Assembly: GCA_963764165.1 (NCBI GenBank)
Contig: CAVXRD010000001.1
Span: forward strand, 1,376,001 to 1,440,000
Direction of reading: 5' to 3'
Length of the DNA stretch: 64,000 nt
Source of the DNA: an uncultured Verrucomicrobiae bacterium
GTDB taxonomy: Bacteria > Verrucomicrobiota > Verrucomicrobiia > Limisphaerales > Palsa-1400
The translations under genes were made by a program, and so were the position numbers. Below, one piece after another: positions 1 through 64,000 of the stretch. The stretch's first letter is position 1, and each line of letters begins with the position of its first letter. The notes beneath the pieces are model-generated. The model saw nothing but the letters and a program-made list of their open reading frames with translations. It did no database searches and was not told where the DNA came from.

Positions 1-960
1 TCGTTCGACGCCGTCTGGAAGGACGCCTCGGCATCCGACGCGGCATTCGTGGACATGCTTGGCGGCATCAGTTTCATGAACGACGCCGACTTGCGGGCCA
101 AGCCGGTTGACCAGGTTTTGCCGTTGCTGCAAACGCCTTCGCGACCCGGCGGCGGCTCCTCGCCGGACGCGCAAAAGGAAATCCTCCGCGCGGCCATTCG
201 CGCGGTCTCAGGGATGAACAAAAAGCCTGAAGCCATTTTTGCCGGTCTGGCGGGATTGATCGGACGCGGCGCGGAAGTTCCCGCCGCTGCGCAGGCAATT
301 CGCGTGCTGCCTCCCACCGTTTGGCCGAAGTCAAAGGACGCCACAAGCACTGCGGCGCTCGGCCTGATTGCGTGGGCCAAAACGATCCCGGTCGCGGATC
401 GGACGAGTCAAGACTACGTTGAAACAGTGCAATTGGCGGGTGATCTCGCCGCCTCGCTGGCCGCGCCTCCTTCGGAAACATTTCAAGCGGACCTCCACGC
501 GTTGCGCGTCCCGGTGTTTGTCATCCGCACCGTCCGCGAGCAAATGCGTTACGACACGCCCCGCCTTGTCGTCCAGGCAGGCGAGCCGTTTGAGATTCGG
601 TTCGAAAACATCGATTTCATGCCGCACAACTTGCTGGTGGTTCGCCCGGGGACTCGTGAAACCATCGGCCTTGCCTCCAGCTTAATGAAGCCCGACCAAT
701 TGGACAGCGAAGGCCGCGCCTTTGTCCCCAACAATCCGGACATCCTTGCCGCCACGAAATTGGTCGAGCCGCGCCAAAAGACCGTCCTTAAAATGTCCGC
801 GCCAGAACAGGCGGGAGACTACGAATACTTCTGCAGCTATCCCGGTCACTACCTGATTATGTGGGGCCAGCTCATCGTGACCAAGGACGTGGATGCATAT
901 CTAAAGTCCCACCCGCAGCCCGTGGTCACCGGTCCCGCGAGCAAGAAAGATTTTGAGTAG
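1..960 (+). CDS. 5'-truncated large protein with C-terminal azurin/auracyanin-like blue-copper (cupredoxin) domain
   Basis: Frame is open from base 1. The C-terminus has MPHN and YEYFCSYPGHYLIM (His...Cys-x4-His-x3-Met type-1 copper ligands), preceded by helical repeat-like sequence. Confidence 0.8.
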   Translation, partial: SFDAVWKDASASDAAFVDMLGGISFMNDADLRAKPVDQVLPLLQTPSRPGGGSSPDAQKEILRAAIRAVSGMNKKPEAIFAGLAGLIGRGAEVPAAAQAIRVLPPTVWPKSKDATSTAALGLIAWAKTIPVADRTSQDYVETVQLAGDLAASLAAPPSETFQADLHALRVPVFVIRTVREQMRYDTPRLVVQAGEPFEIRFENIDFMPHNLLVVRPGTRETIGLASSLMKPDQLDSEGRAFVPNNPDILAATKLVEPRQKTVLKMSAPEQAGDYEYFCSYPGHYLIMWGQLIVTKDVDAYLKSHPQPVVTGPASKKDFE

Positions 961-1113
961 AGCAGACGCAGCCGATACAAAGCACAGATTTGTTTTTGAC
1001 GCCCCGGCTCGGCAGGAGGCCCCAGCCAGCGAATTGGGGAGAAGTTCCGACGAACAAATTTCGGCGCAAACCAGAAGGTTCACAAAACTGGCTTTGGGCC
1101 CTCGCCGACCGCA

Positions 1114-1812
1114 TTAGCCGCGAGGAACAAAGATGAAATTCTCCGGTGAGGGCTCGGCTTTGACAAAATCGGACAGCCGTTTCAGGTCATATTTTAAATT
1201 CGAAAAGTAATCCGCCACCACGTCCCTGTTTGCATCACGGACTTCGGTCAGCACAACCGGCCGATGCTTTGCGATCAATTTTGAAGCCCCGCGCAAGACC
1301 TCCAATTCATGCCCCTCCACGTCGATTTTGATGAAGGACACTGTTTCGTTGATCCATGCATCGAGACACTCAAGCTTGACGGTTTTTTCGGTGTAACGCT
1401 CTGCGGCAGGCAGATTATTCGCCTCCAGGCTGGCCCAGCCATCGTAGACTCCGCCGCCGACCCAGGGTAATTTCAGTGTGGCCTCTCCGGGCTGGGAAGA
1501 AATCGCTTTTTCAATGAGCTGGACATGCGGCGGCCTCCACGACTTCAGATCGTGCGTGACGCCATCATTGGGCTCGAATGCCAGCACGCGCGGGAACAAG
1601 CCAGCGAGCCTGTAGGTATAATATCCAACATTCGCGCCGACATCCAAGGCAACTTCCCGGCGGCCAACCAACGAATCGAGATGCTGCAATTCCCCTTCCA
1701 TCGTCCCGGTGAGTTGCATGGCCCGGTAGCGGAACCCGAGACGCTGGCCCGCGGGAAGGAACGGCGTCATCCGCCGGGCCAAGCCTGCTGTGTATCGCCA
1801 GATTGGTTTCAT
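1114..1812 (-). CDS. FkbM family SAM-dependent methyltransferase
   Basis: LDVGANVGYY, AFEPN and IKIDVEGHELEVLRGA motifs. Confidence 0.9.
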   Translation of the reverse strand: MKPIWRYTAGLARRMTPFLPAGQRLGFRYRAMQLTGTMEGELQHLDSLVGRREVALDVGANVGYYTYRLAGLFPRVLAFEPNDGVTHDLKSWRPPHVQLIEKAISSQPGEATLKLPWVGGGVYDGWASLEANNLPAAERYTEKTVKLECLDAWINETVSFIKIDVEGHELEVLRGASKLIAKHRPVVLTEVRDANRDVVADYFSNLKYDLKRLSDFVKAEPSPENFIFVPRG

Positions 1813-1877
1813 TTTCCAGAGATGCCTTATAACAAAGCCAGCGGGGTAATCCTAGTTAATCTGGTTGGTTGAGAGTG

Positions 1878-1948
1878 GGGCCATCCCATTATTCCCGTGC
1901 TTCCCATCAGTCCCATTTTCATGGGAGCATGGGAATAATGGGATGCCC
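1878..1948. repeat. Imperfect inverted repeat built from ~9-bp CCCAT-periodic units
   Basis: atcccattattcccgtgcttcccat ... atgggagcatgggaataatgggat. Confidence 0.7.
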
Positions 1949-2052
1949 GCTTGCGGTGGGCGCCACGCCGCCCTCGATTTCGTTCAAAATTATCCGCCGC
2001 TTTATCTTTTTGACGGTATAGTCCAGTTCCCGTAGGTTCAACGGTCTGATAT

Positions 2053-5000
2053 ATGTTTAATTGGTTCATCAGGAAGATTGTCGGTTCGCAAAACGAACGG
2101 CAGGTGAAAAAGATGCGGCCCCTGGTTGCGCAAATCAACCAACTGGAGGCCGGCCTGCAATCGTTGTCCGACGATGACCTGCGCAAGAAAACGGCCGACT
2201 GGAAGGCCGAGCTTTCGCAAATCGAGGACGACGCTGCCTTGGCGGCGCGGCTGAACGAAATTCTTCCCGAGGCTTATGCGGTCGTCAAAAACGGCTGCCG
2301 CCGCCTCGTCGGGCAGGAAATCATCGTCCGCGAGCATCCGTTGAAATGGGAGATGGTTCCCTTTGATGTCCAATTGATCGGCGGCACTGCCTTGCACCAG
2401 GGAAAGATCGCGGAAATGGCCACCGGCGAGGGCAAGACGCTTGTTGCCACCATGCCTGTCTATCTCAATGCTCTCACCGGACGCGGCGTTCATGTTGTTA
2501 CCGTGAATGATTATTTGGCCGCCCGCGACAGTGAGTGGATGGGCGCGGTTTATCGATTTTTGGGTTTGACGGTTGGCTGCATATTGCGCGACCAATCCCC
2601 GGCCGAACGCCGGGCGCAGTATCTTTGCGACATCACTTACGGGACGAATTCTGAATTCGGTTTCGATTATCTGCGCGACAACGGCATGGCCACCCGCAAG
2701 GAGGAGCAAGTCCAGCGCGGACATTATTTCGCAATCGTCGACGAAGTGGACTCCATCCTGATCGACGAAGCGCGCACGCCGCTGATCATCAGCGGGCCTT
2801 CCGTCATCGCGGTGGACAATCAGTACGATCGTTTCAAGCCGATGGTCGAGTCCCTGGAAAAAACGCAGGAAAAACTTTGCGAGCGCTTCCTTTCCGAGGC
2901 AGAGGCATTGATCAAAAAGCTGCATCCCGAAGACGGCTCCAATCCCGAAAACCCCGACGCGATCGGGCAAGAAATCGGCATTCTTCTTTACCGGGTGAAA
3001 ATCGGCGCCCCGCGCCTGGCGGGCCTGGCCAAGCTGCTCGAGGTTCCGGAAAACATCCGCTTCATGAACAAGGCGGAATTGGAAATGCATGCCGACCAGA
3101 GCAAAAAAGCCCTTTACGCGGAGAAGGAGGAACTGTTCTTCGCGATGGACGAAAAAACGCACGAAGCCGACCTCACCGAAAAAGGCCGGACCTTCATGCG
3201 CCCTGATGATCCGGATGCATTCATGCTGCCGGATACGATGACGAAGTTTCACGAGATCGACAACGGGCCGGAAACGGACATTCGCAAGCGCACCGAGGCG
3301 AAGGCGGCGGTTCAGGCGGAATACGAGAACAAAGCGGCTCAAATCCACACCATTTCCCAATTGCTCAAGGCTTACAGCCTGTATCAGCGCGATGTTCATT
3401 ACGTCATTGAAAATGGCAAAGTCGTCATCGTTGACGAGCACACCGGCCGCCCTATGTATGGCCGCCGTTGGAGCGACGGATTGCATCAGGCGGTCGAGGC
3501 GAAGGAAGGCGTGGAAATCGAGCGCGAAACGCAGACACTCGCGACCATCACGATTCAGAACTATTTTCGACTTTACAAAAAACTGGCCGGCATGACCGGC
3601 ACCGCCGAGACGGAGGCGGGCGAATTTCTGGACATTTACAAGCTCGGCGTGATGGTCATCCCGACCAACCGGCCCATCGCGCGCAAGGATGCCAACGATT
3701 CCGTTTACAAAACGAAGCGCGAAAAATTCATCGCCGTCATCAACGAGATTACCAAAATCCACAACGCGGGCCGGCCCGTTCTGGTCGGAACCGTGTCGGT
3801 GGAGACGAGCGAGCAAGTTTCGCGGATGCTTAAAAAAGCGGGCATCGTGCATTCGGTGTTGAACGCCAAGTTCCACCAGCAGGAAGCGGAAATCGTCTCC
3901 CGCGCAGGCCAGCGCGGCGCGGTCACCATCGCCACCAACATGGCAGGCCGCGGCACCGACATTAAGCTCGGTGAAGGCGTGGCGGATTTAGGCGGCTTGC
4001 ACGTCATCGGCACCGAGCGCCACGAGTCGCGCCGCATTGACCGCCAGTTGCGCGGACGCTGCGCGCGCCAGGGCGATCCCGGCTCGTCCCACTTTTTCAT
4101 TTCGCTTGAGGACGATTTGATGCGTTTGTTCGGCTCCGATGGGCTTGTCAAAGTGATGGAAAAAGTTGGCCTTGAGGAAGGCCAGGAGCTCGAGCACTTC
4201 ATGCTCAACAAATCCATCGAGCAGGCGCAGAAACGCGTCGAGCAGCAGTATTTCCAACGCCGCAAACGCACGCTCGAATACGACGATGTGATGAACAAGC
4301 ATCGCGAGCAGATTTACGGCTTCCGATATGAGGTGATCAATTCGGATGATGTCCGCGACAAGCTGATGGACGTCATGGAAGAAGTCGTGACCGAGAAAGT
4401 TCAGTCGCTCTTCAGCGACAGCAACGAGCCAACCGAGTGGAACGGCCGCCCGCTGGCGGAATGGGTGGCGTTGAATTTCCCCATTCGCATTCCCGAGGAG
4501 GAAGTCATCAAGGCGGCGAAGTCCAGCGAGGAACTGCCGGTGCCCGGGTCGGCTTTTGAAGGATTGACGGCGGCGCAATACGGCGTTTGCTCGTTCATTT
4601 GCAAAGCCGTGCGCGATGCCTACGAACTCAAGGTGAGCCTCGAGCAGCCCGACGCGCTCAAGACCATCGAGCGCTACATCATTCTCAAAGCTGTCGACAC
4701 GCTCTGGCAGGAGCATCTTTACGGAATGGATTCGCTGCGCGACAGCATCGGCCTGCGGGCATACGGCCAGCGCGATCCGCTGATCGAATACAAGACCGAG
4801 GCCTTCAAGGTCTTCAAGGAATTGGAAGTCAACATCAAGACGGAGATTTGCCACAACATTTTCCGCAGCGCCTCCAGCATGAGGGCGTTCGAGGGATTTT
4901 TGAGCAAATTGCCGCCGACGACGACGCTCCAATCCGCCTCAGCAAACGAAGGCTTCGGCGGAGCAGAAGCGCCGCCGGCCCCCGACGGAAAGAAGCCCAG

Positions 5001-5130
5001 CGATGTCGTCAAAGAGGCGACGGACGCGATGCAGAAAGCCAAGCCCAAGCGGTCTGGGCCGAAAGTCGGACGCAACGATCCCTGCCCCTGCGGCAGCGGC
5101 AAAAAATACAAGCAGTGCTGCGGAAAGTAA
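2053..5130 (+). CDS. secA: Preprotein translocase ATPase SecA
   Basis: MATGEGKT, VDEVDSILIDEARTPLIISG, ATNMAGRGTDI, RRIDRQLRGR and C-terminal SEC-C motif GRNDPCPCGSGKKYKQCC. Confidence 0.99.
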   Translation: MFNWFIRKIVGSQNERQVKKMRPLVAQINQLEAGLQSLSDDDLRKKTADWKAELSQIEDDAALAARLNEILPEAYAVVKNGCRRLVGQEIIVREHPLKWEMVPFDVQLIGGTALHQGKIAEMATGEGKTLVATMPVYLNALTGRGVHVVTVNDYLAARDSEWMGAVYRFLGLTVGCILRDQSPAERRAQYLCDITYGTNSEFGFDYLRDNGMATRKEEQVQRGHYFAIVDEVDSILIDEARTPLIISGPSVIAVDNQYDRFKPMVESLEKTQEKLCERFLSEAEALIKKLHPEDGSNPENPDAIGQEIGILLYRVKIGAPRLAGLAKLLEVPENIRFMNKAELEMHADQSKKALYAEKEELFFAMDEKTHEADLTEKGRTFMRPDDPDAFMLPDTMTKFHEIDNGPETDIRKRTEAKAAVQAEYENKAAQIHTISQLLKAYSLYQRDVHYVIENGKVVIVDEHTGRPMYGRRWSDGLHQAVEAKEGVEIERETQTLATITIQNYFRLYKKLAGMTGTAETEAGEFLDIYKLGVMVIPTNRPIARKDANDSVYKTKREKFIAVINEITKIHNAGRPVLVGTVSVETSEQVSRMLKKAGIVHSVLNAKFHQQEAEIVSRAGQRGAVTIATNMAGRGTDIKLGEGVADLGGLHVIGTERHESRRIDRQLRGRCARQGDPGSSHFFISLEDDLMRLFGSDGLVKVMEKVGLEEGQELEHFMLNKSIEQAQKRVEQQYFQRRKRTLEYDDVMNKHREQIYGFRYEVINSDDVRDKLMDVMEEVVTEKVQSLFSDSNEPTEWNGRPLAEWVALNFPIRIPEEEVIKAAKSSEELPVPGSAFEGLTAAQYGVCSFICKAVRDAYELKVSLEQPDALKTIERYIILKAVDTLWQEHLYGMDSLRDSIGLRAYGQRDPLIEYKTEAFKVFKELEVNIKTEICHNIFRSASSMRAFEGFLSKLPPTTTLQSASANEGFGGAEAPPAPDGKKPSDVVKEATDAMQKAKPKRSGPKVGRNDPCPCGSGKKYKQCCGK

Positions 5131-5156
5131 TCTAACGGGCGCGCAAATCAGGAATA

Positions 5157-5320
5157 GGCAGGGACGCCTTGCCGAGGCGTCCGAGGCCGTGGCGGTTGCG
5201 AGCGTAACCTTCCTTCCAAAGGCTCCCGACGAAAAGTCCTTTGGCCTGCCCCGATCTCTGCGCGAATTATGCGCCCACAAACCGCCACGTCCCCGGACGC
5301 CTCGGCGAGGCGTCCCTACC
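5157..5320. repeat. REP doublet (REPIN-like), GTAG/GCAG-footed family A
   Basis: ggcagggacgccttgccgaggcgtcc ... ggacgcctcggcgaggcgtccctacc in inverted orientation. The spacer is homologous to that of 6855-7019. Confidence 0.85.
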
Positions 5321-6839
5321 TAATTCGGAACCAGGCGGTTTTCAAGTAGGCTGGCTCATTGCGGTCGATGGGAAAATCCGGCGGCTGCGGCACGTAATGG
5401 GATTTTTCAACCGTGCGCCGCTCGTGCCGGATGGCCTCGGTAATCGCCGAGGCGAAGTGTTCCGGCGGAAAGTTCGCCGCGTTGGTGGAAGCCAGCAGCG
5501 TCCCGCCGGGTTTCAGCAACGGAAGCGCCGCCGCCGTCAACGCGCCAAAATCCCGCCCCGCCTGGAACACACCACTCTCCTTCGAGCGCGAAAAAGTCGG
5601 CGGGTCGAGAATGATGATGTCAAATGAACGCTGCTTCTTCGCAAGGCGGCGAAACCACGTCAGCGCGTCGCCATAAATAAAATCATGACGCGCAGGATCC
5701 AGCCCGTTCAGGACAAAATTTTCCCGGCCCCATTCGAGATATTTTTTTGACAGGTCAAGGCTGGTCACGCGTCCTCCTCCCGCAGCGGCGCAGACGGAAA
5801 ATCCGCAGGTGTAGGCGAAGACGTTGAGGACTTCAGGAGCGGGGGGCAGCTCAAATTTCGGCGCGACATAACGGGTTTTGAGACGGCGCCTATTCTCCCT
5901 TTGATCAAGGAACAATCCAATCGAGCCGCCTTCATCCAGGCGCAGCAGAAAACGCAAACTGTTCTCGCAAACCGGCAACTCATTGGCGGCGGGCGCGCCG
6001 GAAATCCATTCGGGCTGGCTGCGCCCCTGTCGATTGTTGCGCTGATGGTAAATGGTTCTGGGATTCAACCGCTCAACGCGGGCCAGTTGCGCCGGCGTCA
6101 GGGGATTCTCGGATTGCGCCAAAACATCCTCGCCTAATTTGTCCACATACAAGCCGCGGCAATCGTCGGCTGCGCCATGCAGAATTCTGAAGGCGTCGGT
6201 CTCCGCCGGATTGATGATCGCCTCGCGCAATGCAACCGCAGGGTCCGCCCCAAAATTTGGAGGCGCGGAAAAATCGAGGCGCTCGTTTGTCACCGGATGA
6301 CTGAGATGCAATTCCGCCGAGTGCAGATGCAGGCGCGCGGCTCGCGTGCCACCGTAAAGCTCGTCGCCCAGAATCGGGAAGCCGTGTTCGGCGGCGTGGA
6401 CGCGGATTTGATGCGTCCGGCCTGTCAACGGAACGGCCTCAATGAACTCGCCCGCGCGCGAAAACAACGTTTCCGCCAGCACCGCGCCCGCGTGCGGAGG
6501 GCGGCTCAAGTATTTTCCGCCGGAGCGAACCAAAGCCGAATGCGCCCGCAATTTCTGGAAATCCACCTTGCGGTCCGATTGCAAAATATATTTCTTCTCG
6601 ACAGATCGGCTCTCGAATTGCTGCGTCAATGAGCGGTTGGCGGCGGTTGTCTTGCCGAAGACAATCAGGCCGGAAGTTTCTTTGTCAAGACGGTGGATGA
6701 TGGAGAGATCGCTCCAGCGCGGCTCGCGATTCCTTAGCCATTCGTAGAGGCCTTCGCCGGCAAAGGGAGCGGGCGAATGCGTGTTCCACCCCGCCGGCTT
6801 GTTTGCCACCAAAAGGTGCTCATCCTCGAAGACAATCAA
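5316..6839 (-). CDS. Fusion of RluA-family pseudouridine synthase and RlmI/RlmK-like class I SAM methyltransferase
   Basis: N-terminal [31 protein letters not shown]-terminal [30 protein letters not shown]. Confidence 0.88.
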
Positions 6840-6854
6840 ACCCGCACCTTAAAA

Positions 6855-7019
6855 GGTAGGGACGCCTCGCCGAGGCGTCCGATGCCGTGGCAGTTCACAA
6901 GCGTGATCTTCTTTTCAAGGGCTTCGCCCGAAGAGCCTTTTGGCCTGCTCGGATCTCTGCGCGAGTCATGCGCTGGCAAACCGCCATCTCCCCGGACGCC
7001 TCGGCGAGGCCTCCCTGCC
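6855..7019. repeat. REP doublet (REPIN-like), family A
   Basis: ggtagggacgcctcgccgaggcgtcc ... ggacgcctcggcgaggcctccctgcc. Confidence 0.85.
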
Positions 7020-7046
7020 TTTTGTCCAACGTTTTTCAACGCTCTC

Positions 7047-7724
7047 CTAATTATTGGTGACGGACGCCCACGGCACGCCGCGCTGATCGTAAGAGAAAGT
7101 CATTTCGTTGCTGTTGAACTTGCGATAACCGGAAACGTGCCCTTCGCCGAAAAGAATATTCAACCAGCCGTTGTGCGCGGGCGCCGGCAAATTGCCCGGC
7201 GTGAACAGCGTGTCTTGCGAGTAATTGTCCGGATCCGCGTCAGTGACATCGAAGGCGTAATTGCAATCGCCGGATAGAATGTAGAGCGAGGGCAGCATCA
7301 TGCTCTTGTAAGAGACGCTCGCCTCACTCGAATTCGCATTGATGTAAGGGGCGCGCGAGCCCATGAAATAATTGTAGGCTGACTTGGCGTAAAATTGCGA
7401 CATTGAGGGGCAGCGCAGGAGATTCGTGTTGTTGTAATACGCGGCAATCGGCTGCGACCACGGCGGGATTGTGGGGGCGTTCCACGCAACACTGCCATGC
7501 GCCATCGGCAAAAGCGCGTTGTTGTCATCGGCGTACATTTGCATGGCGAGGCCGAGCTGCTTGGCGTTGTCGACGCACTTGACCCGGATGGCGTCTTCCT
7601 TGGCGCGGGCCAGCGCCGGCAAAAGCATTCCGGCCAGAATTGCGATGATGGCAATCACCACCAGCAATTCAATCAATGTAAATCCTTCGACGGACTCCGA
7701 GCGGCAAGCGTTTTTCGGTTTCAC
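7047..7724 (-). CDS. Prepilin-type N-terminal cleavage/methylation domain protein (DUF1559/H-X9-DG type)
   Basis: [30 protein letters not shown] and C-terminal [13 protein letters not shown]. Start set at GTG 7724 because the longer ORF runs through a REP. Confidence 0.88.
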
Positions 7725-7794
7725 GTTAACAGTTCCGCTTTGATTGACTTCCGAAAGCGCTGGAAAATTCAATAAATTTTTGGCAGCCAAGCAA

Positions 7795-7896
7795 GGCAGG
7801 GACGCCTCGCCGAGGCGTCCGGGGCGAGCCGCTCTACGTTCGGAAGCCGTGGCGTGAACCACACGCAACCGGACGCCTCGGCGAGGCGTCCCTACC
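7795..7896. repeat. REP doublet (REPIN-like), family A
   Basis: ggcagggacgcctcgccgaggcgtcc ... ggacgcctcggcgaggcgtccctacc. Confidence 0.85.
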
Positions 7897-7903
7897 TTCA
7901 CGA

Positions 7904-8773
7904 CTAAAGCGCGCCTGACGAAATCGCCACCAGCAGCGCCGCCCCTATGATCACGCGATACCAGCCGAACCCGTTGAACGTATGCGTCTGCACAAAACTC
8001 AGCAGCCATTTGACCGCCACGAACGAAACGACGGCGGCAATCACCGTTGTCAAGATGACCATTTTCCAATTCTCCGGCGGCGCCGCGGCCACTGCAGGGT
8101 GCAGCGCGTCCGGGGCATGGTGATGCAGCGCTTTGAAAATCTTGTAGCCGCCGGCCGCGACCATCGTGGGAATCCCCGCCAGAAACGAAAACTCCGTCGC
8201 CAGCGGACGCGTCAAGCCGAGCAGCAGGCCGAACATAATCGTTGTGCCGGATCGCGACGCGCCGGGAAAAATGGCCGCGATCAATTGGCCGACGCCAACA
8301 GCAATCGCCACCGTCCACGTCACGCTCGCCAGATCGCCGCGGTCTTCCTGGTCAGCCGGTATGCCCTTGCTTTTCAACCACCCTTCCACCGCAAGGAACA
8401 CAAAACCGCCGAGCAACAGAGCGATGGCAACCGGCCAAAGTTCCTCCGGCAATTTGAGCCCTTTTTTGTCAATAATAAATCCTCCAGCACCTGTTATCAC
8501 GAAGGCCAGCACGATCTTCAGGAAATAATCGCGCACCGCCTTGTCCTTCCAATCAAAAATGAACTGGTGGAAACGCTTGTGGAAAAGCGGAATGACGGCC
8601 AGCACGGCTCCCGTTTGAATCACCACGTTGTAAAGGTCATCCACCCACGGCGGAGTTTTGCCGCCAAACATGAGATGTTCGGTGATGAGCAAATGTCCAG
8701 TGGACGAGATTGGCAAAAACTCGGTGATGCCCTCGACGATTCCGAGGATCGTTGAAATAACTGTGTCTGTCAT
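7904..8773 (-). CDS. uppP: Undecaprenyl-diphosphate phosphatase
   Basis: [18 protein letters not shown] and [10 protein letters not shown] motifs; multiple transmembrane helices. Confidence 0.95.
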
Positions 8774-8800
8774 TTGAGATTATTTTGCTGGAGTGTTTGA

Positions 8801-9202
8801 TTATTTTCTCTTGGCAAAGATGGAGAAGACTGATGTGTCGTCCAGTTGGCGCTGTTTGACCTTCAGTTGGCCGAGGATCGCTTGAAATCCAACGTAAACG
8901 CGGTGCCACTGATTTTCCAATGCGCGCAAGTTGCCTTCGTTGCTGTCGCAAAGATAACGCAGCGATGGCGCGGAACTGATGAGCGCATGCACGTCCTCGC
9001 GCGAGGGTGAGGAGCACTCCACCGCAGCCGTGATCAATTCCAGCTCCTGGACAATCAGAGATTTCACTTCCAAAAACTGGCTTTCGTCTTCCGCCGAAAA
9101 TTTCTTGTCGCGGGCAACGTTGATGAAGGTGTTAAATTGCTTCCAGCACTCCAGGTAATTTTCGAGCTGGACAACCAGTTGATCGAGTTTTTTGTTTCTC
9201 AT
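8801..9202 (-). CDS. Hypothetical helical protein (133 aa)
   Basis: ATG at 9202 (MRNKKLDQLVVQLENYLECWKQF); co-oriented in an operon-like run. Confidence 0.7.
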   Translation of the reverse strand: MRNKKLDQLVVQLENYLECWKQFNTFINVARDKKFSAEDESQFLEVKSLIVQELELITAAVECSSPSREDVHALISSAPSLRYLCDSNEGNLRALENQWHRVYVGFQAILGQLKVKQRQLDDTSVFSIFAKRK

Positions 9203-9219
9203 GACGCGCGTCTCCGGGC

Positions 9220-9510
9220 CTATGGTGCCACCCATTGGGGGGCCTTCGGCGAGAGAAAAATGATGGCCCCGCCGCGCATGGCGCGCGCCGTGATCCTGAA
9301 GCTGGCATACTGCGCCGTCAATTCGTTGCACGCGACGTTGGCCTTGATCGCGCCATGAAACAGGGCAACCACACTGACGCCGATTTCACGCACCACCCCG
9401 CCCGCAACCCACTGCGGCACGGTGGAGCTGATGACGTTGCCGTCCGAATCCACCGTGAACGCCCCGGTGGGAAGGCGATGCGGTCCCATGCTGGAGGTCC
9501 TCTTGCTCAT
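9220..9510 (-). CDS. Small roadblock/LC7 (MglB)-like protein
   Basis: GAFTVDSDGNVISST followed by a helix and beta strands (ELTAQYASFRITARAMRGGAIIFLS). Start overlaps the upstream stop (ATGA). Confidence 0.55.
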   Translation of the reverse strand: MSKRTSSMGPHRLPTGAFTVDSDGNVISSTVPQWVAGGVVREIGVSVVALFHGAIKANVACNELTAQYASFRITARAMRGGAIIFLSPKAPQWVAP

Positions 9511-10601
9511 GACACCCATTTCGCAAAAATGTGCTTCATCGTCTGCTCGACTTTTTCCTTCGTTTGCGCCCTGCGGAATCCGACGAGCAGCGAGCCTTTC
9601 GCCGCATCGCTGGAAAGCGACCAATGCCGCTGCAATCCCATCGCCGTCACTTGCGCCAACTCGCCGCCGCCTATTTTTTCGCCAAGGTCGCGCAGGCGTT
9701 TGTCGGCGGACCGGACCCATGCGGCCAGATCGTTCGCATTTTCCAATCCCCACGAGAGTGATTCGGCTTTGGCGTCCGGCGGCACTGTCAACAAAAACTC
9801 AACGCCCTCGAAGCGGGCCAGTGGCGCGAGCGCGGAACTCAGCGCGACCGGCGCCCCCGGGCCGGAAGCCAGCGCGTATTCGCCGACGGCTTGCATGTCG
9901 CGCCACTCATCGAGCGCCTGCGCAGAATCGAGCAGCAACCCCTGATAGGAATTGTGAATCGTGCGCGGATGGTCGGGCTCCGGAGGCTTGATCTCGAAGT
10001 TCCCGCTCTTCCACGACATGATTTCCTTGAACGCCTCTTCTCCCGTAAAATTCGCCGACGCAGCGTCAATAAGCTCGCCATTGAGAACCCAGATTCGTCC
10101 TGAAACCGCTCCATGGCTGATGTGGAGCACGGCCGAGCTTTGCGAAAGGCATTCAAGCTGAATGAGATCAACGAGGCTCTTGCTCTGCATGCCGCGAAAT
10201 CCGCCCTCGACCGCGGTTTCGCTTCCCAGCAGCGATTCGAGGCAGTCGCGGAACAACTGAAACTCCTCCGGCGTCCCTGGCTTTTGCCAAAACATATCGA
10301 CGCCCAAGGCATAGGCGCGGGAGCGGTATTCCTCATCAAGCAGTCCAGTCAGCACGATGGTTCTCAAATTCGGGTATTTTCGGCGGACGATGGCAAGCAC
10401 TTGCAAGCCGTCCATTTTTGGCATGCGCAAGTCCGTGACCAGGAGCGTGAACGGCTCGGATTCGAGAAGAGCCACCGCGCGCGCGCCCGTGCTGGAAACA
10501 ATGACTTCCGGCTTGCTGGGCAAGGCGCGGAGCAGTTCCTGATAAATCTCAAGGACCTGCTCGTCGTCATCAAGAAGCAAAATTTTTTGTTGGTCGCCCA
10601 T
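9507..10601 (-). CDS. Response regulator with receiver and DUF4388/PATAN domains and a C-terminal extension
   Basis: LLLDDD...VTDLRMPKMDG...LTG...KP receiver domain; GFRGMQSKSLVDLIQL...GRIWVLNGELIDA...GEEAFKEIMSWKSGNF PATAN-like domain. Confidence 0.88.
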   Translation of the reverse strand: MGDQQKILLLDDDEQVLEIYQELLRALPSKPEVIVSSTGARAVALLESEPFTLLVTDLRMPKMDGLQVLAIVRRKYPNLRTIVLTGLLDEEYRSRAYALGVDMFWQKPGTPEEFQLFRDCLESLLGSETAVEGGFRGMQSKSLVDLIQLECLSQSSAVLHISHGAVSGRIWVLNGELIDAASANFTGEEAFKEIMSWKSGNFEIKPPEPDHPRTIHNSYQGLLLDSAQALDEWRDMQAVGEYALASGPGAPVALSSALAPLARFEGVEFLLTVPPDAKAESLSWGLENANDLAAWVRSADKRLRDLGEKIGGGELAQVTAMGLQRHWSLSSDAAKGSLLVGFRRAQTKEKVEQTMKHIFAKWVS

Positions 10602-10733
10602 GAGGCAGCGAGAGCTTAAAGCCTAGGCATTTGCGATGCAAGCGGAGTCGGTTTTGAAGGCGCGGCCGCAAGAGGGCGGGCCAATTCTGAAAAGGACCAC
10701 ATCCGCCGCATCGCTGCGGCTTAAAAAAACGGA

Positions 10734-10761
10734 GGGTGCAATAGGGTGCAATAGGGTGCAA
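10734..10761. repeat. Short tandem repeat, approximately (gggtgcaata)x3
   Basis: gggtgcaatagggtgcaatagggtgcaa. Confidence 0.75.
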
Positions 10762-10981
10762 CGAGCTCCATCCGGCGGAACCCAGTTGAAAGGAACGCTG
10801 CCGACTTGAGGATTTGACCTTGCATACACATGAACCCATTTTGCCCCGGCTGGCGCTGGATGGAAAACCTACCAGAGGTTTTTAGGCACGATTTTTGGAA
10901 GAAAAATGCAGAAAATTGAATCTGGAACGACCGAACCCACGAAAAGTCCCGTCGCCGGAGCCAACTCCCGCCAGACAAAAC

Positions 10982-11062
10982 AGCCACAGATGGACACAGA
11001 TCAACGCAGATGCAAACGCTTCTTCATCAGAAATCTGCGTTCATCTGCGCAAATCTGCGGCT
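10982..11062. repeat. Inverted repeat of 10-bp periodic units (cacagat/atctgcg)
   Basis: gccacagatggacacagatcaacgcagat ... atctgcgttcatctgcgcaaatctgcggc; related element at 57241-57376. Confidence 0.8.
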
Positions 11063-11065
11063 TAT

Positions 11066-11959
11066 CTACTGAGATTTCAGGTTTAACCCGCTCAGCAAGG
11101 TCCGCAATGGGCTGGCAATTTTGCCCCGCTGCCAGACAATGAACAAATCCCAGGTTGCACCGGCGTCAGCAACGGGAACCATGACCACATTCGGAACGTT
11201 CAGATGAGATATGAAGGCTGGTTGAACCGAAATCGCTTCTTCATTCGCCGCCAAGGAGAGGGATTCCACAAGGCTATTGAATTTGTCAATGGTGATCAAG
11301 CGGGGACGGAAGCCGCCATACTTGCGGCAGAACTGAATGATTCTCTGGGTGTATCCCGGCACCTCATCGTCCGATCCCCGGACGAACGTTTCGCCCTTTA
11401 ATTGTGAAAGAGACACCTGTTTTTCGGCCGCTAACGGGTGGCTGACGGGAAGCGCAACAAGGCTCCTTACAGTTGCCAATTTGCGAGCATAGAAATCGCG
11501 CGAGAGCAGGTCTATGCCGTACAAGGTCAATGCTAAATCAATTTCACCTTCCCGTAATGCGATGATTATCTCGCCGGGCGTTTGATCAAGCATTTTGACC
11601 TTCACCCTCGGATGAGTGCGTCGCAGCACGGCCAGAGCAGGCACAAGGTACTCCTGGGCGGCCGACGCAATATAACCAATACGCAATCGTTCACTTTCTC
11701 CGCGAACCAGCCGGCGGACTTCGGCCATGGTGGAATCATAATCTGCCAGAAGTTTTTTTGCCCTTTCGGCAAGAGCATGTCCTCCGTTGGTGGGACGCAC
11801 CCCGGCCGATGTTCGTTCCAAAACACGCCCGCCGAGTTCAAGTTCGAGTGATTGCAGTTGCCGCGTGATGGCGGATTGAGAAATATGCAGGCGGTCAGCC
11901 GCACGACGGAGGCTGCCTTCCTCAAGGACCACCAAGAACAAACGAAGCTTGTCCAGCAC
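11066..11959 (-). CDS. LysR family transcriptional regulator
   Basis: LRLFLVVLEEGSLRRAADRLHISQSAITRQLQSLELELG HTH; divergent from an oxidoreductase operon. Confidence 0.95.
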   Translation of the reverse strand: MLDKLRLFLVVLEEGSLRRAADRLHISQSAITRQLQSLELELGGRVLERTSAGVRPTNGGHALAERAKKLLADYDSTMAEVRRLVRGESERLRIGYIASAAQEYLVPALAVLRRTHPRVKVKMLDQTPGEIIIALREGEIDLALTLYGIDLLSRDFYARKLATVRSLVALPVSHPLAAEKQVSLSQLKGETFVRGSDDEVPGYTQRIIQFCRKYGGFRPRLITIDKFNSLVESLSLAANEEAISVQPAFISHLNVPNVVMVPVADAGATWDLFIVWQRGKIASPLRTLLSGLNLKSQ

Positions 11960-12072
11960 GGTTGGAATTGTGATGCAAATTTTGCATCACTCCAATCACA
12001 AACCGGCATTAGCCACAAGGCGCGAGAAGGCGCAGGTTTCATTGTCGATAGCAAAATGAAAGCAGGTCAGCT

Positions 12073-12705
12073 ATGAAAGTCGGATTTATAGGTGCGGGAA
12101 ACGTAACGGCCACAATCGGCCGCCATTTGATAAACGCCGGTCACACGATAGTCGCATCGAACTCCAGAGGTCCGGAAACGCTGGGTAAATTCGTCGCGGA
12201 ACTCGGTGCGGGCGCCGTCGCGGGGACCAAGCAACAGGCAGCCAAATGCGATATCGTCATTCTAGCCACGAAATGGGTGGACGTGCCTGAGGCGCTCAAT
12301 GGCGTTGATTGGCGTGGACGAATACTGGTAGATGCGACTAACGCGCATATAAATTCTAAACCCGATCTTAGCCTGGCGGGCATTACCCGATCGAGGTCCG
12401 CGTTAAAGGGTCGCACCTCCAGCGAGATAGTCGCCGAGATGGCCGCTGGCGCGCGCCTTGTGAAATCAATCAGCAACATGCCGATGGAATGGATACAGGA
12501 CTTCTCGCCGACCAAACCCCGAACCGTCATCTTTGCGTCGGGTGACGACGCCGAAGCCAAACAAAGTGTAATCGAGTTAATCAACAGCACCGGACTAGTC
12601 GCCGTTGACCTCGGACCTCTTCGCACAGGCGGTGCAATGCAGGAGGTCGGCGCTCCGCTGTCGGGCCTTGAGCTTCACTTTGTCCAGCGCCTTCATCGTC
12701 GTTGA
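12073..12705 (+). CDS. NADP oxidoreductase (F420-dependent family, dinucleotide-binding)
   Basis: GFIGAGNV, SNSRGPETL, ILVDATN, SGDDAEAK, VDLGPL. Confidence 0.88.
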   Translation: MKVGFIGAGNVTATIGRHLINAGHTIVASNSRGPETLGKFVAELGAGAVAGTKQQAAKCDIVILATKWVDVPEALNGVDWRGRILVDATNAHINSKPDLSLAGITRSRSALKGRTSSEIVAEMAAGARLVKSISNMPMEWIQDFSPTKPRTVIFASGDDAEAKQSVIELINSTGLVAVDLGPLRTGGAMQEVGAPLSGLELHFVQRLHRR

Positions 12706-12717
12706 AACTGTAGAACT

Positions 12718-13185
12718 ATGAAAACAATGAAAACACAACATTACTTTATTGATCTGACTAAACGTCCACCCCGGAGCTTTCGCGTGCGTTTGGGCAACTG
12801 CGTGGTTTTGGCCCGCATGCTCGACAAGGGCCGGGCGACCCTCGCCGGGAAGAGTGGCGGATATGTATTCAATTCCCCAACCGACCAGCGTCTGGTGCAA
12901 TTCCTTGGCTTCGATCCCGATGCCTTGTTGAAGCAATTGGCAGCCGGCAAAGGTGACGGGGAAATTCTCGAATGGGTCCAGACCCATTCCAAGACCCCAC
13001 GCTCTCCTTGGGAAATCGAAGCCTGGTCTGCATTCATGGAAAAACGCGGACCGGACAGCGATGCCGAAACACTTGCGTTCTTTGCCGAACAACTGGGTCG
13101 GCTTTCCAAAACCCGGGAAGACATTAAAACATGGTTCGAATTCGGCGAACTCGATGACTACGTCAGCTTTGGAGGAAAAGCGTAA
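12718..13185 (+). CDS. DUF5069-like protein
   Basis: DLTKRPPRS...LARMLDKGRATLAG...DQRLVQFLG...LDDYVSFGG pattern. Confidence 0.7.
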   Translation: MKTMKTQHYFIDLTKRPPRSFRVRLGNCVVLARMLDKGRATLAGKSGGYVFNSPTDQRLVQFLGFDPDALLKQLAAGKGDGEILEWVQTHSKTPRSPWEIEAWSAFMEKRGPDSDAETLAFFAEQLGRLSKTREDIKTWFEFGELDDYVSFGGKA

Positions 13186-13230
13186 ATTCAACATGGAAAA
13201 TAACGAAATACAACAAGAAGGAAAAAACAT

Positions 13231-13995
13231 ATGAACAGCAACAACGGACAAAAATTGGCGGGAAAAATTGCGGTAATCACAGGCGGAAACAGCGGGATTG
13301 GCTTGGCGACGGCCAGGCGCTTCGCGGAAGAAGGCGCGCACGTCGTAATCACTGGCCGACGAGAGAAAGAGCTGAAAGAGGCCGCAACCTTTATCGGTAA
13401 AAACGTCACGACGGTCGCTGGCGACATAACGCGCCTTGAGGATTTGGACCGGCTCTATGCCGTCGTGAAACAGAAGCACGGTCACATCGACGCGCTCTTC
13501 GCAAATGCCGGCTGGGGTGAAGTCGCGCCGCTTGGTGCCGCTACCGAAGCTCATTTCGACAAAACCTTCGATTTGAATGCGAAGGGAACTTTCTTCACAG
13601 TGCAGAAGGCCATTCCCCTGTTCAAAGATGGAGGTTCGATCATCCTCAACACTTCGGTCGCGAACGTGATGGGCTTGCCAACGTTCGCTGTCTATGCCGC
13701 GAGCAAGGCGGCTGTGCGCAGTTTCGTCCGTGCCTGGACCGTGGAACTAAAAGACCGCAAGATTCGCGTGAATGCGGTAAGCCCCGGACCAGTCGAAACT
13801 CCGGCGCTTGAGAAAGCGGGACTCACTCCGGAACAGGTAGAACAGGCGGCGGCTGGATTCGTCACGCAGGTACCGCTGGGCCGCCGAGGCAAACCCGAGG
13901 AAATCGCGGCCGCGGTCGCGTTCCTCGCCTCTGATGAAAGTTCTTACATTACGGGCGTGGAACTCGCCGTCGCTGGAGGCATGGCGCAGGTCTAA
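13231..13995 (+). CDS. SDR family oxidoreductase
   Basis: ITGGNSGIG, NAG, YAASK, VNAVSPGPVET. Confidence 0.95.
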   Translation: MNSNNGQKLAGKIAVITGGNSGIGLATARRFAEEGAHVVITGRREKELKEAATFIGKNVTTVAGDITRLEDLDRLYAVVKQKHGHIDALFANAGWGEVAPLGAATEAHFDKTFDLNAKGTFFTVQKAIPLFKDGGSIILNTSVANVMGLPTFAVYAASKAAVRSFVRAWTVELKDRKIRVNAVSPGPVETPALEKAGLTPEQVEQAAAGFVTQVPLGRRGKPEEIAAAVAFLASDESSYITGVELAVAGGMAQV

Positions 13996-14075
13996 GCGTG
14001 GCGTGGTCCCGTGGCTGGCCAGCCAGTATTCGGCCCTTTGCTTCAAGTTCCCCTTGATAATCAAGGGCTCAAACT

Positions 14076-14097
14076 TGGAGGCGAGGGTCGGAATCGG
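14076..14097 (-). other. tRNA(Cys)-like 3'-end fragment (att-like core), copy 1
   Basis: Reverse complement ccgattccgaccctcgcctcca = partial T arm + acceptor strand + U73 + CCA. Hairpin cccttgataatcaaggg nearby and short arm-like repeats at 14156-14217. Confidence 0.7.
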
Positions 14098-14532
14098 TCG
14101 CCTCAAGCGCGTTTTCAGGGTTAAAAATGCCCGATTTTACGGTTGAGTCAAGCTCAACACTGCCACTACCCGAGCCAACACTTTTCCAACACCTTTGCTG
14201 ACGTTTTTGCTGACACCTGTTTTTCGAAGCGAGCACGCGAAGCCCAGAAAACGTAGCATGTTGGACAGCCTTTAGGAAGAACGCGAATCATGTGCGGAAC
14301 GCGTACCGGATGTCGCGTTAAGACCGTTCTCTGGCCATCAATAGAACTCGACAACCGAGGAAGGGGAATCCATAGTGGTGCGCAGCGTACTGCGCTCCAA
14401 GATTGGCCCGAGACGACAAGTTCATGACGCCGGAGATACCCACCGGAAACGCAACCCGCACCAGCGAGGAGGCACTGTGGGGGTTCAATCGTGCTCCAAC
14501 GCTGCTGGTCGCCCTCGGCATCACGTTAACAC

Positions 14533-15717
14533 GTGCCGCCGCCGAACGGCCTCACGAGCATTGTGGAATATCGGATGCACAACTCGCTAGAAAGAATAAA
14601 GTTTTCGTCGTTCACAGCGCCTCGATTGGTTGTTAACCGAGGGCGCAGGCGCACTGCGGCCTTCCCATTGCTTGGACAGCCGGAGCTTTTTCATCGCCGC
14701 CTCAGCGGCTATAGCCCCACGCCAATCATTCCCCTTACGGAGCTTGCGAAACAACTCGGCCTTTCTCGCCTCTATGCAAAATATGAGCATGAACGTTTTG
14801 GCCTTCCCTCCTTCAAACCTCTCGGCGTTACGTACGCCACATTGCGTCTCCTTGAGTCGCAGTTTGGTCCAATTGCTGACCTGGCGGAAGCGCGGCGAAT
14901 CTTTGCCAAGAGGCCCGATTTGGCACTGATGGCAGCCACAGACGGTAATCACGGACGTGCCGTAGCAAGGATGGCAGCTTGGCTCGGCACAAAGGCCACA
15001 ATATTTGTGCCGCGCGATATCAAACCCTCTTACCTCCAGCCCATCTATGATGAAAAAGCCGAAATTTGCATTGTACACGGAGACTATGATGCCGCAGTCA
15101 AAATGGCGGCCTCCTCCGCTCGGGCACGCGGAGCCCTCCTTGTATCGGACACTGGATTGGACACCGAGGAAGTAGGCCCCAATTATGTTTTGGATGGCTA
15201 CACTACCCTGTTTGCTGAAATTGATGATATTCTGGGCCGTGATGCCTACGACTGTCTAATCGTGCCCGCTGGCGTGGGGGGCCTTGCGGCAGCTGCGGTA
15301 AAGTATTATCGCTCATTCGAACGAACTCAAGCTCTCCGCATTTGCACGGTTGAACCGGACAGTGCAGCTTGCGTCCAAGCCTCGATTCAAGCGGGCCGGA
15401 TCGTTACGATAACGGCTACGGATTCGGTTATGTCGTGCCTCCAATGCGGCACGGTGTCGTGTAGCGCCTGGCCGTATCTCTACTCTGGATTGGACGCAGC
15501 GCTTTCTATCACGGACTCATGGTGCGACCCGGCTCTAGCGGCTCTCTGCTCGGTTGGCATCTTCACTCGCCCGACTGGGGCGGCTGCTCTTGCTGGCCTC
15601 CTTGCCTCTTTCCTTTCTTCGGCAGCTATGTCGTTGGAAGGGTTCGGGAGCAGAAGACCCGATTCCATACTCATCGTGATCACAGAGGGTCACGAGTTAG
15701 GAGGGGATAGGCGATGA
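14533..15717 (+). CDS. PLP-dependent enzyme, diaminopropionate ammonia-lyase-like (fold type II)
   Basis: RFGLPSFKPLG (PLP lysine), ATDGNHGRAVA, VPAGVGGLAAA, VEPDSAAC; true start may be ATG 14575. Confidence 0.82.
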   Translation: MPPPNGLTSIVEYRMHNSLERIKFSSFTAPRLVVNRGRRRTAAFPLLGQPELFHRRLSGYSPTPIIPLTELAKQLGLSRLYAKYEHERFGLPSFKPLGVTYATLRLLESQFGPIADLAEARRIFAKRPDLALMAATDGNHGRAVARMAAWLGTKATIFVPRDIKPSYLQPIYDEKAEICIVHGDYDAAVKMAASSARARGALLVSDTGLDTEEVGPNYVLDGYTTLFAEIDDILGRDAYDCLIVPAGVGGLAAAAVKYYRSFERTQALRICTVEPDSAACVQASIQAGRIVTITATDSVMSCLQCGTVSCSAWPYLYSGLDAALSITDSWCDPALAALCSVGIFTRPTGAAALAGLLASFLSSAAMSLEGFGSRRPDSILIVITEGHELGGDRR

Positions 15718-15899
15718 GCACTTGCACCAACGTTCCGAACGTTGCGTTGACCGACCGGTGGAACACATTCATCATCGTAGCACGGCCGGAGGATAAGCAT
15801 GCGCTCGCAGTGGCCGACGTCCTCAGTCGCAACGGTATTTCAGTTCATATTCTCGATCTCCGACGCCTGAACCGAGACTGGGCCATTCACTACTCCTAA
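15714..15899 (+). pseudogene. Truncated ORF resembling the N-terminus of an MvdC/MvdD-type ATP-grasp ligase
   Basis: ATGA overlap with the upstream stop and SD (aggagggg). FIIVARPEDKHALAVADVLSRNGISVHILDL matches the hydrophobic-D-x-H-A-x-x-V pre-ATP-grasp pattern; the ORF ends after 61 aa near an att-like site. Confidence 0.5.
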
Positions 15900-16099
15900 C
15901 TACGCCGATTGACAATCAAAGATAATGCTGGAGAAAATCCGTAATAGGCGAGGGTCGGTTTTCAACCGACGCCCATGCTCAGTGCTTTCATCGCAAACCG
16001 CTGATAAACAGAGTTTTGCACTACTCACATGATTCGACAATGGATGTTGGCTCCTCGCAGCAAGCGGTGTGCCCGTTTTGAGTTACACTTCAAGAACAC

Positions 16100-16121
16100 T
16101 GGAGGCGGAGGTCGGAATCGG
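16100..16121 (-). other. tRNA(Cys)-like 3'-end fragment (att-like core), copy 2
   Basis: tggaggcggaggtcggaatcgg, 20/22 identical to 14076-14097, same orientation. Confidence 0.7.
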
Positions 16122-16193
16122 ACTTTCTGCGCGAAGGAAAGCAAGGACACGAAGAATCCTGTCTCAGATCCCAAATCAATCCTGCTTATCCTG

Positions 16194-17705
16194 TCAAAAT
16201 TCCGCTGAAGGGCTGCGAAAGCTCTCCGCCATCGCCACGGCTTTGAGCATGGCTTTGGCTTTGTTGACTGTCTCTTGGAATTCCGCTTCGGGGGTGGAAT
16301 CGTTGACCCAGCCGCCACCGGCCTGCACGTAAGCCTGGCCATCCTTCACCAATGCGGTGCGGATGATGATGCAGCAATCGAGGTTGCCGTTGAACGAGAA
16401 ATATCCCATGCATCCGCCATACGGGCCGCGCGCGGTTTGCTCCAGTTCGGAAATAATCTGCATGGCGCGGATTTTTGGGGCGCCGCTTAATGTCCCGGCC
16501 GGAAACGTGGCGCGCATCAGGTCATACGGCGTCTGGCCGGCGGCAAGCTGGCCTTCGACTTGCGAGACGATGTGCATGACGTGGCTGTATCGCTCGATTG
16601 TCATCAAATCCTTCACTTGCACACTGCCGAATTCGCAGACGCGGCCAATGTCGTTTCGCGCCAAGTCGACCAGCATCACGTGCTCGGCCCGCTCCTTCGG
16701 GTCGGCCAGCAGTTCTTTCTGCAACGCCTGGTCTTCCTCAAGCGTTTTGCCGCGGCGGCGCGTGCCGGCGATGGGGCGGATTTCAACACGCGAATTTTCG
16801 CATCGGACATGGATTTCAGGCGAGGCGCCGACCAGTGAAAAGCCGTCCAACTCCAGCAGAAACATATACGGCGACGGATTTACGGACCGCGCGGCGCGAT
16901 AAAGATCCACCGCCGAACATTTGAGGGGGGTCGAGAATCTTTGCGAGCCGACCACTTGAATAATATCGCCCGAACCGATGTATTTCTTCGCCCGCTCCAC
17001 ATATCCGCCAAACGTCTCCTTGGTCATGTTGGAGGCAAACGTGATTTCGGGAATCTCCAGCGGCACATCGACTGGAATATTTTCGGATGGCTGCTCCAGC
17101 AGGGATATCAAGCGCTCGATTTCGCCCGTTGCCTCCTCGTAAGCCTCCTCGGGCGAGCGCCCGTCCAGGACGGCGTTGACCAGGATGGTGATCGTCTGGG
17201 CGACGCGGTCGAAAACGAGCAATTCGTCCGCGATTAAAAAATACATCACCGGCGTGTTCAAGTCGTCGCGGGGCGGACGCGGGATGATCGGTTCGACGTC
17301 ATGGATAAATTCGTAACCGATGAAGCCCATGGCTCCGCCGGTAAATCTCGGCAGGCCCGGCAGCGCGACCGCTTTGAACCGCGACATCACCCGCTCGACG
17401 ACGACCAAGCCGTCCTTGACGGTTTTTCCGACGGTGAAGCTCTCGATCACCTTTCCGTTTTCGATGACTTCGACCAGCGGGCCGGTCTGCTTGATGACGG
17501 CGCGGGGATTGCATCCGACAAATGAATAGCGCCCGATGTGCTCGCCGCCTTCAACCGATTCGCACAAAAATGATTCGCCCTGACCGCGAATTTTCTGGTA
17601 TGCGGACAGCGGCGTTTCCAGATCGGCCAAAATGCGGCGCGTGACCGGGATGAGATTGCCCTGGCCGGCCAGCTTCAGGAATTCAGATTGTCCTGGATAA
17701 TACAC
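16194..17705 (-). CDS. trpE: Anthranilate synthase component I
   Basis: ADLETPLSAY, ESVEGGEHIGRYSF, NPSPYM, PIAGTRRRG, ERAEHVMLVDLARND, FPAGTLSGAPKIRAM. Confidence 0.97.
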   Translation of the reverse strand: MYYPGQSEFLKLAGQGNLIPVTRRILADLETPLSAYQKIRGQGESFLCESVEGGEHIGRYSFVGCNPRAVIKQTGPLVEVIENGKVIESFTVGKTVKDGLVVVERVMSRFKAVALPGLPRFTGGAMGFIGYEFIHDVEPIIPRPPRDDLNTPVMYFLIADELLVFDRVAQTITILVNAVLDGRSPEEAYEEATGEIERLISLLEQPSENIPVDVPLEIPEITFASNMTKETFGGYVERAKKYIGSGDIIQVVGSQRFSTPLKCSAVDLYRAARSVNPSPYMFLLELDGFSLVGASPEIHVRCENSRVEIRPIAGTRRRGKTLEEDQALQKELLADPKERAEHVMLVDLARNDIGRVCEFGSVQVKDLMTIERYSHVMHIVSQVEGQLAAGQTPYDLMRATFPAGTLSGAPKIRAMQIISELEQTARGPYGGCMGYFSFNGNLDCCIIIRTALVKDGQAYVQAGGGWVNDSTPEAEFQETVNKAKAMLKAVAMAESFRSPSAEF

Positions 17706-18241
17706 GGTTCTTTCTTACCTTCCAGCCGCCTCAAGCGCCACAAGGAAAGTGAGGTGTAAAACAAAACGATCCCCGCGTAGGCGACGATTCCAAAGCCGAT
17801 CGCATAGGGAATGCTCTCGGGAGGGCAGAACCAGATCAACGCCGCGCCAGGAAGCGCCGTCAACAAACTTTCCCCGCAAATGCAGGCGAAATAAAGCCCT
17901 TTGGGCGATTGCTCGATGCGATCGAGAAACCAATGGCTGTAGGCGTGCTCGCCCATCGTCCGCATCAGCCAGGCAGCGTGAAAATTATGCGCGGCTACCA
18001 GCACTCCCGCTGTGGCCACGATGATGGCGGTGATCGGGCACACGGCGAATCCGAAGCACATGGCGACATTGACGATTGCGCCCCATTTCCAGCCGAGCTT
18101 CCGCGCCAGCGGATTTCCCTCGAGCACAAGGTGCGGCGTCGCCACGTGAGTGCTGAGGAAATCCATTCCGCGCGCGAAGATTAGCAGCGCAAAAAAGCAC
18201 CAGTAGGCGCGGCCACCGAAAGGAACAGTCGGGCCGAGCAT
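17675..18241 (-). CDS. Hypothetical membrane protein (DUF5658-like)
   Basis: DFLST...EGNPL motif; about 5 hydrophobic segments; lies between hisI and trpE. Confidence 0.65.
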   Translation of the reverse strand: MLGPTVPFGGRAYWCFFALLIFARGMDFLSTHVATPHLVLEGNPLARKLGWKWGAIVNVAMCFGFAVCPITAIIVATAGVLVAAHNFHAAWLMRTMGEHAYSHWFLDRIEQSPKGLYFACICGESLLTALPGAALIWFCPPESIPYAIGFGIVAYAGIVLFYTSLSLWRLRRLEGKKEPCIIQDNLNS

Positions 18242-18631
18242 TTATTTTTTCCCGTAAATTTGCTCCGGCCGCATGAGCTGCGGCTCGGTGACGCGCCCGG
18301 CAGCGCCGTTCTCATCGAAGGAGCGAAAGAAGCACGAACGATACCCTTCATGGCAGGCCGCGCCGGTTTGATCGACTTTGATGAGGAGAGTGTCGCCGTC
18401 ACAATCAAACGCGATGTCTTTGACGATTTGGACGTGGCCGCTGGATTCCCCTTTCATCCAGAATTTCTGGCGCGAACGGCTCCAAAAGTGGGTCTTCCCG
18501 GTGGCGACCGTAGCCTCAAGCGAAGCGCGGTTCATCCAGGCCATCATCAGCACGCGGCCATCGTGGTCATCCTGGATGATCGCCGGGATAAGGCCATCGG
18601 AGTTGAATTTCAGTTTATCGTAAGCACTCAT
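18242..18631 (-). CDS. hisI: Phosphoribosyl-AMP cyclohydrolase
   Basis: [44 protein letters not shown]. Confidence 0.97.
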
Positions 18632-18694
18632 TTTAGCATGGTTGCGCGTGGAAAGATAACAGACGGAGGGGAAGTTAAAAGAGAAGAAGAGCCA

Positions 18695-18920
18695 ACAGAA
18701 GGAAACAAAGGCAACGAAGGAGGACGAAAGGCATTTGTTTGGGGAGCGTGGTCGTCTTGACCGCCGTTTTCGGAGTTCCGCCTAAAACTCTTGCGGCGCG
18801 TCGTGGAGACTGGCTGGCGAGACGCCAGCCAGAGCGACCAAGACCGTCGCGCTCCCAAAATCCTGTTAAATCACCAGACAGACGATTTGTTCCTGCTTCG
18901 TTTCCTTCGTTGCCTTCTGT
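18695..18920. repeat. Nested inverted-repeat element (9-bp periodic outer arms, inner ggggagcg...cgctccc element)
   Basis: acagaaggaaacaaaggcaacgaagg ... cttcgtttccttcgttgccttctgt enclosing the 18741-18856 inverted repeat. Confidence 0.75.
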
Positions 18921-18965
18921 AAAGACCCTTCCGGCAAATTTTGAATGTCGCTCCGAATAGCGAAG

Positions 18966-20693
18966 TCACGGCTTCGTGGTTGGAACTGGGGCGGGCGCGT
19001 GGGCCGGAGGCAGCCACTGCTGGATTAGTCTTCGCTCTTCCGGTTTCAGCCGATCCAGTGGAATTGTCTGCGCCAAGGCGCGCGCATTTTCCGCCTGTCC
19101 GTTGGCGCCAATGGTCGCCACATACACGGCAATCCAGCTCGGTAGCGAATCGGCCACGTAAAATTTTATCCCGTCGTAGGCCTTCAGCGCTCCGGCGGGA
19201 TCGTTGGAACGCAGCCGCGCCAGCGCCAGCGTCGCTCGATAGGCGGGCAATTGCGGCGAGTCATGGACGAGCTTCTCCGCAATTTCTCTCGAGGCGGGCA
19301 CATTGTCGTTCAACAGAAGACTCAAGTAGGCCAAATCGTTTTGCGGGGCTGGATCTTCTGGGTAAAGTTCCGCCATCGTCCGCATCAGCTTGCGCAATCC
19401 CGGCGTGTCACCCTGCCGTTCGGCGACGCGGATCATCCCCTCGTAGGCGACCCGGGAGAATTTCGGATCCTTCACCAGAACCTGGTAAGCCTGCAAAGCG
19501 CGATCCCCTGCGCCGACCGCCTCCGCGTAAGCGCCGATGTATTTCAGCATGTCCGGATTCGACCCAGCCAGAGTAAGGGCCTCCTGCCAGCGCAATTGCG
19601 CGCGCGGGCCGTCGCCCAATTGCATCGCTGTCCGCGCCCGAAAGACGGCCGATTGCATGGGATCAATCGGCAACGGCCCCTTGTTAAGGAAACCGTCGAG
19701 CTCGTTCCATCGCCCGCTTCTGGACATCGCATCGGTGTAAATTTGGAATAGCTCGGGCAATTGCAGCGCTTTGTCGCCGTTCAAAATTTGCAGAAGATCC
19801 GCATAAAGGCCCTGCTGGCTGAGCCAGCGGCATGCGATGAGGAATTTTTCGGGCGATTGCGAGGATTCCGCCAGGACTTTTGCGGTGACTTCGTCTTTGG
19901 CCTGCGGCGTCAAGCGCGCTTCCAATTGCATCTTGAGCATTTGCGTGGCGTCGTTGGTGGGGAACTTGGTGAGGTTGGTGAGAAGCTCGCGGACTTCGTT
20001 GGTCGCCAAGTCAGGCTGGATGGCCAGGCGCTGGAGGGCTTCGGGAACATTTTCTCCGCCGCCGCGCAAGGCCGTCCACAAAAGGGGCTTGGCCTCCTTC
20101 ACCGCCTGCGGATCAGGACTGGCTTGAAGATGGCGGGCCAGCATTAGGCTCATCCCGCCGTCGTCCGGCTTGTTTTGCAAATAGGCGCGCGCGAACCGGA
20201 GCACTTCCGCCTCTTGATGCTGCGCGTCCGCGAATATGGCCGCCAATCTCACCGCCTCAAGCGGAACCGGCGAGTGCGCCAGGACCGGGTTTAGATATTT
20301 GCCAACAAGTTCGTCCCGCTTGAAAAAAATCGCCAGCCGGGCCGCTTCCAGCCGATCGCCATCGTTGCCGCCATTTTCGCCAAAGACCACGTTCCAATGG
20401 GAAAATGCATCTGCCATCCGGGCTGCTGTCAACAATCGGGCCATTCCGTAGTTGGCGTGGACGCTGGCCGGGTCGATTTCCAGGGCCGCGCGGTATTTGT
20501 CGACGGCGGCGTTGGCCTGCTTTTCGTTGACCAGGAGATCGCCTTGCTGCGCGAGCGAATTGGCGCGGCGGTGTTTGAATTCGTGATAAAGCGGTTTGCC
20601 GCCGAAGATGAGGGCTATCACGAGGATCACCAGCGTCCACGTGATAAATTGGCGAAGACGGCTGTTTCTGCGGTTTAAATCTGGGAGGAGCAT
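18966..20693 (-). CDS. Membrane-anchored TPR-repeat protein
   Basis: N-terminal TM helix, Ala-rich helical repeats, C-terminal NDLAYLSLL; immediately downstream of the exosortase. Confidence 0.8.
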   Translation of the reverse strand: MLLPDLNRRNSRLRQFITWTLVILVIALIFGGKPLYHEFKHRRANSLAQQGDLLVNEKQANAAVDKYRAALEIDPASVHANYGMARLLTAARMADAFSHWNVVFGENGGNDGDRLEAARLAIFFKRDELVGKYLNPVLAHSPVPLEAVRLAAIFADAQHQEAEVLRFARAYLQNKPDDGGMSLMLARHLQASPDPQAVKEAKPLLWTALRGGGENVPEALQRLAIQPDLATNEVRELLTNLTKFPTNDATQMLKMQLEARLTPQAKDEVTAKVLAESSQSPEKFLIACRWLSQQGLYADLLQILNGDKALQLPELFQIYTDAMSRSGRWNELDGFLNKGPLPIDPMQSAVFRARTAMQLGDGPRAQLRWQEALTLAGSNPDMLKYIGAYAEAVGAGDRALQAYQVLVKDPKFSRVAYEGMIRVAERQGDTPGLRKLMRTMAELYPEDPAPQNDLAYLSLLLNDNVPASREIAEKLVHDSPQLPAYRATLALARLRSNDPAGALKAYDGIKFYVADSLPSWIAVYVATIGANGQAENARALAQTIPLDRLKPEERRLIQQWLPPAHAPAPVPTTKP

Positions 20694-20700
20694 AATTGAA

Positions 20701-22347
20701 CTAGCGTCCGCTCACTTCGACCAATTGCGGCAGCGATTGTTGAAGGGCCGCGCGCGCCTGGGCCAGGGACGTGTAACCTTCCATCGCAATCTCAAAAACC
20801 TGCTGACCGTAAAAGCGCTTGCCTTCCCACGCCGCGCGCAGGCGGCTGCTGGGTGACAATTCCGAGAGGTATTCGTCCCGGGCCTCCGAAAGCGGCGCGT
20901 GAGACGCGACACAGTCCTCATGCAGGCAGAAAAACACATACCAAGGCTTGCCGTCGGCTTTAAAGATATAATTCTCAAACGGCAGGCTCGCCTGGCCCGA
21001 CGGGGGGGAATAAACGAGCGCGTTCGTCTGGCCAACCATCGTGAATCCGCTGTGGGTCATGCAGACATCCGGGGTGTGGCCGCGCGCCAATTGCGCCGCG
21101 ACCCGGCCCGGCAGCCATTTGATAAAATACATGGTCCATTGGGCGCCGTCGGGGCGCGTCCACAAGCCGGTCTGGCTTTGGTCGCAACGGAGCAGCGACA
21201 ACACTTCGTCGGATAACGTTTGACGCTTGAATCCGTCCGATGACTTGGGCCAAACCACCGTCCAGCCAACTTCCTTCGCGACGCCCTGCTCCTTCGAGCG
21301 AAACCAGATTTCGTTCAACGTCTCGACGGCAATCAGCGCGACCGCGACCAGCACGATGGCGCGCCATGAAAAAAAACGTGGTTGCGCCGTGAGAGTTTCC
21401 GCGGGAGGCGATGGCGCTCCAAATTTCTTCGCCAGCAGGAGCGCAAGCGCCAGAATTCCAGCGATCGCGAAAATCAGGCCCGCCAATCCGAGCGCATCAT
21501 GCAGCGAGGTTTCGGCGGCAGCGCTTCGGGTCGCTGCGATCCAAGTTAGCGTGGTGGTGCGGAGAAAATTCAAAAGGATGCCCCACACCAATCCCGTTCC
21601 AATGAGAACGAACCGCGACAAGATTCCCAGCCGATAAAATTCGCCGAAAAAGACGCCCGCCATCAACGTTGTTTGGAAAGAACGAATCCCGCTGCACGCT
21701 TCGCTGACACCGAGCGTGGCGTGGCGCAATTGAATGATATTGCCGTGCAAGACGGCAGGAATGCCCATCCAGTTAATGGCTTCAACCGTCGTTGCGGAAA
21801 TGTCGTGCGTGAGTGTGTCAATGATGGCTTTTTCACCGCGCGTGGGCCAGGGGACCGCGAGCAGAACAAAGGCCAGCGGCATCCAGAAGTGCTTCACCCA
21901 CGGCTTGCCGCCGATGAACAGCATGGCCAAAAAAACGACCGCAACATAAAGCGCCGCATCGCACCAGAGCAGCATCCGCCAATCTGGATTTGCTTCCAAC
22001 AGCACTCGCAAAGGCAGCGCGGCGATGGCCAGCAACGCGGCCGCCCCATAAAAGAAACCGCGGAGAAGCGGTTTGGGAGGAACCGGATTTGGCCGGTCCG
22101 CCCAGCGCTTCCAAAATAAATACGTCGCCAGAAACGGAACGCCCCATCCGAATGAGTATTGCGGATTCACCGACCATTCGAGGGAGAGAAATCGCAGGCT
22201 CGCGGCAATGACCGCCGCCAGGACAATAACCGTCGCCAGCGCCGATTTCAGGGGAGGCGCGGCGGATTCAGCCTTAACGGACGGGAGCGCTTCCGTGCCA
22301 GGCGCGTTAACCAATTGGGGGGCGAACTTAGCCACGATTCCCCGCAC
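20701..22347 (-). CDS. Exosortase family protein with C-terminal EpsI-like domain
   Basis: EACSGIRS (catalytic Cys), NFLR (Arg), LHD (His); multiple TM helices; GHTPDVCM in the C-terminal domain. Confidence 0.88.
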   Translation of the reverse strand: MRGIVAKFAPQLVNAPGTEALPSVKAESAAPPLKSALATVIVLAAVIAASLRFLSLEWSVNPQYSFGWGVPFLATYLFWKRWADRPNPVPPKPLLRGFFYGAAALLAIAALPLRVLLEANPDWRMLLWCDAALYVAVVFLAMLFIGGKPWVKHFWMPLAFVLLAVPWPTRGEKAIIDTLTHDISATTVEAINWMGIPAVLHGNIIQLRHATLGVSEACSGIRSFQTTLMAGVFFGEFYRLGILSRFVLIGTGLVWGILLNFLRTTTLTWIAATRSAAAETSLHDALGLAGLIFAIAGILALALLLAKKFGAPSPPAETLTAQPRFFSWRAIVLVAVALIAVETLNEIWFRSKEQGVAKEVGWTVVWPKSSDGFKRQTLSDEVLSLLRCDQSQTGLWTRPDGAQWTMYFIKWLPGRVAAQLARGHTPDVCMTHSGFTMVGQTNALVYSPPSGQASLPFENYIFKADGKPWYVFFCLHEDCVASHAPLSEARDEYLSELSPSSRLRAAWEGKRFYGQQVFEIAMEGYTSLAQARAALQQSLPQLVEVSGR

Positions 22348-22397
22348 GATACGTCAAATTCTCCCCGAAAGCACGCGGAATTCGATGGCCTTCCAAA

Positions 22398-22478
22398 GGC
22401 AGGGACGCCTCGCCGAGGCGTCCGGGCCGCGGCACGATTCATGCGCAAACCCGGACGCCTCGGCGAGGCGTCCCTACC
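22398..22478. repeat. REP doublet (REPIN-like), family A
   Basis: ggcagggacgcctcgccgaggcgtcc ... ggacgcctcggcgaggcgtccctacc. Confidence 0.85.
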
Positions 22479-22493
22479 TCAAAAGTTCCCACT

Positions 22494-22997
22494 TCACGTC
22501 CTTGTCAGACAGGTGATCATTTCGCGGTGGGCGGGAAATTGCTGGGCGAGAACTTCCCGCTCACCGGAAATGTAATCCGCGTAATCAAACCCCGGAGCCA
22601 TGGTGGCGCCGAGCAAGGCGAACTTGCCGCCGGCCATCAATCGCGAGCCTTGCCAGACTCCCGCCGGCACCGCCAATTGCACGCGCATTCCCTGCGTGAC
22701 GTCATGCCCCAAAACGATCCTTTCACCCGACCCGCCGGGTTTGAGTTGCAGCATCTCGACGGGATCGCCCAGGTAGAAGTGAAATATCTCGTCGCCGGGC
22801 AGCGTGTGCATGGCCGAAAATGTTTCCGGGGTCAGCATATAATATATCGCCGTCCCCAATGAACGCGGCCCGCTGTAGCCCGGAGGCAGCGCAGGCACGG
22901 GAATTTGATGCGCCGCGCGGTAGGTCTCGACAAACCAGCCGCCCTCTACCGGATGCGGCTGCAAGCCCAACGCGTTGATAACGTCATCAGCAGTCAT
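22494..22997 (-). CDS. Cupin_5 (DUF985) family protein
   Basis: LGLQPHPVEGGWFVETYR, TAIYYML, DEIFHFYLGDP, VPAGVWQ, APGFDYAD. Confidence 0.9.
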   Translation of the reverse strand: MTADDVINALGLQPHPVEGGWFVETYRAAHQIPVPALPPGYSGPRSLGTAIYYMLTPETFSAMHTLPGDEIFHFYLGDPVEMLQLKPGGSGERIVLGHDVTQGMRVQLAVPAGVWQGSRLMAGGKFALLGATMAPGFDYADYISGEREVLAQQFPAHREMITCLTRT

Positions 22998-23012
22998 GGG
23001 GGAAAAAGGATT

Positions 23013-23849
23013 TCAAACGAGTGACCGGAAAATGCGGGTCAATTCACGCTGGCCGACGTCTGAGGCAAACAGCACCACCGCCATCATCAAAACCGGAGCG
23101 AAATCGATTCTGCCCGCTTGCAGCGGCAGCCACTTAAATGGGCGCATGATTCCCCGGGCCGTAGTATTGACGAATTTCCAGAACGGCAATTCGCCCAAGT
23201 ACACGTGGGTGTTCACGATGTGCAGCGCGAGAATCGCCACCAGCAAAAACTTCAGCGCCAGATACGCTGCCAGTCCAACGACCGCGCCCTGGGCCACAAT
23301 CCGCCATTTGGATTCCGTGCTCGCCGGCAGCATTCCCATACGCACAAACAGCGGATTTCCCAGGCACCAAATGGCGGACACCACCAGGAGCGGCAAAAGG
23401 ATTTTGATCACCGTTGGCCATCGCTCCAGACTTCCCAGTTGCGCCCGCACCAACCGCTGTCCTGGCTCGGCATCGGCTGCCGCCGCATTGATCCACGAGA
23501 GCAAAAGGAGGCACAAATAAAAGATTCCCAGCGCCACAAGGAAACTCGCGATCGAGAAGAGAAACATCCGGCCCAGAAGATCGCTGCGAAAAGGGAAGGT
23601 GGTCGGCCCCAGCGGGAGGCGCGCATCCCAGCGGACCGGCCCCCCTAATTGCCAATATAACAGAGGCCTCAATCCAATGAGCGCCACGAGCCACGCGAGA
23701 TAGAATATGCGCGGCCGCTGCCGTTCAGTGCCTTTGATTGCCGAGGCGAGTGATGGGCCGGACGGCGTTTTGGCAGACAGACGGACTGAGCGCCAATTGA
23801 GCCAAAGCATCAGCCCGGCGGCGTTCAGAATGAAATCAATCCAGCTCAT
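23013..23849 (-). CDS. Membrane protein with C-terminal YggT-like motif
   Basis: Multiple TM helices; IMRPFKWLPLQAGRIDFAP resembles the YGGT signature. Confidence 0.7.
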   Translation of the reverse strand: MSWIDFILNAAGLMLWLNWRSVRLSAKTPSGPSLASAIKGTERQRPRIFYLAWLVALIGLRPLLYWQLGGPVRWDARLPLGPTTFPFRSDLLGRMFLFSIASFLVALGIFYLCLLLLSWINAAAADAEPGQRLVRAQLGSLERWPTVIKILLPLLVVSAIWCLGNPLFVRMGMLPASTESKWRIVAQGAVVGLAAYLALKFLLVAILALHIVNTHVYLGELPFWKFVNTTARGIMRPFKWLPLQAGRIDFAPVLMMAVVLFASDVGQRELTRIFRSLV

Positions 23850-23938
23850 TCGGCGACAACGACGCTTCGATTGAACGAGTTCACGGGCGCTATTTCAAAC
23901 CAAAAATAAAACTATGGGAGGAATGGGAAGTGCGGGAG

Positions 23939-25093
23939 CTATGAACCGGTTCGTTTGAGCGCCAGGCGGACGGTGAGCGAGTCGAAGCCGTTCGGACGCG
24001 CATACGCGGCCTCGCGCTCGATGTGCTCCTCCGCCTCCAGCACTGTGATTGCCGCCGCCTCTTTGACAAGCGCGGCGAGCAAAGTGCGCACGATCAGCCG
24101 CGCATGCGGGGCGCCGAGGCAAAGGTGCGCGCCAAAACCGAACGACAAATGCGGATTCGGCCGGCGGTCCAGGCGAACCTCCTGCGGCTCGGGAAAAACG
24201 GTTTCGTCAAAATTCGCCGCGGCCCAGCCCAGCGACACCCGCTCATTGGCTTTCACCGGCGCGCCATGCACATTGGTGTCCGCCGGGCAAACGCGGCCAA
24301 TGTGAGTCAGCGGCATGAAGACCCGGAAAAATTCCTCTCCCGCCAGGACAATGCGTTTCGGATCCTCGCGCAAATAATCGAAGGCAGCCGGATTGCGCCC
24401 CAGATATGCAATGATCGAGGAGATGCTGTGGATAATAGTGTCGCGCCCGCCGGCGAAGGCGAGATTGCCAAAGCCCATCATTTCCTCCTGCGTGAGTTTG
24501 CGCCCGCGATAGGTGGCTTGCGTCAATGCGCTGAAAAAATCCGGGCCGGGGTTTGCCCCAGCGCGATCAAATTGCCCGGCCAGATATTCCTCGAGCACGT
24601 TGCCTTTTTTGAATTGCCCGCCCGAAACTTTGAAGACATGAATGCCCCAGCCTATCCACACCTCCGCCTCGGTTTCTGGGACATTGAGAAGATAGGTGAG
24701 CGCCCGCGATTGCACGGGGAGCGCGAAGTCCTGCACCACTTCAAACGAATCGCGCCTGCCTGCCTCCGCGATTTTGCCGGCAATCAACGCCTCAACTTTC
24801 GCGATCATCTCCGGCTGTTTGGCCCGCTCAAAAAATGGCTCGACGATGGCGCGGTACTCGGTGTGCTCGGGAGGGTTCGTCTCGATTGGCAATTGCCGCA
24901 TGGTGCGAACTTCTTCCTCGGAGGGAATCGGCACGCGAAACGGCGCGTCCGAGCTGAACGTCTTCCAATCTTTCGCCGCCTCCCGCACGGCCGCGTGCCG
25001 CAAGATCATTGGGATAGTTTCGCCTTGAAAGGGGCACCGAAGAACGCCGTCCTTTTTCCGCGCATCGTGAAATGGGTCGGGAATCTGGCTCAT
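23939..25093 (-). CDS. Cytochrome P450
   Basis: PPEHTEYR, GGRDT (I-helix), EEFFR (ExxR), HLSFGFGAHLCLG (heme Cys). Confidence 0.95.
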   Translation of the reverse strand: MSQIPDPFHDARKKDGVLRCPFQGETIPMILRHAAVREAAKDWKTFSSDAPFRVPIPSEEEVRTMRQLPIETNPPEHTEYRAIVEPFFERAKQPEMIAKVEALIAGKIAEAGRRDSFEVVQDFALPVQSRALTYLLNVPETEAEVWIGWGIHVFKVSGGQFKKGNVLEEYLAGQFDRAGANPGPDFFSALTQATYRGRKLTQEEMMGFGNLAFAGGRDTIIHSISSIIAYLGRNPAAFDYLREDPKRIVLAGEEFFRVFMPLTHIGRVCPADTNVHGAPVKANERVSLGWAAANFDETVFPEPQEVRLDRRPNPHLSFGFGAHLCLGAPHARLIVRTLLAALVKEAAAITVLEAEEHIEREAAYARPNGFDSLTVRLALKRTGS

Positions 25094-25246
25094 TGAATGC
25101 CGTTATTCTACGCGAGGCACGGATGCTCGTGCAAGGGACTTTGGGCAGTGGTGCACCATCGCCAGCCAAACAATGCGGGACTTCGAGATCACCCCTCCTA
25201 TAGTCCTCGCGAATTACGATAAATTCTATGTTTTGTTCAGAGAAAC

Positions 25247-26260
25247 TCAGTGCAAGGGACGCAGCACCTCATCAAGCCTGGCCCGGGTGCGCAGCGCGTT
25301 GGGGATCACCTCCTCGGTGATCTTTTTGATCCGTTTTTCGGCCTCTTTGCGCGCGGCCCGAACCTGCCAGGCCCGAGGGTTGAGATACCACGGAATTATT
25401 TGCTCGCGATAATGCTCCAGCTTGGCCTGGTGGATGGGCACAAGTTCCAGGGCTTTCTCAAGTTCGGGCCATTGGAGCTCTTCTAGAACTTGGTCCACGA
25501 CGGGATTGCGCAATCGCTCGATGGCGACCACGCTTCGTGCCAGGAGATGGAACTTGTGGAACAGGGATTCGACGTAATACTCGTCTGGAGCATAAGCCTT
25601 TTCGTGAAAACGAAACGTGGAAAAGCGTTCCGGCGTGATGGCGATCCGCACGTCAAAGATATTTTGAACGCCCCAGCCGCAATCACCTGCCGTGCCGAAC
25701 TCCGTGGGAAAGGGGCGCTGCTTGAGGCAATCGGCGCGATAAAGGTTGCTGGCCGAACTGCCGAGGATGGCGCCCCAGAGATTGGTCACCGCGAAATAAA
25801 ACTGTTCGGTCGTGGAAAGCAATTGCGGGCTCTTGATCTGCAGTTGGCGCAAAATGACATCAATCGGCCAGCGCTGGTCCGGCAGCGCTTCCCCCTCGCC
25901 ATTGACGAAGTCCGGCTTGCTAATCACCACGTCGCTGTGAAGTTTCTCGGCCAGGTCGAACAGTGATTGGACGCCCTGGCGGGTGATTGAGTCCCCCACG
26001 GTGGAGACGTAAATGTATTTGGCGCTGGCGTTCCGGATGCCAAAATTCCACGACTGATACAGGCCGCGCGGATGGTTCAGGAATCGAACGCGCGGATGGT
26101 TCAGGCCGGCGCGGAGAAGCTTGACGGTGTCATCGCAGGAATCGCTGTCCACCACCACAACTTCCTCCGCAAGATCAAGCCAGGAGCGAAGGGATTCAAG
26201 ATGGGCCGGCACGAGCGCGGCGCAGTTAAGGGTTGGAACGAGAACGCTAATGGGAAGCAT
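25247..26260 (-). CDS. Glycosyltransferase family 2
   Basis: ISVLVPTLN, VVVVDSDSCDDT, GLYQSWNFGI. Confidence 0.88.
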   Translation of the reverse strand: MLPISVLVPTLNCAALVPAHLESLRSWLDLAEEVVVVDSDSCDDTVKLLRAGLNHPRVRFLNHPRGLYQSWNFGIRNASAKYIYVSTVGDSITRQGVQSLFDLAEKLHSDVVISKPDFVNGEGEALPDQRWPIDVILRQLQIKSPQLLSTTEQFYFAVTNLWGAILGSSASNLYRADCLKQRPFPTEFGTAGDCGWGVQNIFDVRIAITPERFSTFRFHEKAYAPDEYYVESLFHKFHLLARSVVAIERLRNPVVDQVLEELQWPELEKALELVPIHQAKLEHYREQIIPWYLNPRAWQVRAARKEAEKRIKKITEEVIPNALRTRARLDEVLRPLH

Positions 26261-26533
26261 GGTTGGGGTGATGTTGTTAGGTGATTCGATGCCAGAATTC
26301 CGGGATGGATTCGGGCGAAGGCTCCAAGGCGGGATCGGGGGAGTCGCCCGCTAGGATTCCTGTTAGCCAGCTAAAATGTTGTCTCGGCGCCATGGGTCGG
26401 GCAAAACGCTTTTTGACTTCGTTTTATGCAGGGCACAAAGCGGCTGCCATACAGAGGGAAACACTACACACAGCGAAAGTTTTGTTAAAGCTTTTTTCAA
26501 CAAGAATTTTAGGAAAGCGCCGCAGCCGAGGCC

Positions 26534-27460
26534 TCAAGCCCACCGGCCCAGATTCTTCTTTACGACGATCCACCGGCCGATCTGGTTCCAATAGCGCCGA
26601 CGGGAAACCGGCGTGATGGTGGTGGAGAAAATCCTCTCGAATTGATCAAGCAATCTCTCGCGTCCAAAAAACGTGTTCGGCTGGTTGCCGTGAAAGAACG
26701 GCTGGCGCATGTATTCCATGTACTTTGCGTCGTCCTTGTCCAATTCAATGATTTTCTCAATCAGCGCTTCCTCGCTGGGAAAATCAAAATAATTGAGAAA
26801 GCTTTTGGTGTTGAATTCTTCGCCAATGCGCGGATTGCCCCAATAGATCGGCAGGCAGCGCGCCCACATTGCCTCGGTTAGCTTTTCCGTGGTGTAGCCT
26901 TCTATGGAACTGTTCTCAAAGGCGATGTTGAATTTGTAAGAGTGCAGAAAATCAAGCTTTGCCCCCGGCGGCAGGCGGCCGCCGATGTTGTTAAACGCCG
27001 CTCCGCCGGAGTCCACCTTCTTGTATTTGGAAAGACGGTGGAAAAACTGGACGCGCTTCTGGGTCTTGGCGCGCTTGGCGTTGCTGACAACAAAGCTGCA
27101 GAATTTCTCCCTGCCGGCCATCTTGCCGGCCAGCTCCTCGCCCGTTTTGCGCAGGCTTTGCGGGTTCGTGTTCAAAACATAAAAGGGCAGGCGCAAATTG
27201 CGCGGATCGTTCAACTCGCGGCAGGTGAAGGCGTAATCACAAGCTTTGAAATCCGGCTCAAACGATTCCACGGAAACATAAATTTTGACACAATCGTGGA
27301 TGCGATGCACATGCTGGCCGGGGTCGGCGTAAATAAGAAAATCCGGCTGGTCGCATATTTGGATATCGAACCGTTCACTCAGCAGGTCGTAAAAAAAATT
27401 CCTCGTCTTGAGGAAGCCGGGCCAGAAATCGCAGAAATCCAGCCGAACTTTCATTTTCAT
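26534..27460 (-). CDS. Glycosyltransferase family 10 (alpha-1,3-fucosyltransferase-like)
   Basis: KFCSFVVSN, YKKVDSGG, YKFNIAFENSSIEGYTTEKL, PIYWG; start set at MKMKVRLDFCDFW. Confidence 0.92.
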   Translation of the reverse strand: MKMKVRLDFCDFWPGFLKTRNFFYDLLSERFDIQICDQPDFLIYADPGQHVHRIHDCVKIYVSVESFEPDFKACDYAFTCRELNDPRNLRLPFYVLNTNPQSLRKTGEELAGKMAGREKFCSFVVSNAKRAKTQKRVQFFHRLSKYKKVDSGGAAFNNIGGRLPPGAKLDFLHSYKFNIAFENSSIEGYTTEKLTEAMWARCLPIYWGNPRIGEEFNTKSFLNYFDFPSEEALIEKIIELDKDDAKYMEYMRQPFFHGNQPNTFFGRERLLDQFERIFSTTITPVSRRRYWNQIGRWIVVKKNLGRWA

Positions 27461-27515
27461 AATCAATCCGGGCACCCTATCAAACCGCCAAAGCGGCGCA
27501 AAGTCCGATTTCTCT

Positions 27516-27633
27516 TGGGTGCAGGACAAAATTCTTCCGCCGCTGTGGTGGCAGAGGCGTCTCGCCTCCGCCGGCAATTCAGCGGCGGGACGCCGCTGCC
27601 ACTCTTTTCGTGAAGAATTTTGTCCTGCACCCA
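27516..27633. mobile_element. MITE-like element with perfect 22-bp terminal inverted repeats and an internal REP-like doublet
   Basis: tgggtgcaggacaaaattcttc ... gaagaattttgtcctgcaccca; inner gtggcagaggcgtctcgcc / ggcgggacgccgctgccac. Confidence 0.75.
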
Positions 27634-27699
27634 TTTCTCCTGCTGTCGCAGTAAAAACTCGCGCTTCCGGGAGTCTCTGCCCATATTGGCGCAATTGAC

Positions 27700-29520
27700 A
27701 TGATTGATTTCTGGCTCAAACTTTGGCGATTGATCGGACCGTACCGGGTTCGATTTGTCATTGGAACCATCTTTGGCGGGTTGGGAGGCATGGCGGACAC
27801 GGTGGTGCTGGTCACGGTATTTTTTGTCGTAAGCCTCGTCTTTTCCGATTCCGACCAGGCGACGCTGGCCAAAATAAACCAGATAAACCAATATTCACCG
27901 TGGCTGGCCGATCTTGTCCGTTCCGCTTTCACCTCGATCGCCACCCATGTTCATGCTTCGAACGTGAGCCTGTTTCTGGCCGTCAGTTTGATTCCCATAG
28001 TGATGCTGGCCCGCGGGATCGTCAATTATTTGGGATCCTATCTTATGGGGTGGGTGGCGACCCGCACTGTGGCGGACCTTCGCGCGCGCCTGTTCGAGCA
28101 TCTGCTCAATTTGCCGCTCGGCTTTTTGACCCGCATCAGCACCGGCGAACTCATGTCCAGGGTCAACGATGTTGGCGTGCTGCAAACCATGTTCGCAGGC
28201 TCCATGATCACCATGATCAAGGAGCCGGTAAACATCGCCACTCTTATTTTCACCGCGTTCGCGCTGTTTCCATGGCTGACGCTTGTTGCGCTGGGCACCG
28301 TCCCGCTTTGCGCCATACCCATCTATGTCTACAACAAAAAGGTTCGGAAAGCGGGGGCAGCCATCCAAACCGAGGCAGCCAGCTTGAACAACATGATGCA
28401 TGAGGCTTTCACCGGAAACCGGATTATCAAGGGCTACGGCCTTGAAGGCGTTGTCATGGAACGGTTCCTGGCCAACCAGAACAAGTTCAACAGCCACTAT
28501 ATGAGGGTGGTGCGTTCGACGGAGACACCGGGGCCGATGATTGAATTTTTCGGCGCCATCGGAATCGCAATTGTTCTCTTCCATCTCGGCGGCAGGACCA
28601 GCCCGGTCAAGTTCGGGGTCTTCATCGCTGCCATCATTACCATCTATCGCCCCATCAAGGCTGTCATCCGCACACAAAGTCAGCTCAACCAGACCAAGGC
28701 AGCCACCGAACGTGTCTTCGAATTGCTCGCCACCAAGAGCAATCTTATTGATCCTCCAAATCCGCTGCCTTTGGTTGCCGCCGGGGCGGACATTGAATTT
28801 GACCATGTTAACTTCAAGTATGACGAGAAGCCCATCATTATTGACTTCAATCTGCGGGTCGAGCCGGGACAGATGATTGCGCTGGTTGGCAGCAGCGGCT
28901 CCGGCAAAACCACCATCACCAACTTGCTCCTCCGGTTTTACGATCCCGTCAGCGGAGCGATTCGCATTGGAGGCAAGGATTTGCGATCCGTCGCCCTGCG
29001 GGACGTCCGGTCGCAGCTCGCCGTCGTCACCCAGGACGTGATTTTGTTTAACGAGAGCGTCCGGCGGAACATCGGTTACGGCAGGGCGGGCGCGACCTTC
29101 GACGAGATTCAAGAAGCGGCCCGGCACGCCTTCTGCCACGACTTCATCGTTCAGAAGAAGGGGGGATACGATTTCGTCGTCGGCGAAAAGGGCGCCAACC
29201 TGTCCGGCGGCGAACGCCAGCGGGTCGCCATCGCCCGGGCCATCCTCAAGAATGCGCCGATTCTGATTCTTGACGAAGCCACCAGCTCCCTCGACAACGA
29301 ATCGGAGCGCGCGGTGCAGGCTGCCTTGGATGAATTAATGAAAGGGCGCACGACATTTTGCGTGGCGCACCGGCTTTCCACCATCCAACGCGCCGATTTG
29401 ATCCTGGTGATGAGCCACGGAAGAATTGTCGAAACCGGGCGTCACGCCGAGCTGCTCGCCAGGGGCGGCGTCTACAAGAATCTGCATGCGCTGGGCATTG
29501 AGCAAAAAGACCGGCGGTGA
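27700..29520 (+). CDS. ABC exporter, permease/ATPase fusion (MsbA-like)
   Basis: N-terminal TM domain; GSSGSGKT, LSGGERQR, ILDEATSSLD, AHRLSTI. Confidence 0.93.
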   Translation: MIDFWLKLWRLIGPYRVRFVIGTIFGGLGGMADTVVLVTVFFVVSLVFSDSDQATLAKINQINQYSPWLADLVRSAFTSIATHVHASNVSLFLAVSLIPIVMLARGIVNYLGSYLMGWVATRTVADLRARLFEHLLNLPLGFLTRISTGELMSRVNDVGVLQTMFAGSMITMIKEPVNIATLIFTAFALFPWLTLVALGTVPLCAIPIYVYNKKVRKAGAAIQTEAASLNNMMHEAFTGNRIIKGYGLEGVVMERFLANQNKFNSHYMRVVRSTETPGPMIEFFGAIGIAIVLFHLGGRTSPVKFGVFIAAIITIYRPIKAVIRTQSQLNQTKAATERVFELLATKSNLIDPPNPLPLVAAGADIEFDHVNFKYDEKPIIIDFNLRVEPGQMIALVGSSGSGKTTITNLLLRFYDPVSGAIRIGGKDLRSVALRDVRSQLAVVTQDVILFNESVRRNIGYGRAGATFDEIQEAARHAFCHDFIVQKKGGYDFVVGEKGANLSGGERQRVAIARAILKNAPILILDEATSSLDNESERAVQAALDELMKGRTTFCVAHRLSTIQRADLILVMSHGRIVETGRHAELLARGGVYKNLHALGIEQKDRR

Positions 29521-29767
29521 ACCGAGTTGGTTTTTGGGAACCTTTGGCGAATTGGCACGGGGCGGGATTGTGAATGGACCTCGGCGATGAGCGCATCCCG
29601 TCAGGGATGCGAGGGACTCGGACTCCTCAATTTCGCATCGCCGGGCCACCACTAATACGTCAAGTGGCGTATTTCCACGTCAAACACTTTGTTCCATGCT
29701 CACGAGCTCAGGCTGGGGCATGGTTCCCTAAGCCGGGTGTTCTCATTCAAATTTAGCGGCTGATTTT

Positions 29768-32218
29768 ATGATTCGATACGTGTGCATTGTGTTGCTGGGG
29801 CTGGTTTCGTCCGCCATGGCGGGCCCGACAAATTCCATTTTATTCGTGACGCAAGTGCGCGTTCCCGGGGATTTCACGACGATCGCGTCTACCTTCGGCA
29901 GCCAGCTTTCGACACTTGATGCATGCGGCCGCGGCGGCGATCTTTACATTCGCTACCCGGACGGCACGCTGAAGAACCTTACCCGCGCCGCTGGCTACGG
30001 CAAGTGGGGTTCGCAGAACACCAATGGCATCGCTGTGCGCCAGCCGTGCGTCCATTGGTCCGGAAACAAGGCCGTGTTCAGCATGGTCATCGGCGCGCCC
30101 ACGCGGCAATTCGATTACTCCGGCAATTATTTCTGGCAGCTCTACGAAATCACCAATTTCACCAATCCAAACACAACGCCTGTCATCACCAAGGTTCCAA
30201 ACCAGCCCACCAACTACAATAACATCTCCCCGATCTACGGCTCGGATGACCGCATCATTTTCACGAGCGACCGCCCGCGCAACGGCGAGCCGCAACTCTA
30301 CCCGCAGTTGGACGAATACGAGGAAGCGGCCACCGTCACAGGCATTTGGAGCCTTCAACCGACAAACGGCAATTTGTTCATGGTCAATCACACGCCAAGC
30401 GGCGCCTTCTCGCCGATCATCGACAGCGCGGGCCGCATCGTTTTCAATCGCTGGGATCATTTGCAGCGCGACCAGCAGGCGGACACGGATTTTCTCGAAG
30501 GGACAGATGTCTACGGCTGCTTTAACTGGACCAGCGAAGCGTCCAATTCCGTGCCTACGACTAATACGACGGAAATTTTCCCCGAGCCGCGAAACGTGCG
30601 CACGGATTTGCTCGCGGGCACAGGTCTGTTCGGCAACGAATTCAACCAATTCTTCCCTTGGGCCATAGACCAGGACGGCACAGATGAGGAAACGCTCAAT
30701 CATATCGGGCGCCACGAGATTGGCGGGAGCTACGGCAACGCCTCCTTCACCAACGATCCCAATATTCAGGACCTCTATTATTTCGGCGACAATTACAACA
30801 CCAACACCATCGATAATTTTCTCATGGTGCGCGAAGACCCGAACGTCCCGGGATTGTTTTACGGCATTGACGCGCCGGAATTCGCCACCCACAGCGGCGG
30901 GCAGATTGTCTCCATCACGGGCGCGACGAACATCAACGCCTTTTACATGAAGCTCAATTATTTGACACCGCGCTCGACGCATTATTACGCCGATACGTCG
31001 AATGACATCCCTTCCGACTTCACGGGGTTCTATCGCAATCCCATGATGACATCGGATGGCTACATGATTGCGGCGCACACATCCTATCCGTTCGCCGAGA
31101 TGGACGGCGCCGACCCGAACTTCCCGAGCACACCGTATGATTTCCGGCTCAAGTTCCTCGTGATGAGCAATGGCTATTACGCGCCGTCAACCACGCTTAC
31201 GTCTGGCCTGACCAACGTGGCCACCTATTGGTCGCCGGACACGCTCGTAACCGAAACGAACGTACTGTGGGAGTTCGACCCTGTCGAAGTTATCGCGCGG
31301 GCGCGCCCGGTCCCATATTCCGTCCCGCTTCTGCAACCAGAACTCAATGCCTTCGCGCAGGCGGGGGTCGATGTGGCGACGTTCCAGGAATACCTAGTCA
31401 CGCACCAACTCGCCGTGATCGTCAGCCGCGATGTGACGACCCGCGACCATGCGGATCATCAGCAGCCGTTCAATTTGCAAGTCGCCGGCACAACTCATGA
31501 GACGCTGGGCGCTTCGGGCAGGATTTACGACGTTGCGTGGCTCCAGTTGTTCCAAGCCGACCAATTGCGCGGATTGAATTACGGCGACACGAACAACCCG
31601 CGCGCGGGCCGCCGGGTCCTTGCGCAATACCTGCACGATCCCGCGGTGAACAATCCCACAAACGCCTATGCTCCCACCTCGGGAATCAAAATTGCCGCGG
31701 ACGGCTCAACTGCCGCCTTCGTTCCGGCCAGCCGCGCTGTCTCGTGGCAGCTTGCGGATACCAATGGCACCGGCGTTGTCCGCGAGCGCTACTGGCTTAC
31801 CTTCGCCGCTGGGGAAATCCGCAGTTGCACCAGTTGCCACGGCATCAACGAAATGGATCAATCTGGAAAACCGGAACCGACCAACACGCCTACGGCACTC
31901 GTGCAATTGCTGAATTACTGGAAGACCAACGTCTCGGTGACCGCCAACTCTACCATTATCCAGCAGACGAATTATTTTGAAGTAACCTTTACGCGGCAAT
32001 CCGCGGAAACGGGCGTCACCTACCACGTCCAAGCATCCGGCGATTTGACCGCGTGGTCCGACATTGCGACCTACTCCGGTTCCAATATCAATTACACCGC
32101 CCAGGCCCAGGAAGTTTCCCGCTCCGGCTCACCCACCGAGACGATCACCGTCCGCGACGCGTCCGCCATCACGGCCCGCCCCACTCGCTACTTGAGAATT
32201 AATGTGACAAGGCCATAA
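29768..32218 (+). CDS. Secreted beta-propeller protein with hydrazine-synthase-alpha-like middle region and one CxxCH motif
   Basis: Signal peptide; PIYGSDDRIIFTSDR and GRIVFNRWDH propeller motifs; IAADGSTAAFVPA...RERYW...GEIRSCTSCHG; Thr/Ser-rich C-terminal tail. Confidence 0.75.
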   Translation: MIRYVCIVLLGLVSSAMAGPTNSILFVTQVRVPGDFTTIASTFGSQLSTLDACGRGGDLYIRYPDGTLKNLTRAAGYGKWGSQNTNGIAVRQPCVHWSGNKAVFSMVIGAPTRQFDYSGNYFWQLYEITNFTNPNTTPVITKVPNQPTNYNNISPIYGSDDRIIFTSDRPRNGEPQLYPQLDEYEEAATVTGIWSLQPTNGNLFMVNHTPSGAFSPIIDSAGRIVFNRWDHLQRDQQADTDFLEGTDVYGCFNWTSEASNSVPTTNTTEIFPEPRNVRTDLLAGTGLFGNEFNQFFPWAIDQDGTDEETLNHIGRHEIGGSYGNASFTNDPNIQDLYYFGDNYNTNTIDNFLMVREDPNVPGLFYGIDAPEFATHSGGQIVSITGATNINAFYMKLNYLTPRSTHYYADTSNDIPSDFTGFYRNPMMTSDGYMIAAHTSYPFAEMDGADPNFPSTPYDFRLKFLVMSNGYYAPSTTLTSGLTNVATYWSPDTLVTETNVLWEFDPVEVIARARPVPYSVPLLQPELNAFAQAGVDVATFQEYLVTHQLAVIVSRDVTTRDHADHQQPFNLQVAGTTHETLGASGRIYDVAWLQLFQADQLRGLNYGDTNNPRAGRRVLAQYLHDPAVNNPTNAYAPTSGIKIAADGSTAAFVPASRAVSWQLADTNGTGVVRERYWLTFAAGEIRSCTSCHGINEMDQSGKPEPTNTPTALVQLLNYWKTNVSVTANSTIIQQTNYFEVTFTRQSAETGVTYHVQASGDLTAWSDIATYSGSNINYTAQAQEVSRSGSPTETITVRDASAITARPTRYLRINVTRP

Positions 32219-32239
32219 GCCCCGATGCGGCCTCAGCAA

Positions 32240-32447
32240 GGCAGGGACGCCTTTGGGAAGCCGAACTTCGGCCCGAGGCGTCCGGAGTGAGGCGCGATTC
32301 CCGAGCCGACGAACGCCACCCTTGGGCGGAGATACGGCTGTGTCGAAGACCAGCCGCAGCATGTTGAAACGAAAAGCGCGCCTATGGATCGCAACGCGCT
32401 GCGGCTGATTCTTCGTCGCTTCGCTCCTACGAACACAGCCGCGCTCC
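32240..32447. repeat. Degenerate family-A REP followed by a second REP-like inverted pair
   Basis: ggcagggacgcct[insert]ccgaggcgtcc; cggctgtgtcgaagaccagccgcagc ... gctgcggctg...acacagccg. Confidence 0.65.
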
Positions 32448-32505
32448 CTAACATCATCCAATCCGGATATGTGATTTTAAGATATATGAAACTTAAAAGT
32501 ATTAG

Positions 32506-32535
32506 TTGCATAGAAATCAGCCCATGTGCTAGTTT
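32506..32535 (+). promoter_or_regulatory. Putative sigma70-type promoter
   Basis: TTGCAT, 18-nt spacer, TAGTTT with extended TG; AT-rich tract upstream; 12 nt before the leader ATG. Confidence 0.55.
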
Positions 32536-32547
32536 CTGACCCGTTCG

Positions 32548-32718
32548 ATGAAATCTTGCTTAAACACATCAGCCGCAAGCTGGCCGACAATGCGAGTCGC
32601 AACCGCGACACGGCATAGCCGTCCATGCCGCGGCTATGTTTCTAGCCTTGGACTATCCCTGGCCTCCATTGGAAAACAAATTGAAGGCAATTGGAATAGA
32701 CTGGCGGTAAGCAGGTAA
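32548..32718 (+). CDS. Putative 56-aa attenuator leader peptide (MKSCLNTSAASWPTMRVATATRHSRPCRGYVSSLGLSLASIGKQIEGNWNRLAVSR)
   Basis: Translated by hand, as it is shorter than any ORF in the track. Lies between promoter and terminator; the 9 nt before its stop codon form the antiterminator strand. Confidence 0.65.
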   Translation: MKSCLNTSAASWPTMRVATATRHSRPCRGYVSSLGLSLASIGKQIEGNWNRLAVSR

Positions 32719-32740
32719 ACTCTCGATCTGGACTTTATCC

Positions 32741-32777
32741 AACCCTGCTTACGAATCGTAGGCAGGGTTTTTTGTTT
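32741..32777 (+). terminator. Intrinsic terminator / attenuator
   Basis: aaccctgcttacg-aat-cgtaggcagggtt 13-bp stem + ttttgttt; its 5' arm (32744-32752) is complementary to 32707-32715. Confidence 0.85.
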
Positions 32778-33072
32778 CCCTAATATGACCGAATGAACAA
32801 TCCGCAACGAAAGGTGAATAGTCAGTGAGAATAGGAATCGCGACGTCTAAATGATGTCCAGTGGCGGCAAATTGAAAAACGCGAAGACGAGTCTTGACTG
32901 GTCACCGGTGTGGTGTGCCGACGAACCGTCCGCCTCGGTGCCGCAAAATACAAATCGAATTTTACATACAAAAGGCTTCCAAGGAGGTGTGCCTCTAAAC
33001 ACCGAAACAGCCGCCGTGAATCCGCGGGTTGATATCGCAAGATAGCAAGAGGTGTTTGTTCTTTGTTGAGAT

Positions 33073-33111
33073 GGGCTGGGAGATCATTGAGTCTCTCGGC
33101 CCTTTTACTTT
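33073..33111 (+). terminator. Second terminator-like hairpin
   Basis: gggctgggaga/tctctcggccc 11-bp stem (two G-U pairs) + ttttacttt. Confidence 0.6.
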
Positions 33112-33152
33112 CCGTGCGCGGGAATCTCCCGCGCGATCGCGCACACACTTAT

Positions 33153-33225
33153 GAGCCGCGCGCCAGCTTGAGCAGCCGAGTCTCCAAAACTTAGCAACCC
33201 GGGGCAGCACCGGGGCGGCTCGCCA
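33153..33225 (+). tRNA. Non-canonical tRNA-Trp(CCA)-like gene
   Basis: Perfect 7-bp acceptor stem GAGCCGC/GCGGCTC, G73, encoded CCA; anticodon loop CTCCAAA; 5-bp T stem CCCGG/CCGGG with atypical loop GGCAGCA; short degenerate D arm. Confidence 0.78.
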
Positions 33226-33430
33226 CTCATTTGAACGCCAAATTATTAACCCAAGGAAATCCCATGAAAGTTACCCGTCGCTACCAGAGTCAGTTGCTGT
33301 AAAGCAGAAGCTACAAACCTTGCCGCAGAATTCGATTCCGGCCCATCGCGAAATTGAAACTCGTGTTTCGTCCCGGCAATCGATTCTGCATTCGCCCGCA
33401 ATGCAAGCCGTCCGGCAGATAGATAAAACC

Positions 33431-33543
33431 GGTAGGGCGAGGCTCCTGCCGACCCATTCCCATTATTCCTATTATTCCCATACGCCCCATAAGATGAGAG
33501 CGATGGACTTAATGGGACGGCTCGGCGGGATCCCCGCCCTTCC
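33431..33543. repeat. GTAG-footed REP doublet (family B) enclosing CCCAT-periodic repeats
   Basis: ggtagggcgaggctcctgccga ... tcggcgggatccccgcccttcc. Confidence 0.65.
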
Positions 33544-33575
33544 ACGCCTCACAAATAATCAATGCTTACCAACAC

Positions 33576-34706
33576 ATGAACACCATCGAAGAAACTGCCA
33601 CGCGCGTGATTGCCTCGCCCAGCGCCTGGATCGAAGGCGAGGCGCTTCGCCAATTCTATGCCGTCGCAAAGTTTGACGGCATGCGCCAGGCCGTCGCCTT
33701 CCCGGATTTGCATCCGGGCAAAGGTGTGCCGGTGGGCGCGGCTTTCGTGACCGACAGCTTGATATACCCGCACCTTATCGGCGGCGATATCGGGTGCGGC
33801 ATGGCTCTCTTCAAGACGGATTTGCTTCGCAGGAAAGCCCGCCTCGACCGCTGGGCCGGATTGCGCTTCGACCTGGAGCATCGGTGGGAGGGCTCCGTCG
33901 GCGCATGGTTGGGCGCGCGAAATCTCGAACCCACCGAGTTCGATGACGCGCTCGGCACCATCGGCGGCGGCAATCACTTCGCCGAGTTGCAGGCCATCGA
34001 GAAGGTAGTCGATGCCGACGAACTGGCGATGCTTGAGCTGGGCAAGGAGGAACTCGTCATGCTCGTCCACAGTGGTTCGCGCGGATTTGGCGAATCAATT
34101 CTTCGCGCGCACGCAGCGGAACACGGCGGCAACGGCGTAGCTCCTGAATCAATCGCCGGAGAGACATATAGGCGTGGTCACGATCACGCCGTCCGTTGGG
34201 CCAAAGCCCATCGCGAACTCATCGCGCATCGATTCGCTTCGGCGCTCGGCGCGGAGGCATCGCGCATCTGGGACGGCTGCCACAATAGCATTACGCGGCA
34301 GGAAGCCGGCGGCGAAGAATTGTGGATTCACCGCAAGGGAGCCGTTGCTTCGGACAGCGAGTTCGCCGTCATTCCCGGTTCGCGCGGCTCATTCAGTTAT
34401 CTGGTGAAGGCAACTGGCGACGGCGAGAGCCACGCCTGGTCGCTGGCGCACGGCGCGGGCCGCAAATGGTCGCGCAGCGACGCGAGGATTCGGATGCGCG
34501 AACGCTTCAACGCCCCGCAATTGGAGCAAACGTCGCTCGGTGGCCGCGTCATCTGCGAAGAGCGCGATCTGCTCTACGAGGAAGCGCCCGCCGCCTACAA
34601 AAACATTGAGGCAGTGGTGCGGGATTTGGTCGATGCCGGACTCATCTCCGTCATCGCGGCACTCCGCCCGCTCCTCACCTACAAAACGCGCAAGCTCCGC
34701 CGATAG
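33576..34706 (+). CDS. rtcB: RNA ligase RtcB, release-factor-H-coupled type (RtcB2)
   Basis: WIEGEALRQ, PDLHPGKG, DIGCGM, GTIGGGNHFAELQ, HSGSRG, HN, HRKGA, IPGSRG, SLAHGAGRKW, LYEEAPAAYK, LRPLLTYK; short (376 aa) RtcB2-type length. Confidence 0.92.
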   Translation: MNTIEETATRVIASPSAWIEGEALRQFYAVAKFDGMRQAVAFPDLHPGKGVPVGAAFVTDSLIYPHLIGGDIGCGMALFKTDLLRRKARLDRWAGLRFDLEHRWEGSVGAWLGARNLEPTEFDDALGTIGGGNHFAELQAIEKVVDADELAMLELGKEELVMLVHSGSRGFGESILRAHAAEHGGNGVAPESIAGETYRRGHDHAVRWAKAHRELIAHRFASALGAEASRIWDGCHNSITRQEAGGEELWIHRKGAVASDSEFAVIPGSRGSFSYLVKATGDGESHAWSLAHGAGRKWSRSDARIRMRERFNAPQLEQTSLGGRVICEERDLLYEEAPAAYKNIEAVVRDLVDAGLISVIAALRPLLTYKTRKLRR

Positions 34707-34825
34707 CGCGTTGAGTCAAAAATCGGCAATGGGTTTGCGGCGTTAACGCCTGCCCGCGAGCAGCGACGCTGCGAATTCATTGCCGATTCCGCCTTATGAT
34801 CACAGTCAAACAAACACTCTAACTT

Positions 34826-35461
34826 ATGAAAATCAAACGCGCAAAACGCTCGAAAAACAAAACAGTCAAACCTCAAGCCAAGGTCGTCATTAAATTGAGA
34901 CCGTGGGGAGGTTTTATCGACGAGACCTATCGATTGGAATCGGCTCTGGCCAGGAAACCAAAGCTCGTTCACATAGAATTCGCCGGCACCGGCGAAATCC
35001 CAGCCGATTCAGCGCTGCTCATGCGCTCAATCATTCTCAAACGATCCGCCTCCACGCGCATCGTGACCAGCGCCCGATCCAGTTTGCAGGGCGCGTCCGC
35101 GCTCATCTGGCTGCTGGGCGACACGCGCCACATCCGCGAGGACGCCCGGCTGTATTTCGCGCCGGCCGGCCCATTCGTGGCCAGCGATGCGCCCGCAGTC
35201 TGGCGGGATCGAAATTGCTACGGGGACAACGATGAAATTGAAAAGGACGATTACATCCAAGTCCTCCACGCGATCAACGAATTCCTGCCCGTCAAAGAGT
35301 TGGCCGGCAGGCCTGTGGAGATTGCTGTTCTGAAACAATTCGGCCTCGTCGACAACGCGAAGGCGGACGAATTTCTCGCCGCCGCATTTCAGAAGGCAAA
35401 CGTCCAACGCTCCAAACCGCGCGCCACTCGCAAGAAAGAGGTGAAGGAAGCCTCTCGGTGA
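34826..35461 (+). CDS. Hypothetical protein, possibly degenerate ClpP/crotonase-like fold
   Basis: VHIEFAGTGEIPADSALLMRSII...IVTSARSSLQGASALIWLLGDTRHIREDARLYF aligns by eye to the ClpP core; basic termini. Confidence 0.55.
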   Translation: MKIKRAKRSKNKTVKPQAKVVIKLRPWGGFIDETYRLESALARKPKLVHIEFAGTGEIPADSALLMRSIILKRSASTRIVTSARSSLQGASALIWLLGDTRHIREDARLYFAPAGPFVASDAPAVWRDRNCYGDNDEIEKDDYIQVLHAINEFLPVKELAGRPVEIAVLKQFGLVDNAKADEFLAAAFQKANVQRSKPRATRKKEVKEASR

Positions 35462-35508
35462 CTGCGTGGAAAACGGCAGCGTGGAATCTTTGGCACAAGA
35501 TCGCCTAG

Positions 35509-36329
35509 GGCCTGTTAACACTAATTGACATTTTATAGGCGACAAGGCAAAATGGCTGGGTGGAGCTTACAGAGAGTCAATATCAGCGGGTTGCTGATTG
35601 TCTGCCGCGGCAGCGCGGCAACGTGAGCATGACCAATCTGCAACTTCTCAACGCCCTGCTCTATGTGGTGGAGCATGGGTGCAAATGGCGCGGCCTGCCA
35701 AAACATTTTGGCAACTGGCATACGATCTACACCCGCATGAACCGCTGGAGCAAAGCGGGCCTGCTGGATCGAGTCTTCGCCCGGCTCCAGCAGGAGCAAA
35801 TCCTGGCGATCCGGATCGAGCAAGTCTGCTTGGACAGCACGACGATCAAGGCTCACCCCGACGGCACCGGGGCGCTAAAAAAAACGGCCCACAGGCCATC
35901 GGGCGCTCCCGAGGCGGTTGCACCACCAAAATTCATCTGGTTGCCGCGAATGCCCAGTGCGCCTTAATGCTCAAGCTTTCCCCCGGCCAGGCGGGGGACG
36001 CGCCGCAAGGACGCGAGCTTTTGCAGGCGGGCGGGCCGGTTCCGGCAGGGCTTCCACTCATCATGGACAGCGCCTATGAAGGGGACGAGACTCTGCAACA
36101 GGCGCGGGAATTGGGCTACGCTCCAGTGGTTCCTCCTAACCCCCGACGCTTAAATCCGTGGGAGTATGACCAAACCCTTTACCGACGCCGCAATGAGATT
36201 GAACGGCTTTTTCGCCGACTCAAAAGCTACCGCCGAGTCTTCAGTCGCTTCGACAAATTGGATGCGTTGTACTCCGGATTCGTCGTCCTCGCGCTCATCG
36301 TGGAGGCGTTACGTTAGTGTTAACAGGCC
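35509..36329 (+). mobile_element. IS5-family (IS427-group-like) insertion sequence
   Basis: Terminal IRs ggcctgttaacactaa / ttagtgttaacaggcc, flanked on both sides by CTAG (35505-35508, 36330-36333). Confidence 0.93.
35560..36317 (+). CDS. IS5 transposase, two ORFs joined by a -1 frameshift at an A8 tract (35877-35884)
   Basis: ORF A: GCKWRGLPKHFGNWHTIYTRMNRW, LDSTTIKAHPDGTGA. ORF B: IGRSRGGCTTKIH, MDSAYE, YRRRNEIERLFRRLK. Confidence 0.92.
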
Positions 36330-36354
36330 CTAGAGCAAGAGGCCATCGGCGGAC

Positions 36355-36555
36355 GGGCAGACGCATCTGATTTCGGAAGCCTCTGATGCGGGACGCGAGG
36401 CGCGTCCCGCTGCACGCGGGGGCGCGTGCGCTCCCCAGACATAGGAGTTTCGCGAGCGCGAAATCCCTTTCAGGGGAGCACACGCGCCCTCGCGTGTCGC
36501 GGTCGGCGCCCCGCCGACCGCATCTCCCGCAATCCAAATTAAGATGCGTCTGCCC
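36355..36555. repeat. Nested element: 14-bp outer IR enclosing a gggagcacacgcgcc-type REP pair
   Basis: gggcagacgcatct ... agatgcgtctgccc; nearby 10-bp direct repeat ggccatcggc at 36341 and 36557. Confidence 0.7.
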
Positions 36556-36618
36556 TGGCCATCGGCATCAGAAATAAAAAACATGAAAACGAGTCAAACA
36601 TAACCAATAATAAAATCC

Positions 36619-37440
36619 ATGAGCACCACCATCGAAAAAGCACTGCAATTCCAAGAACTCCATCGCCGGCCGGGCGTGTTGTTAATACCGAATCCATGGG
36701 ACGCCGGTTCCACGCGAATTCTCGCAGGTCTCGGTTTCGAGGCATTCACGACATCAAGCGCGGCAGCCGCCGGCATCCTCGGCCGCCGCGACGGAAAGTT
36801 ATCGCGCGAGGAGGCGCTCGCCCATGCGCGAGTGATCGTCGAGGCCACCGATTTGCCAGTGGCGGCTGACTTGGAGCACGGCTTTGGAGATTCTCCCGCC
36901 GCTACCGCGGAGACAATCGAATTGGCGGCGGGCATTGGTTTGGTCGGCGGCTCCATCGAGGACGCCCGCGCGGACCGCGAGAAACCGATTTACGATTTGT
37001 TTCTCGCCATTGAGCGCGTTGCGGCAGCCGTGGAAGCCGCCCGCGCGCTGCCCTTTCCGTTCACGCTCGTGGCGCGGTCGGAGAATTTCGTCCGCGGCAA
37101 TCCAGACTTGGACGACACGATTAAACGGCTGGTCGCCTTTGAAAATGCTGGCGCCGACGTTCTATTCGCGCCCGGCCTTCCGACCTTGGAATCGGTGCGA
37201 GAAGTCTGCGCGGCAGTTTCCAAACCGGTAAATTTTGCGGTTTCCGCTCGCGGCAAATCCCACAGCGTGGCCGAACTCGTGGAAGCCGGCGTCAAGCGCA
37301 TCAGCTTCGCCGGCTCCTTCTATCGCGCCGCAATGACGGGGCTGGTCAACGCCGGACGTGAACCTCGCGAAAAGGGAACATTCACATTTCTTGACCACAC
37401 CATTCTCACCGCGGAATTGAATCAATTCCTCGAAGAATAA
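36619..37440 (+). CDS. Isocitrate lyase/PEP mutase family protein
   Basis: IPNPWDAGSTRIL, TTSS, ADLEHGFG, GGSIED, AGADVLFAPG. Confidence 0.9.
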   Translation: MSTTIEKALQFQELHRRPGVLLIPNPWDAGSTRILAGLGFEAFTTSSAAAAGILGRRDGKLSREEALAHARVIVEATDLPVAADLEHGFGDSPAATAETIELAAGIGLVGGSIEDARADREKPIYDLFLAIERVAAAVEAARALPFPFTLVARSENFVRGNPDLDDTIKRLVAFENAGADVLFAPGLPTLESVREVCAAVSKPVNFAVSARGKSHSVAELVEAGVKRISFAGSFYRAAMTGLVNAGREPREKGTFTFLDHTILTAELNQFLEE

Positions 37441-37447
37441 GATTCTA

Positions 37448-38149
37448 TTAAGTTGACAGGACTGCTCGGTGGCGTTTCGAGCGCACCAACAAGACAGCGA
37501 GCACGATTGGCACAACGAGACGGGCACACGCATCACCCAAACCTGCGTATGCAAAAACCCTCGACCAGGACGACCGCGGCAACGAGATTTGCATATAAGC
37601 ATTTGCCGCAGCCCCGCATCCCATAACGAGAACCAGCAATACCGCGAGGAAAACGGGACGTTTTCTCAACCAGTCACCGAGCTTCCATGCGAGACCAGCC
37701 CGGCGAAGTCCGGATTTCCAGATATATAGGAACAGACAGAGAAGCGTTCCGTAATTGACGGCGAGATAGACCGGCCCGGAAAGCATGTCGTTCGGCAATA
37801 AGCCGTGGGCGGCAATGGCCGACAAACTGGCTGTCGCTGAAGCGATGCGATATACGGCGCCTATCAGTGCTGAGCCAATCACCATCCAGAGGCCCCGATC
37901 CAACCAAACTGAGCCGGCATTCACCTTCGCAAACTCGCGCTCCAAATCGCCGTTTCCTCCAAGCCGGCTCTTGGCCACGGCAAACGCTTCGTGCTCGGAA
38001 AGCCCATTTGATTGAAGCCTGGCGATGGAATCCCGCAGGTGCGTTTCCAACTGCTCCAAGTCGTCAGGCTGGAAAGCAGATGAGCGCGAGAGCTCTTCGC
38101 GCCACGATTCAATTGACTGATTCAGGTCAAACGAGGTTGAGTTTTCCAT
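37448..38149 (-). CDS. Permease-prefix domain membrane protein
   Basis: FDLNQSIESWR...LETHLRDSIARLQSNGLSEHEAFAVAKSRLG followed by TM helices; downstream of PadR. Confidence 0.82.
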   Translation of the reverse strand: MENSTSFDLNQSIESWREELSRSSAFQPDDLEQLETHLRDSIARLQSNGLSEHEAFAVAKSRLGGNGDLEREFAKVNAGSVWLDRGLWMVIGSALIGAVYRIASATASLSAIAAHGLLPNDMLSGPVYLAVNYGTLLCLFLYIWKSGLRRAGLAWKLGDWLRKRPVFLAVLLVLVMGCGAAANAYMQISLPRSSWSRVFAYAGLGDACARLVVPIVLAVLLVRSKRHRAVLST

Positions 38150-38460
38150 AGTTTTAACAGCGTGGAATGGACAGCCATCCACTGATCTTTTTCGGTTTGC
38201 AGTGATTTCGTGCCTTCCCGGCTGAGCCGATAATATTTCCGCCGCCGGCCGTTGTCGGAGGTCTTCCACTCGGATTCAATTAATTCTTCGTTTTCCATCC
38301 AATGGAGCACCGGGTAAAGCATCCCTTCAGTCCATTCGATTTTGCCGTCGGAAAGCTCCCGCACGCTTTGAATAAGCGCATAGCCATAGCTTTCTCCTCC
38401 AGTCAGCACAGAAAGGACGAGCGGGACAGTGCTCGCCGCAATGAGTTCTTTCGATAACAC
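38122..38460 (-). CDS. PadR family transcriptional regulator
   Basis: ESYGYALIQ, EGMLYPVLHWME, GRRRKYYRL. Confidence 0.93.
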   Translation of the reverse strand: MLSKELIAASTVPLVLSVLTGGESYGYALIQSVRELSDGKIEWTEGMLYPVLHWMENEELIESEWKTSDNGRRRKYYRLSREGTKSLQTEKDQWMAVHSTLLKLWKTQPRLT

Positions 38461-38564
38461 GATTTTGACATTAGCCTAGCAGCGTTAGGCTTGCAAGTGT
38501 TTTCTTCTTGAGAACGGGCTGCAGGGAGAATCCAGGAAAGAACCATCACGATTTCCAACGTGAC

Positions 38565-39293
38565 TCAATCATTTCCCTTGCTCAGTCTGTTCCAGATGAT
38601 CTCCGTCTTCTGAGAGTCCTCGACAAGCTCATTTGCTTCCTTTCCAATCGCAAAAGCATTGGTTTCGTAACACTCGATGCAACCCTCCAGAAAATTGCGT
38701 ACGGAGGGGAACCACCGGTAATAGCGAACCTCGGTAAAACGGTAAAAGAAAGCGCCGGAGCCTTCTGCCCTGGATGGATCATAGAAATACCCGTCGCCAG
38801 TCCGATCGTCAAAAACCTGAATCCAGTCCTTCGTGTAACCCGACAGAAGGGAAAACGCTCTGGACTGATGCCACTTTGCGTCTGCCAATTGTCCTTGCAG
38901 CACAAATTTCTCCTCAACGAATTCATCCAGCGGCACAAATCGCTGCCCCGGCAGAAAGCTGCAGACATTGCTTCGCGATTGCCCGTTGTGCCACCGATAG
39001 AGACTGCGAAGGTCCGGTGGCAGTTTGAAGTGCCCCTGCGTTTCCAGTGTGGAAATTTGCGCTTCAGAAAGTCCCGGTTGAAGTGATGCCAGAACGCTCG
39101 GGGCGTTGCTCGACAAACAGGCGGTTAATCGCGCCAGTAATTCTTCAGCGCTTTGGCTTACAACAGGCGGCAGCCGGCCCGGCTTCGGATAAAAGAAGAC
39201 TTCTAGCATTGACGGAATTGAGCAAATAAGGACGCAAATAACCAGCACCACCGCAATACCCGAAACGACAATCCATTTTCGACGGCCCGTCAT
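38565..39293 (-). CDS. SMI1/KNR4 family protein with N-terminal membrane anchor
   Basis: LQPGLSEAQISTLE...LPPDLRSLYRWHNGQ motif. Confidence 0.82.
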   Translation of the reverse strand: MTGRRKWIVVSGIAVVLVICVLICSIPSMLEVFFYPKPGRLPPVVSQSAEELLARLTACLSSNAPSVLASLQPGLSEAQISTLETQGHFKLPPDLRSLYRWHNGQSRSNVCSFLPGQRFVPLDEFVEEKFVLQGQLADAKWHQSRAFSLLSGYTKDWIQVFDDRTGDGYFYDPSRAEGSGAFFYRFTEVRYYRWFPSVRNFLEGCIECYETNAFAIGKEANELVEDSQKTEIIWNRLSKGND

Positions 39294-39376
39294 GTTTTCA
39301 ATTCATTAACGTCATTGCGGAAACATCTCAACAAAGAACAAACACGTCGCTAAGATTCCTGACGGCACAAGATTTT

Positions 39377-39562
39377 ATGAATGATAAACTGAATGAGCCG
39401 ATTGAGCTCGCGCTCAAGCCCGGCGCGAGCTCAAGCTCCAAGCGCCAGCGCTGGAATCCTAAAGATCACAAGAAGTGGATCAAAAAGGTGTATGGAAGCA
39501 AGGTCTATCCAAGCAGTGAGAAAGAATTGGCAGCGGCCCGGGCCGAGAGAAAGCTGATGTAA
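39377..39562 (+). CDS. Putative antitoxin (VapB-like, short)
   Basis: 61-aa basic ORF ending 4 nt before the PIN gene. Confidence 0.5.
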   Translation: MNDKLNEPIELALKPGASSSSKRQRWNPKDHKKWIKKVYGSKVYPSSEKELAAARAERKLM

Positions 39563-39566
39563 AGGC

Positions 39567-40001
39567 ATGATCTACGCGGATACAAGCTGCCTGCTGCCGA
39601 TTCTCCGCCCCGAACCGTTAAGCGAAAGCGTTTGGGAGGCCATTCAGGAGGAATCCGTGGTCGTAATTTCCTCGCTGGCGCAATTGGAGACAATTGTGCA
39701 ACTGAAAGCGCTTTGGACGGGCGGCAGCCTGACTCGCAACCAATGGCGGCGCGTGGAAGCCCAATTCAGCCTTTTGAGAAATCAGGAGCCCTTCGAGTTT
39801 GGCGCGCTTGGCCACTCGGTTTTCCAAATCGCACTGCGCCAGCACCAGAATTCGGGCGCACTGGATTGTCGTTCGATGGATCGCTTGCATCTTGCCGCCA
39901 TGGAAGAATTGAAAATTTCGCGCCTGATGACACACGATGAAAATCAAGCGAAAGCTGCCATTGAAGCGGGTTTCAAAGTCATCCGCCCGGGTCGCGATTG
40001 A
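39567..40001 (+). CDS. PIN-domain (VapC-like) toxin
   Basis: MIYADTS, QLE, MDRLHLAA and MTHD carry the acidic catalytic pattern. Confidence 0.88.
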   Translation: MIYADTSCLLPILRPEPLSESVWEAIQEESVVVISSLAQLETIVQLKALWTGGSLTRNQWRRVEAQFSLLRNQEPFEFGALGHSVFQIALRQHQNSGALDCRSMDRLHLAAMEELKISRLMTHDENQAKAAIEAGFKVIRPGRD

Positions 40002-40121
40002 CCGCCCCGTTCTGCCGCGACTGAACCAAGACACCGGCGCGTCATTCATTTGGAATTCGCGGCGGATCCTTTGCCACCTCCGCTGGAGTGGCTTGGATTC
40101 GATTAGCGGAGGCGGCCCTTT

Positions 40122-41513
40122 TTGTTTGACCAGCGGAAAAGGAAATTTAACACTCGACTCAATTTGGAATCGTTTGCGAAAACCATTCTTTCCCGGCTTT
40201 TTTGCTGGTTGTTTTTGACAGCCGGTTTTTTCGCGTTTCCGATTTTCGGCCAGACAGCCAGGGACGCCCGGGCAAACACTGATCCCATTCTCCTTCGCCC
40301 TGATAATGTATTTGACTCCATTGATGGAAGGACGCACGCGGGCTGGACGGTCCTTGTGGTGAGCAATCGCATTGCGGCGGCTGGAACCGCGGGAGATGTT
40401 TCCGCGCCAACGAACGCTTCCGTGATTGCTTTGCCGGGAATGACGCTGCTGCCGGGATTGATGGATTTGCATTCGCACATTTTTCTCCATCCTTACAATG
40501 AGACGCTGTGGAATGATCAGGTGCTCAAGGAGCCGCTTGCCTATCGCACTGTTGAGGCGGTGGTGCATGCCAAGGCGACGTTGATGGCCGGCTTCACGCT
40601 GCTCCGCGATCTTGGAACGGAGGGCGCGGGCGCATCGGATGTGGCGGTGAAGCGAGCCATTGACGAAGGGCTGATTCCGGGACCTCGTTTGATTTGCGTG
40701 ACGAAAGCGATTGTCGCCACCGCCAGTTACGGGCCGGGGCCGCGTGGATTTGCCGAGGATGTGCATCTGCCGGGCGGGGCACAGGAAGCGTCTGGCATTC
40801 CTGAAGTCATCAAGGCGGTGCGCGAGCAGATTGGCTTGGGGGCGGATTGGATCAAGGTTTACGCCGATTACGGTCGCGGACCAGGCGGGAAACAAATGCC
40901 GACTTTCAGCGTCGAGGAATTGCGCGCGCTCGTGCAGGAGGCGCATTCCGCCGGCCGCCCAGTCGCAGCCCATGCCTCGACTGCCGAGGGGATGGCACGC
41001 GCGGTTGAGGCTGGCGTCGACACCATCGAGCACGGAACGCATGGCAGCGAGGAAGTCTTCGAGCAAATGGCTGCCAAAGGCACCGCCTATCTGCCGACGC
41101 TCACGGCGGTCGAATCCATCGCGGAATACTTTCGAGGCTACAAGCCAGGCAAGAGCGAACCGACGTCGGACATGAAGGACGCAATGCGCGCGTTTCAATT
41201 CGCGTTGAAACATCACGTGACCATTGGCGCGGGCAGCGATGTCGGCGTATTTGCCCACGGCGACAACTATCGCGAATTGGAATGGATGGTGCGCGCTGGA
41301 ATGACGCCCGCGCAAACGCTCATGGCTGCGACCAGCGTCAATGCGAAAATCATCCGCATGGAGGATAAACTCGGCGCCGTCCGCATAGGAATGCTGGCGG
41401 ACTTGATCGCGGTGCCCGGCGATCCCACCACCAACATCGCCGCCTGCCGCGATGTTCAATTCGTGATGAAGGACGGCGTCATTTATAAGAAGCCTGCTAC
41501 CGAGGCGCATTGA
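40122..41513 (+). CDS. Amidohydrolase family protein (Xaa-Pro dipeptidase-like), probably secreted
   Basis: [32 protein letters not shown]; start uncertain. Confidence 0.9.
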
Positions 41514-43557
41514 GTTGTTGCAGCGCCGCCTGAGCCTCGCGGTAATTCGGATCGATTCGCAGGGCCTGGCGAAAATGATCGGCGGCTTCCGCCTGCTTTC
41601 CAATTTTCATGTAAGTCAGCGCGAGATTGAATTCCGTTCGCGAATCGTTGGGATTTAATTTGAGCGACGCCTCGTAGGAAGGAATCGCTTCGGTGAATTT
41701 GCCCTGTTCCGCGAGTGCGTTCCCCAGCCAGCCGCGAGCATCCGAGTTGGCGGGCTGCAAACGTATAATCTCCCGAAAGGCGCGCTCCGCCTCCGGCATG
41801 CGGCCCTGCGTGCTGTCAATGATGCCAATTTTCACCCATGCATCCACTTTATCCGGATCGAGCTTCACGGTTTGCTCGAATTCTCCCAGTGCCTCCGTCG
41901 CGCGCCCCGCGGACTGCAGCGTGAGAGCCAGATTGAAGTGCGTGAGCGCCGCGCCAGGGTTCATATCGAGCGCCTTGCGGTAGGTGCTCACGGCTTCGTT
42001 GAACAGATTTGAGTCGTGCCGCGCGCTGGCGGTATCGGCCAGGGCGTTGGCCAGATTGAATTCGTAGAGATAATCGCTGTTGATGCGGAGGGCTGTGCGG
42101 TATTGCTCAACGGCTTCGTCGAAACGCTTTTGATCGAGGAACAACGCGCCCAGGTTGTTGTGCGCCGCGGCGTAATTCGGCTCCTCTTCCACCGCGATAG
42201 TGAGATTGGAAATAGCCTCGGTGGTGCGCTGCTGCCGCGAATAGAAATTGCCGAGATTATAACGCGCCATGTAATTATCAGGCGTTGCGTCAATCATGCG
42301 TTTGAACAGTGCCTCGCTGTCCTTCCAATAAAACTCCTGGTGGACCGTCAACCCGGCGAGCACAACCAATGCAGCAACGGAAAGCCCGGGGGCAAACCGG
42401 GTCGCGCTCCCACGCTCAAGAACCTCAAATCCGCCCCAGACCAGAATGACGAACAACCCGGTGAATGGAACATAAGTGTAGCGATCCGCCATCGCCTGCA
42501 TGCCGACCTGCACGAACCCGGCCACCGGCACCAGAGTCCCCGCGTACCATAGCCAACCCACCGTCAGCCACGGGCGCTGACGCCATTGCGTCAATACGAC
42601 GCCTGTAATGGCCAGCAGCACCAGCGCTGAGATGGAAACAATCCAAACTGGCCATTCCCCGTGGCGCAAATACAGCGCGGCCAGATCGTGCGGCCAGAAC
42701 ATTTTCTCGATGTAGCGTAGATACGAAACGAGCGAATTTCCAATCCTCGAACCGAGCGAAAACGATTCCAATCCGAGCACAGCCCCGCCTTCCTTTTGTA
42801 TGCGAAACGTGATGACACACAACGCCGCGCTCAAGATGAGGAACGGAACTTTCTCCAACACCAATTTTGGAATTGCGGCAAGTGACGCCATTCGTTTCAG
42901 CGGCCAAAAATCCAACAGCAGCAGCGTAAACGGAAGAGTGACCAGCATCGGCTTCGACATCAGCCCCAGCGCGCACAACACGAGACTCAGCCCATAAAAC
43001 CAGCCGCGTTTCGGTCCACCCATCGCGTAGCGCCCATACGCGAGCGCGGTCAGGAACCAAAAAAGCGTGCTCAACACGTCCTTGCGCTCCGACACCCAAG
43101 CCACCGATTCCACATGCATTGGATGCAGCGCGAAAAGCGCGGCAACGGTGGCGCTGCGCCAAATCGCGCCAGTCAGTCGGGAAAGCAGCATGAACAGAAG
43201 CGCCGTGTTGGTGGCGTGAAGCAGCGCGTTCACAAGATGCGGCCACCACGGTTGCAGCTTGAACAGCCAGCAGTCAAACATATGGCTGAACATCGTGACC
43301 GGATGCCAATTGCGGGCGACTTCGCTTGTCCACGCCCACATAAAGCCTTTCGTGGTAAAACCAGCCTGGACAATCGGATTGGCGGTCACAAAGTCCGTGT
43401 CGTCGTAATTGACGAATTGAAACGTCGTGACCGGCGCGTAGACAACGGCGGTGATCACGAACAGCGCAACGGCGATCCAGCGAGTCGATGGGTTTGGAGC
43501 GGTTAACGGCGCGGACTCCGGCGCTGGTTTGGCTGAGATTTTTTTCTTCGCTGTCAT
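41497..43557 (-). CDS. Polytopic membrane protein with C-terminal TPRs (TMTC/GT-C-like)
   Basis: [35 protein letters not shown], followed by TPR repeats. Confidence 0.88.
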
Positions 43558-44351
43558 TTGGCGCCGAAAAGCCGCACGAAATTCGCTTCAACCTGTTCCG
43601 CCAATTTCTCCAACGGCACGCTCAGCCACTCGGAGGCAAATTCATAAACCGACCTGATATTCGCCGGGTGATTCAATGGCTTCCCCTCGGCGTCAATCAA
43701 ATGGTAACCGTCTCGTCCGGCTGGGAGCAATTGGTCCGGGGCATCCGTCTCGATCAGCAGGCGATCCAGCGGGATATGGCGGAAAGTTTCGCGCTGCTTG
43801 AGTTTTCGTTCGTGGGCGAAATAGCCGGGCAGCGAAAAGTAAGCGCCCAATTTCACAAATCCCGGCACAAGCTCCTGCGCCCCGCCGTATGAATGCAGGA
43901 CAAAACCGCGCGCGGGACGCGGCTCGCGCTTTAATATTTCCGTCAGCGGCCCCCACGCCTTCAGGCAATGAATGCTGGCCGGCAGATTCCGCTCCGCCGC
44001 CAGGCGAAGCTGCCACACGAACATCTCCTCTTGCAGCGGCCAATCAAATTCTTCCCGCCAGCGGTCCAGCCCAATCTCTCCGACCGCCGACGGAACGCTG
44101 TCAATCAAACGCACAAGCTCCTCTTTCCAGTGCAGTGAGTGTTCTTTTACATACCACGGATGGTAACCGAAGGAGGGAAGCACTTCGGGGAATTGCCGGG
44201 CCAGCGACAGCACATCCGGCCAATCTTCCTCGCACGCGCCGTTGACGACCATCCGCGCCACTTGCTCCGAGCGGGCCGCCGCCATTAGCTCAGCCGCGCC
44301 CGGCTTGAGGCGCTCGTCCTGCAAATGGTTATGGGCGTCGTAGAATTTCAT
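43554..44351 (-). CDS. tatD: TatD family hydrolase
   Basis: DAHNH, GYHPW, VGEIGLD, IHC, HSY, ETDAPD. Confidence 0.9.
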   Translation of the reverse strand: MKFYDAHNHLQDERLKPGAAELMAAARSEQVARMVVNGACEEDWPDVLSLARQFPEVLPSFGYHPWYVKEHSLHWKEELVRLIDSVPSAVGEIGLDRWREEFDWPLQEEMFVWQLRLAAERNLPASIHCLKAWGPLTEILKREPRPARGFVLHSYGGAQELVPGFVKLGAYFSLPGYFAHERKLKQRETFRHIPLDRLLIETDAPDQLLPAGRDGYHLIDAEGKPLNHPANIRSVYEFASEWLSVPLEKLAEQVEANFVRLFGAK

Positions 44352-44764
44352 GTTGACGCGTGCGCTTCCGCGAACTTGCGCATGCTTTGCCAGATCGCGC
44401 CCAGGCTGTTGCGGCGGTTTGGCGTAAGGTGCTGCGTGATGCCGAGTTTTTCCAGGAACGCCGGACTGGTCTCGATGATTTCCCGCGGCGTTTGCCCGTT
44501 GTAGAATTCGCAAAGCAACGCTGCGATGCCTCTGATGATGGCGGAATCGGAGTCGGCCTGAAAATGGCAGCAGCCATCCTTCCACTCGGAGACGAACCAT
44601 ACGTTCGCAAGGCAGCCTTCGACGCGGTACGCCTCGGCGCGAAATTTCGCCGCAAGCGGTTCTGCGGCGCGGCCGATGCGGACGGCATAGGCGAGGCGAT
44701 CCTGCGGCGTCTTGAACGCCCCGAGCGTCTCCGTCAATCGTCGCTGTTTCTCCGCGATGGTCAC
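44348..44764 (-). CDS. sufE: Fe-S cluster assembly sulfur acceptor SufE
   Basis: VEGCLANVW, DSDSAIIRG, LTPNRRN. Confidence 0.9.
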   Translation of the reverse strand: MTIAEKQRRLTETLGAFKTPQDRLAYAVRIGRAAEPLAAKFRAEAYRVEGCLANVWFVSEWKDGCCHFQADSDSAIIRGIAALLCEFYNGQTPREIIETSPAFLEKLGITQHLTPNRRNSLGAIWQSMRKFAEAHAST

Positions 44765-45957
44765 TTCACATCAACGTAGTGGGGCGAGGAATTCAGCTCC
44801 AAAGATTTTTCCTCGAATTTGACCGTATGCGCTTCGCCCAGCGTCCACGCCGCCGCTTTTCGCGCGCCCGACGCATTGGCAAAAATGAGCACATAATCGT
44901 TCTCGCTGAATCCCTCCGCGCGCTTCTCGAAATGAAATCCCTTGAGCGCCGCCACCATTCGCTTTAACGCCACGTAAGCGGGCTTCGGTTCGAGGTTATC
45001 CGTCACCGTCCCAAAATTTTGCTCGCCGTCCGCCGGATCTTTCCCGTCGTTTTTCCAGTCATACCAAATCGAAAGTGGGATGCCATTGAGCAAGTTGGAA
45101 AGCTGCTGGCGCACCGCGAAGTCCGCCTGCGTTTGCAACGTGACGCCCTTGGTGTTGGAGGCATAGCCCCATTCTCCGCTCAAGATTGGGATTTTCCCGC
45201 GCTTCGCTGGCGGCGCGAATGTGTCGATCATTTCGCGCAATTTCTTGTAATCGGCGGCGGCGGTTTCCGGCGGAACATTCGGCGCGCGATACGGATGAAC
45301 GCTCACACCGTCCAGGTATTCCAGCACCCCCGATTTGAGAAACACCTCCATGTAATTCCAATCGAACCCGGCCATCGCAGGCGCGACAATTGTGGCGTCC
45401 GGCTCTGCCTCGCGAATGGCTTTGGCGGTCGCGAGCGCCATCGTGGTGTATTCCTCCGCATTGGGTTTGGGCCTCCAGAAATCGCCGTTGGGCTCGTTGT
45501 AGATTTCCCAGATGATGTGGCGGCCTTTGTAATGCCGCGCCGCCTCCGCCGACCAATGCGCAAACGCGGCCACGCTCTCCGCATGCCGCGGCGAGGCAAC
45601 GTGCTTTTCGGGGACCGGCTCGCCCACCGCGCGCTTGGCGTCGACTACAGGCTCGTACAATTCATTGACGTAGTCGAGGATGTAAATGGGGCGGATGCCT
45701 CGCTGGTCGAGATTCCGAGTCAACTCATCGTAATATTGCCAAAAGTAAATCCCGTTTTTCTTTTCGGTATCCTGCCAGCTAAAATCCATGCGGATGAATT
45801 TGAACCCGGCCTCGGCGATCAAGTTCAGGTCGCGCGTGCGACCGGTCACAAAATGAATATTGACGCCGACCCCAGCCGGTATGGTTGCCGGGGGAATTTG
45901 CGCGCTCACGGCGGCCGGCAGAAGGCCGAGTCCCAAAAGAACTGTAGACAGCTTCAT
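44761..45957 (-). CDS. Secreted clan GH-A glycoside hydrolase (GH5/GH39-like)
   Basis: Signal peptide, WEIYNEP (acid/base), SVHPY, SGEWG (nucleophile). Confidence 0.85.
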   Translation of the reverse strand: MKLSTVLLGLGLLPAAVSAQIPPATIPAGVGVNIHFVTGRTRDLNLIAEAGFKFIRMDFSWQDTEKKNGIYFWQYYDELTRNLDQRGIRPIYILDYVNELYEPVVDAKRAVGEPVPEKHVASPRHAESVAAFAHWSAEAARHYKGRHIIWEIYNEPNGDFWRPKPNAEEYTTMALATAKAIREAEPDATIVAPAMAGFDWNYMEVFLKSGVLEYLDGVSVHPYRAPNVPPETAAADYKKLREMIDTFAPPAKRGKIPILSGEWGYASNTKGVTLQTQADFAVRQQLSNLLNGIPLSIWYDWKNDGKDPADGEQNFGTVTDNLEPKPAYVALKRMVAALKGFHFEKRAEGFSENDYVLIFANASGARKAAAWTLGEAHTVKFEEKSLELNSSPHYVDVK

Positions 45958-46070
45958 GGGAAAATAATGCAGCAACGCAGCCTGACGGCGCAATCGAAAG
46001 CCGATCTTCCAACGGGAGGTACGGGACGAAGAATGGGACTAATAAACAAGCGCAACCCGCCAAGGTGTTT

Positions 46071-47105
46071 CTAATACGCGCCCGCGCGCAACGCGGATTC
46101 AAGCTGCCGCAAATCTTTAGGCAATTCCGCCTGCCAGGAGAGGAGCTCGCCGGGGCGTTGGGGATGCTCCAGTGTGAGCGATTCAGCGTGGAGCGCCTGG
46201 CGGTCGAATGGAATGGCGGGCGCGGGGCCGACTTCAAGCCCGCGCGGCATCTCGCGGTAATGGGCGTTATATGTCCGGTCTCCGATCAAGGGGACGCCGT
46301 GACTTGCGGCCTGGGCGCGGATTTGGTGCTTTAGGCCAGTTTCAATGCTCAACCGCAATTTTGTAACGAAGCCGCCTTTATGCTTAAGCCGATACTCGTC
46401 GGCGACTTCGTAATGCGTCACCGCTTCCTGTGCCTCGGCATAGGCTTCCTCGTCCTCGGGGATAATCACGAGCTGGCGCAATTCGTCGACGGTCAGTTTT
46501 AGGCGGTCGCGCCATTCGCCTTTCGCCTCGGGCAACTGGCCTTCCACGAAGGCGAGATATTCACGCTTCATGGTGTGAGCCCGGACTTGCTCGATCAAAT
46601 GGCTGCGGGCGATCGGATGGAGCGCCATGCAAAAAACGCCGCTGGTATATTGATCAAGCCGATGGACGGGCAGCGGATCCAATTGACGATAAGCGGGCGG
46701 CAAGGTTTTTCCGGCGTCGCCGTGCTCGAGTGCCTTCATGCGACCCGCCAGGAAATCCGCCAGAATGCTGAGTGCGGAAAGATCTTCGCCGCCGCCCGGC
46801 ACGGAAATCAGCCCCGGTCCTTTGTTCACAATCGCCAGCGCGGAATCCAGATACAGCAACGAGACGCGCGGATGAATCTGCCAGCCAGCCCCGCAGTCCA
46901 GCGTGGTGGCATGGCGGTCCAGCAATCGCAGGTCGCCCGCCGGATCGGGCATCAACTGGTGCGGCTTGCGCACAATCGTGCCGCCGACACTGACGCGGCC
47001 AGCCGTGATCCATTGCTTGGCCCGCGTCTTGGGCGTGCCCGGATACTTGCGCAAGAGCCAATGCAACAACGGCTGCGCTTCTTTCTGTGGCTGCCCCTCA
47101 TTCAT
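46071..47105 (-). CDS. RluA-family pseudouridine synthase with N-terminal S4-like domain
   Basis: VNKGPG, HRLDQYTSG, ETGLKHQIR, GDRTY, LHAESL. Confidence 0.9.
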   Translation of the reverse strand: MNEGQPQKEAQPLLHWLLRKYPGTPKTRAKQWITAGRVSVGGTIVRKPHQLMPDPAGDLRLLDRHATTLDCGAGWQIHPRVSLLYLDSALAIVNKGPGLISVPGGGEDLSALSILADFLAGRMKALEHGDAGKTLPPAYRQLDPLPVHRLDQYTSGVFCMALHPIARSHLIEQVRAHTMKREYLAFVEGQLPEAKGEWRDRLKLTVDELRQLVIIPEDEEAYAEAQEAVTHYEVADEYRLKHKGGFVTKLRLSIETGLKHQIRAQAASHGVPLIGDRTYNAHYREMPRGLEVGPAPAIPFDRQALHAESLTLEHPQRPGELLSWQAELPKDLRQLESALRAGAY

Positions 47106-47196
47106 TCCGAAAGCATGGACTGAAAACCGGGGTGTTACAGGAAAAAACTTCGAGCTATTGACACCAGAGCCGATTTCCGCTTTTGTCGTTTGACTG

Positions 47197-48525
47197 TTGA
47201 AAAAGAAATTATTCCAACCGCTTGACGGTTCGGTGACTGCGCCCAAAGGGTTTGCGGCGGCGGGCGTTTTTTGTGACATCAAACGGCTCGGCACCGGCAA
47301 AGGCTCCAACAAAGGCCAAAAGCGCGATCTCGCCCTGCTGGTTTCCGATGCGCCCGCGACCGTCGCCGGCGTTTTCACAACTAATCAAGTTTGCGCCGCC
47401 CCGGTGAAACTTTGCGTGGAACGCGTCTCGCGCGGAGCCGCCCGCGCGGTGGTTATCAATTCCGGCAACGCCAACGCGTGCACCGGGCGCCAGGGTTTGC
47501 TGGACGCGGAAAAAATGGCGAAGCTTGCAGGCGGAGCGCTGAAAATCCCGGCGGCGGAAGTGTTCGTGGCTTCGACCGGGCGTATTGGCGTAACGATGCC
47601 AATGGCGAACGTCGCCAAAGGGATTGAAGCAGCGGCGAAACTTGTCGACGCATCGCGGGAAAGCAGCGGCCACGCGGCGGAAGCTATCATGACCAGCGAC
47701 ACCAAGCCGAAGGAAGTTGCGGTGGAATTCGCGATCGGCGGCAAAACCGTTCGGATCGGCGGGATGTGCAAAGGGGCGGGAATGATTCAGCCCGGCATGA
47801 GCCCGACCGGGGCCCGTCCGCCATTGCGCGCGCTGCACGCGACGATGCTCTGTTTTCTGACCACTGATGCCGCCATTGACGCTAAAACTTTGCAGTCGGC
47901 CTTGAATGACGCGGTGGCAAAAAGTTTCAATCGCATCACGGTGGACGGCGACATGAGCACCAACGATACCGTGCTCATCCTCGCCAACGGGCGGTCCGGG
48001 ATCGCGCCTTTGACGCCGCGCTCGCCCGCATTCAAGACGTTCCAAGCCGCGCTCGATGAGGTGACGCTGGCATTGGCGCAAAAAATTGTGCTTGACGGCG
48101 AGGGCGTGTCGCGGTTTGTCACGGTGAGGGTCGAAGGCGCGCGCACGGCGGCGGAGGCGGACATTGCGGCGCGTTCGGTGGCCAACAGCTCGCTCGTTAA
48201 AACAAGCTGGTGCGGCGGCGATCCGAATTGGGGGCGCATCCTTTGCGCGCTCGGTTATTCCCAGGCGAACATTGTGGAGAGCAAGGTTGATGTGGGTTAC
48301 AGTCTGCCGGGCAGCCGGAAAATTTTGTATTCGCTCAAGCGCGGCAAACCGACCACCGTTGCCTTCAAATCGCTTTGCGAAATCACCACCGCGAGCGCGT
48401 TTGATTTGCACATTCGGTTGAACAACGGCCCGGCCAGCGCGCTGATGTATTCCTCGGATTTGACGGAGGCCTATGTCGATTTCAACAAGGGCGACGTCAC
48501 CGATCCGACAACTCTCGGGGGCTGA
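47197..48525 (+). CDS. argJ: Ornithine acetyltransferase / N-acetylglutamate synthase
   Basis: NSGNANACTG, STGRIG, KGAGMIQP...ATML, VDGDMSTND, DGEG, DPNWGR. Confidence 0.95.
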   Translation: MKKKLFQPLDGSVTAPKGFAAAGVFCDIKRLGTGKGSNKGQKRDLALLVSDAPATVAGVFTTNQVCAAPVKLCVERVSRGAARAVVINSGNANACTGRQGLLDAEKMAKLAGGALKIPAAEVFVASTGRIGVTMPMANVAKGIEAAAKLVDASRESSGHAAEAIMTSDTKPKEVAVEFAIGGKTVRIGGMCKGAGMIQPGMSPTGARPPLRALHATMLCFLTTDAAIDAKTLQSALNDAVAKSFNRITVDGDMSTNDTVLILANGRSGIAPLTPRSPAFKTFQAALDEVTLALAQKIVLDGEGVSRFVTVRVEGARTAAEADIAARSVANSSLVKTSWCGGDPNWGRILCALGYSQANIVESKVDVGYSLPGSRKILYSLKRGKPTTVAFKSLCEITTASAFDLHIRLNNGPASALMYSSDLTEAYVDFNKGDVTDPTTLGG

Positions 48526-48526
48526 T

Positions 48527-49081
48527 ATGTTTCGGACGCGCGTTGCAGGCGAGACGGAGCTGGGGCTTATCGAGCATCGGCACGCCCGCGAACTTTTTGC
48601 GCTGATTGAGGCGAATCGCGCCTACCTTCGCCCATGGATGAATTGGGTCGACCAGCGGCGCAACCAGACGGAAGCCGCCAATTACATCGCCAACTGCATG
48701 AAGCAATTCGCGCTCGGCCAGGGTTTTTACATGGGGCTGTGGCACGCGAACAAACTCGGCGGCATGATCAACCTCAGCCCCATTGATGCCTTGAGCCGCG
48801 CGACACCCATCGAATATTGGATGGCCGAGAATCTTCAAGGCAAAGGCATCATGACGGCGAGTTGCGGGGTGGCGATGGATTTCGCGTTCGATACGCTGGG
48901 GCTGCATCGCCTGACCATTCGTTGCGCGGAGGAAAACAAACGGAGCCGGGGAGTGGCGGAACGTTTGGGCTTTTCCTTCGAGGGAATCTCGCGCGATGCC
49001 GAATGGCTGCACGATCATTTCGTCAGCCACGCCGTTTACGGCTTTTTGCGCGGGGACAAAAAGCCCGTCACATCCCCATAA
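48527..49081 (+). CDS. GNAT N-acetyltransferase (RimL/RimJ-like)
   Basis: LRPWMNW, EYWMAENLQGKGIMT, NKRSRGVAERLGF. Confidence 0.88.
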   Translation: MFRTRVAGETELGLIEHRHARELFALIEANRAYLRPWMNWVDQRRNQTEAANYIANCMKQFALGQGFYMGLWHANKLGGMINLSPIDALSRATPIEYWMAENLQGKGIMTASCGVAMDFAFDTLGLHRLTIRCAEENKRSRGVAERLGFSFEGISRDAEWLHDHFVSHAVYGFLRGDKKPVTSP

Positions 49082-49838
49082 TTTCGTAGCCGCAATCCAC
49101 GTAGAGAACCTGGCCCGTCATGGCGGCCGCGCCGTCGCTGGCCAGAAACGCCCCGGTCGCGCCCAATTCGTCGGGCAAAACATTTCGTTTCAGGGGCGAG
49201 TGCGCTTCGTAGTGCTTGAGCATGTCGGTGAAACCGGCAATGCCGCGGGCGGCCAGGGTGTTGACCGGCCCGGCGCTGATGCAGTTGACGCGAATTTTCT
49301 TCGCTCCGAGCTCGCTCGCCAAATAGCGCGTGCTGGCTTCCAGCGAAGCCTTGGCCACACCCATGACGTTGTAATGCGGGACAACTTTCTGCGACCCGTA
49401 ATAGGTCATCGCCAAAATGCTGCCGCCTTCGGTCATCAATGGCTCGGCGCCGCGAGCCAGCGCCACCAGCGAATAGGCGCTGACATCATGCGCCACGCGA
49501 AACGCTTCTCGGGTGGTATTGAGAAACGTTCCCTCCAGCGCCTCGCGCGGCGCGAACGCCACCGAGTGGAGGAGCAAATGCATTTTCCCGAACTTTTCCC
49601 GCATTGATTCCATCACACGGGCGATGTCTTCGTCGCGGGTGACATCGCAAGGCATCAAAAGTGTGTCCGGGCCGAAGGTGCCGGCGAGTTCCTCCACGTT
49701 TTCCTTGAGGCGCTCGCCCTGGTAAGTGAAAGCAAGCGTGGCGCCCTCCTTGTGCCAGGCCTGGGCAATAGCCCACGCGATGGAACGTTTATTGGCGACG
49801 CCTACGACTAATCCGATTTTTCCAGCTAACATTGACAT
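49068..49838 (-). CDS. fabI: Enoyl-ACP reductase
   Basis: GVANKRSIAWAIA, HSVAFA, YNVMGVAKASLE, ISAGPVNTLAA. Confidence 0.96.
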   Translation of the reverse strand: MSMLAGKIGLVVGVANKRSIAWAIAQAWHKEGATLAFTYQGERLKENVEELAGTFGPDTLLMPCDVTRDEDIARVMESMREKFGKMHLLLHSVAFAPREALEGTFLNTTREAFRVAHDVSAYSLVALARGAEPLMTEGGSILAMTYYGSQKVVPHYNVMGVAKASLEASTRYLASELGAKKIRVNCISAGPVNTLAARGIAGFTDMLKHYEAHSPLKRNVLPDELGATGAFLASDGAAAMTGQVLYVDCGYEIMGM

Positions 49839-49896
49839 GGCGCGGGCAATAAGAATCCAGTTTACCGCCAAGTCAAAGAAAAATATGAAACCGCGG

Positions 49897-50130
49897 TTAA
49901 TGGATGCTGTCCATCGAGAGCCGCCGGTCCGGCGTGTTTCCATCGAAACGGACGATGAGTTCGACGTTTCGAAAACCGCGGCCCAGGCAAGTATTGACGG
50001 CGTTTAGGATATTGGGGAAGCGCAGCGCCTCCTCCGCCTTTTTAACCCAGCGGCCCGCCGGGCTCAAAAATTTATTCAAAGAGACGTGCCTCACTACGAA
50101 GCTGCTCGGTGATGGATTGTCTTTTTGCAT
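49897..50130 (-). CDS. Small hypothetical protein (77 aa)
   Basis: ATG-started ORF with protein-like composition (FLSPAGRWVKKAEEALRF...VELIVRFD) in an otherwise empty intergenic space. Confidence 0.5.
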   Translation of the reverse strand: MQKDNPSPSSFVVRHVSLNKFLSPAGRWVKKAEEALRFPNILNAVNTCLGRGFRNVELIVRFDGNTPDRRLSMDSIH

Positions 50131-50421
50131 ATGTCGAAACTACACCGCCGAAAACATTTGCCAATCGGGGGAAACCCGCGATGCGACGCAGGGAACGCGG
50201 CAAATGTCGTTGAGTTTCGCTAATTCACGGCGGGCGCCAAGCATAATTCAACAGTTTTGCTTTGCGCGCCCGCTTAAAAGCGGATGCGTGACACCAAGCC
50301 CGCGACACAGTGCGCTCCGATCAATTTCTTGCGCGCACCATCCATTGGTAATCACACCCTTTGGTTCGCTCTGGCCACATCCGGCATCGCAATTTCCGCT
50401 CCGCCCATTATCTTTCGGGGA

Positions 50422-53400
50422 TTGAGCAATCCATCTCTAACCAAGCAGCAACTGGAAGCCGCCGCCGCGCGGGGCAATGTCCTGGTGGTGGCGGGCGCGG
50501 GCGCGGGCAAAACCCGCACGCTGGTCGAGCGCTGCCTCGCCTGGCTGCTGGATGCCAACACTCCCGGCAGCGTCGATGAGCTTTTGATGGTGACGTTCAC
50601 GCAGGCCGCCGCCGCCGAAATGCGCAAGCGCCTGCGCGACGGCCTCGAACGCGCCCCCTCAAACGCCCCCCGGCTGGCCGAGCAACTGGCCTTGCTCGAC
50701 ACCGCCCGGATTTGCACGCTGCACAGCTTTTGTTTCGAGCTGGTCAGCCAGCATTTCTACGAACTTGGCCTGGACCCGCAGCTAACGGTCCTGTCAAATG
50801 AAGAGTCGCATTCGCTGGAACGGCGGGCGATGGATGGCGTGCTGGAGAAGATTTACGATTCCAAAGAGCCGGGCGACGCCGCAATCCAGAAGCTGATCCA
50901 AATCACCGGCGGCGATGGCGACAAACCGCTGCGCGATTTGATCATCAAATTGCACCATTACGGCCAAACCTTGCGCGACCCGGACGGCTGGTTCGCAAGT
51001 CAAAAGGCGATGTTCGAATCTCCGGAGCCGCGCGAGTGGAAATGGCGGCTCCTGGAGGCGCTTGAACATTGGCGCGAAACGTGGCTGCCAATCCTGGAAT
51101 CGCAACCATCCGAGAACACGAACGCCGCGAAATGCGCCATCGTTTTGAAAATGCTGAAAGCGCCCGTCACTCCGAAAGAATGGGCGGCGGCGATGGCGGA
51201 CATTAAATTGATTGACCAGGATTGGGCGCGCGCCCGGAAAAAGTGGCGCGATCCCATTGAGGACTTTTTCGAGGAATCGGAGTTTCTTGATTCGCTTTGC
51301 GCAACGCCGGAAGCGGCGGATCCATTGCTGGAAGATTGGAATTGGGCCCGCCCTTCCATGCTTGCGCTGCTCGACGTGGCGCGCCGATTTGCCGACGCGC
51401 ATTCGCAGGCAAAGCGGAATTTTGGCGGCATTGATTTTCACGATCTCGAACAATTCGCTCTCCGCCTTTTGTGGAATGGCAGCGTCCCGAGCGCCATCGC
51501 CATGCAGTGGCGCGCGAAATTGCGATTGATTTTCGTGGATGAATTCCAGGACATCAACGCCGCCCAGGAAGCTATCATCCTCGCGCTGGCACGCGAGGGC
51601 GCGGCGGCGAATCGGTTTCTTGTCGGCGACGTCAAGCAAAGCATCTACCGCTTCCGCCTGGCCGATCCGCGCATCTTTGTCAAATACAAGGCGGACTGGG
51701 AGCTGGCGGGCGCGGCGGGAAAGACGCTGCTGCTCTCGGAAAATTTCCGCAGCCACGAGGGGATTCTGAATTTCGTCAACGGCTTGTTCTCCATGATCAT
51801 GCGCAAGAATCTTGGCGGCGTCGAATATGACGAGGCGGCGAAATTGATTTTTGGCGACCGCGAAAGGCGGGCCGAGATGGCCAATTCCGATTCCGCTCCT
51901 CCGCCGGTCGAATTGCTGCTGCGGCGCAAGGGCGACGCCGCGGAAGATGAGGAAAATGCGTCCGACGCCGAGAAAGAGGCGCGCATGGTGGGCAGGCGGT
52001 TGCTGGAATTGCACCGCGATGCCACAAAGCCGGTGGCGTGGAGCGAGATGGTGATTTTGCTGCGCGCGCCGAAAAATAAAACCGCCCCTTACGCGAAGGA
52101 ATTCAATCGCCTCGGCATCCCCCTTGCCGCAGCCCGGGGCGGATTTTTCGACAGCCCCGAAGCGCGTGATTTCCTGGGCCTGCTGCAACTGCTGGATAAT
52201 CCGCTGCAAGACCTGCCGCTGCTGGGCGTGCTGCGCTCGCCCATCGTTGGCATAACGGATGGCGAATTGGCTGAGATTCGCATTTCCCATCCACGCGGGC
52301 GCTTTTGGGAAGCCCTGGTGGAATGGCATGGGAAAAATCAAACAGCGCCGCTCGGCGCGGTGGCGAAGGCCGGGCGCTTTCTGCAAAGATATCACGAGTG
52401 GCGCGCCATGGCCCGGCAGGAACCTGTTTCCCAGAGTCTGGAAACTCTACTTGACGCAACACACTACGCCGATTGGCTTGAAACTCAGACGCGCGGCGAG
52501 CAAGGACGGGCCAACCTGGAGCGACTTTTGCAGCTCGCCCGGCAGTTCGACACCAATCGCGGCGAAAGCCTTTCGCGATTCCTCGGTTTCATGGAAGCGC
52601 AGCAGGAAAGCGACGACGAGTCGGAGCCGGCTCCGACCACAGAAGACGCCGTCCGGCTGATGAGCATCCATCAAAGCAAGGGCCTCGAATTTCCCGTCGT
52701 GGTCGTGGCGGATTTGGGAAAGCGATTCAACTTTCGCGACCTTTCCGCCAAAATTATACTTGATGAAGAACTCGGCCTCTGTCCCCGCGTGCGTCCGCCC
52801 GATGCTTTCCAAACCTGGCCCAGCCTCCCGTATTGGGTGGCCCAGCGCCGGCAAAAGCGCGAATTGGTCGGAGAGGAATTGCGCCTGCTCTACGTTGCGA
52901 TGACGCGGGCGGAGAAGCGTTTGATTTTGGCGGGAACGGCATCGCAAAAGGCCATCGCGGAAAAATGGCCGAAGCGCGCGCGGGCAGGTCCTGACCTCGC
53001 GCACGTTCTGGCTGCCGCCGGCTTTCTGGATTGGATCGGAAGCTGGCCGCCCGGCGGGGCCGATTTCAGCGCCACGGGGAGGAACGCGTTTTTCCAATGG
53101 ACGGTTTGCGATGATGATCATCCGTGGCTCGCCCGCGCGGAAATTGTCGCGCCCGAAACCAACGCCCCCTCGAGCGAGTTCGAGCTAACTCCAGAAACAC
53201 GCGAGCGGCTTGATTGGCAATATGCGTTCACGCGCGAAACCCATATTCCCGCCAAGGCCAGCGTCTCCGCCTTGCGACGCGAGATGGCCCCGGATGCGCT
53301 TGAGGAGACGCGCGTATTTCGGTTTGACACGAGGCCGAAAGAAACAGCAGACGGATTCGGTGCGAGCGAAATCGGGCTGGCACATCATGCCTTTCTGGAA

Positions 53401-53970
53401 AAAATGTCCTTGGAACGCGCGGGCACGCTGGAGAGTTTGCAGCGCGAGCGCTCTCGGATGGAAGTGGAAAAAGCGCTCTCACCGCAGGAACTCGCCTCCC
53501 TGGATCTTGACGCGCTGGCCGCGTTTTGGAATTCGGATGTCGGAAGGCAAATTGTGGAGCATCGCGCCGAAGTGCGCCGCGAACTGGCTTTCACCGCCCG
53601 CTTTGGGGTGGATGAGCTTTCTGCATTGGGCGCGGCGGAATTTGGCGGGGCGGCGGCTGATGAATTTGTGATAGTGCAAGGCGTCATCGATCTTGCTGTT
53701 TTCCTGCCGAACGAAATCTGGCTGCTTGATTTCAAGACCGACCACTTCAATGCTGCAGAACGGGAGCGAAAAATCGATGCCTACCGTCCGCAAATCGAAC
53801 TTTACGCCGCCGCTGTCGCCCGCATTTATGGAAAGCCGGTTACGAATCGCTGGCTTCACTTCATTGCCAGCCGACACACGGCGGCTCTCGGGGTTGCCGC
53901 GCCTGCCCAAACGGACAACGCAGCGCAAATGGATTTACCGGGACTTGTCTCCGAACGGCCTGTCCGTTAA
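50422..53970 (+). CDS. addA: UvrD-type helicase-nuclease AddA
   Basis: AGAGAGKT, VTFTQAAAAEM, VDEFQD, VGDVKQSIYRFR, SIHQSKGLEF, YVAMTRA; RecB-type nuclease GVID...DFKTD; start set at TTG 50422. Confidence 0.9.
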   Translation: MSNPSLTKQQLEAAAARGNVLVVAGAGAGKTRTLVERCLAWLLDANTPGSVDELLMVTFTQAAAAEMRKRLRDGLERAPSNAPRLAEQLALLDTARICTLHSFCFELVSQHFYELGLDPQLTVLSNEESHSLERRAMDGVLEKIYDSKEPGDAAIQKLIQITGGDGDKPLRDLIIKLHHYGQTLRDPDGWFASQKAMFESPEPREWKWRLLEALEHWRETWLPILESQPSENTNAAKCAIVLKMLKAPVTPKEWAAAMADIKLIDQDWARARKKWRDPIEDFFEESEFLDSLCATPEAADPLLEDWNWARPSMLALLDVARRFADAHSQAKRNFGGIDFHDLEQFALRLLWNGSVPSAIAMQWRAKLRLIFVDEFQDINAAQEAIILALAREGAAANRFLVGDVKQSIYRFRLADPRIFVKYKADWELAGAAGKTLLLSENFRSHEGILNFVNGLFSMIMRKNLGGVEYDEAAKLIFGDRERRAEMANSDSAPPPVELLLRRKGDAAEDEENASDAEKEARMVGRRLLELHRDATKPVAWSEMVILLRAPKNKTAPYAKEFNRLGIPLAAARGGFFDSPEARDFLGLLQLLDNPLQDLPLLGVLRSPIVGITDGELAEIRISHPRGRFWEALVEWHGKNQTAPLGAVAKAGRFLQRYHEWRAMARQEPVSQSLETLLDATHYADWLETQTRGEQGRANLERLLQLARQFDTNRGESLSRFLGFMEAQQESDDESEPAPTTEDAVRLMSIHQSKGLEFPVVVVADLGKRFNFRDLSAKIILDEELGLCPRVRPPDAFQTWPSLPYWVAQRRQKRELVGEELRLLYVAMTRAEKRLILAGTASQKAIAEKWPKRARAGPDLAHVLAAAGFLDWIGSWPPGGADFSATGRNAFFQWTVCDDDHPWLARAEIVAPETNAPSSEFELTPETRERLDWQYAFTRETHIPAKASVSALRREMAPDALEETRVFRFDTRPKETADGFGASEIGLAHHAFLEKMSLERAGTLESLQRERSRMEVEKALSPQELASLDLDALAAFWNSDVGRQIVEHRAEVRRELAFTARFGVDELSALGAAEFGGAAADEFVIVQGVIDLAVFLPNEIWLLDFKTDHFNAAERERKIDAYRPQIELYAAAVARIYGKPVTNRWLHFIASRHTAALGVAAPAQTDNAAQMDLPGLVSERPVR

Positions 53971-54013
53971 CGTCCGATTTCGGCGCGGCCTCGCGTTGCG
54001 CCCCAACGATTTT

Positions 54014-55258
54014 ATGTCTGACTCATATTTGCAAAATTTGTTTGCCGCGCGCATTGGCGGCAAGGAATACGGGAAATCGACCGCGATTTATAAGTTCGAG
54101 AAAATCAAGCGGGCCAAACGCGCGGCGCTGGCCGCCCATCCCGGCGCGGAAATCATCGACCTTGGCGTCGGCGAGCCGGATGAAATGGCGTTTCCCGAGG
54201 TGGTGGCGCAATTGAACGCCGCCGCTTCCAAGCCGGAAAATCGCGGCTATGCGGACAACGGCGACGACGTTCTTAAGCAAGCCGCCGCGCGCTACCTCGA
54301 CAAGGTTTGCGGCGTGCCGGGCATCCATCCGGACACGGAGGTGCTCCATTCTATCGGCAGCAAAGCGGCGCTGACGATTCTGCCGGCAGCCTTCATTGAT
54401 CCGGGCGATTACGTTTTGATGACAACACCGGGCTATCCTGTTTTCGGAACGCACTCGAAATATTACGGCGGATTGGTGCATCAACTGGCGCTGCTCGAAT
54501 CGAACTGCTTTCTACCCGATCTCAGCTCCATCCCCGCCGAGGTTTTGAAGAAAAGCAAAGTGCTGGTGATCAATTATCCGAACAACCCGACGGGCGCTTC
54601 GGCCACCAAGGAATTCTTCGCGCAGGTGGTCGAGTTCGCTGTCAAGAATCAGATTCTCGTCATCCACGACGCCGCTTACGCCGCGCTGGTTTTCGAGGGC
54701 AAGCCGCTCAGTTTTCTGGCCACGCCGGGAGCGAAGGAGGTCGGCATCGAACTGCATTCGACCAGCAAGAGCTTCAACATGACCGGCTGGCGCTGCGGAT
54801 TCGTGGCGGGCAATGAACGGCTGGTGCGCGCTTACGGCGATATCAAGGACAACTCCGATTCCGGCCAATTTCTCGCCATCCAGCACGCGGCGGCATACTG
54901 CTTCGATCACCCGGAAATCACGGAGAAAATTGCTGCGAAATATTCGCGCCGCATGGATGGCCTGGTGCAAACGCTGCGCAAAGCGGGGTTTGCCGCGACG
55001 AAGCCCAAGGGATCGTTTTTCCTCTACGTCAAATCGCCCAAAGCCGCCACGGAAAAAGGCGCGCGGCGCGAATTCAAAAATGCCGAGGATGTTTCACAGT
55101 GGCTGATCACCGAAAAGCTGATTTCAACGGTGCCCTGGGACGACGCAGGCGCGTATCTGCGTTTCAGCGTCACGTTTATTGCGAAGGATCCGGCGGACGA
55201 AAAACGGGTGCTGGCCGAAATTGGCGCGCGCCTGGACGGCGTCACTTTTGAGTTTTAG
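54014..55258 (+). CDS. dapL: LL-diaminopimelate aminotransferase (class I/II PLP aminotransferase)
   Basis: IYKFEKIKRAK, IDLGVGEPD, NYPNNPTG, DAAY, SKSFNMTGWR, KDNSDSGQF. Confidence 0.85.
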   Translation: MSDSYLQNLFAARIGGKEYGKSTAIYKFEKIKRAKRAALAAHPGAEIIDLGVGEPDEMAFPEVVAQLNAAASKPENRGYADNGDDVLKQAAARYLDKVCGVPGIHPDTEVLHSIGSKAALTILPAAFIDPGDYVLMTTPGYPVFGTHSKYYGGLVHQLALLESNCFLPDLSSIPAEVLKKSKVLVINYPNNPTGASATKEFFAQVVEFAVKNQILVIHDAAYAALVFEGKPLSFLATPGAKEVGIELHSTSKSFNMTGWRCGFVAGNERLVRAYGDIKDNSDSGQFLAIQHAAAYCFDHPEITEKIAAKYSRRMDGLVQTLRKAGFAATKPKGSFFLYVKSPKAATEKGARREFKNAEDVSQWLITEKLISTVPWDDAGAYLRFSVTFIAKDPADEKRVLAEIGARLDGVTFEF

Positions 55259-56574
55259 AGAAATCGCGAAAATATTCCTGACGGAATTGCTGCTCGGCCG
55301 CGAGGCGCGTTAAGCAGGCATCCCAATCCAGCGACGGTCGCGAAGCAGGGACTTTAATCGGCGTCCGTTTGCCTTTGTGCCCGGCGGCGAGGCGGCGGAA
55401 TGTTTTGCCCCAGAGTTTTGGCTGGCCGTCGGCTGTCAATAATCCGATCAACTCGCTGCAATCTTTTGCGTCGGGATCATCGAATAATCCCCAGTTGAGC
55501 CAGCCGCAGGCAAACGGCGCGGAAATTTCGACGGCGCGGCGGTCGGTACTCCTCCTGTTGTTCTTGTGTGGCGGGTGGAAATTGGCCGTCGTTGAAATGG
55601 GCCACGCCGCCGCCGTACCAGCCGAATTCGCCCAGCACCACGGGTTTTCCGGCGAGCGACGTTTCACGCACGACGCATTCGAGATAGGCCAGATTTCGCC
55701 GCAAAGATTCCTCGGAGCGGTATTTGTAACCGCCATCCTCCAATGGGTAAAAATGGACGGTCAGGAAATCGAGAAACTTCGCCTGCCGATGCGGGCGGAA
55801 TCCCGAGTATTGGCTCAAGGCGGGGAGCAGCGAAGGAATCGACCATTGAATCATACCGACCGTGACCAATGCAGCAGGATCAGCAGATTTGATGGCGGCC
55901 ACTTGCTGGCGGGTCCAATCGTCGGCGATTTGTTCGCGGCGGAGTTGGAATTTCAGAAGCGCCGCGGCGTCCGCTTTTTCCGAAACGGCATCCTTCAGCT
56001 CATTCCATCCAACGCTTGGTTCGTTGCGAAGATCGTAGGCAAAAATCACCGTCCGCCCCGCATAACGCGCCGCGAATTGCCTCCAAAACGCCTCCAGCGC
56101 CACGAGCGTTTGCTCGTCCTCCAATCCGCCCAAGGGCCAATGCGGCGCGCCTTCCCACATATCCGGCCCGGTGGGATGCACGTAGATTCCGGCGGCTTCC
56201 GCGATGGACAGGAATTGATCAAATTTCTCGAGACCGGCGGGATCCAATTTACCTGCCTCGCTGTAAAAGGAGCCGTAGCTGAGAAAAACGCGGACGCAAT
56301 TCACGCCCAGCTTTTTCATGCGCTTGAAATCGTCACGGGTGGCCGCAGGGTCGAATTGTTTCCAAACTTGCGGCGCCCAGCCGGTGTGCGGGCGATAATA
56401 TGTTACGCCGAAGGGAACGAACGGTTTGCCGCGCGCATCAACAAAGCCGTGTCCATCGGAAGCCACGCGAATTTTAGGCAACGCGGCAGCGGCACGAAGA
56501 GAAAACGCGCTGGCCATCCAAAGAAAGGCCAGCGCGTAAATCCGAAAATCCGATCTTGTTACGCGAAGAAACAA
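55242..56574 (-). pseudogene. GH5-like glycoside hydrolase with a frameshift near 55545
   Basis: ORF 55477-56574 has AYDLRNEP, VHFYP and LGEFG; the natural C-terminus (GWLNWGLFDDP...) continues in the frame ending at 55242. Confidence 0.75.
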
Positions 56575-57137
56575 AGCGAAGACGCTGCGATAGCCAGGCC
56601 GGTAATCCGCACCGCGACCGGCTGCTTTTTCGTGCCGAGGCCGATAGCCACGCCCGCGGCGTGCAGGGCGACCGTCGAAATCAGGAAACCGGCGCTGAAG
56701 GGAATCGCGCTCGCGGCGGCAGGCATTTCGTGGCCGTGGGCGTATCCGTGGAAAAGCGCAAGGAAGCCAACGATCATCATGCCAACGCTTGGCTTGAATT
56801 GTTTTGCGCTGGCGACCAAACCGCCCAACACGAGAAGCGAGGCTGCGATCACCAATTCAACTCCCGGCATGTAGGCGCCCGAGACTCCGAGGAATCCGCC
56901 CAGCAGCATCATGCCGACGAAGCTGGCCGGAATCATCCAAACCGCGCGGCCTCGATAGCTGGCGGCCCACAGACCGACGGCGAGCATGGCAAGCATGTGA
57001 TCCATGCCAGTGAGCGGATGGAGCAGCCCTTCGGAAAATCCGTGGCTCGTTCCAGGGAGGATGTGGGCGGAAGCAAGATTCGGCAGCAGGAGCAATGCGC
57101 TCAAGACCAGCAGGGATTTCGACAAATTCTTTTTCAT
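56559..57137 (-). CDS. HupE/UreJ family Ni/Co transporter
   Basis: GLLHPLTGMDHMLAM, FHGYAHGHE, TVALH. Confidence 0.93.
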   Translation of the reverse strand: MKKNLSKSLLVLSALLLLPNLASAHILPGTSHGFSEGLLHPLTGMDHMLAMLAVGLWAASYRGRAVWMIPASFVGMMLLGGFLGVSGAYMPGVELVIAASLLVLGGLVASAKQFKPSVGMMIVGFLALFHGYAHGHEMPAAASAIPFSAGFLISTVALHAAGVAIGLGTKKQPVAVRITGLAIAASSLCFFA

Positions 57138-57240
57138 AAAATAATCTCCCGGATCAAAACGATTATGAATGCGAAACTACCACAGCCTGAGTCAGTGCGT
57201 CAACCCAGATTCAAGACCCGGATTCAGAAACCGCAGAGTG

Positions 57241-57376
57241 GCCACAGATTTACACAGATCAACACAGATTAAACAAAAACAGAAAACCTGGTTGCGGAAG
57301 CTTGACTTGATGAGTTCAGCGGGTTGGGGCCTGTTCATCGAAGCTCTTCTCAGAAAATCTGTGTTCAATCTGTGGC
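57241..57376. repeat. Inverted repeat of 10-bp periodic cacagat units
   Basis: gccacagatttacacagatcaacacagat ... atctgtgttcaatctgtggc. Confidence 0.8.
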
Positions 57377-57391
57377 TGAAATCGTTTGGCC

Positions 57392-58390
57392 TTACGCGGC
57401 GGCGCGTTTCATGCGGCTTTGGCGGAAATTGTCCAGTCCCACGGCAATGATAATGACGATGCCAATGATGATTTCCTGGGTGAAATTCTGCCAGCCCATT
57501 TGGTTGCAGCCGTTGCGCAGCACCGCCATGATGATCGCGCCAATGAGCGACCCAAGAATGCTTCCCGTCCCGCCGCTCAAGCTCGCGCCGCCAATAACCA
57601 CGGCCGCAATTACATCAAGTTCCAGGCCAATCGCCACCGTTGGATCACCCAGCGTAAGCCGCGATTCCTGCATCAAGCCGGCGAGGCCGAACATCAATCC
57701 GGCCAGCGCGTAAATGAACACTTTGACGAGGCGCACGCGAATGCCGCACAAACGCGCCGTCGCTTCGTTCGATCCGATGGCGTAAATGTAGCGGCCAAAA
57801 ACCGTCTGCCGCATCAGGACCGAAACGGCGATGGCCAGCGCAATCGCAATCCATACGCCCGGCGGCAGCGGAAACAGGTCGTTCGGCGAAAGACGCGACA
57901 TCAAATGGTTGAGTGGCACGTTGGGTGGATTGTTGACAGTCTGGTTGCCCGAGAGCCATTTTCCCGTGCCGCGCACGACGCCCATCATCCCCAGCGTCAC
58001 GATAAACGGCGTCATGCGCAATCCGGCGATGACAAGGCCGTTGACGAGGCCAACCAACCCGCCCGCCAGCACCGTCAGCGCGATCACAGATGCAGTGGAA
58101 TAGCCTTTGACCAGGAGCGTGGCGCCGCAGACGCTGGTCAGCGCAACGACGGAGCCGACGCTCAAATCAATGCCGCCGCTGACGATAATCATGGTCATTC
58201 CCAGAGCGCCGATGGCGACGATGACGGTTTGGATCAGGATGAGTTTGAAATTTCCACCGGTAAATAAATAGGGGCGGACATCGGGGCTGAGCGAAAACAG
58301 CCCGAGCACCAGCAGCAGTCCGAAGAATGGCCCGACAACATTGAGCGCGTGGGAAAACTTGAAGGCCTTGGCGCGGTCAGCATTGTTCAT
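57392..58390 (-). CDS. Sugar ABC transporter permease (RbsC-like)
   Basis: GGIDLSVG, FIVTLG, FGRYIYAIGSNEATARLCG, ELDVIAAVVIGGASLSGG. Confidence 0.93.
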   Translation of the reverse strand: MNNADRAKAFKFSHALNVVGPFFGLLLVLGLFSLSPDVRPYLFTGGNFKLILIQTVIVAIGALGMTMIIVSGGIDLSVGSVVALTSVCGATLLVKGYSTASVIALTVLAGGLVGLVNGLVIAGLRMTPFIVTLGMMGVVRGTGKWLSGNQTVNNPPNVPLNHLMSRLSPNDLFPLPPGVWIAIALAIAVSVLMRQTVFGRYIYAIGSNEATARLCGIRVRLVKVFIYALAGLMFGLAGLMQESRLTLGDPTVAIGLELDVIAAVVIGGASLSGGTGSILGSLIGAIIMAVLRNGCNQMGWQNFTQEIIIGIVIIIAVGLDNFRQSRMKRAAA

Positions 58391-58449
58391 TGATGCCTTA
58401 CGCTGAATAACTCCCGCATCAAAGGCCAGCCAAAAAAATTCTTTAGATA

Positions 58450-58480
58450 GGTGGGGACGCCTTGCCGAGGCGTCCCTGCC
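58450..58480. repeat. Single family-A REP with feet at both ends
   Basis: ggtggggacgccttgccgaggcgtccctgcc. Confidence 0.8.
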
Positions 58481-60001
58481 TCAAGCTGCCGCCGCTTCGC
58501 CTTGTCCAATGGCGGCGGCGATGATGGCGTGCTCAGTCCATTGGCTGACCGGGCGGACTTCGGACAAAACACCCCGGCACATCACGCCGATGCTGTCGCA
58601 TACGCCAAGCAATTCCGGCAGATAGGAGCTCACGAAAATGATCGCCTTTCCCTCCGCCGCGAGCTGGCCGGCCAATTGGTAAATTTGCGCCTTGCTGCCA
58701 ACGTCGATGCCGCGCGTCGGCTCGTCAAGTAGAAGAACCGAAGCCTCGTGGTGGAGCAGGCGGCCGATGGCGATTTTCTGCTGGTTGCCGCCGGACAATT
58801 CGCAAATCGCCTGCCCGGGACCCTGCGCCTTCACTTGCAGGCGGGACATCCATACTCGGGTGGTTTGCATCTGGCGGGAGTGGCTGACGAATCCGCCGCT
58901 GGCCACGGGGCCGAATCGAGTGAGCGTGAGATTGTCTGCAAGACTGCGATTGAGCATCAGCCCTTCCTCCTTGCGATTCTCGCTCAACAGCCCAATGCCG
59001 CCGGCCAGGCGCCGCGTGGGCGAAGCATGCGTTTCGTCCTTCCCGCGGACGATGACCGCGCCGCCTTCGGCGCGATCCAATCCAAAGCAGGTTCGCAGCG
59101 TCTCAGTTCGCCCCGCGCCAATCAGGCCCGCCAAGCCGAGAATCTCGCCGGCGCGGAGTGTGAGGCTGACAGATCGAGGCTTGGGCCGGCCCGCGAGTTG
59201 GCGCAGTTCAAGGACGGGCGCGCCGAGGGTGTGGAACGTGCGCGGGTAAATATCGCTCATTTCGCGCCCGACCATCGCGTGGATGATTTGCGGAAGCGAG
59301 GCCGCGGCCATCTTGCCGGTCGCGACGCTTTCGCCGTCACGCAGAACGGTGTAGCGGCTGGCGATGCGCCGGCATTCCTCCAAAAAGTGGCTGATGTAAA
59401 TGACGCTTACGCCGCGATCACGAAGCCGCTCGATCACCGCGAAAAGATTCTCCGTGTCGACCCGCGTCAAGCTGCTGGTCGGCTCGTCCATGATCAGCAG
59501 CTTGGGCTGGCCAACGAGCGCGCGGGCGATTTCGACAATCTGCTGCTCGGCAATCGTGCGGCTGCTCACCGGAACGTCCAGTGGAATAGTGTGGTGGCGA
59601 AGTTCAGCGAGGGCCTGCCGCGCGATTTCCCGGCGGCGCGAGCGGTTAAGCCAGCCGAATCGATTCGGCTCGTCGCCGAGCAGGATGTTTTCCTCCACGC
59701 TCAAATGCGGCGCGAGGGTCAGCTCCTGGTAAATCATCGCGATGCCGCTTCGCCGAGCGTGAAGGGGGCCGCGCGGGACGAATGTTTCGCCGTCCAATTC
59801 CACCGTGCCGGCATCCGGGCGATGCGCGCCGCTGAGGATTTTCATCAGCGTGCTTTTGCCCGCGCCGTTCTCGCCTATCAACGCGTGGACCTCGCCCGGC
59901 TCGACGGTGAAAGAGACATTTTTCAACGCCCACGTCGCGCCAAAACTTTTCTGCACGGCGGTCATTCGCAGACGCGGAATGTTTTGGCGGGCCGCGCTCA
60001 T
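58481..60001 (-). CDS. Sugar ABC transporter ATP-binding protein (RbsA-like, two NBDs)
   Basis: GENGAGKSTL, MDEPTSSL, LSGGNQQK, DEPTRGIDVGSK. Confidence 0.95.
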   Translation of the reverse strand: MSAARQNIPRLRMTAVQKSFGATWALKNVSFTVEPGEVHALIGENGAGKSTLMKILSGAHRPDAGTVELDGETFVPRGPLHARRSGIAMIYQELTLAPHLSVEENILLGDEPNRFGWLNRSRRREIARQALAELRHHTIPLDVPVSSRTIAEQQIVEIARALVGQPKLLIMDEPTSSLTRVDTENLFAVIERLRDRGVSVIYISHFLEECRRIASRYTVLRDGESVATGKMAAASLPQIIHAMVGREMSDIYPRTFHTLGAPVLELRQLAGRPKPRSVSLTLRAGEILGLAGLIGAGRTETLRTCFGLDRAEGGAVIVRGKDETHASPTRRLAGGIGLLSENRKEEGLMLNRSLADNLTLTRFGPVASGGFVSHSRQMQTTRVWMSRLQVKAQGPGQAICELSGGNQQKIAIGRLLHHEASVLLLDEPTRGIDVGSKAQIYQLAGQLAAEGKAIIFVSSYLPELLGVCDSIGVMCRGVLSEVRPVSQWTEHAIIAAAIGQGEAAAA

Positions 60002-60010
60002 GCAGACATC

Positions 60011-61141
60011 TCAGAGCTCGAGCACTTTCTCGAATTTTGTGAGGTTGGTGGCGCCTTGGGGAGTGACGGTTGCGACATCCTCCAGGCGCACGCCGCCCAA
60101 GCCGGGATAATACAGCCCAGGCTCCACCGTCACGACGTGGCCGCTGGCCAGAACGTCGCTCGACGTCATGCCGATGCGCGGGGCTTCGTGAATTTCCATG
60201 CCGACGCCATGCCCGGTGCCGTGGAAAAACCCCTGCATGCGGCCGCGCTTGGTAACAGTCTTGAATCCTTCGCCGTCAAAATACATTTGCACCGCCGTGT
60301 GGACGTCCGCCGCCTTCGTCGCTGGTTTAAGTTGGGAGAAGGCGATTTCCTGCGCGCGTTCGACGGCCGCGTACACTTTCCGCACCGAGTCGCTGGCCCG
60401 CCCGCGCACGACCGTCCTCGTGATGTCGCCGAAATAGCCGGTCTTTTGCGAACGCGGGAAAACATCGAGGACGATGGGCTCATTTGCGCGCAGCGGCCCA
60501 TGCCCAGGCTCATGCGGGTCGCAGGCTTGCTTTCCGCCGGCGACGATGGTGTGGGCGGCCAGGCCGCCCGCCTGCAATATGGCGGTGTCAATCACGCTTC
60601 TGAGCTTCTCGGAAGTCAGCGGCGCGCCGTGATAGGTTAATTTGCCATCGCGCCCGATCTTGGAAGATTTCAAAGCCTGCATGCCCTCGGCCAAACCCAC
60701 TTCGGCCATCATGAGCGCGGCGCTGATTTTCTTGATTTCATCGGCCCGCTTGAATTCGCGCTGGGGGAAAACGCCTTCCTTTTGCACGCGCACTTTGATG
60801 CGGAATTTGCGCAATTCCTTCGCGAGGCCGTGGGGAAAATTGGCGGGAACGTAAATTTTTCCAAGTTTGCGCTCTTTCAAAAAGTCCCCCACGACGGCGG
60901 CGAGGCCGGGGCGCTTGATTTTGCGCCGCAATTTTTCCACGCATTGAGTATACGAAAAAATCCGGCAGTGCTTGGCGTGCCTGCGGACGCGATTAAGCTC
61001 CAAATCGCTGACAAGAATGTGGCACTGGCCGTCAATGCGAATATAGATGAACGGGTCAGGCACGAACAGGCCAACCGCGTAGAGCATGTTGGCGTCGCGT
61101 TCGCTGTCTGCGACCATCAAAAGATTTTCAGAATCGCTCAT
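60011..61141 (-). CDS. M24 family Xaa-Pro aminopeptidase
   Basis: DVFP, GDITRT, HGTGHGVGMEIHE, TVEPGLY, RLED. Confidence 0.93.
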   Translation of the reverse strand: MSDSENLLMVADSERDANMLYAVGLFVPDPFIYIRIDGQCHILVSDLELNRVRRHAKHCRIFSYTQCVEKLRRKIKRPGLAAVVGDFLKERKLGKIYVPANFPHGLAKELRKFRIKVRVQKEGVFPQREFKRADEIKKISAALMMAEVGLAEGMQALKSSKIGRDGKLTYHGAPLTSEKLRSVIDTAILQAGGLAAHTIVAGGKQACDPHEPGHGPLRANEPIVLDVFPRSQKTGYFGDITRTVVRGRASDSVRKVYAAVERAQEIAFSQLKPATKAADVHTAVQMYFDGEGFKTVTKRGRMQGFFHGTGHGVGMEIHEAPRIGMTSSDVLASGHVVTVEPGLYYPGLGGVRLEDVATVTPQGATNLTKFEKVLEL

Positions 61142-61219
61142 GGTTTTTGGCGACGAATGCCGCATCTGGGGGTGAGCATGCAGCCCGTTAAATAAATCAT
61201 TTCTTAGACTCCTCCAGAA

Positions 61220-62389
61220 TTAATGGAGGACTGTCATCGGGGCAATAAAATAGGGCCGGCCCGCTTCTAATTTCGGCAATTCAATTCCCAGATCGATCTT
61301 GAGCACGGGCGCCTCTGTTTTGCCCAGCAGGTGCATCAGGACCGAGCCGATATCGGCGGGAACGCGGTATTGCACCAAGTTGGCGCTGGAGATCTTCGCG
61401 ATTTTCTCGGTGCGGGCCACTGCCGTGTCGAAATCTCCGAGTTCATCGACAAAGCCGAAATTAATGGCCTGTTTCCCAGTCAGCACACGGCCATCCGCGA
61501 AGTCCTCCCAGTTTTCCAGCAATGCCCGGCCGCTCCCGGCATTTTTCTCCGCGGCGCGGGTGCGTCCAGTCCGCACGACTTCCTTGAACTCGCCGAATGC
61601 CTCGTTGATGAGCGCCTGCACCATTTGGTTTTCCTGGTCGCGCGTGCGCTGTTCTTCCGGGGAAAGGTTCTGGTCCTCGCGCTCGCCACTGAGCATGTCT
61701 TTGAACCGACCGCTCTTGAAGACTTGCGGCTTGATGCCGATCTTGTCCATCAATTGGCGGTAATTATACCCGTCCATGATAACGCCAATGCTGCCTGTAA
61801 TCGTCAGTTCATTCGCCACAATCCATTGGCAGGGAACGGAAATGTAATACCCGCCCGAGGCTGCCAGCGCGCCCATTGAAGCCACCACGGGATGATGCGT
61901 GTCATTCTGATATCTGAGGATCGCCTTGTTGATGTCGTCGGAAGCCAATACCTCGCCGCCCGGAGAATTCACTTTTAGGATGACGCCTTTAACGTCGCTG
62001 TCCTGCTCGGCCATGCTGAGTTGGTCTTTGATGTATTCAACCATGCCGAGTCCCGAGTGGCCGATTTCGCCTCCCGAGATGACGCCCTGGACGTCGATGA
62101 CCGCGATTTTGTTGTCCGAATTAGTTGAGAGAAGCGTCACTTCCTCGAGGTTTCGCGCGCGTTCGATTCCGATGGCGCGGGAACGTGGGAGCACAGTATG
62201 GGACGCGCCGAGGCCAACGAGGTTCACCAGCATCGCGAAAAGGAAGAGCAGCAGGAATACAACGGTGAGAATCTTCCAAATCACGCCCGAGGAACGCTGC
62301 GGGGGCGGCATCGTCATCGGGGGCGCCGCATTGGTCGCGCGGATGAACGGTGGCGGGTTGGGCGGCGGAATTGGCGGCTGCTCTTCCAT
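61220..62389 (-). CDS. sppA: Signal peptide peptidase SppA (S49)
   Basis: VNSPGGEV, AASGGYY, TGSIGV, KSGRFKD, DGRVLTG. Confidence 0.92.
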   Translation of the reverse strand: MEEQPPIPPPNPPPFIRATNAAPPMTMPPPQRSSGVIWKILTVVFLLLFLFAMLVNLVGLGASHTVLPRSRAIGIERARNLEEVTLLSTNSDNKIAVIDVQGVISGGEIGHSGLGMVEYIKDQLSMAEQDSDVKGVILKVNSPGGEVLASDDINKAILRYQNDTHHPVVASMGALAASGGYYISVPCQWIVANELTITGSIGVIMDGYNYRQLMDKIGIKPQVFKSGRFKDMLSGEREDQNLSPEEQRTRDQENQMVQALINEAFGEFKEVVRTGRTRAAEKNAGSGRALLENWEDFADGRVLTGKQAINFGFVDELGDFDTAVARTEKIAKISSANLVQYRVPADIGSVLMHLLGKTEAPVLKIDLGIELPKLEAGRPYFIAPMTVLH

Positions 62390-62505
62390 AGTGCAAAAAA
62401 GCTAGCGCAACAAATTTGGCCGGGCAAGCGCCATCGCGGCTTTTTTGCAACAATGATGCATGTTTTATAAAGCGGGGGTTGCCGCATCGCAGCTCCACGC
62501 GTAAT

Positions 62506-63000
62506 ATGAACGCCATGAGGTTTCGGGTCGTTTTGCCGTTGTTTGCGGTCACGCTAATCGGATTGCTTGGGGGAGCCTACGCCGGAGATTCACCCGCCAG
62601 ATCCAATCCGCCCATCTATGACACAGCCGCCGACGGAACGAAACAGATTACTGACGCGCTCGCCCTCGCGGCCAAAGACAACAAGCGCGTCTTGGTGCAG
62701 TTCGGTGCAAACTGGTGTGGAGGGTGCCGATCGCTTCATTCGCTATTCGAAAGCGACAAGGAAATCTCCGCTTTTCTGCAAAAGAACTATGTTGTCGTCA
62801 TGATCGACACCGACAATAAGAAGAACAAAGCGGTCGATCTTAAATACGGAAATCCGACTCGGTACGGCTTGCCGGTCATCGTGGTACTGGATCCAACCGG
62901 AAAGCAACTCACGACCAAGGATTCTGGAGAATTGTTGGAAGGCGACCATCACAATCCCGCCAAAGTTCTCGCGTTCCTGAAACTGTGGTCGCCCGTCTAA
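62506..63000 (+). CDS. Exported thioredoxin-family protein
   Basis: Signal peptide, FGANWCGGC, GLP cis-Pro loop; start set at ATG 62506. Confidence 0.88.
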   Translation: MNAMRFRVVLPLFAVTLIGLLGGAYAGDSPARSNPPIYDTAADGTKQITDALALAAKDNKRVLVQFGANWCGGCRSLHSLFESDKEISAFLQKNYVVVMIDTDNKKNKAVDLKYGNPTRYGLPVIVVLDPTGKQLTTKDSGELLEGDHHNPAKVLAFLKLWSPV

Positions 63001-63002
63001 AA

Positions 63003-63033
63003 GGCAGGGACGGCTCGGCGAGGCGTCCCTGCC
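63003..63033. repeat. Single family-A REP with feet at both ends
   Basis: ggcagggacggctcggcgaggcgtccctgcc. Confidence 0.8.
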
Positions 63034-63101
63034 TCGCTTCGCGACTTCGAATTCAAGAACGCGCGGAGCAAAAAGCGCGAGACGCCGTCTAATCTTTCAT
63101 C

Positions 63102-64000
63102 ATGAAAGTTCTGATAGTTCGCGCGGTCTGGGTGCTTTTGCTGGCTTTCCCCTTAATTATGAAAGCAGAATCTCGAACGGCATTGTGGAAGGAGGTCGAC
63201 GACGCTGCCAGGAAGGGTCTGCCCCGGACGGCGATCACCAATCTCGACATCATCATTCGCGGCTCGCTGGCCGATAAGGCCTACGCCGAAGCCACCAAGG
63301 CAATTGGGCGAAAAATTGTCCTTGAAGCGAACATCCAGGGAAACAAACCCGAGGAAAAAATCGTCCGCCTCGAAGCGGAACTGGCGCGCACCCCGTCCGA
63401 AATGCAGCCGGTTCTGGAGACTCTCCTGGCCTATTGGTATCGGCAGTATCTGCAGCAGAACTCCTGGAGCATTGCCAGCCGAACCGCCACCGCCCAGCCG
63501 CCCGGCAAGGATTTTATGACATGGGACGCCAGGCGCCTCAATGAAGAAGTCGACAAGCATTTCCAACACGCTCTTGGCGCGGAAAAGTATCTGAAGGCGA
63601 CGCCCATTGCGGCTTGGGACGATCTGATCGAAAAGGGCACCATGCCCGAGAATTATCGTCCGACCCTCTACGATTTTCTGGTTCACGAAGCTCTTGGATT
63701 CTATCAATTCGGCTTCGGCGGAATGCCCTTTCCAGAGGATGCGTTCGAACTCGAGGCAGACAGCCCCGTTTTTCTTCCGCCAGGTGATTTCCTGCCGTGG
63801 GTGGAACATTTGACTGCCGACACGAATTCGGCCCTCGCCAAATCGCTCCGCCTCTACCGCGATCTGCTGCGTTTTCACGAGCGGGATCCCGAGCCGCAAA
63901 CGGCGTTCGCGGCGGCGGATCTCGAACGCCTCGAATGGGCGTTGCAAAACGCCTCCGGCGAGGACAAGGACGCCCGCTACAGAGAAGCGCTGGAGCAATT
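63102..64000 (+). CDS. Alpha-2-macroglobulin family protein, N-terminal part (runs off the window)
   Basis: Hand translation: MKVLIVRAVWVLLLAFPLIMKAESRTALWKEVDDAARKGLPRTA...NYRPTLYDFLVHEAL. This resembles the N-termini of PVC/Bacteroidota A2M proteins. Absent from the ORF track because no stop codon is in the window. Confidence 0.75.
   Translation, partial: MKVLIVRAVWVLLLAFPLIMKAESRTALWKEVDDAARKGLPRTAITNLDIIIRGSLADKAYAEATKAIGRKIVLEANIQGNKPEEKIVRLEAELARTPSEMQPVLETLLAYWYRQYLQQNSWSIASRTATAQPPGKDFMTWDARRLNEEVDKHFQHALGAEKYLKATPIAAWDDLIEKGTMPENYRPTLYDFLVHEALGFYQFGFGGMPFPEDAFELEADSPVFLPPGDFLPWVEHLTADTNSALAKSLRLYRDLLRFHERDPEPQTAFAAADLERLEWALQNASGEDKDARYREALEQ

Follow-up and report, generated by a model that had tools for sequence, protein, structure and literature searches.

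A conserved leader RNA upstream of rtcB2 in a reduced tRNA-array operon of a Verrucomicrobiota order

Layout and distribution of the locus

The window, a 64,000-nt stretch of contig CAVXRD010000001.1 from an uncultured Verrucomicrobiae bacterium, contained an intact rtcB2 gene behind a densely organized leader, with a trailer further downstream. The features, in window positions, were as follows:

32506–32535, + strand: predicted sigma70-type promoter (-35 TTGCAT, extended -10 TG-n-TAGTTT)
32548–32718, + strand: uORF1, 56 codons, leader of attenuator 1 (by frame comparison)
32707–32715, + strand: antiterminator strand, directly 5' of the uORF1 stop, pairing with the 5' arm of terminator 1
32741–32775, + strand: intrinsic terminator 1, 13 bp and U tract (terminator scan, shuffles, conservation)
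32810–32854, + strand: Shine-Dalgarno (SD) sequence (32810–32817) and uORF2 (GTG, 9 codons; 32825–32854), its stop overlapping the uORF3 start
32842–32858, + strand: 6-bp hairpin masking the uORF3 start codon (6 of 6 pairs in 84/93 loci)
32851–33045, + strand: uORF3, 63–64 codons, traversing the structured RNA
32958–33077, + strand: undescribed structured RNA, hairpin P1 and three-way junction P2–P4
33052–33073, + strand: boxA-like segment, 5' strand of the leader–trailer helix (pairs with 39324–39345)
33073–33110, + strand: intrinsic terminator 2 (or 5' processing hairpin)
33153–33225, + strand: array-type tRNA-Trp(CCA), encoded CCA end, short D loop, GGCAGCA T loop
33253–33422, + strand: SD and broken gene for a conserved Arg/Lys-rich protein of ~51 aa, TAA at 33300–33302
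33426–33548, no strand assigned: dispersed genomic repeat (81 BLAST hits in the genome), inserted where relatives carry tRNA-Ile and tRNA-Phe
33576–34706, + strand: rtcB2, 376 aa, intact
34826–35461, + strand: array cargo gene, 211 aa, weak ClpP-like lead
36619–37440, + strand: PEP-mutase-family gene, common to other tRNA-poor operon copies
39324–39345, + strand: trailer, exact 22-nt complement of 33052–33073
39377–39562, + strand: short ORF, putative remnant, where an HNH gene follows the trailer in relatives (only the first residues alike)

The initial annotation had placed a promoter-like sequence, a 56-codon ORF, a terminator, chained ORFs, a further terminator, a tRNA-Trp-like gene and RtcB2 in this order, and both order and coordinates held. 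It had overlooked the structured RNA (32958–33077), the trailer (39324–39345) and the nature of the locus as a tRNA-array remnant. A single-sequence scan found 6 terminator-like sites where 4.3 were expected, and a simple, strict promoter scan returned no + strand promoter; evidence from the one sequence was thus weak, and proof lies in conservation.

The leader RNA was found in 123 of 401 genomes of the order Limisphaerales, in loci that share kinship, so that the counts given here overstate independence. Under strict filters the RNA model matched 0 of 150 genomes of the phylum outside the order, and the RNA pattern had 0 matches in viral contigs. Rfam covariance models (riboswitch, T-box, tRNA, Y RNA) gave four chance-level matches in 30000–37000 and none in the leader. 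No description of the leader was found in the open literature covered, which included a term search of a 2026 preprint on intergenic RNAs.

A long tRNA-array operon occurs across this one order of Verrucomicrobiota, and the window carries a paralogue of it in reduced form. A second copy, tRNA-rich and without rtcB, lies at C2 of the same genome, and paired tRNA-rich and rtcB2-bearing copies occur in three other genomes. The reduced layout, including the PEP-mutase gene, recurs in loci L094, L116 and L074. All arrays seen were oriented in the same way as the leader.

The leader RNA and the leader–trailer helix

The -35 and -10 elements were alike, at the same spacing, in the 28 homologous leaders shown (of 84), and the predicted start site is ~6–8 nt upstream of the uORF1 ATG; an SD-like word preceded uORF1 in 0 of 84 leaders. 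In 92 of 108 loci the uORF1 frame stayed open over 45 or more codons and ended at most 20 nt from the antiterminator; the other two frames did so in 25 and 10. In several exceptions (L071, L074 and L079) a shifted frame ended at the same place. An overlapping 24-codon frame (32636–32710) was rejected as the leader, since it reached 45 open codons in just 28/108. All 20 amino acids were encoded by 70 of 85 uORF1 sequences, compared with 3.6% of windows from the genome's proteins and 8.6% of shuffled sequences; this full content was seen in 30 of 32 tRNA-rich loci versus 6 of 13 tRNA-poor ones.

The antiterminator formed 8–9 of its 9 pairs in 104/108 loci, and the pairing appeared in the nascent RNA fold in 94/96. 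Terminator 1 folded better than shuffles (z -2.8) and, on the full RNA, was more stable than the antiterminator, so that the switch would need kinetic control and transcription–translation coupling. The architecture is that of a whiB7-like uORF attenuator, and by comparison a matching function is predicted. The earlier proposal of attenuation instead of RtcR/sigma54 control is well supported by comparison. No rtcR was found, which sets the locus apart from rtc operons of the RtcR/sigma54 type, and the promoter carried no sigma54-type -24/-12 site, judged by the consensus.

Downstream of terminator 1, uORF2 was present in 88 of the 93 loci having uORF3, with an SD-like word before it in 70/93. 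The uORF3 frame was open in 100 of 116 loci versus 25 and 29 for the other frames, with dN/dS of 0.98–1.05 (1,500 sampled pairs), i.e., the frame is kept without selection on the peptide. The distance from the uORF3 stop to the boxA-like word was 14–15 or 19–20 nt in 71 of 81 loci. These features point to a relay of uORF2 and uORF3 through the structured RNA, which is new here. The structured RNA had no Rfam match; two-sided changes were found in 6 of its 17 pairs, and 97.8% of cells were paired. The RNA model scored the window copy at 129 bits. P2 covaried in no case, and a pseudoknot between GGTGT of the P1 loop and ACACC, competing with P2, is possible, but its columns are invariant. In the P1 loop, AGGAGGTG matches the 3' end of the 16S, and no start codon accompanies it. 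A coding role for this RNA was rejected: each half of uORF3 gave a dN/dS of ~1, and the RNA persisted in several copies with a frameshift.

The word TGYTCTTTR occurred in 89 of 117 loci. In the window, the boxA-like segment shares TTTGTTCTTT (10-nt identity) with a word in the rRNA spacer of the same genome, and it resembles, in sequence only, the E. coli and B. subtilis boxA consensus quoted in PMC13753749. Terminator 2 folded better than shuffles (z -4.5), and its hairpin and U tract were seen in 88/107 loci; an RNA antiterminator against it was looked for and not found. The boxA-like segment and the trailer pair over 22 bp (-41.8 kcal/mol), and the window trailer carries the matching half of a change found in this locus alone. 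Matched changes on both strands also occurred in L068, L091, L101 and L123. A leader–trailer helix like those of rRNA operons brackets the whole unit, for which it may serve a similar role. The trailer was present in 23 of 61 loci, directly 3' of the last tRNA in, e.g., L068, L070, L080, L083, L085 and L092, and an HNH gene started after it in 12 of the 23. It was not found in 38/61, many of whose sequences may stop short of its position, nor in the tRNA-rich paralogue of the same genome. The genome encodes NusB, Rho and RNase III, and its 16S is closed by its own boxA-like leader–trailer helix.

The tRNA gene, RtcB2 and other cargo

The tRNA-Trp gene of the window differed from the family by one D-stem mismatch and one G-U change, went undetected by ARAGORN and Rfam, and folded no better than shuffles (z 0.42). 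Homologues were found in 60 of 117 non-redundant loci. A canonical tRNA-Trp(CCA) is also located on C2, making the window gene redundant with the housekeeping set. With 0 tRNAs by ARAGORN and one tRNA-like gene, the window lacks the long tandem run of an L-array, which the C2 paralogue has; orthologous loci held up to 29 tRNA calls. The tRNA-Trp gene is the survivor of ~20 lost tRNAs. The module had been taken for the supplier of one atypical tRNA; it is seen here instead as derived from a long tRNA-array operon after loss of the tRNAs, every array tRNA being atypical.

The rtcB2 product scored 414 bits with TIGR03073 (cut-off 271.8) and also passed the cut-off of PRK09588. It is the sole RtcB gene of the genome, and PrfH was found neither in the operon nor in the genome (97% complete), which confirmed the initial annotation of an RtcB2 without PrfH. 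A hidden PrfH was rejected: only frames of the size of RF1, RF2 and ArfB appeared, each below the cut-off. Across the order, RtcB2 occurred in 45 of 401 genomes, mostly behind the leader, and PrfH in 1 of 401. The architecture, whose absence upstream of related rtcB genes was to have spoken against the module, proved real and conserved there, with a covarying RNA: 34 of 46 RtcB2 genes were located downstream of the structured RNA on the same strand. Four further RtcB2 genes stood directly behind attenuator 1 without the structured RNA, and in L255 an RtcB2 gene with 10 kb of upstream DNA had no leader. RtcB2 is described as working alone in PMC13166195. In the literature on the RtcB2–PrfH ribosome rescue and repair pair (PMC9304027, PMC13166195), the repair of 16S rRNA, not tRNA, is shown for E. 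coli RtcB2 only, and one paper places the overwhelming majority of RtcB2 genes in a two-gene operon with prfH; the window protein passes the RtcB2 model, yet prfH is neither adjacent nor in the genome.

A 12-aa ORF with SD (33264–33302), previously noted as a separate element, turned out to be the 5' part of a 52-codon frame that is intact in relatives and broken here by a TAA at codon 13; a role as leader peptide is thereby ruled out. The residue after the TAA, otherwise an invariant Arg, has also changed. The encoded basic protein had 1,703 homologues, those named among the 120 listed all being ‘hypothetical’, and no match in Pfam, PDB or Atlas. A likeness to ribosomal bL34 was not supported. 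Homologues of the 211-aa cargo gene were present in 15 other retrieved loci, of which two are one and the same place, and its Atlas lead (PF00574) covered 20% of one cluster.

Proposed control, alternatives and known systems

We read the locus, with a probability of about 0.68, as what is left of a long tRNA-array operon inducible by stress: its control region and its protein cargo would remain, nearly all of its tRNAs would be gone, and RtcB2 would now be its main output. The conserved control region probably turns on this RNA-repair enzyme when protein synthesis stalls. A ribosome at the uORF1 stop would cover the antiterminator strand, letting terminator 1 form and end transcription, whereas with a stalled or absent ribosome (drug, damaged ribosome or shortage of charged tRNA) the antiterminator would pair first and RNA polymerase would continue. 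Shortage of any charged tRNA as the trigger would account for the all-20 content of uORF1. The next step, of which we are less sure, is based on the likeness to boxA. A second ribosome would begin at uORF2, unfold the hairpin over the uORF3 start and re-initiate; after crossing the structured RNA it would halt 14–19 nt ahead of the boxA-like sequence and block it, and terminator 2 would act. If no ribosome translates uORF3, the RNA would fold and NusB–S10 would load as on rRNA operons, taking the polymerase past terminator 2 and through the untranslated array. The trailer may then pair with the boxA-like strand, drawing the operon into a loop in which RNase III-type processing could take place or the complex could be released. 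The resulting RtcB2 would reseal decoding-centre cuts in 16S rRNA, with no need for PrfH. Taken as a whole, this would be an order-wide two-gate translation sensor, in which an all-20 uORF attenuator is followed by a uORF relay gating an rRNA-type antitermination site, and spare non-canonical tRNAs and a PrfH-independent ligase would be made and processed like pre-rRNA (one loop, leader–trailer helix) only when ribosomes fail; we offer this complete scheme tentatively, at less than even odds.

The role of everything beyond attenuator 1 might be simpler. If attenuator 1 were the sole switch, the structured RNA would bind a protein or serve processing or stabilization (e.g., as a 30S-binding SD-like site or an RNase III stem), terminator 2 would in fact be a hairpin for processing, and antitermination of the Nus type would play no part. 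The four RtcB2 loci that retain attenuator 1 alone, the 16S match of the P1 loop without a start codon, and the fact that boxA-like words in this organism belong to rRNA processing stems are in keeping with this, but it leaves aside the openness of uORF3 through the RNA without peptide selection, the fixed distance from its stop to the boxA-like word (71/81 loci) and the U tract at hairpin 2 (88/107 loci), and we consider it rather unlikely. The window copy is also partly decayed: uORF1 encodes 18 of 20 amino acids, with Asp and Phe missing, the basic gene is broken, the repeat lies before rtcB2, and the bracket encloses an IS5 as well as three genes on the opposite strand. Together with the loss of tRNAs and the lower all-20 content of tRNA-poor loci, this would suit a decaying duplicate, in which the family mechanism is real but the leader and rtcB2 of the window are heading to silence or expressed without control. 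Nevertheless, every uORF is intact, and so are the two terminators, the RNA (at 129 bits), the perfect 22-bp bracket with its matched change, and rtcB2, the genome's only RtcB; the reduced layout recurs in L094, L116 and L074, with paired copies in three other genomes. We consider this decaying-duplicate reading improbable.

The 22-bp inverted pair could alternatively mark where a mobile or invertible DNA cassette ends and have no role as RNA. L-arrays have a patchy distribution and are considered to spread horizontally in the account of PMC8421152, an HNH nuclease gene comes after the trailer, and homogenization at the DNA level could yield matched changes. However, the pair stays linked to the promoter-leader and to the HNH gene although both are located outside it, all arrays seen share the leader orientation, the 5' strand belongs to a folded RNA, and matches were absent from viral contigs and limited to single tRNAs in phage and plasmid records. 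This explanation is very improbable.

The operon family, as we read it, resembles L-arrays, which PMC8421152 describes as redundant sets of up to ~30 tRNA genes neighboured by rtcB and an HNH gene, with the trn operon of Anabaena PCC 7120 (stress-induced and co-regulated with rtcB) as type example; the same source lists L-arrays for Verrucomicrobia and reports induction of the Anabaena array by translational stress. The window has the linked rtcB, but HNH only as a remnant and a single tRNA. The C2 array gave only single-tRNA matches against plasmids and phages (blastn), with no DNA similarity to plasmid-borne arrays. Control of the Anabaena array is ascribed to promoter repeats and the repressor TrcR (PMC10272220), in contrast to the uORF attenuators, structured RNA and leader–trailer helix of the window, where the TrcR-type pattern of repeats over the -10 box given in PMC8421152 had one match, at 16079, and none in the promoter. 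In the whiB7 attenuator, as presented in 10.1101/2023.06.02.543512, uORF translation favours the terminator and stalling the antiterminator, and the uORF of M. smegmatis codes for all amino acids other than cysteine. Attenuator 1 shares with whiB7/wblC a uORF that ends on an antiterminator competing with an intrinsic terminator and a broad amino-acid content. It differs from these actinobacterial systems in phylum and sequence, in two more uORFs and a second terminator, and in an output of tRNAs and an RNA ligase instead of a transcription factor. As in rrn operons (PMC10250234, PMC13753749), the start of a long untranslated transcript carries a structured element followed by a boxA-like word, which pairs with an end trailer; here, however, the helix brackets tRNAs and protein genes, an overlying uORF could gate the boxA-like word, and the NusB site is putative.

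Standard annotation overlooks every RNA and peptide part of this locus. To our knowledge, a ribosome-gated boxA on a tRNA operon and a leader–trailer helix around one would each be the first, and we know of L-array switching in one cyanobacterium only, via a repressor. In the present case, an operon of this kind would be controlled in an entirely different way, through RNA, by parts that are open to testing; among them are an RNA fold that Rfam lacks and a long-range helix of a type so far belonging to rRNA operons. The order also offers a lineage-wide natural example in which RtcB2 persists and PrfH is missing, relevant to the question of whether ribosomes must be rescued before they are repaired, and it links more than 1,700 unnamed small basic proteins to a tRNA-array response. 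Many arrays carry the basic gene without rtcB2.

Identity and conservation of the locus

A re-scan of the sequence found the parts named in the initial annotation at their assigned positions on the + strand. That annotation had described a ribosome-sensing operon supplying an atypical tRNA and an RNA ligase when translation fails; its logic was mostly right and the locus is real and conserved, but it belongs to a larger, known kind of operon. Evidence from the single region was weak, since ARAGORN and Rfam gave no match in the leader region and terminator-like sites were not above chance (6 vs. 4.3 expected, single sequence), and the case therefore rests on comparison.

Features of the locus and of its paralogue
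32548-32718, +, uORF1
32741-32775, +, terminator 1
32958-33077, +, structured RNA (helices P1-P4)
33052-33073, +, boxA-like segment
39324-39345, +, trailer, 22 perfect pairs with the boxA-like segment
G000:C2:1558700-1561830, minus, L248, tRNA-rich paralogue on another contig (C2) of the window's genome: same leader, intact basic gene, 20-amino-acid uORF1, no rtcB, no trailer

A 121-base leader probe matched 123 of the 401 genomes of the order (Limisphaerales), and the exact leader pattern occurred in at least 119 stretches among named genomes, the matches listed being titled mostly Verrucomicrobiota/Limisphaerales. The RNA model matched none of 150 genomes sampled from the rest of the phylum. 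Among 60 fetched loci, the tRNA order after the leader was usually fixed (Gly-Trp-Ala-Met-Tyr-Asp-Pro-Arg-Asn-Ser-(basic ORF)-Ile-Phe-(rtcB2)-Thr-His-...). At a relaxed threshold ARAGORN called as many as 29 tRNAs per locus, and close RtcB2 homologues in relatives were located within such arrays. The C2 copy combines the same leader with a tRNA array, while the window copy retains the leader, tRNA-Trp, a broken basic gene, and rtcB2 with other cargo. Similar pairs of copies in G323, G393, and G241, together with a PEP-mutase gene that the window copy has in common with L094, L116, and L074, themselves reduced, indicate from sequence comparison that the window locus is a recurrent reduced form of the long tRNA-array operon. 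Though partly decayed, it is quite likely functional. Degenerate tRNA-like genes, among them one that ARAGORN called tRNA-Stop(tta), apparently close the L248 array after ∼2.6 kb.

Long tRNA-array operons are already known from Anabaena, and Verrucomicrobia are listed among their carriers (PMC8421152, in part). For the control region, structured RNA and leader-trailer helix, no published description was found in the main texts of the open-licence literature.

A homologue of the tRNA-Trp-like gene is present in 60 of 117 loci, and changes in its acceptor and T stems are compensated. The odd elbow of this tRNA is typical of array tRNAs; the GTTC T-loop motif was missing from 589 of 618 array tRNA calls and present in 45 of 46 housekeeping tRNAs. 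One D-stem pair is mismatched in the window copy. What had been read as a 12-aa ORF is the 5' start of a gene for a 51-aa basic protein (dN/dS 0.2; 1,703 homologues), broken by a TAA that may be a sequencing error.

RtcB2 without PrfH

The large ORF is RtcB2, as proposed, and the genome (97% complete) contains no PrfH, no second RtcB and no RtcR, in agreement with control independent of RtcR. Within the order, RtcB2 occurred in 45 of 401 genomes (46 genes) and PrfH in one, encoded behind rtcB2 within a tRNA array (L247, G226:C308); this fits capture of an rtcB2-prfH pair with later loss of prfH. The leader RNA precedes 34 of the 46 genes on the same strand. Four of the other 12 lie directly behind attenuator 1, one has no leader, and seven are on contigs ending too soon, four of these amid tRNAs. 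L262 and L263 are minimal units with promoter, uORF1, terminator 1, basic gene and rtcB2, devoid of structured RNA and tRNAs. Since E. coli RtcB2 repairs 30S subunits, not tRNAs (PMC9304027, in part), and is able to work alone (PMC13166195, in part), the likeliest output of the locus by analogy would be 16S repair without PrfH, a shift to tRNA repair being a less likely alternative.

Attenuator 1 and uORF1

Leader loci numbered 142, of which 135 had the full leader and 117 were non-redundant; 108 fitted the terminator pattern and nine were dropped. The uORF1 frame was open for at least 45 codons, with a stop within 20 nt of the antiterminator strand, in 92 of 108 loci, compared to 25 and 10 for the other two frames. 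The 9-nt antiterminator strand is complementary to the 5' arm of terminator 1 and pairs with it in 94 of 96 loci when the nascent RNA is folded before the 3' arm emerges; in the full-length fold, terminator 1 outcompetes it. Attenuator 1 would respond to ribosome stalling on uORF1, the same logic as in the whiB7 leader (10.1101/2023.06.02.543512, in part), and we put the probability that it is a genuine uORF attenuator at roughly 0.85. All 20 amino acids were present in 70 of 85 uORF1 peptides (dN/dS 0.45–0.58), vs. 3.6% of 56-residue genome-protein windows and 8.6% of shuffled sequences; the count is 18 in the window copy. This property was found in 6 of 13 tRNA-poor and 30 of 32 tRNA-rich loci (Fisher p 0.001, uncorrected for kinship).

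Two hairpins within uORF1 (32590-32640, z -3.15) are a possible pause site that would help ribosome-polymerase coupling. A conserved element (ATCCGGATAT...TCAAGAT-like) at 32458-32505, which many homologous leaders also carry 5' of their -35 box, is possibly a regulator site.

Second module and leader-trailer helix

uORF2 (GTG start, nine codons; present in 88 of 93 loci) stops at the uORF3 start, and that start lies inside a 6-bp hairpin in 84 of 93. uORF3 was open in 100 of 116 loci at a dN/dS of about 1, which is the mark of a putative ribosome track and not of a protein. Its last third overlaps the 120-nt structured RNA, tested for covariation on 65 of 110 distinct sequences. The 17 proposed pairs were 97.8% paired, six with two-sided changes, statistics inflated by kinship and with helix P2 invariant; 0 of 500 shuffles reached this level, and slid controls gave 36–54%. 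In the P1 loop, AGGAGGTG (32982-32989) is complementary to the 16S 3' end, with no start codon behind it, and can alternatively pair with ACACC in a pseudoknot replacing P2. In a record titled Oligoflexales (L158:2474-2595), only the first half of the RNA (P1 and ACACC) is matched.

The boxA-like word ends the RNA in 89 of 117 loci, 14–20 nt 3' of the uORF3 stop and directly before the terminator 2 hairpin, with its U tract (88 of 107 loci); ten bases of the boxA-like word are identical to the genome's own rRNA spacer. A distal reverse complement of the boxA-like segment was found in 23 of 61 loci (score at least 13, second-best 6–11, two local hairpins excluded) and not within the sequence covered for the other 38, nor anywhere in the genome for the C2 paralogue. 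In those full arrays that were checked, this trailer comes directly after the final tRNA; the start of an HNH gene follows it in 12 of the 23 loci. A base change peculiar to the window locus was present in both helix strands, and the 16S of the same organism is closed by a comparable helix likewise starting with a boxA-like word. BoxA loads NusB-S10 into a complex that resists termination (PMC13753749, PMC10250234, both in part), and NusB, Rho and RNase III are all encoded in the genome. A ribosome on uORF3 would gate the boxA-like site; boxA gate and processing helix jointly are a tentative proposal, somewhat less probable than not.

Within the leader-trailer bracket are an IS5-family transposase in two overlapping frames (35560-36317) and, on the minus strand, a PadR pair with an SMI1/KNR4 gene (37448-39293); a PIN-domain gene (39567-40001) lies immediately 3' of the trailer. 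Dispersed palindromic repeats at 32231-32448 and 33426-33548 had 22, 159 and 81 BLAST matches in the genome. An 816-aa secreted-looking protein (29768-32218) had no NCBIfam match; in L125 and L126, homologues of it lie ∼4 kb 3' of the same leader.
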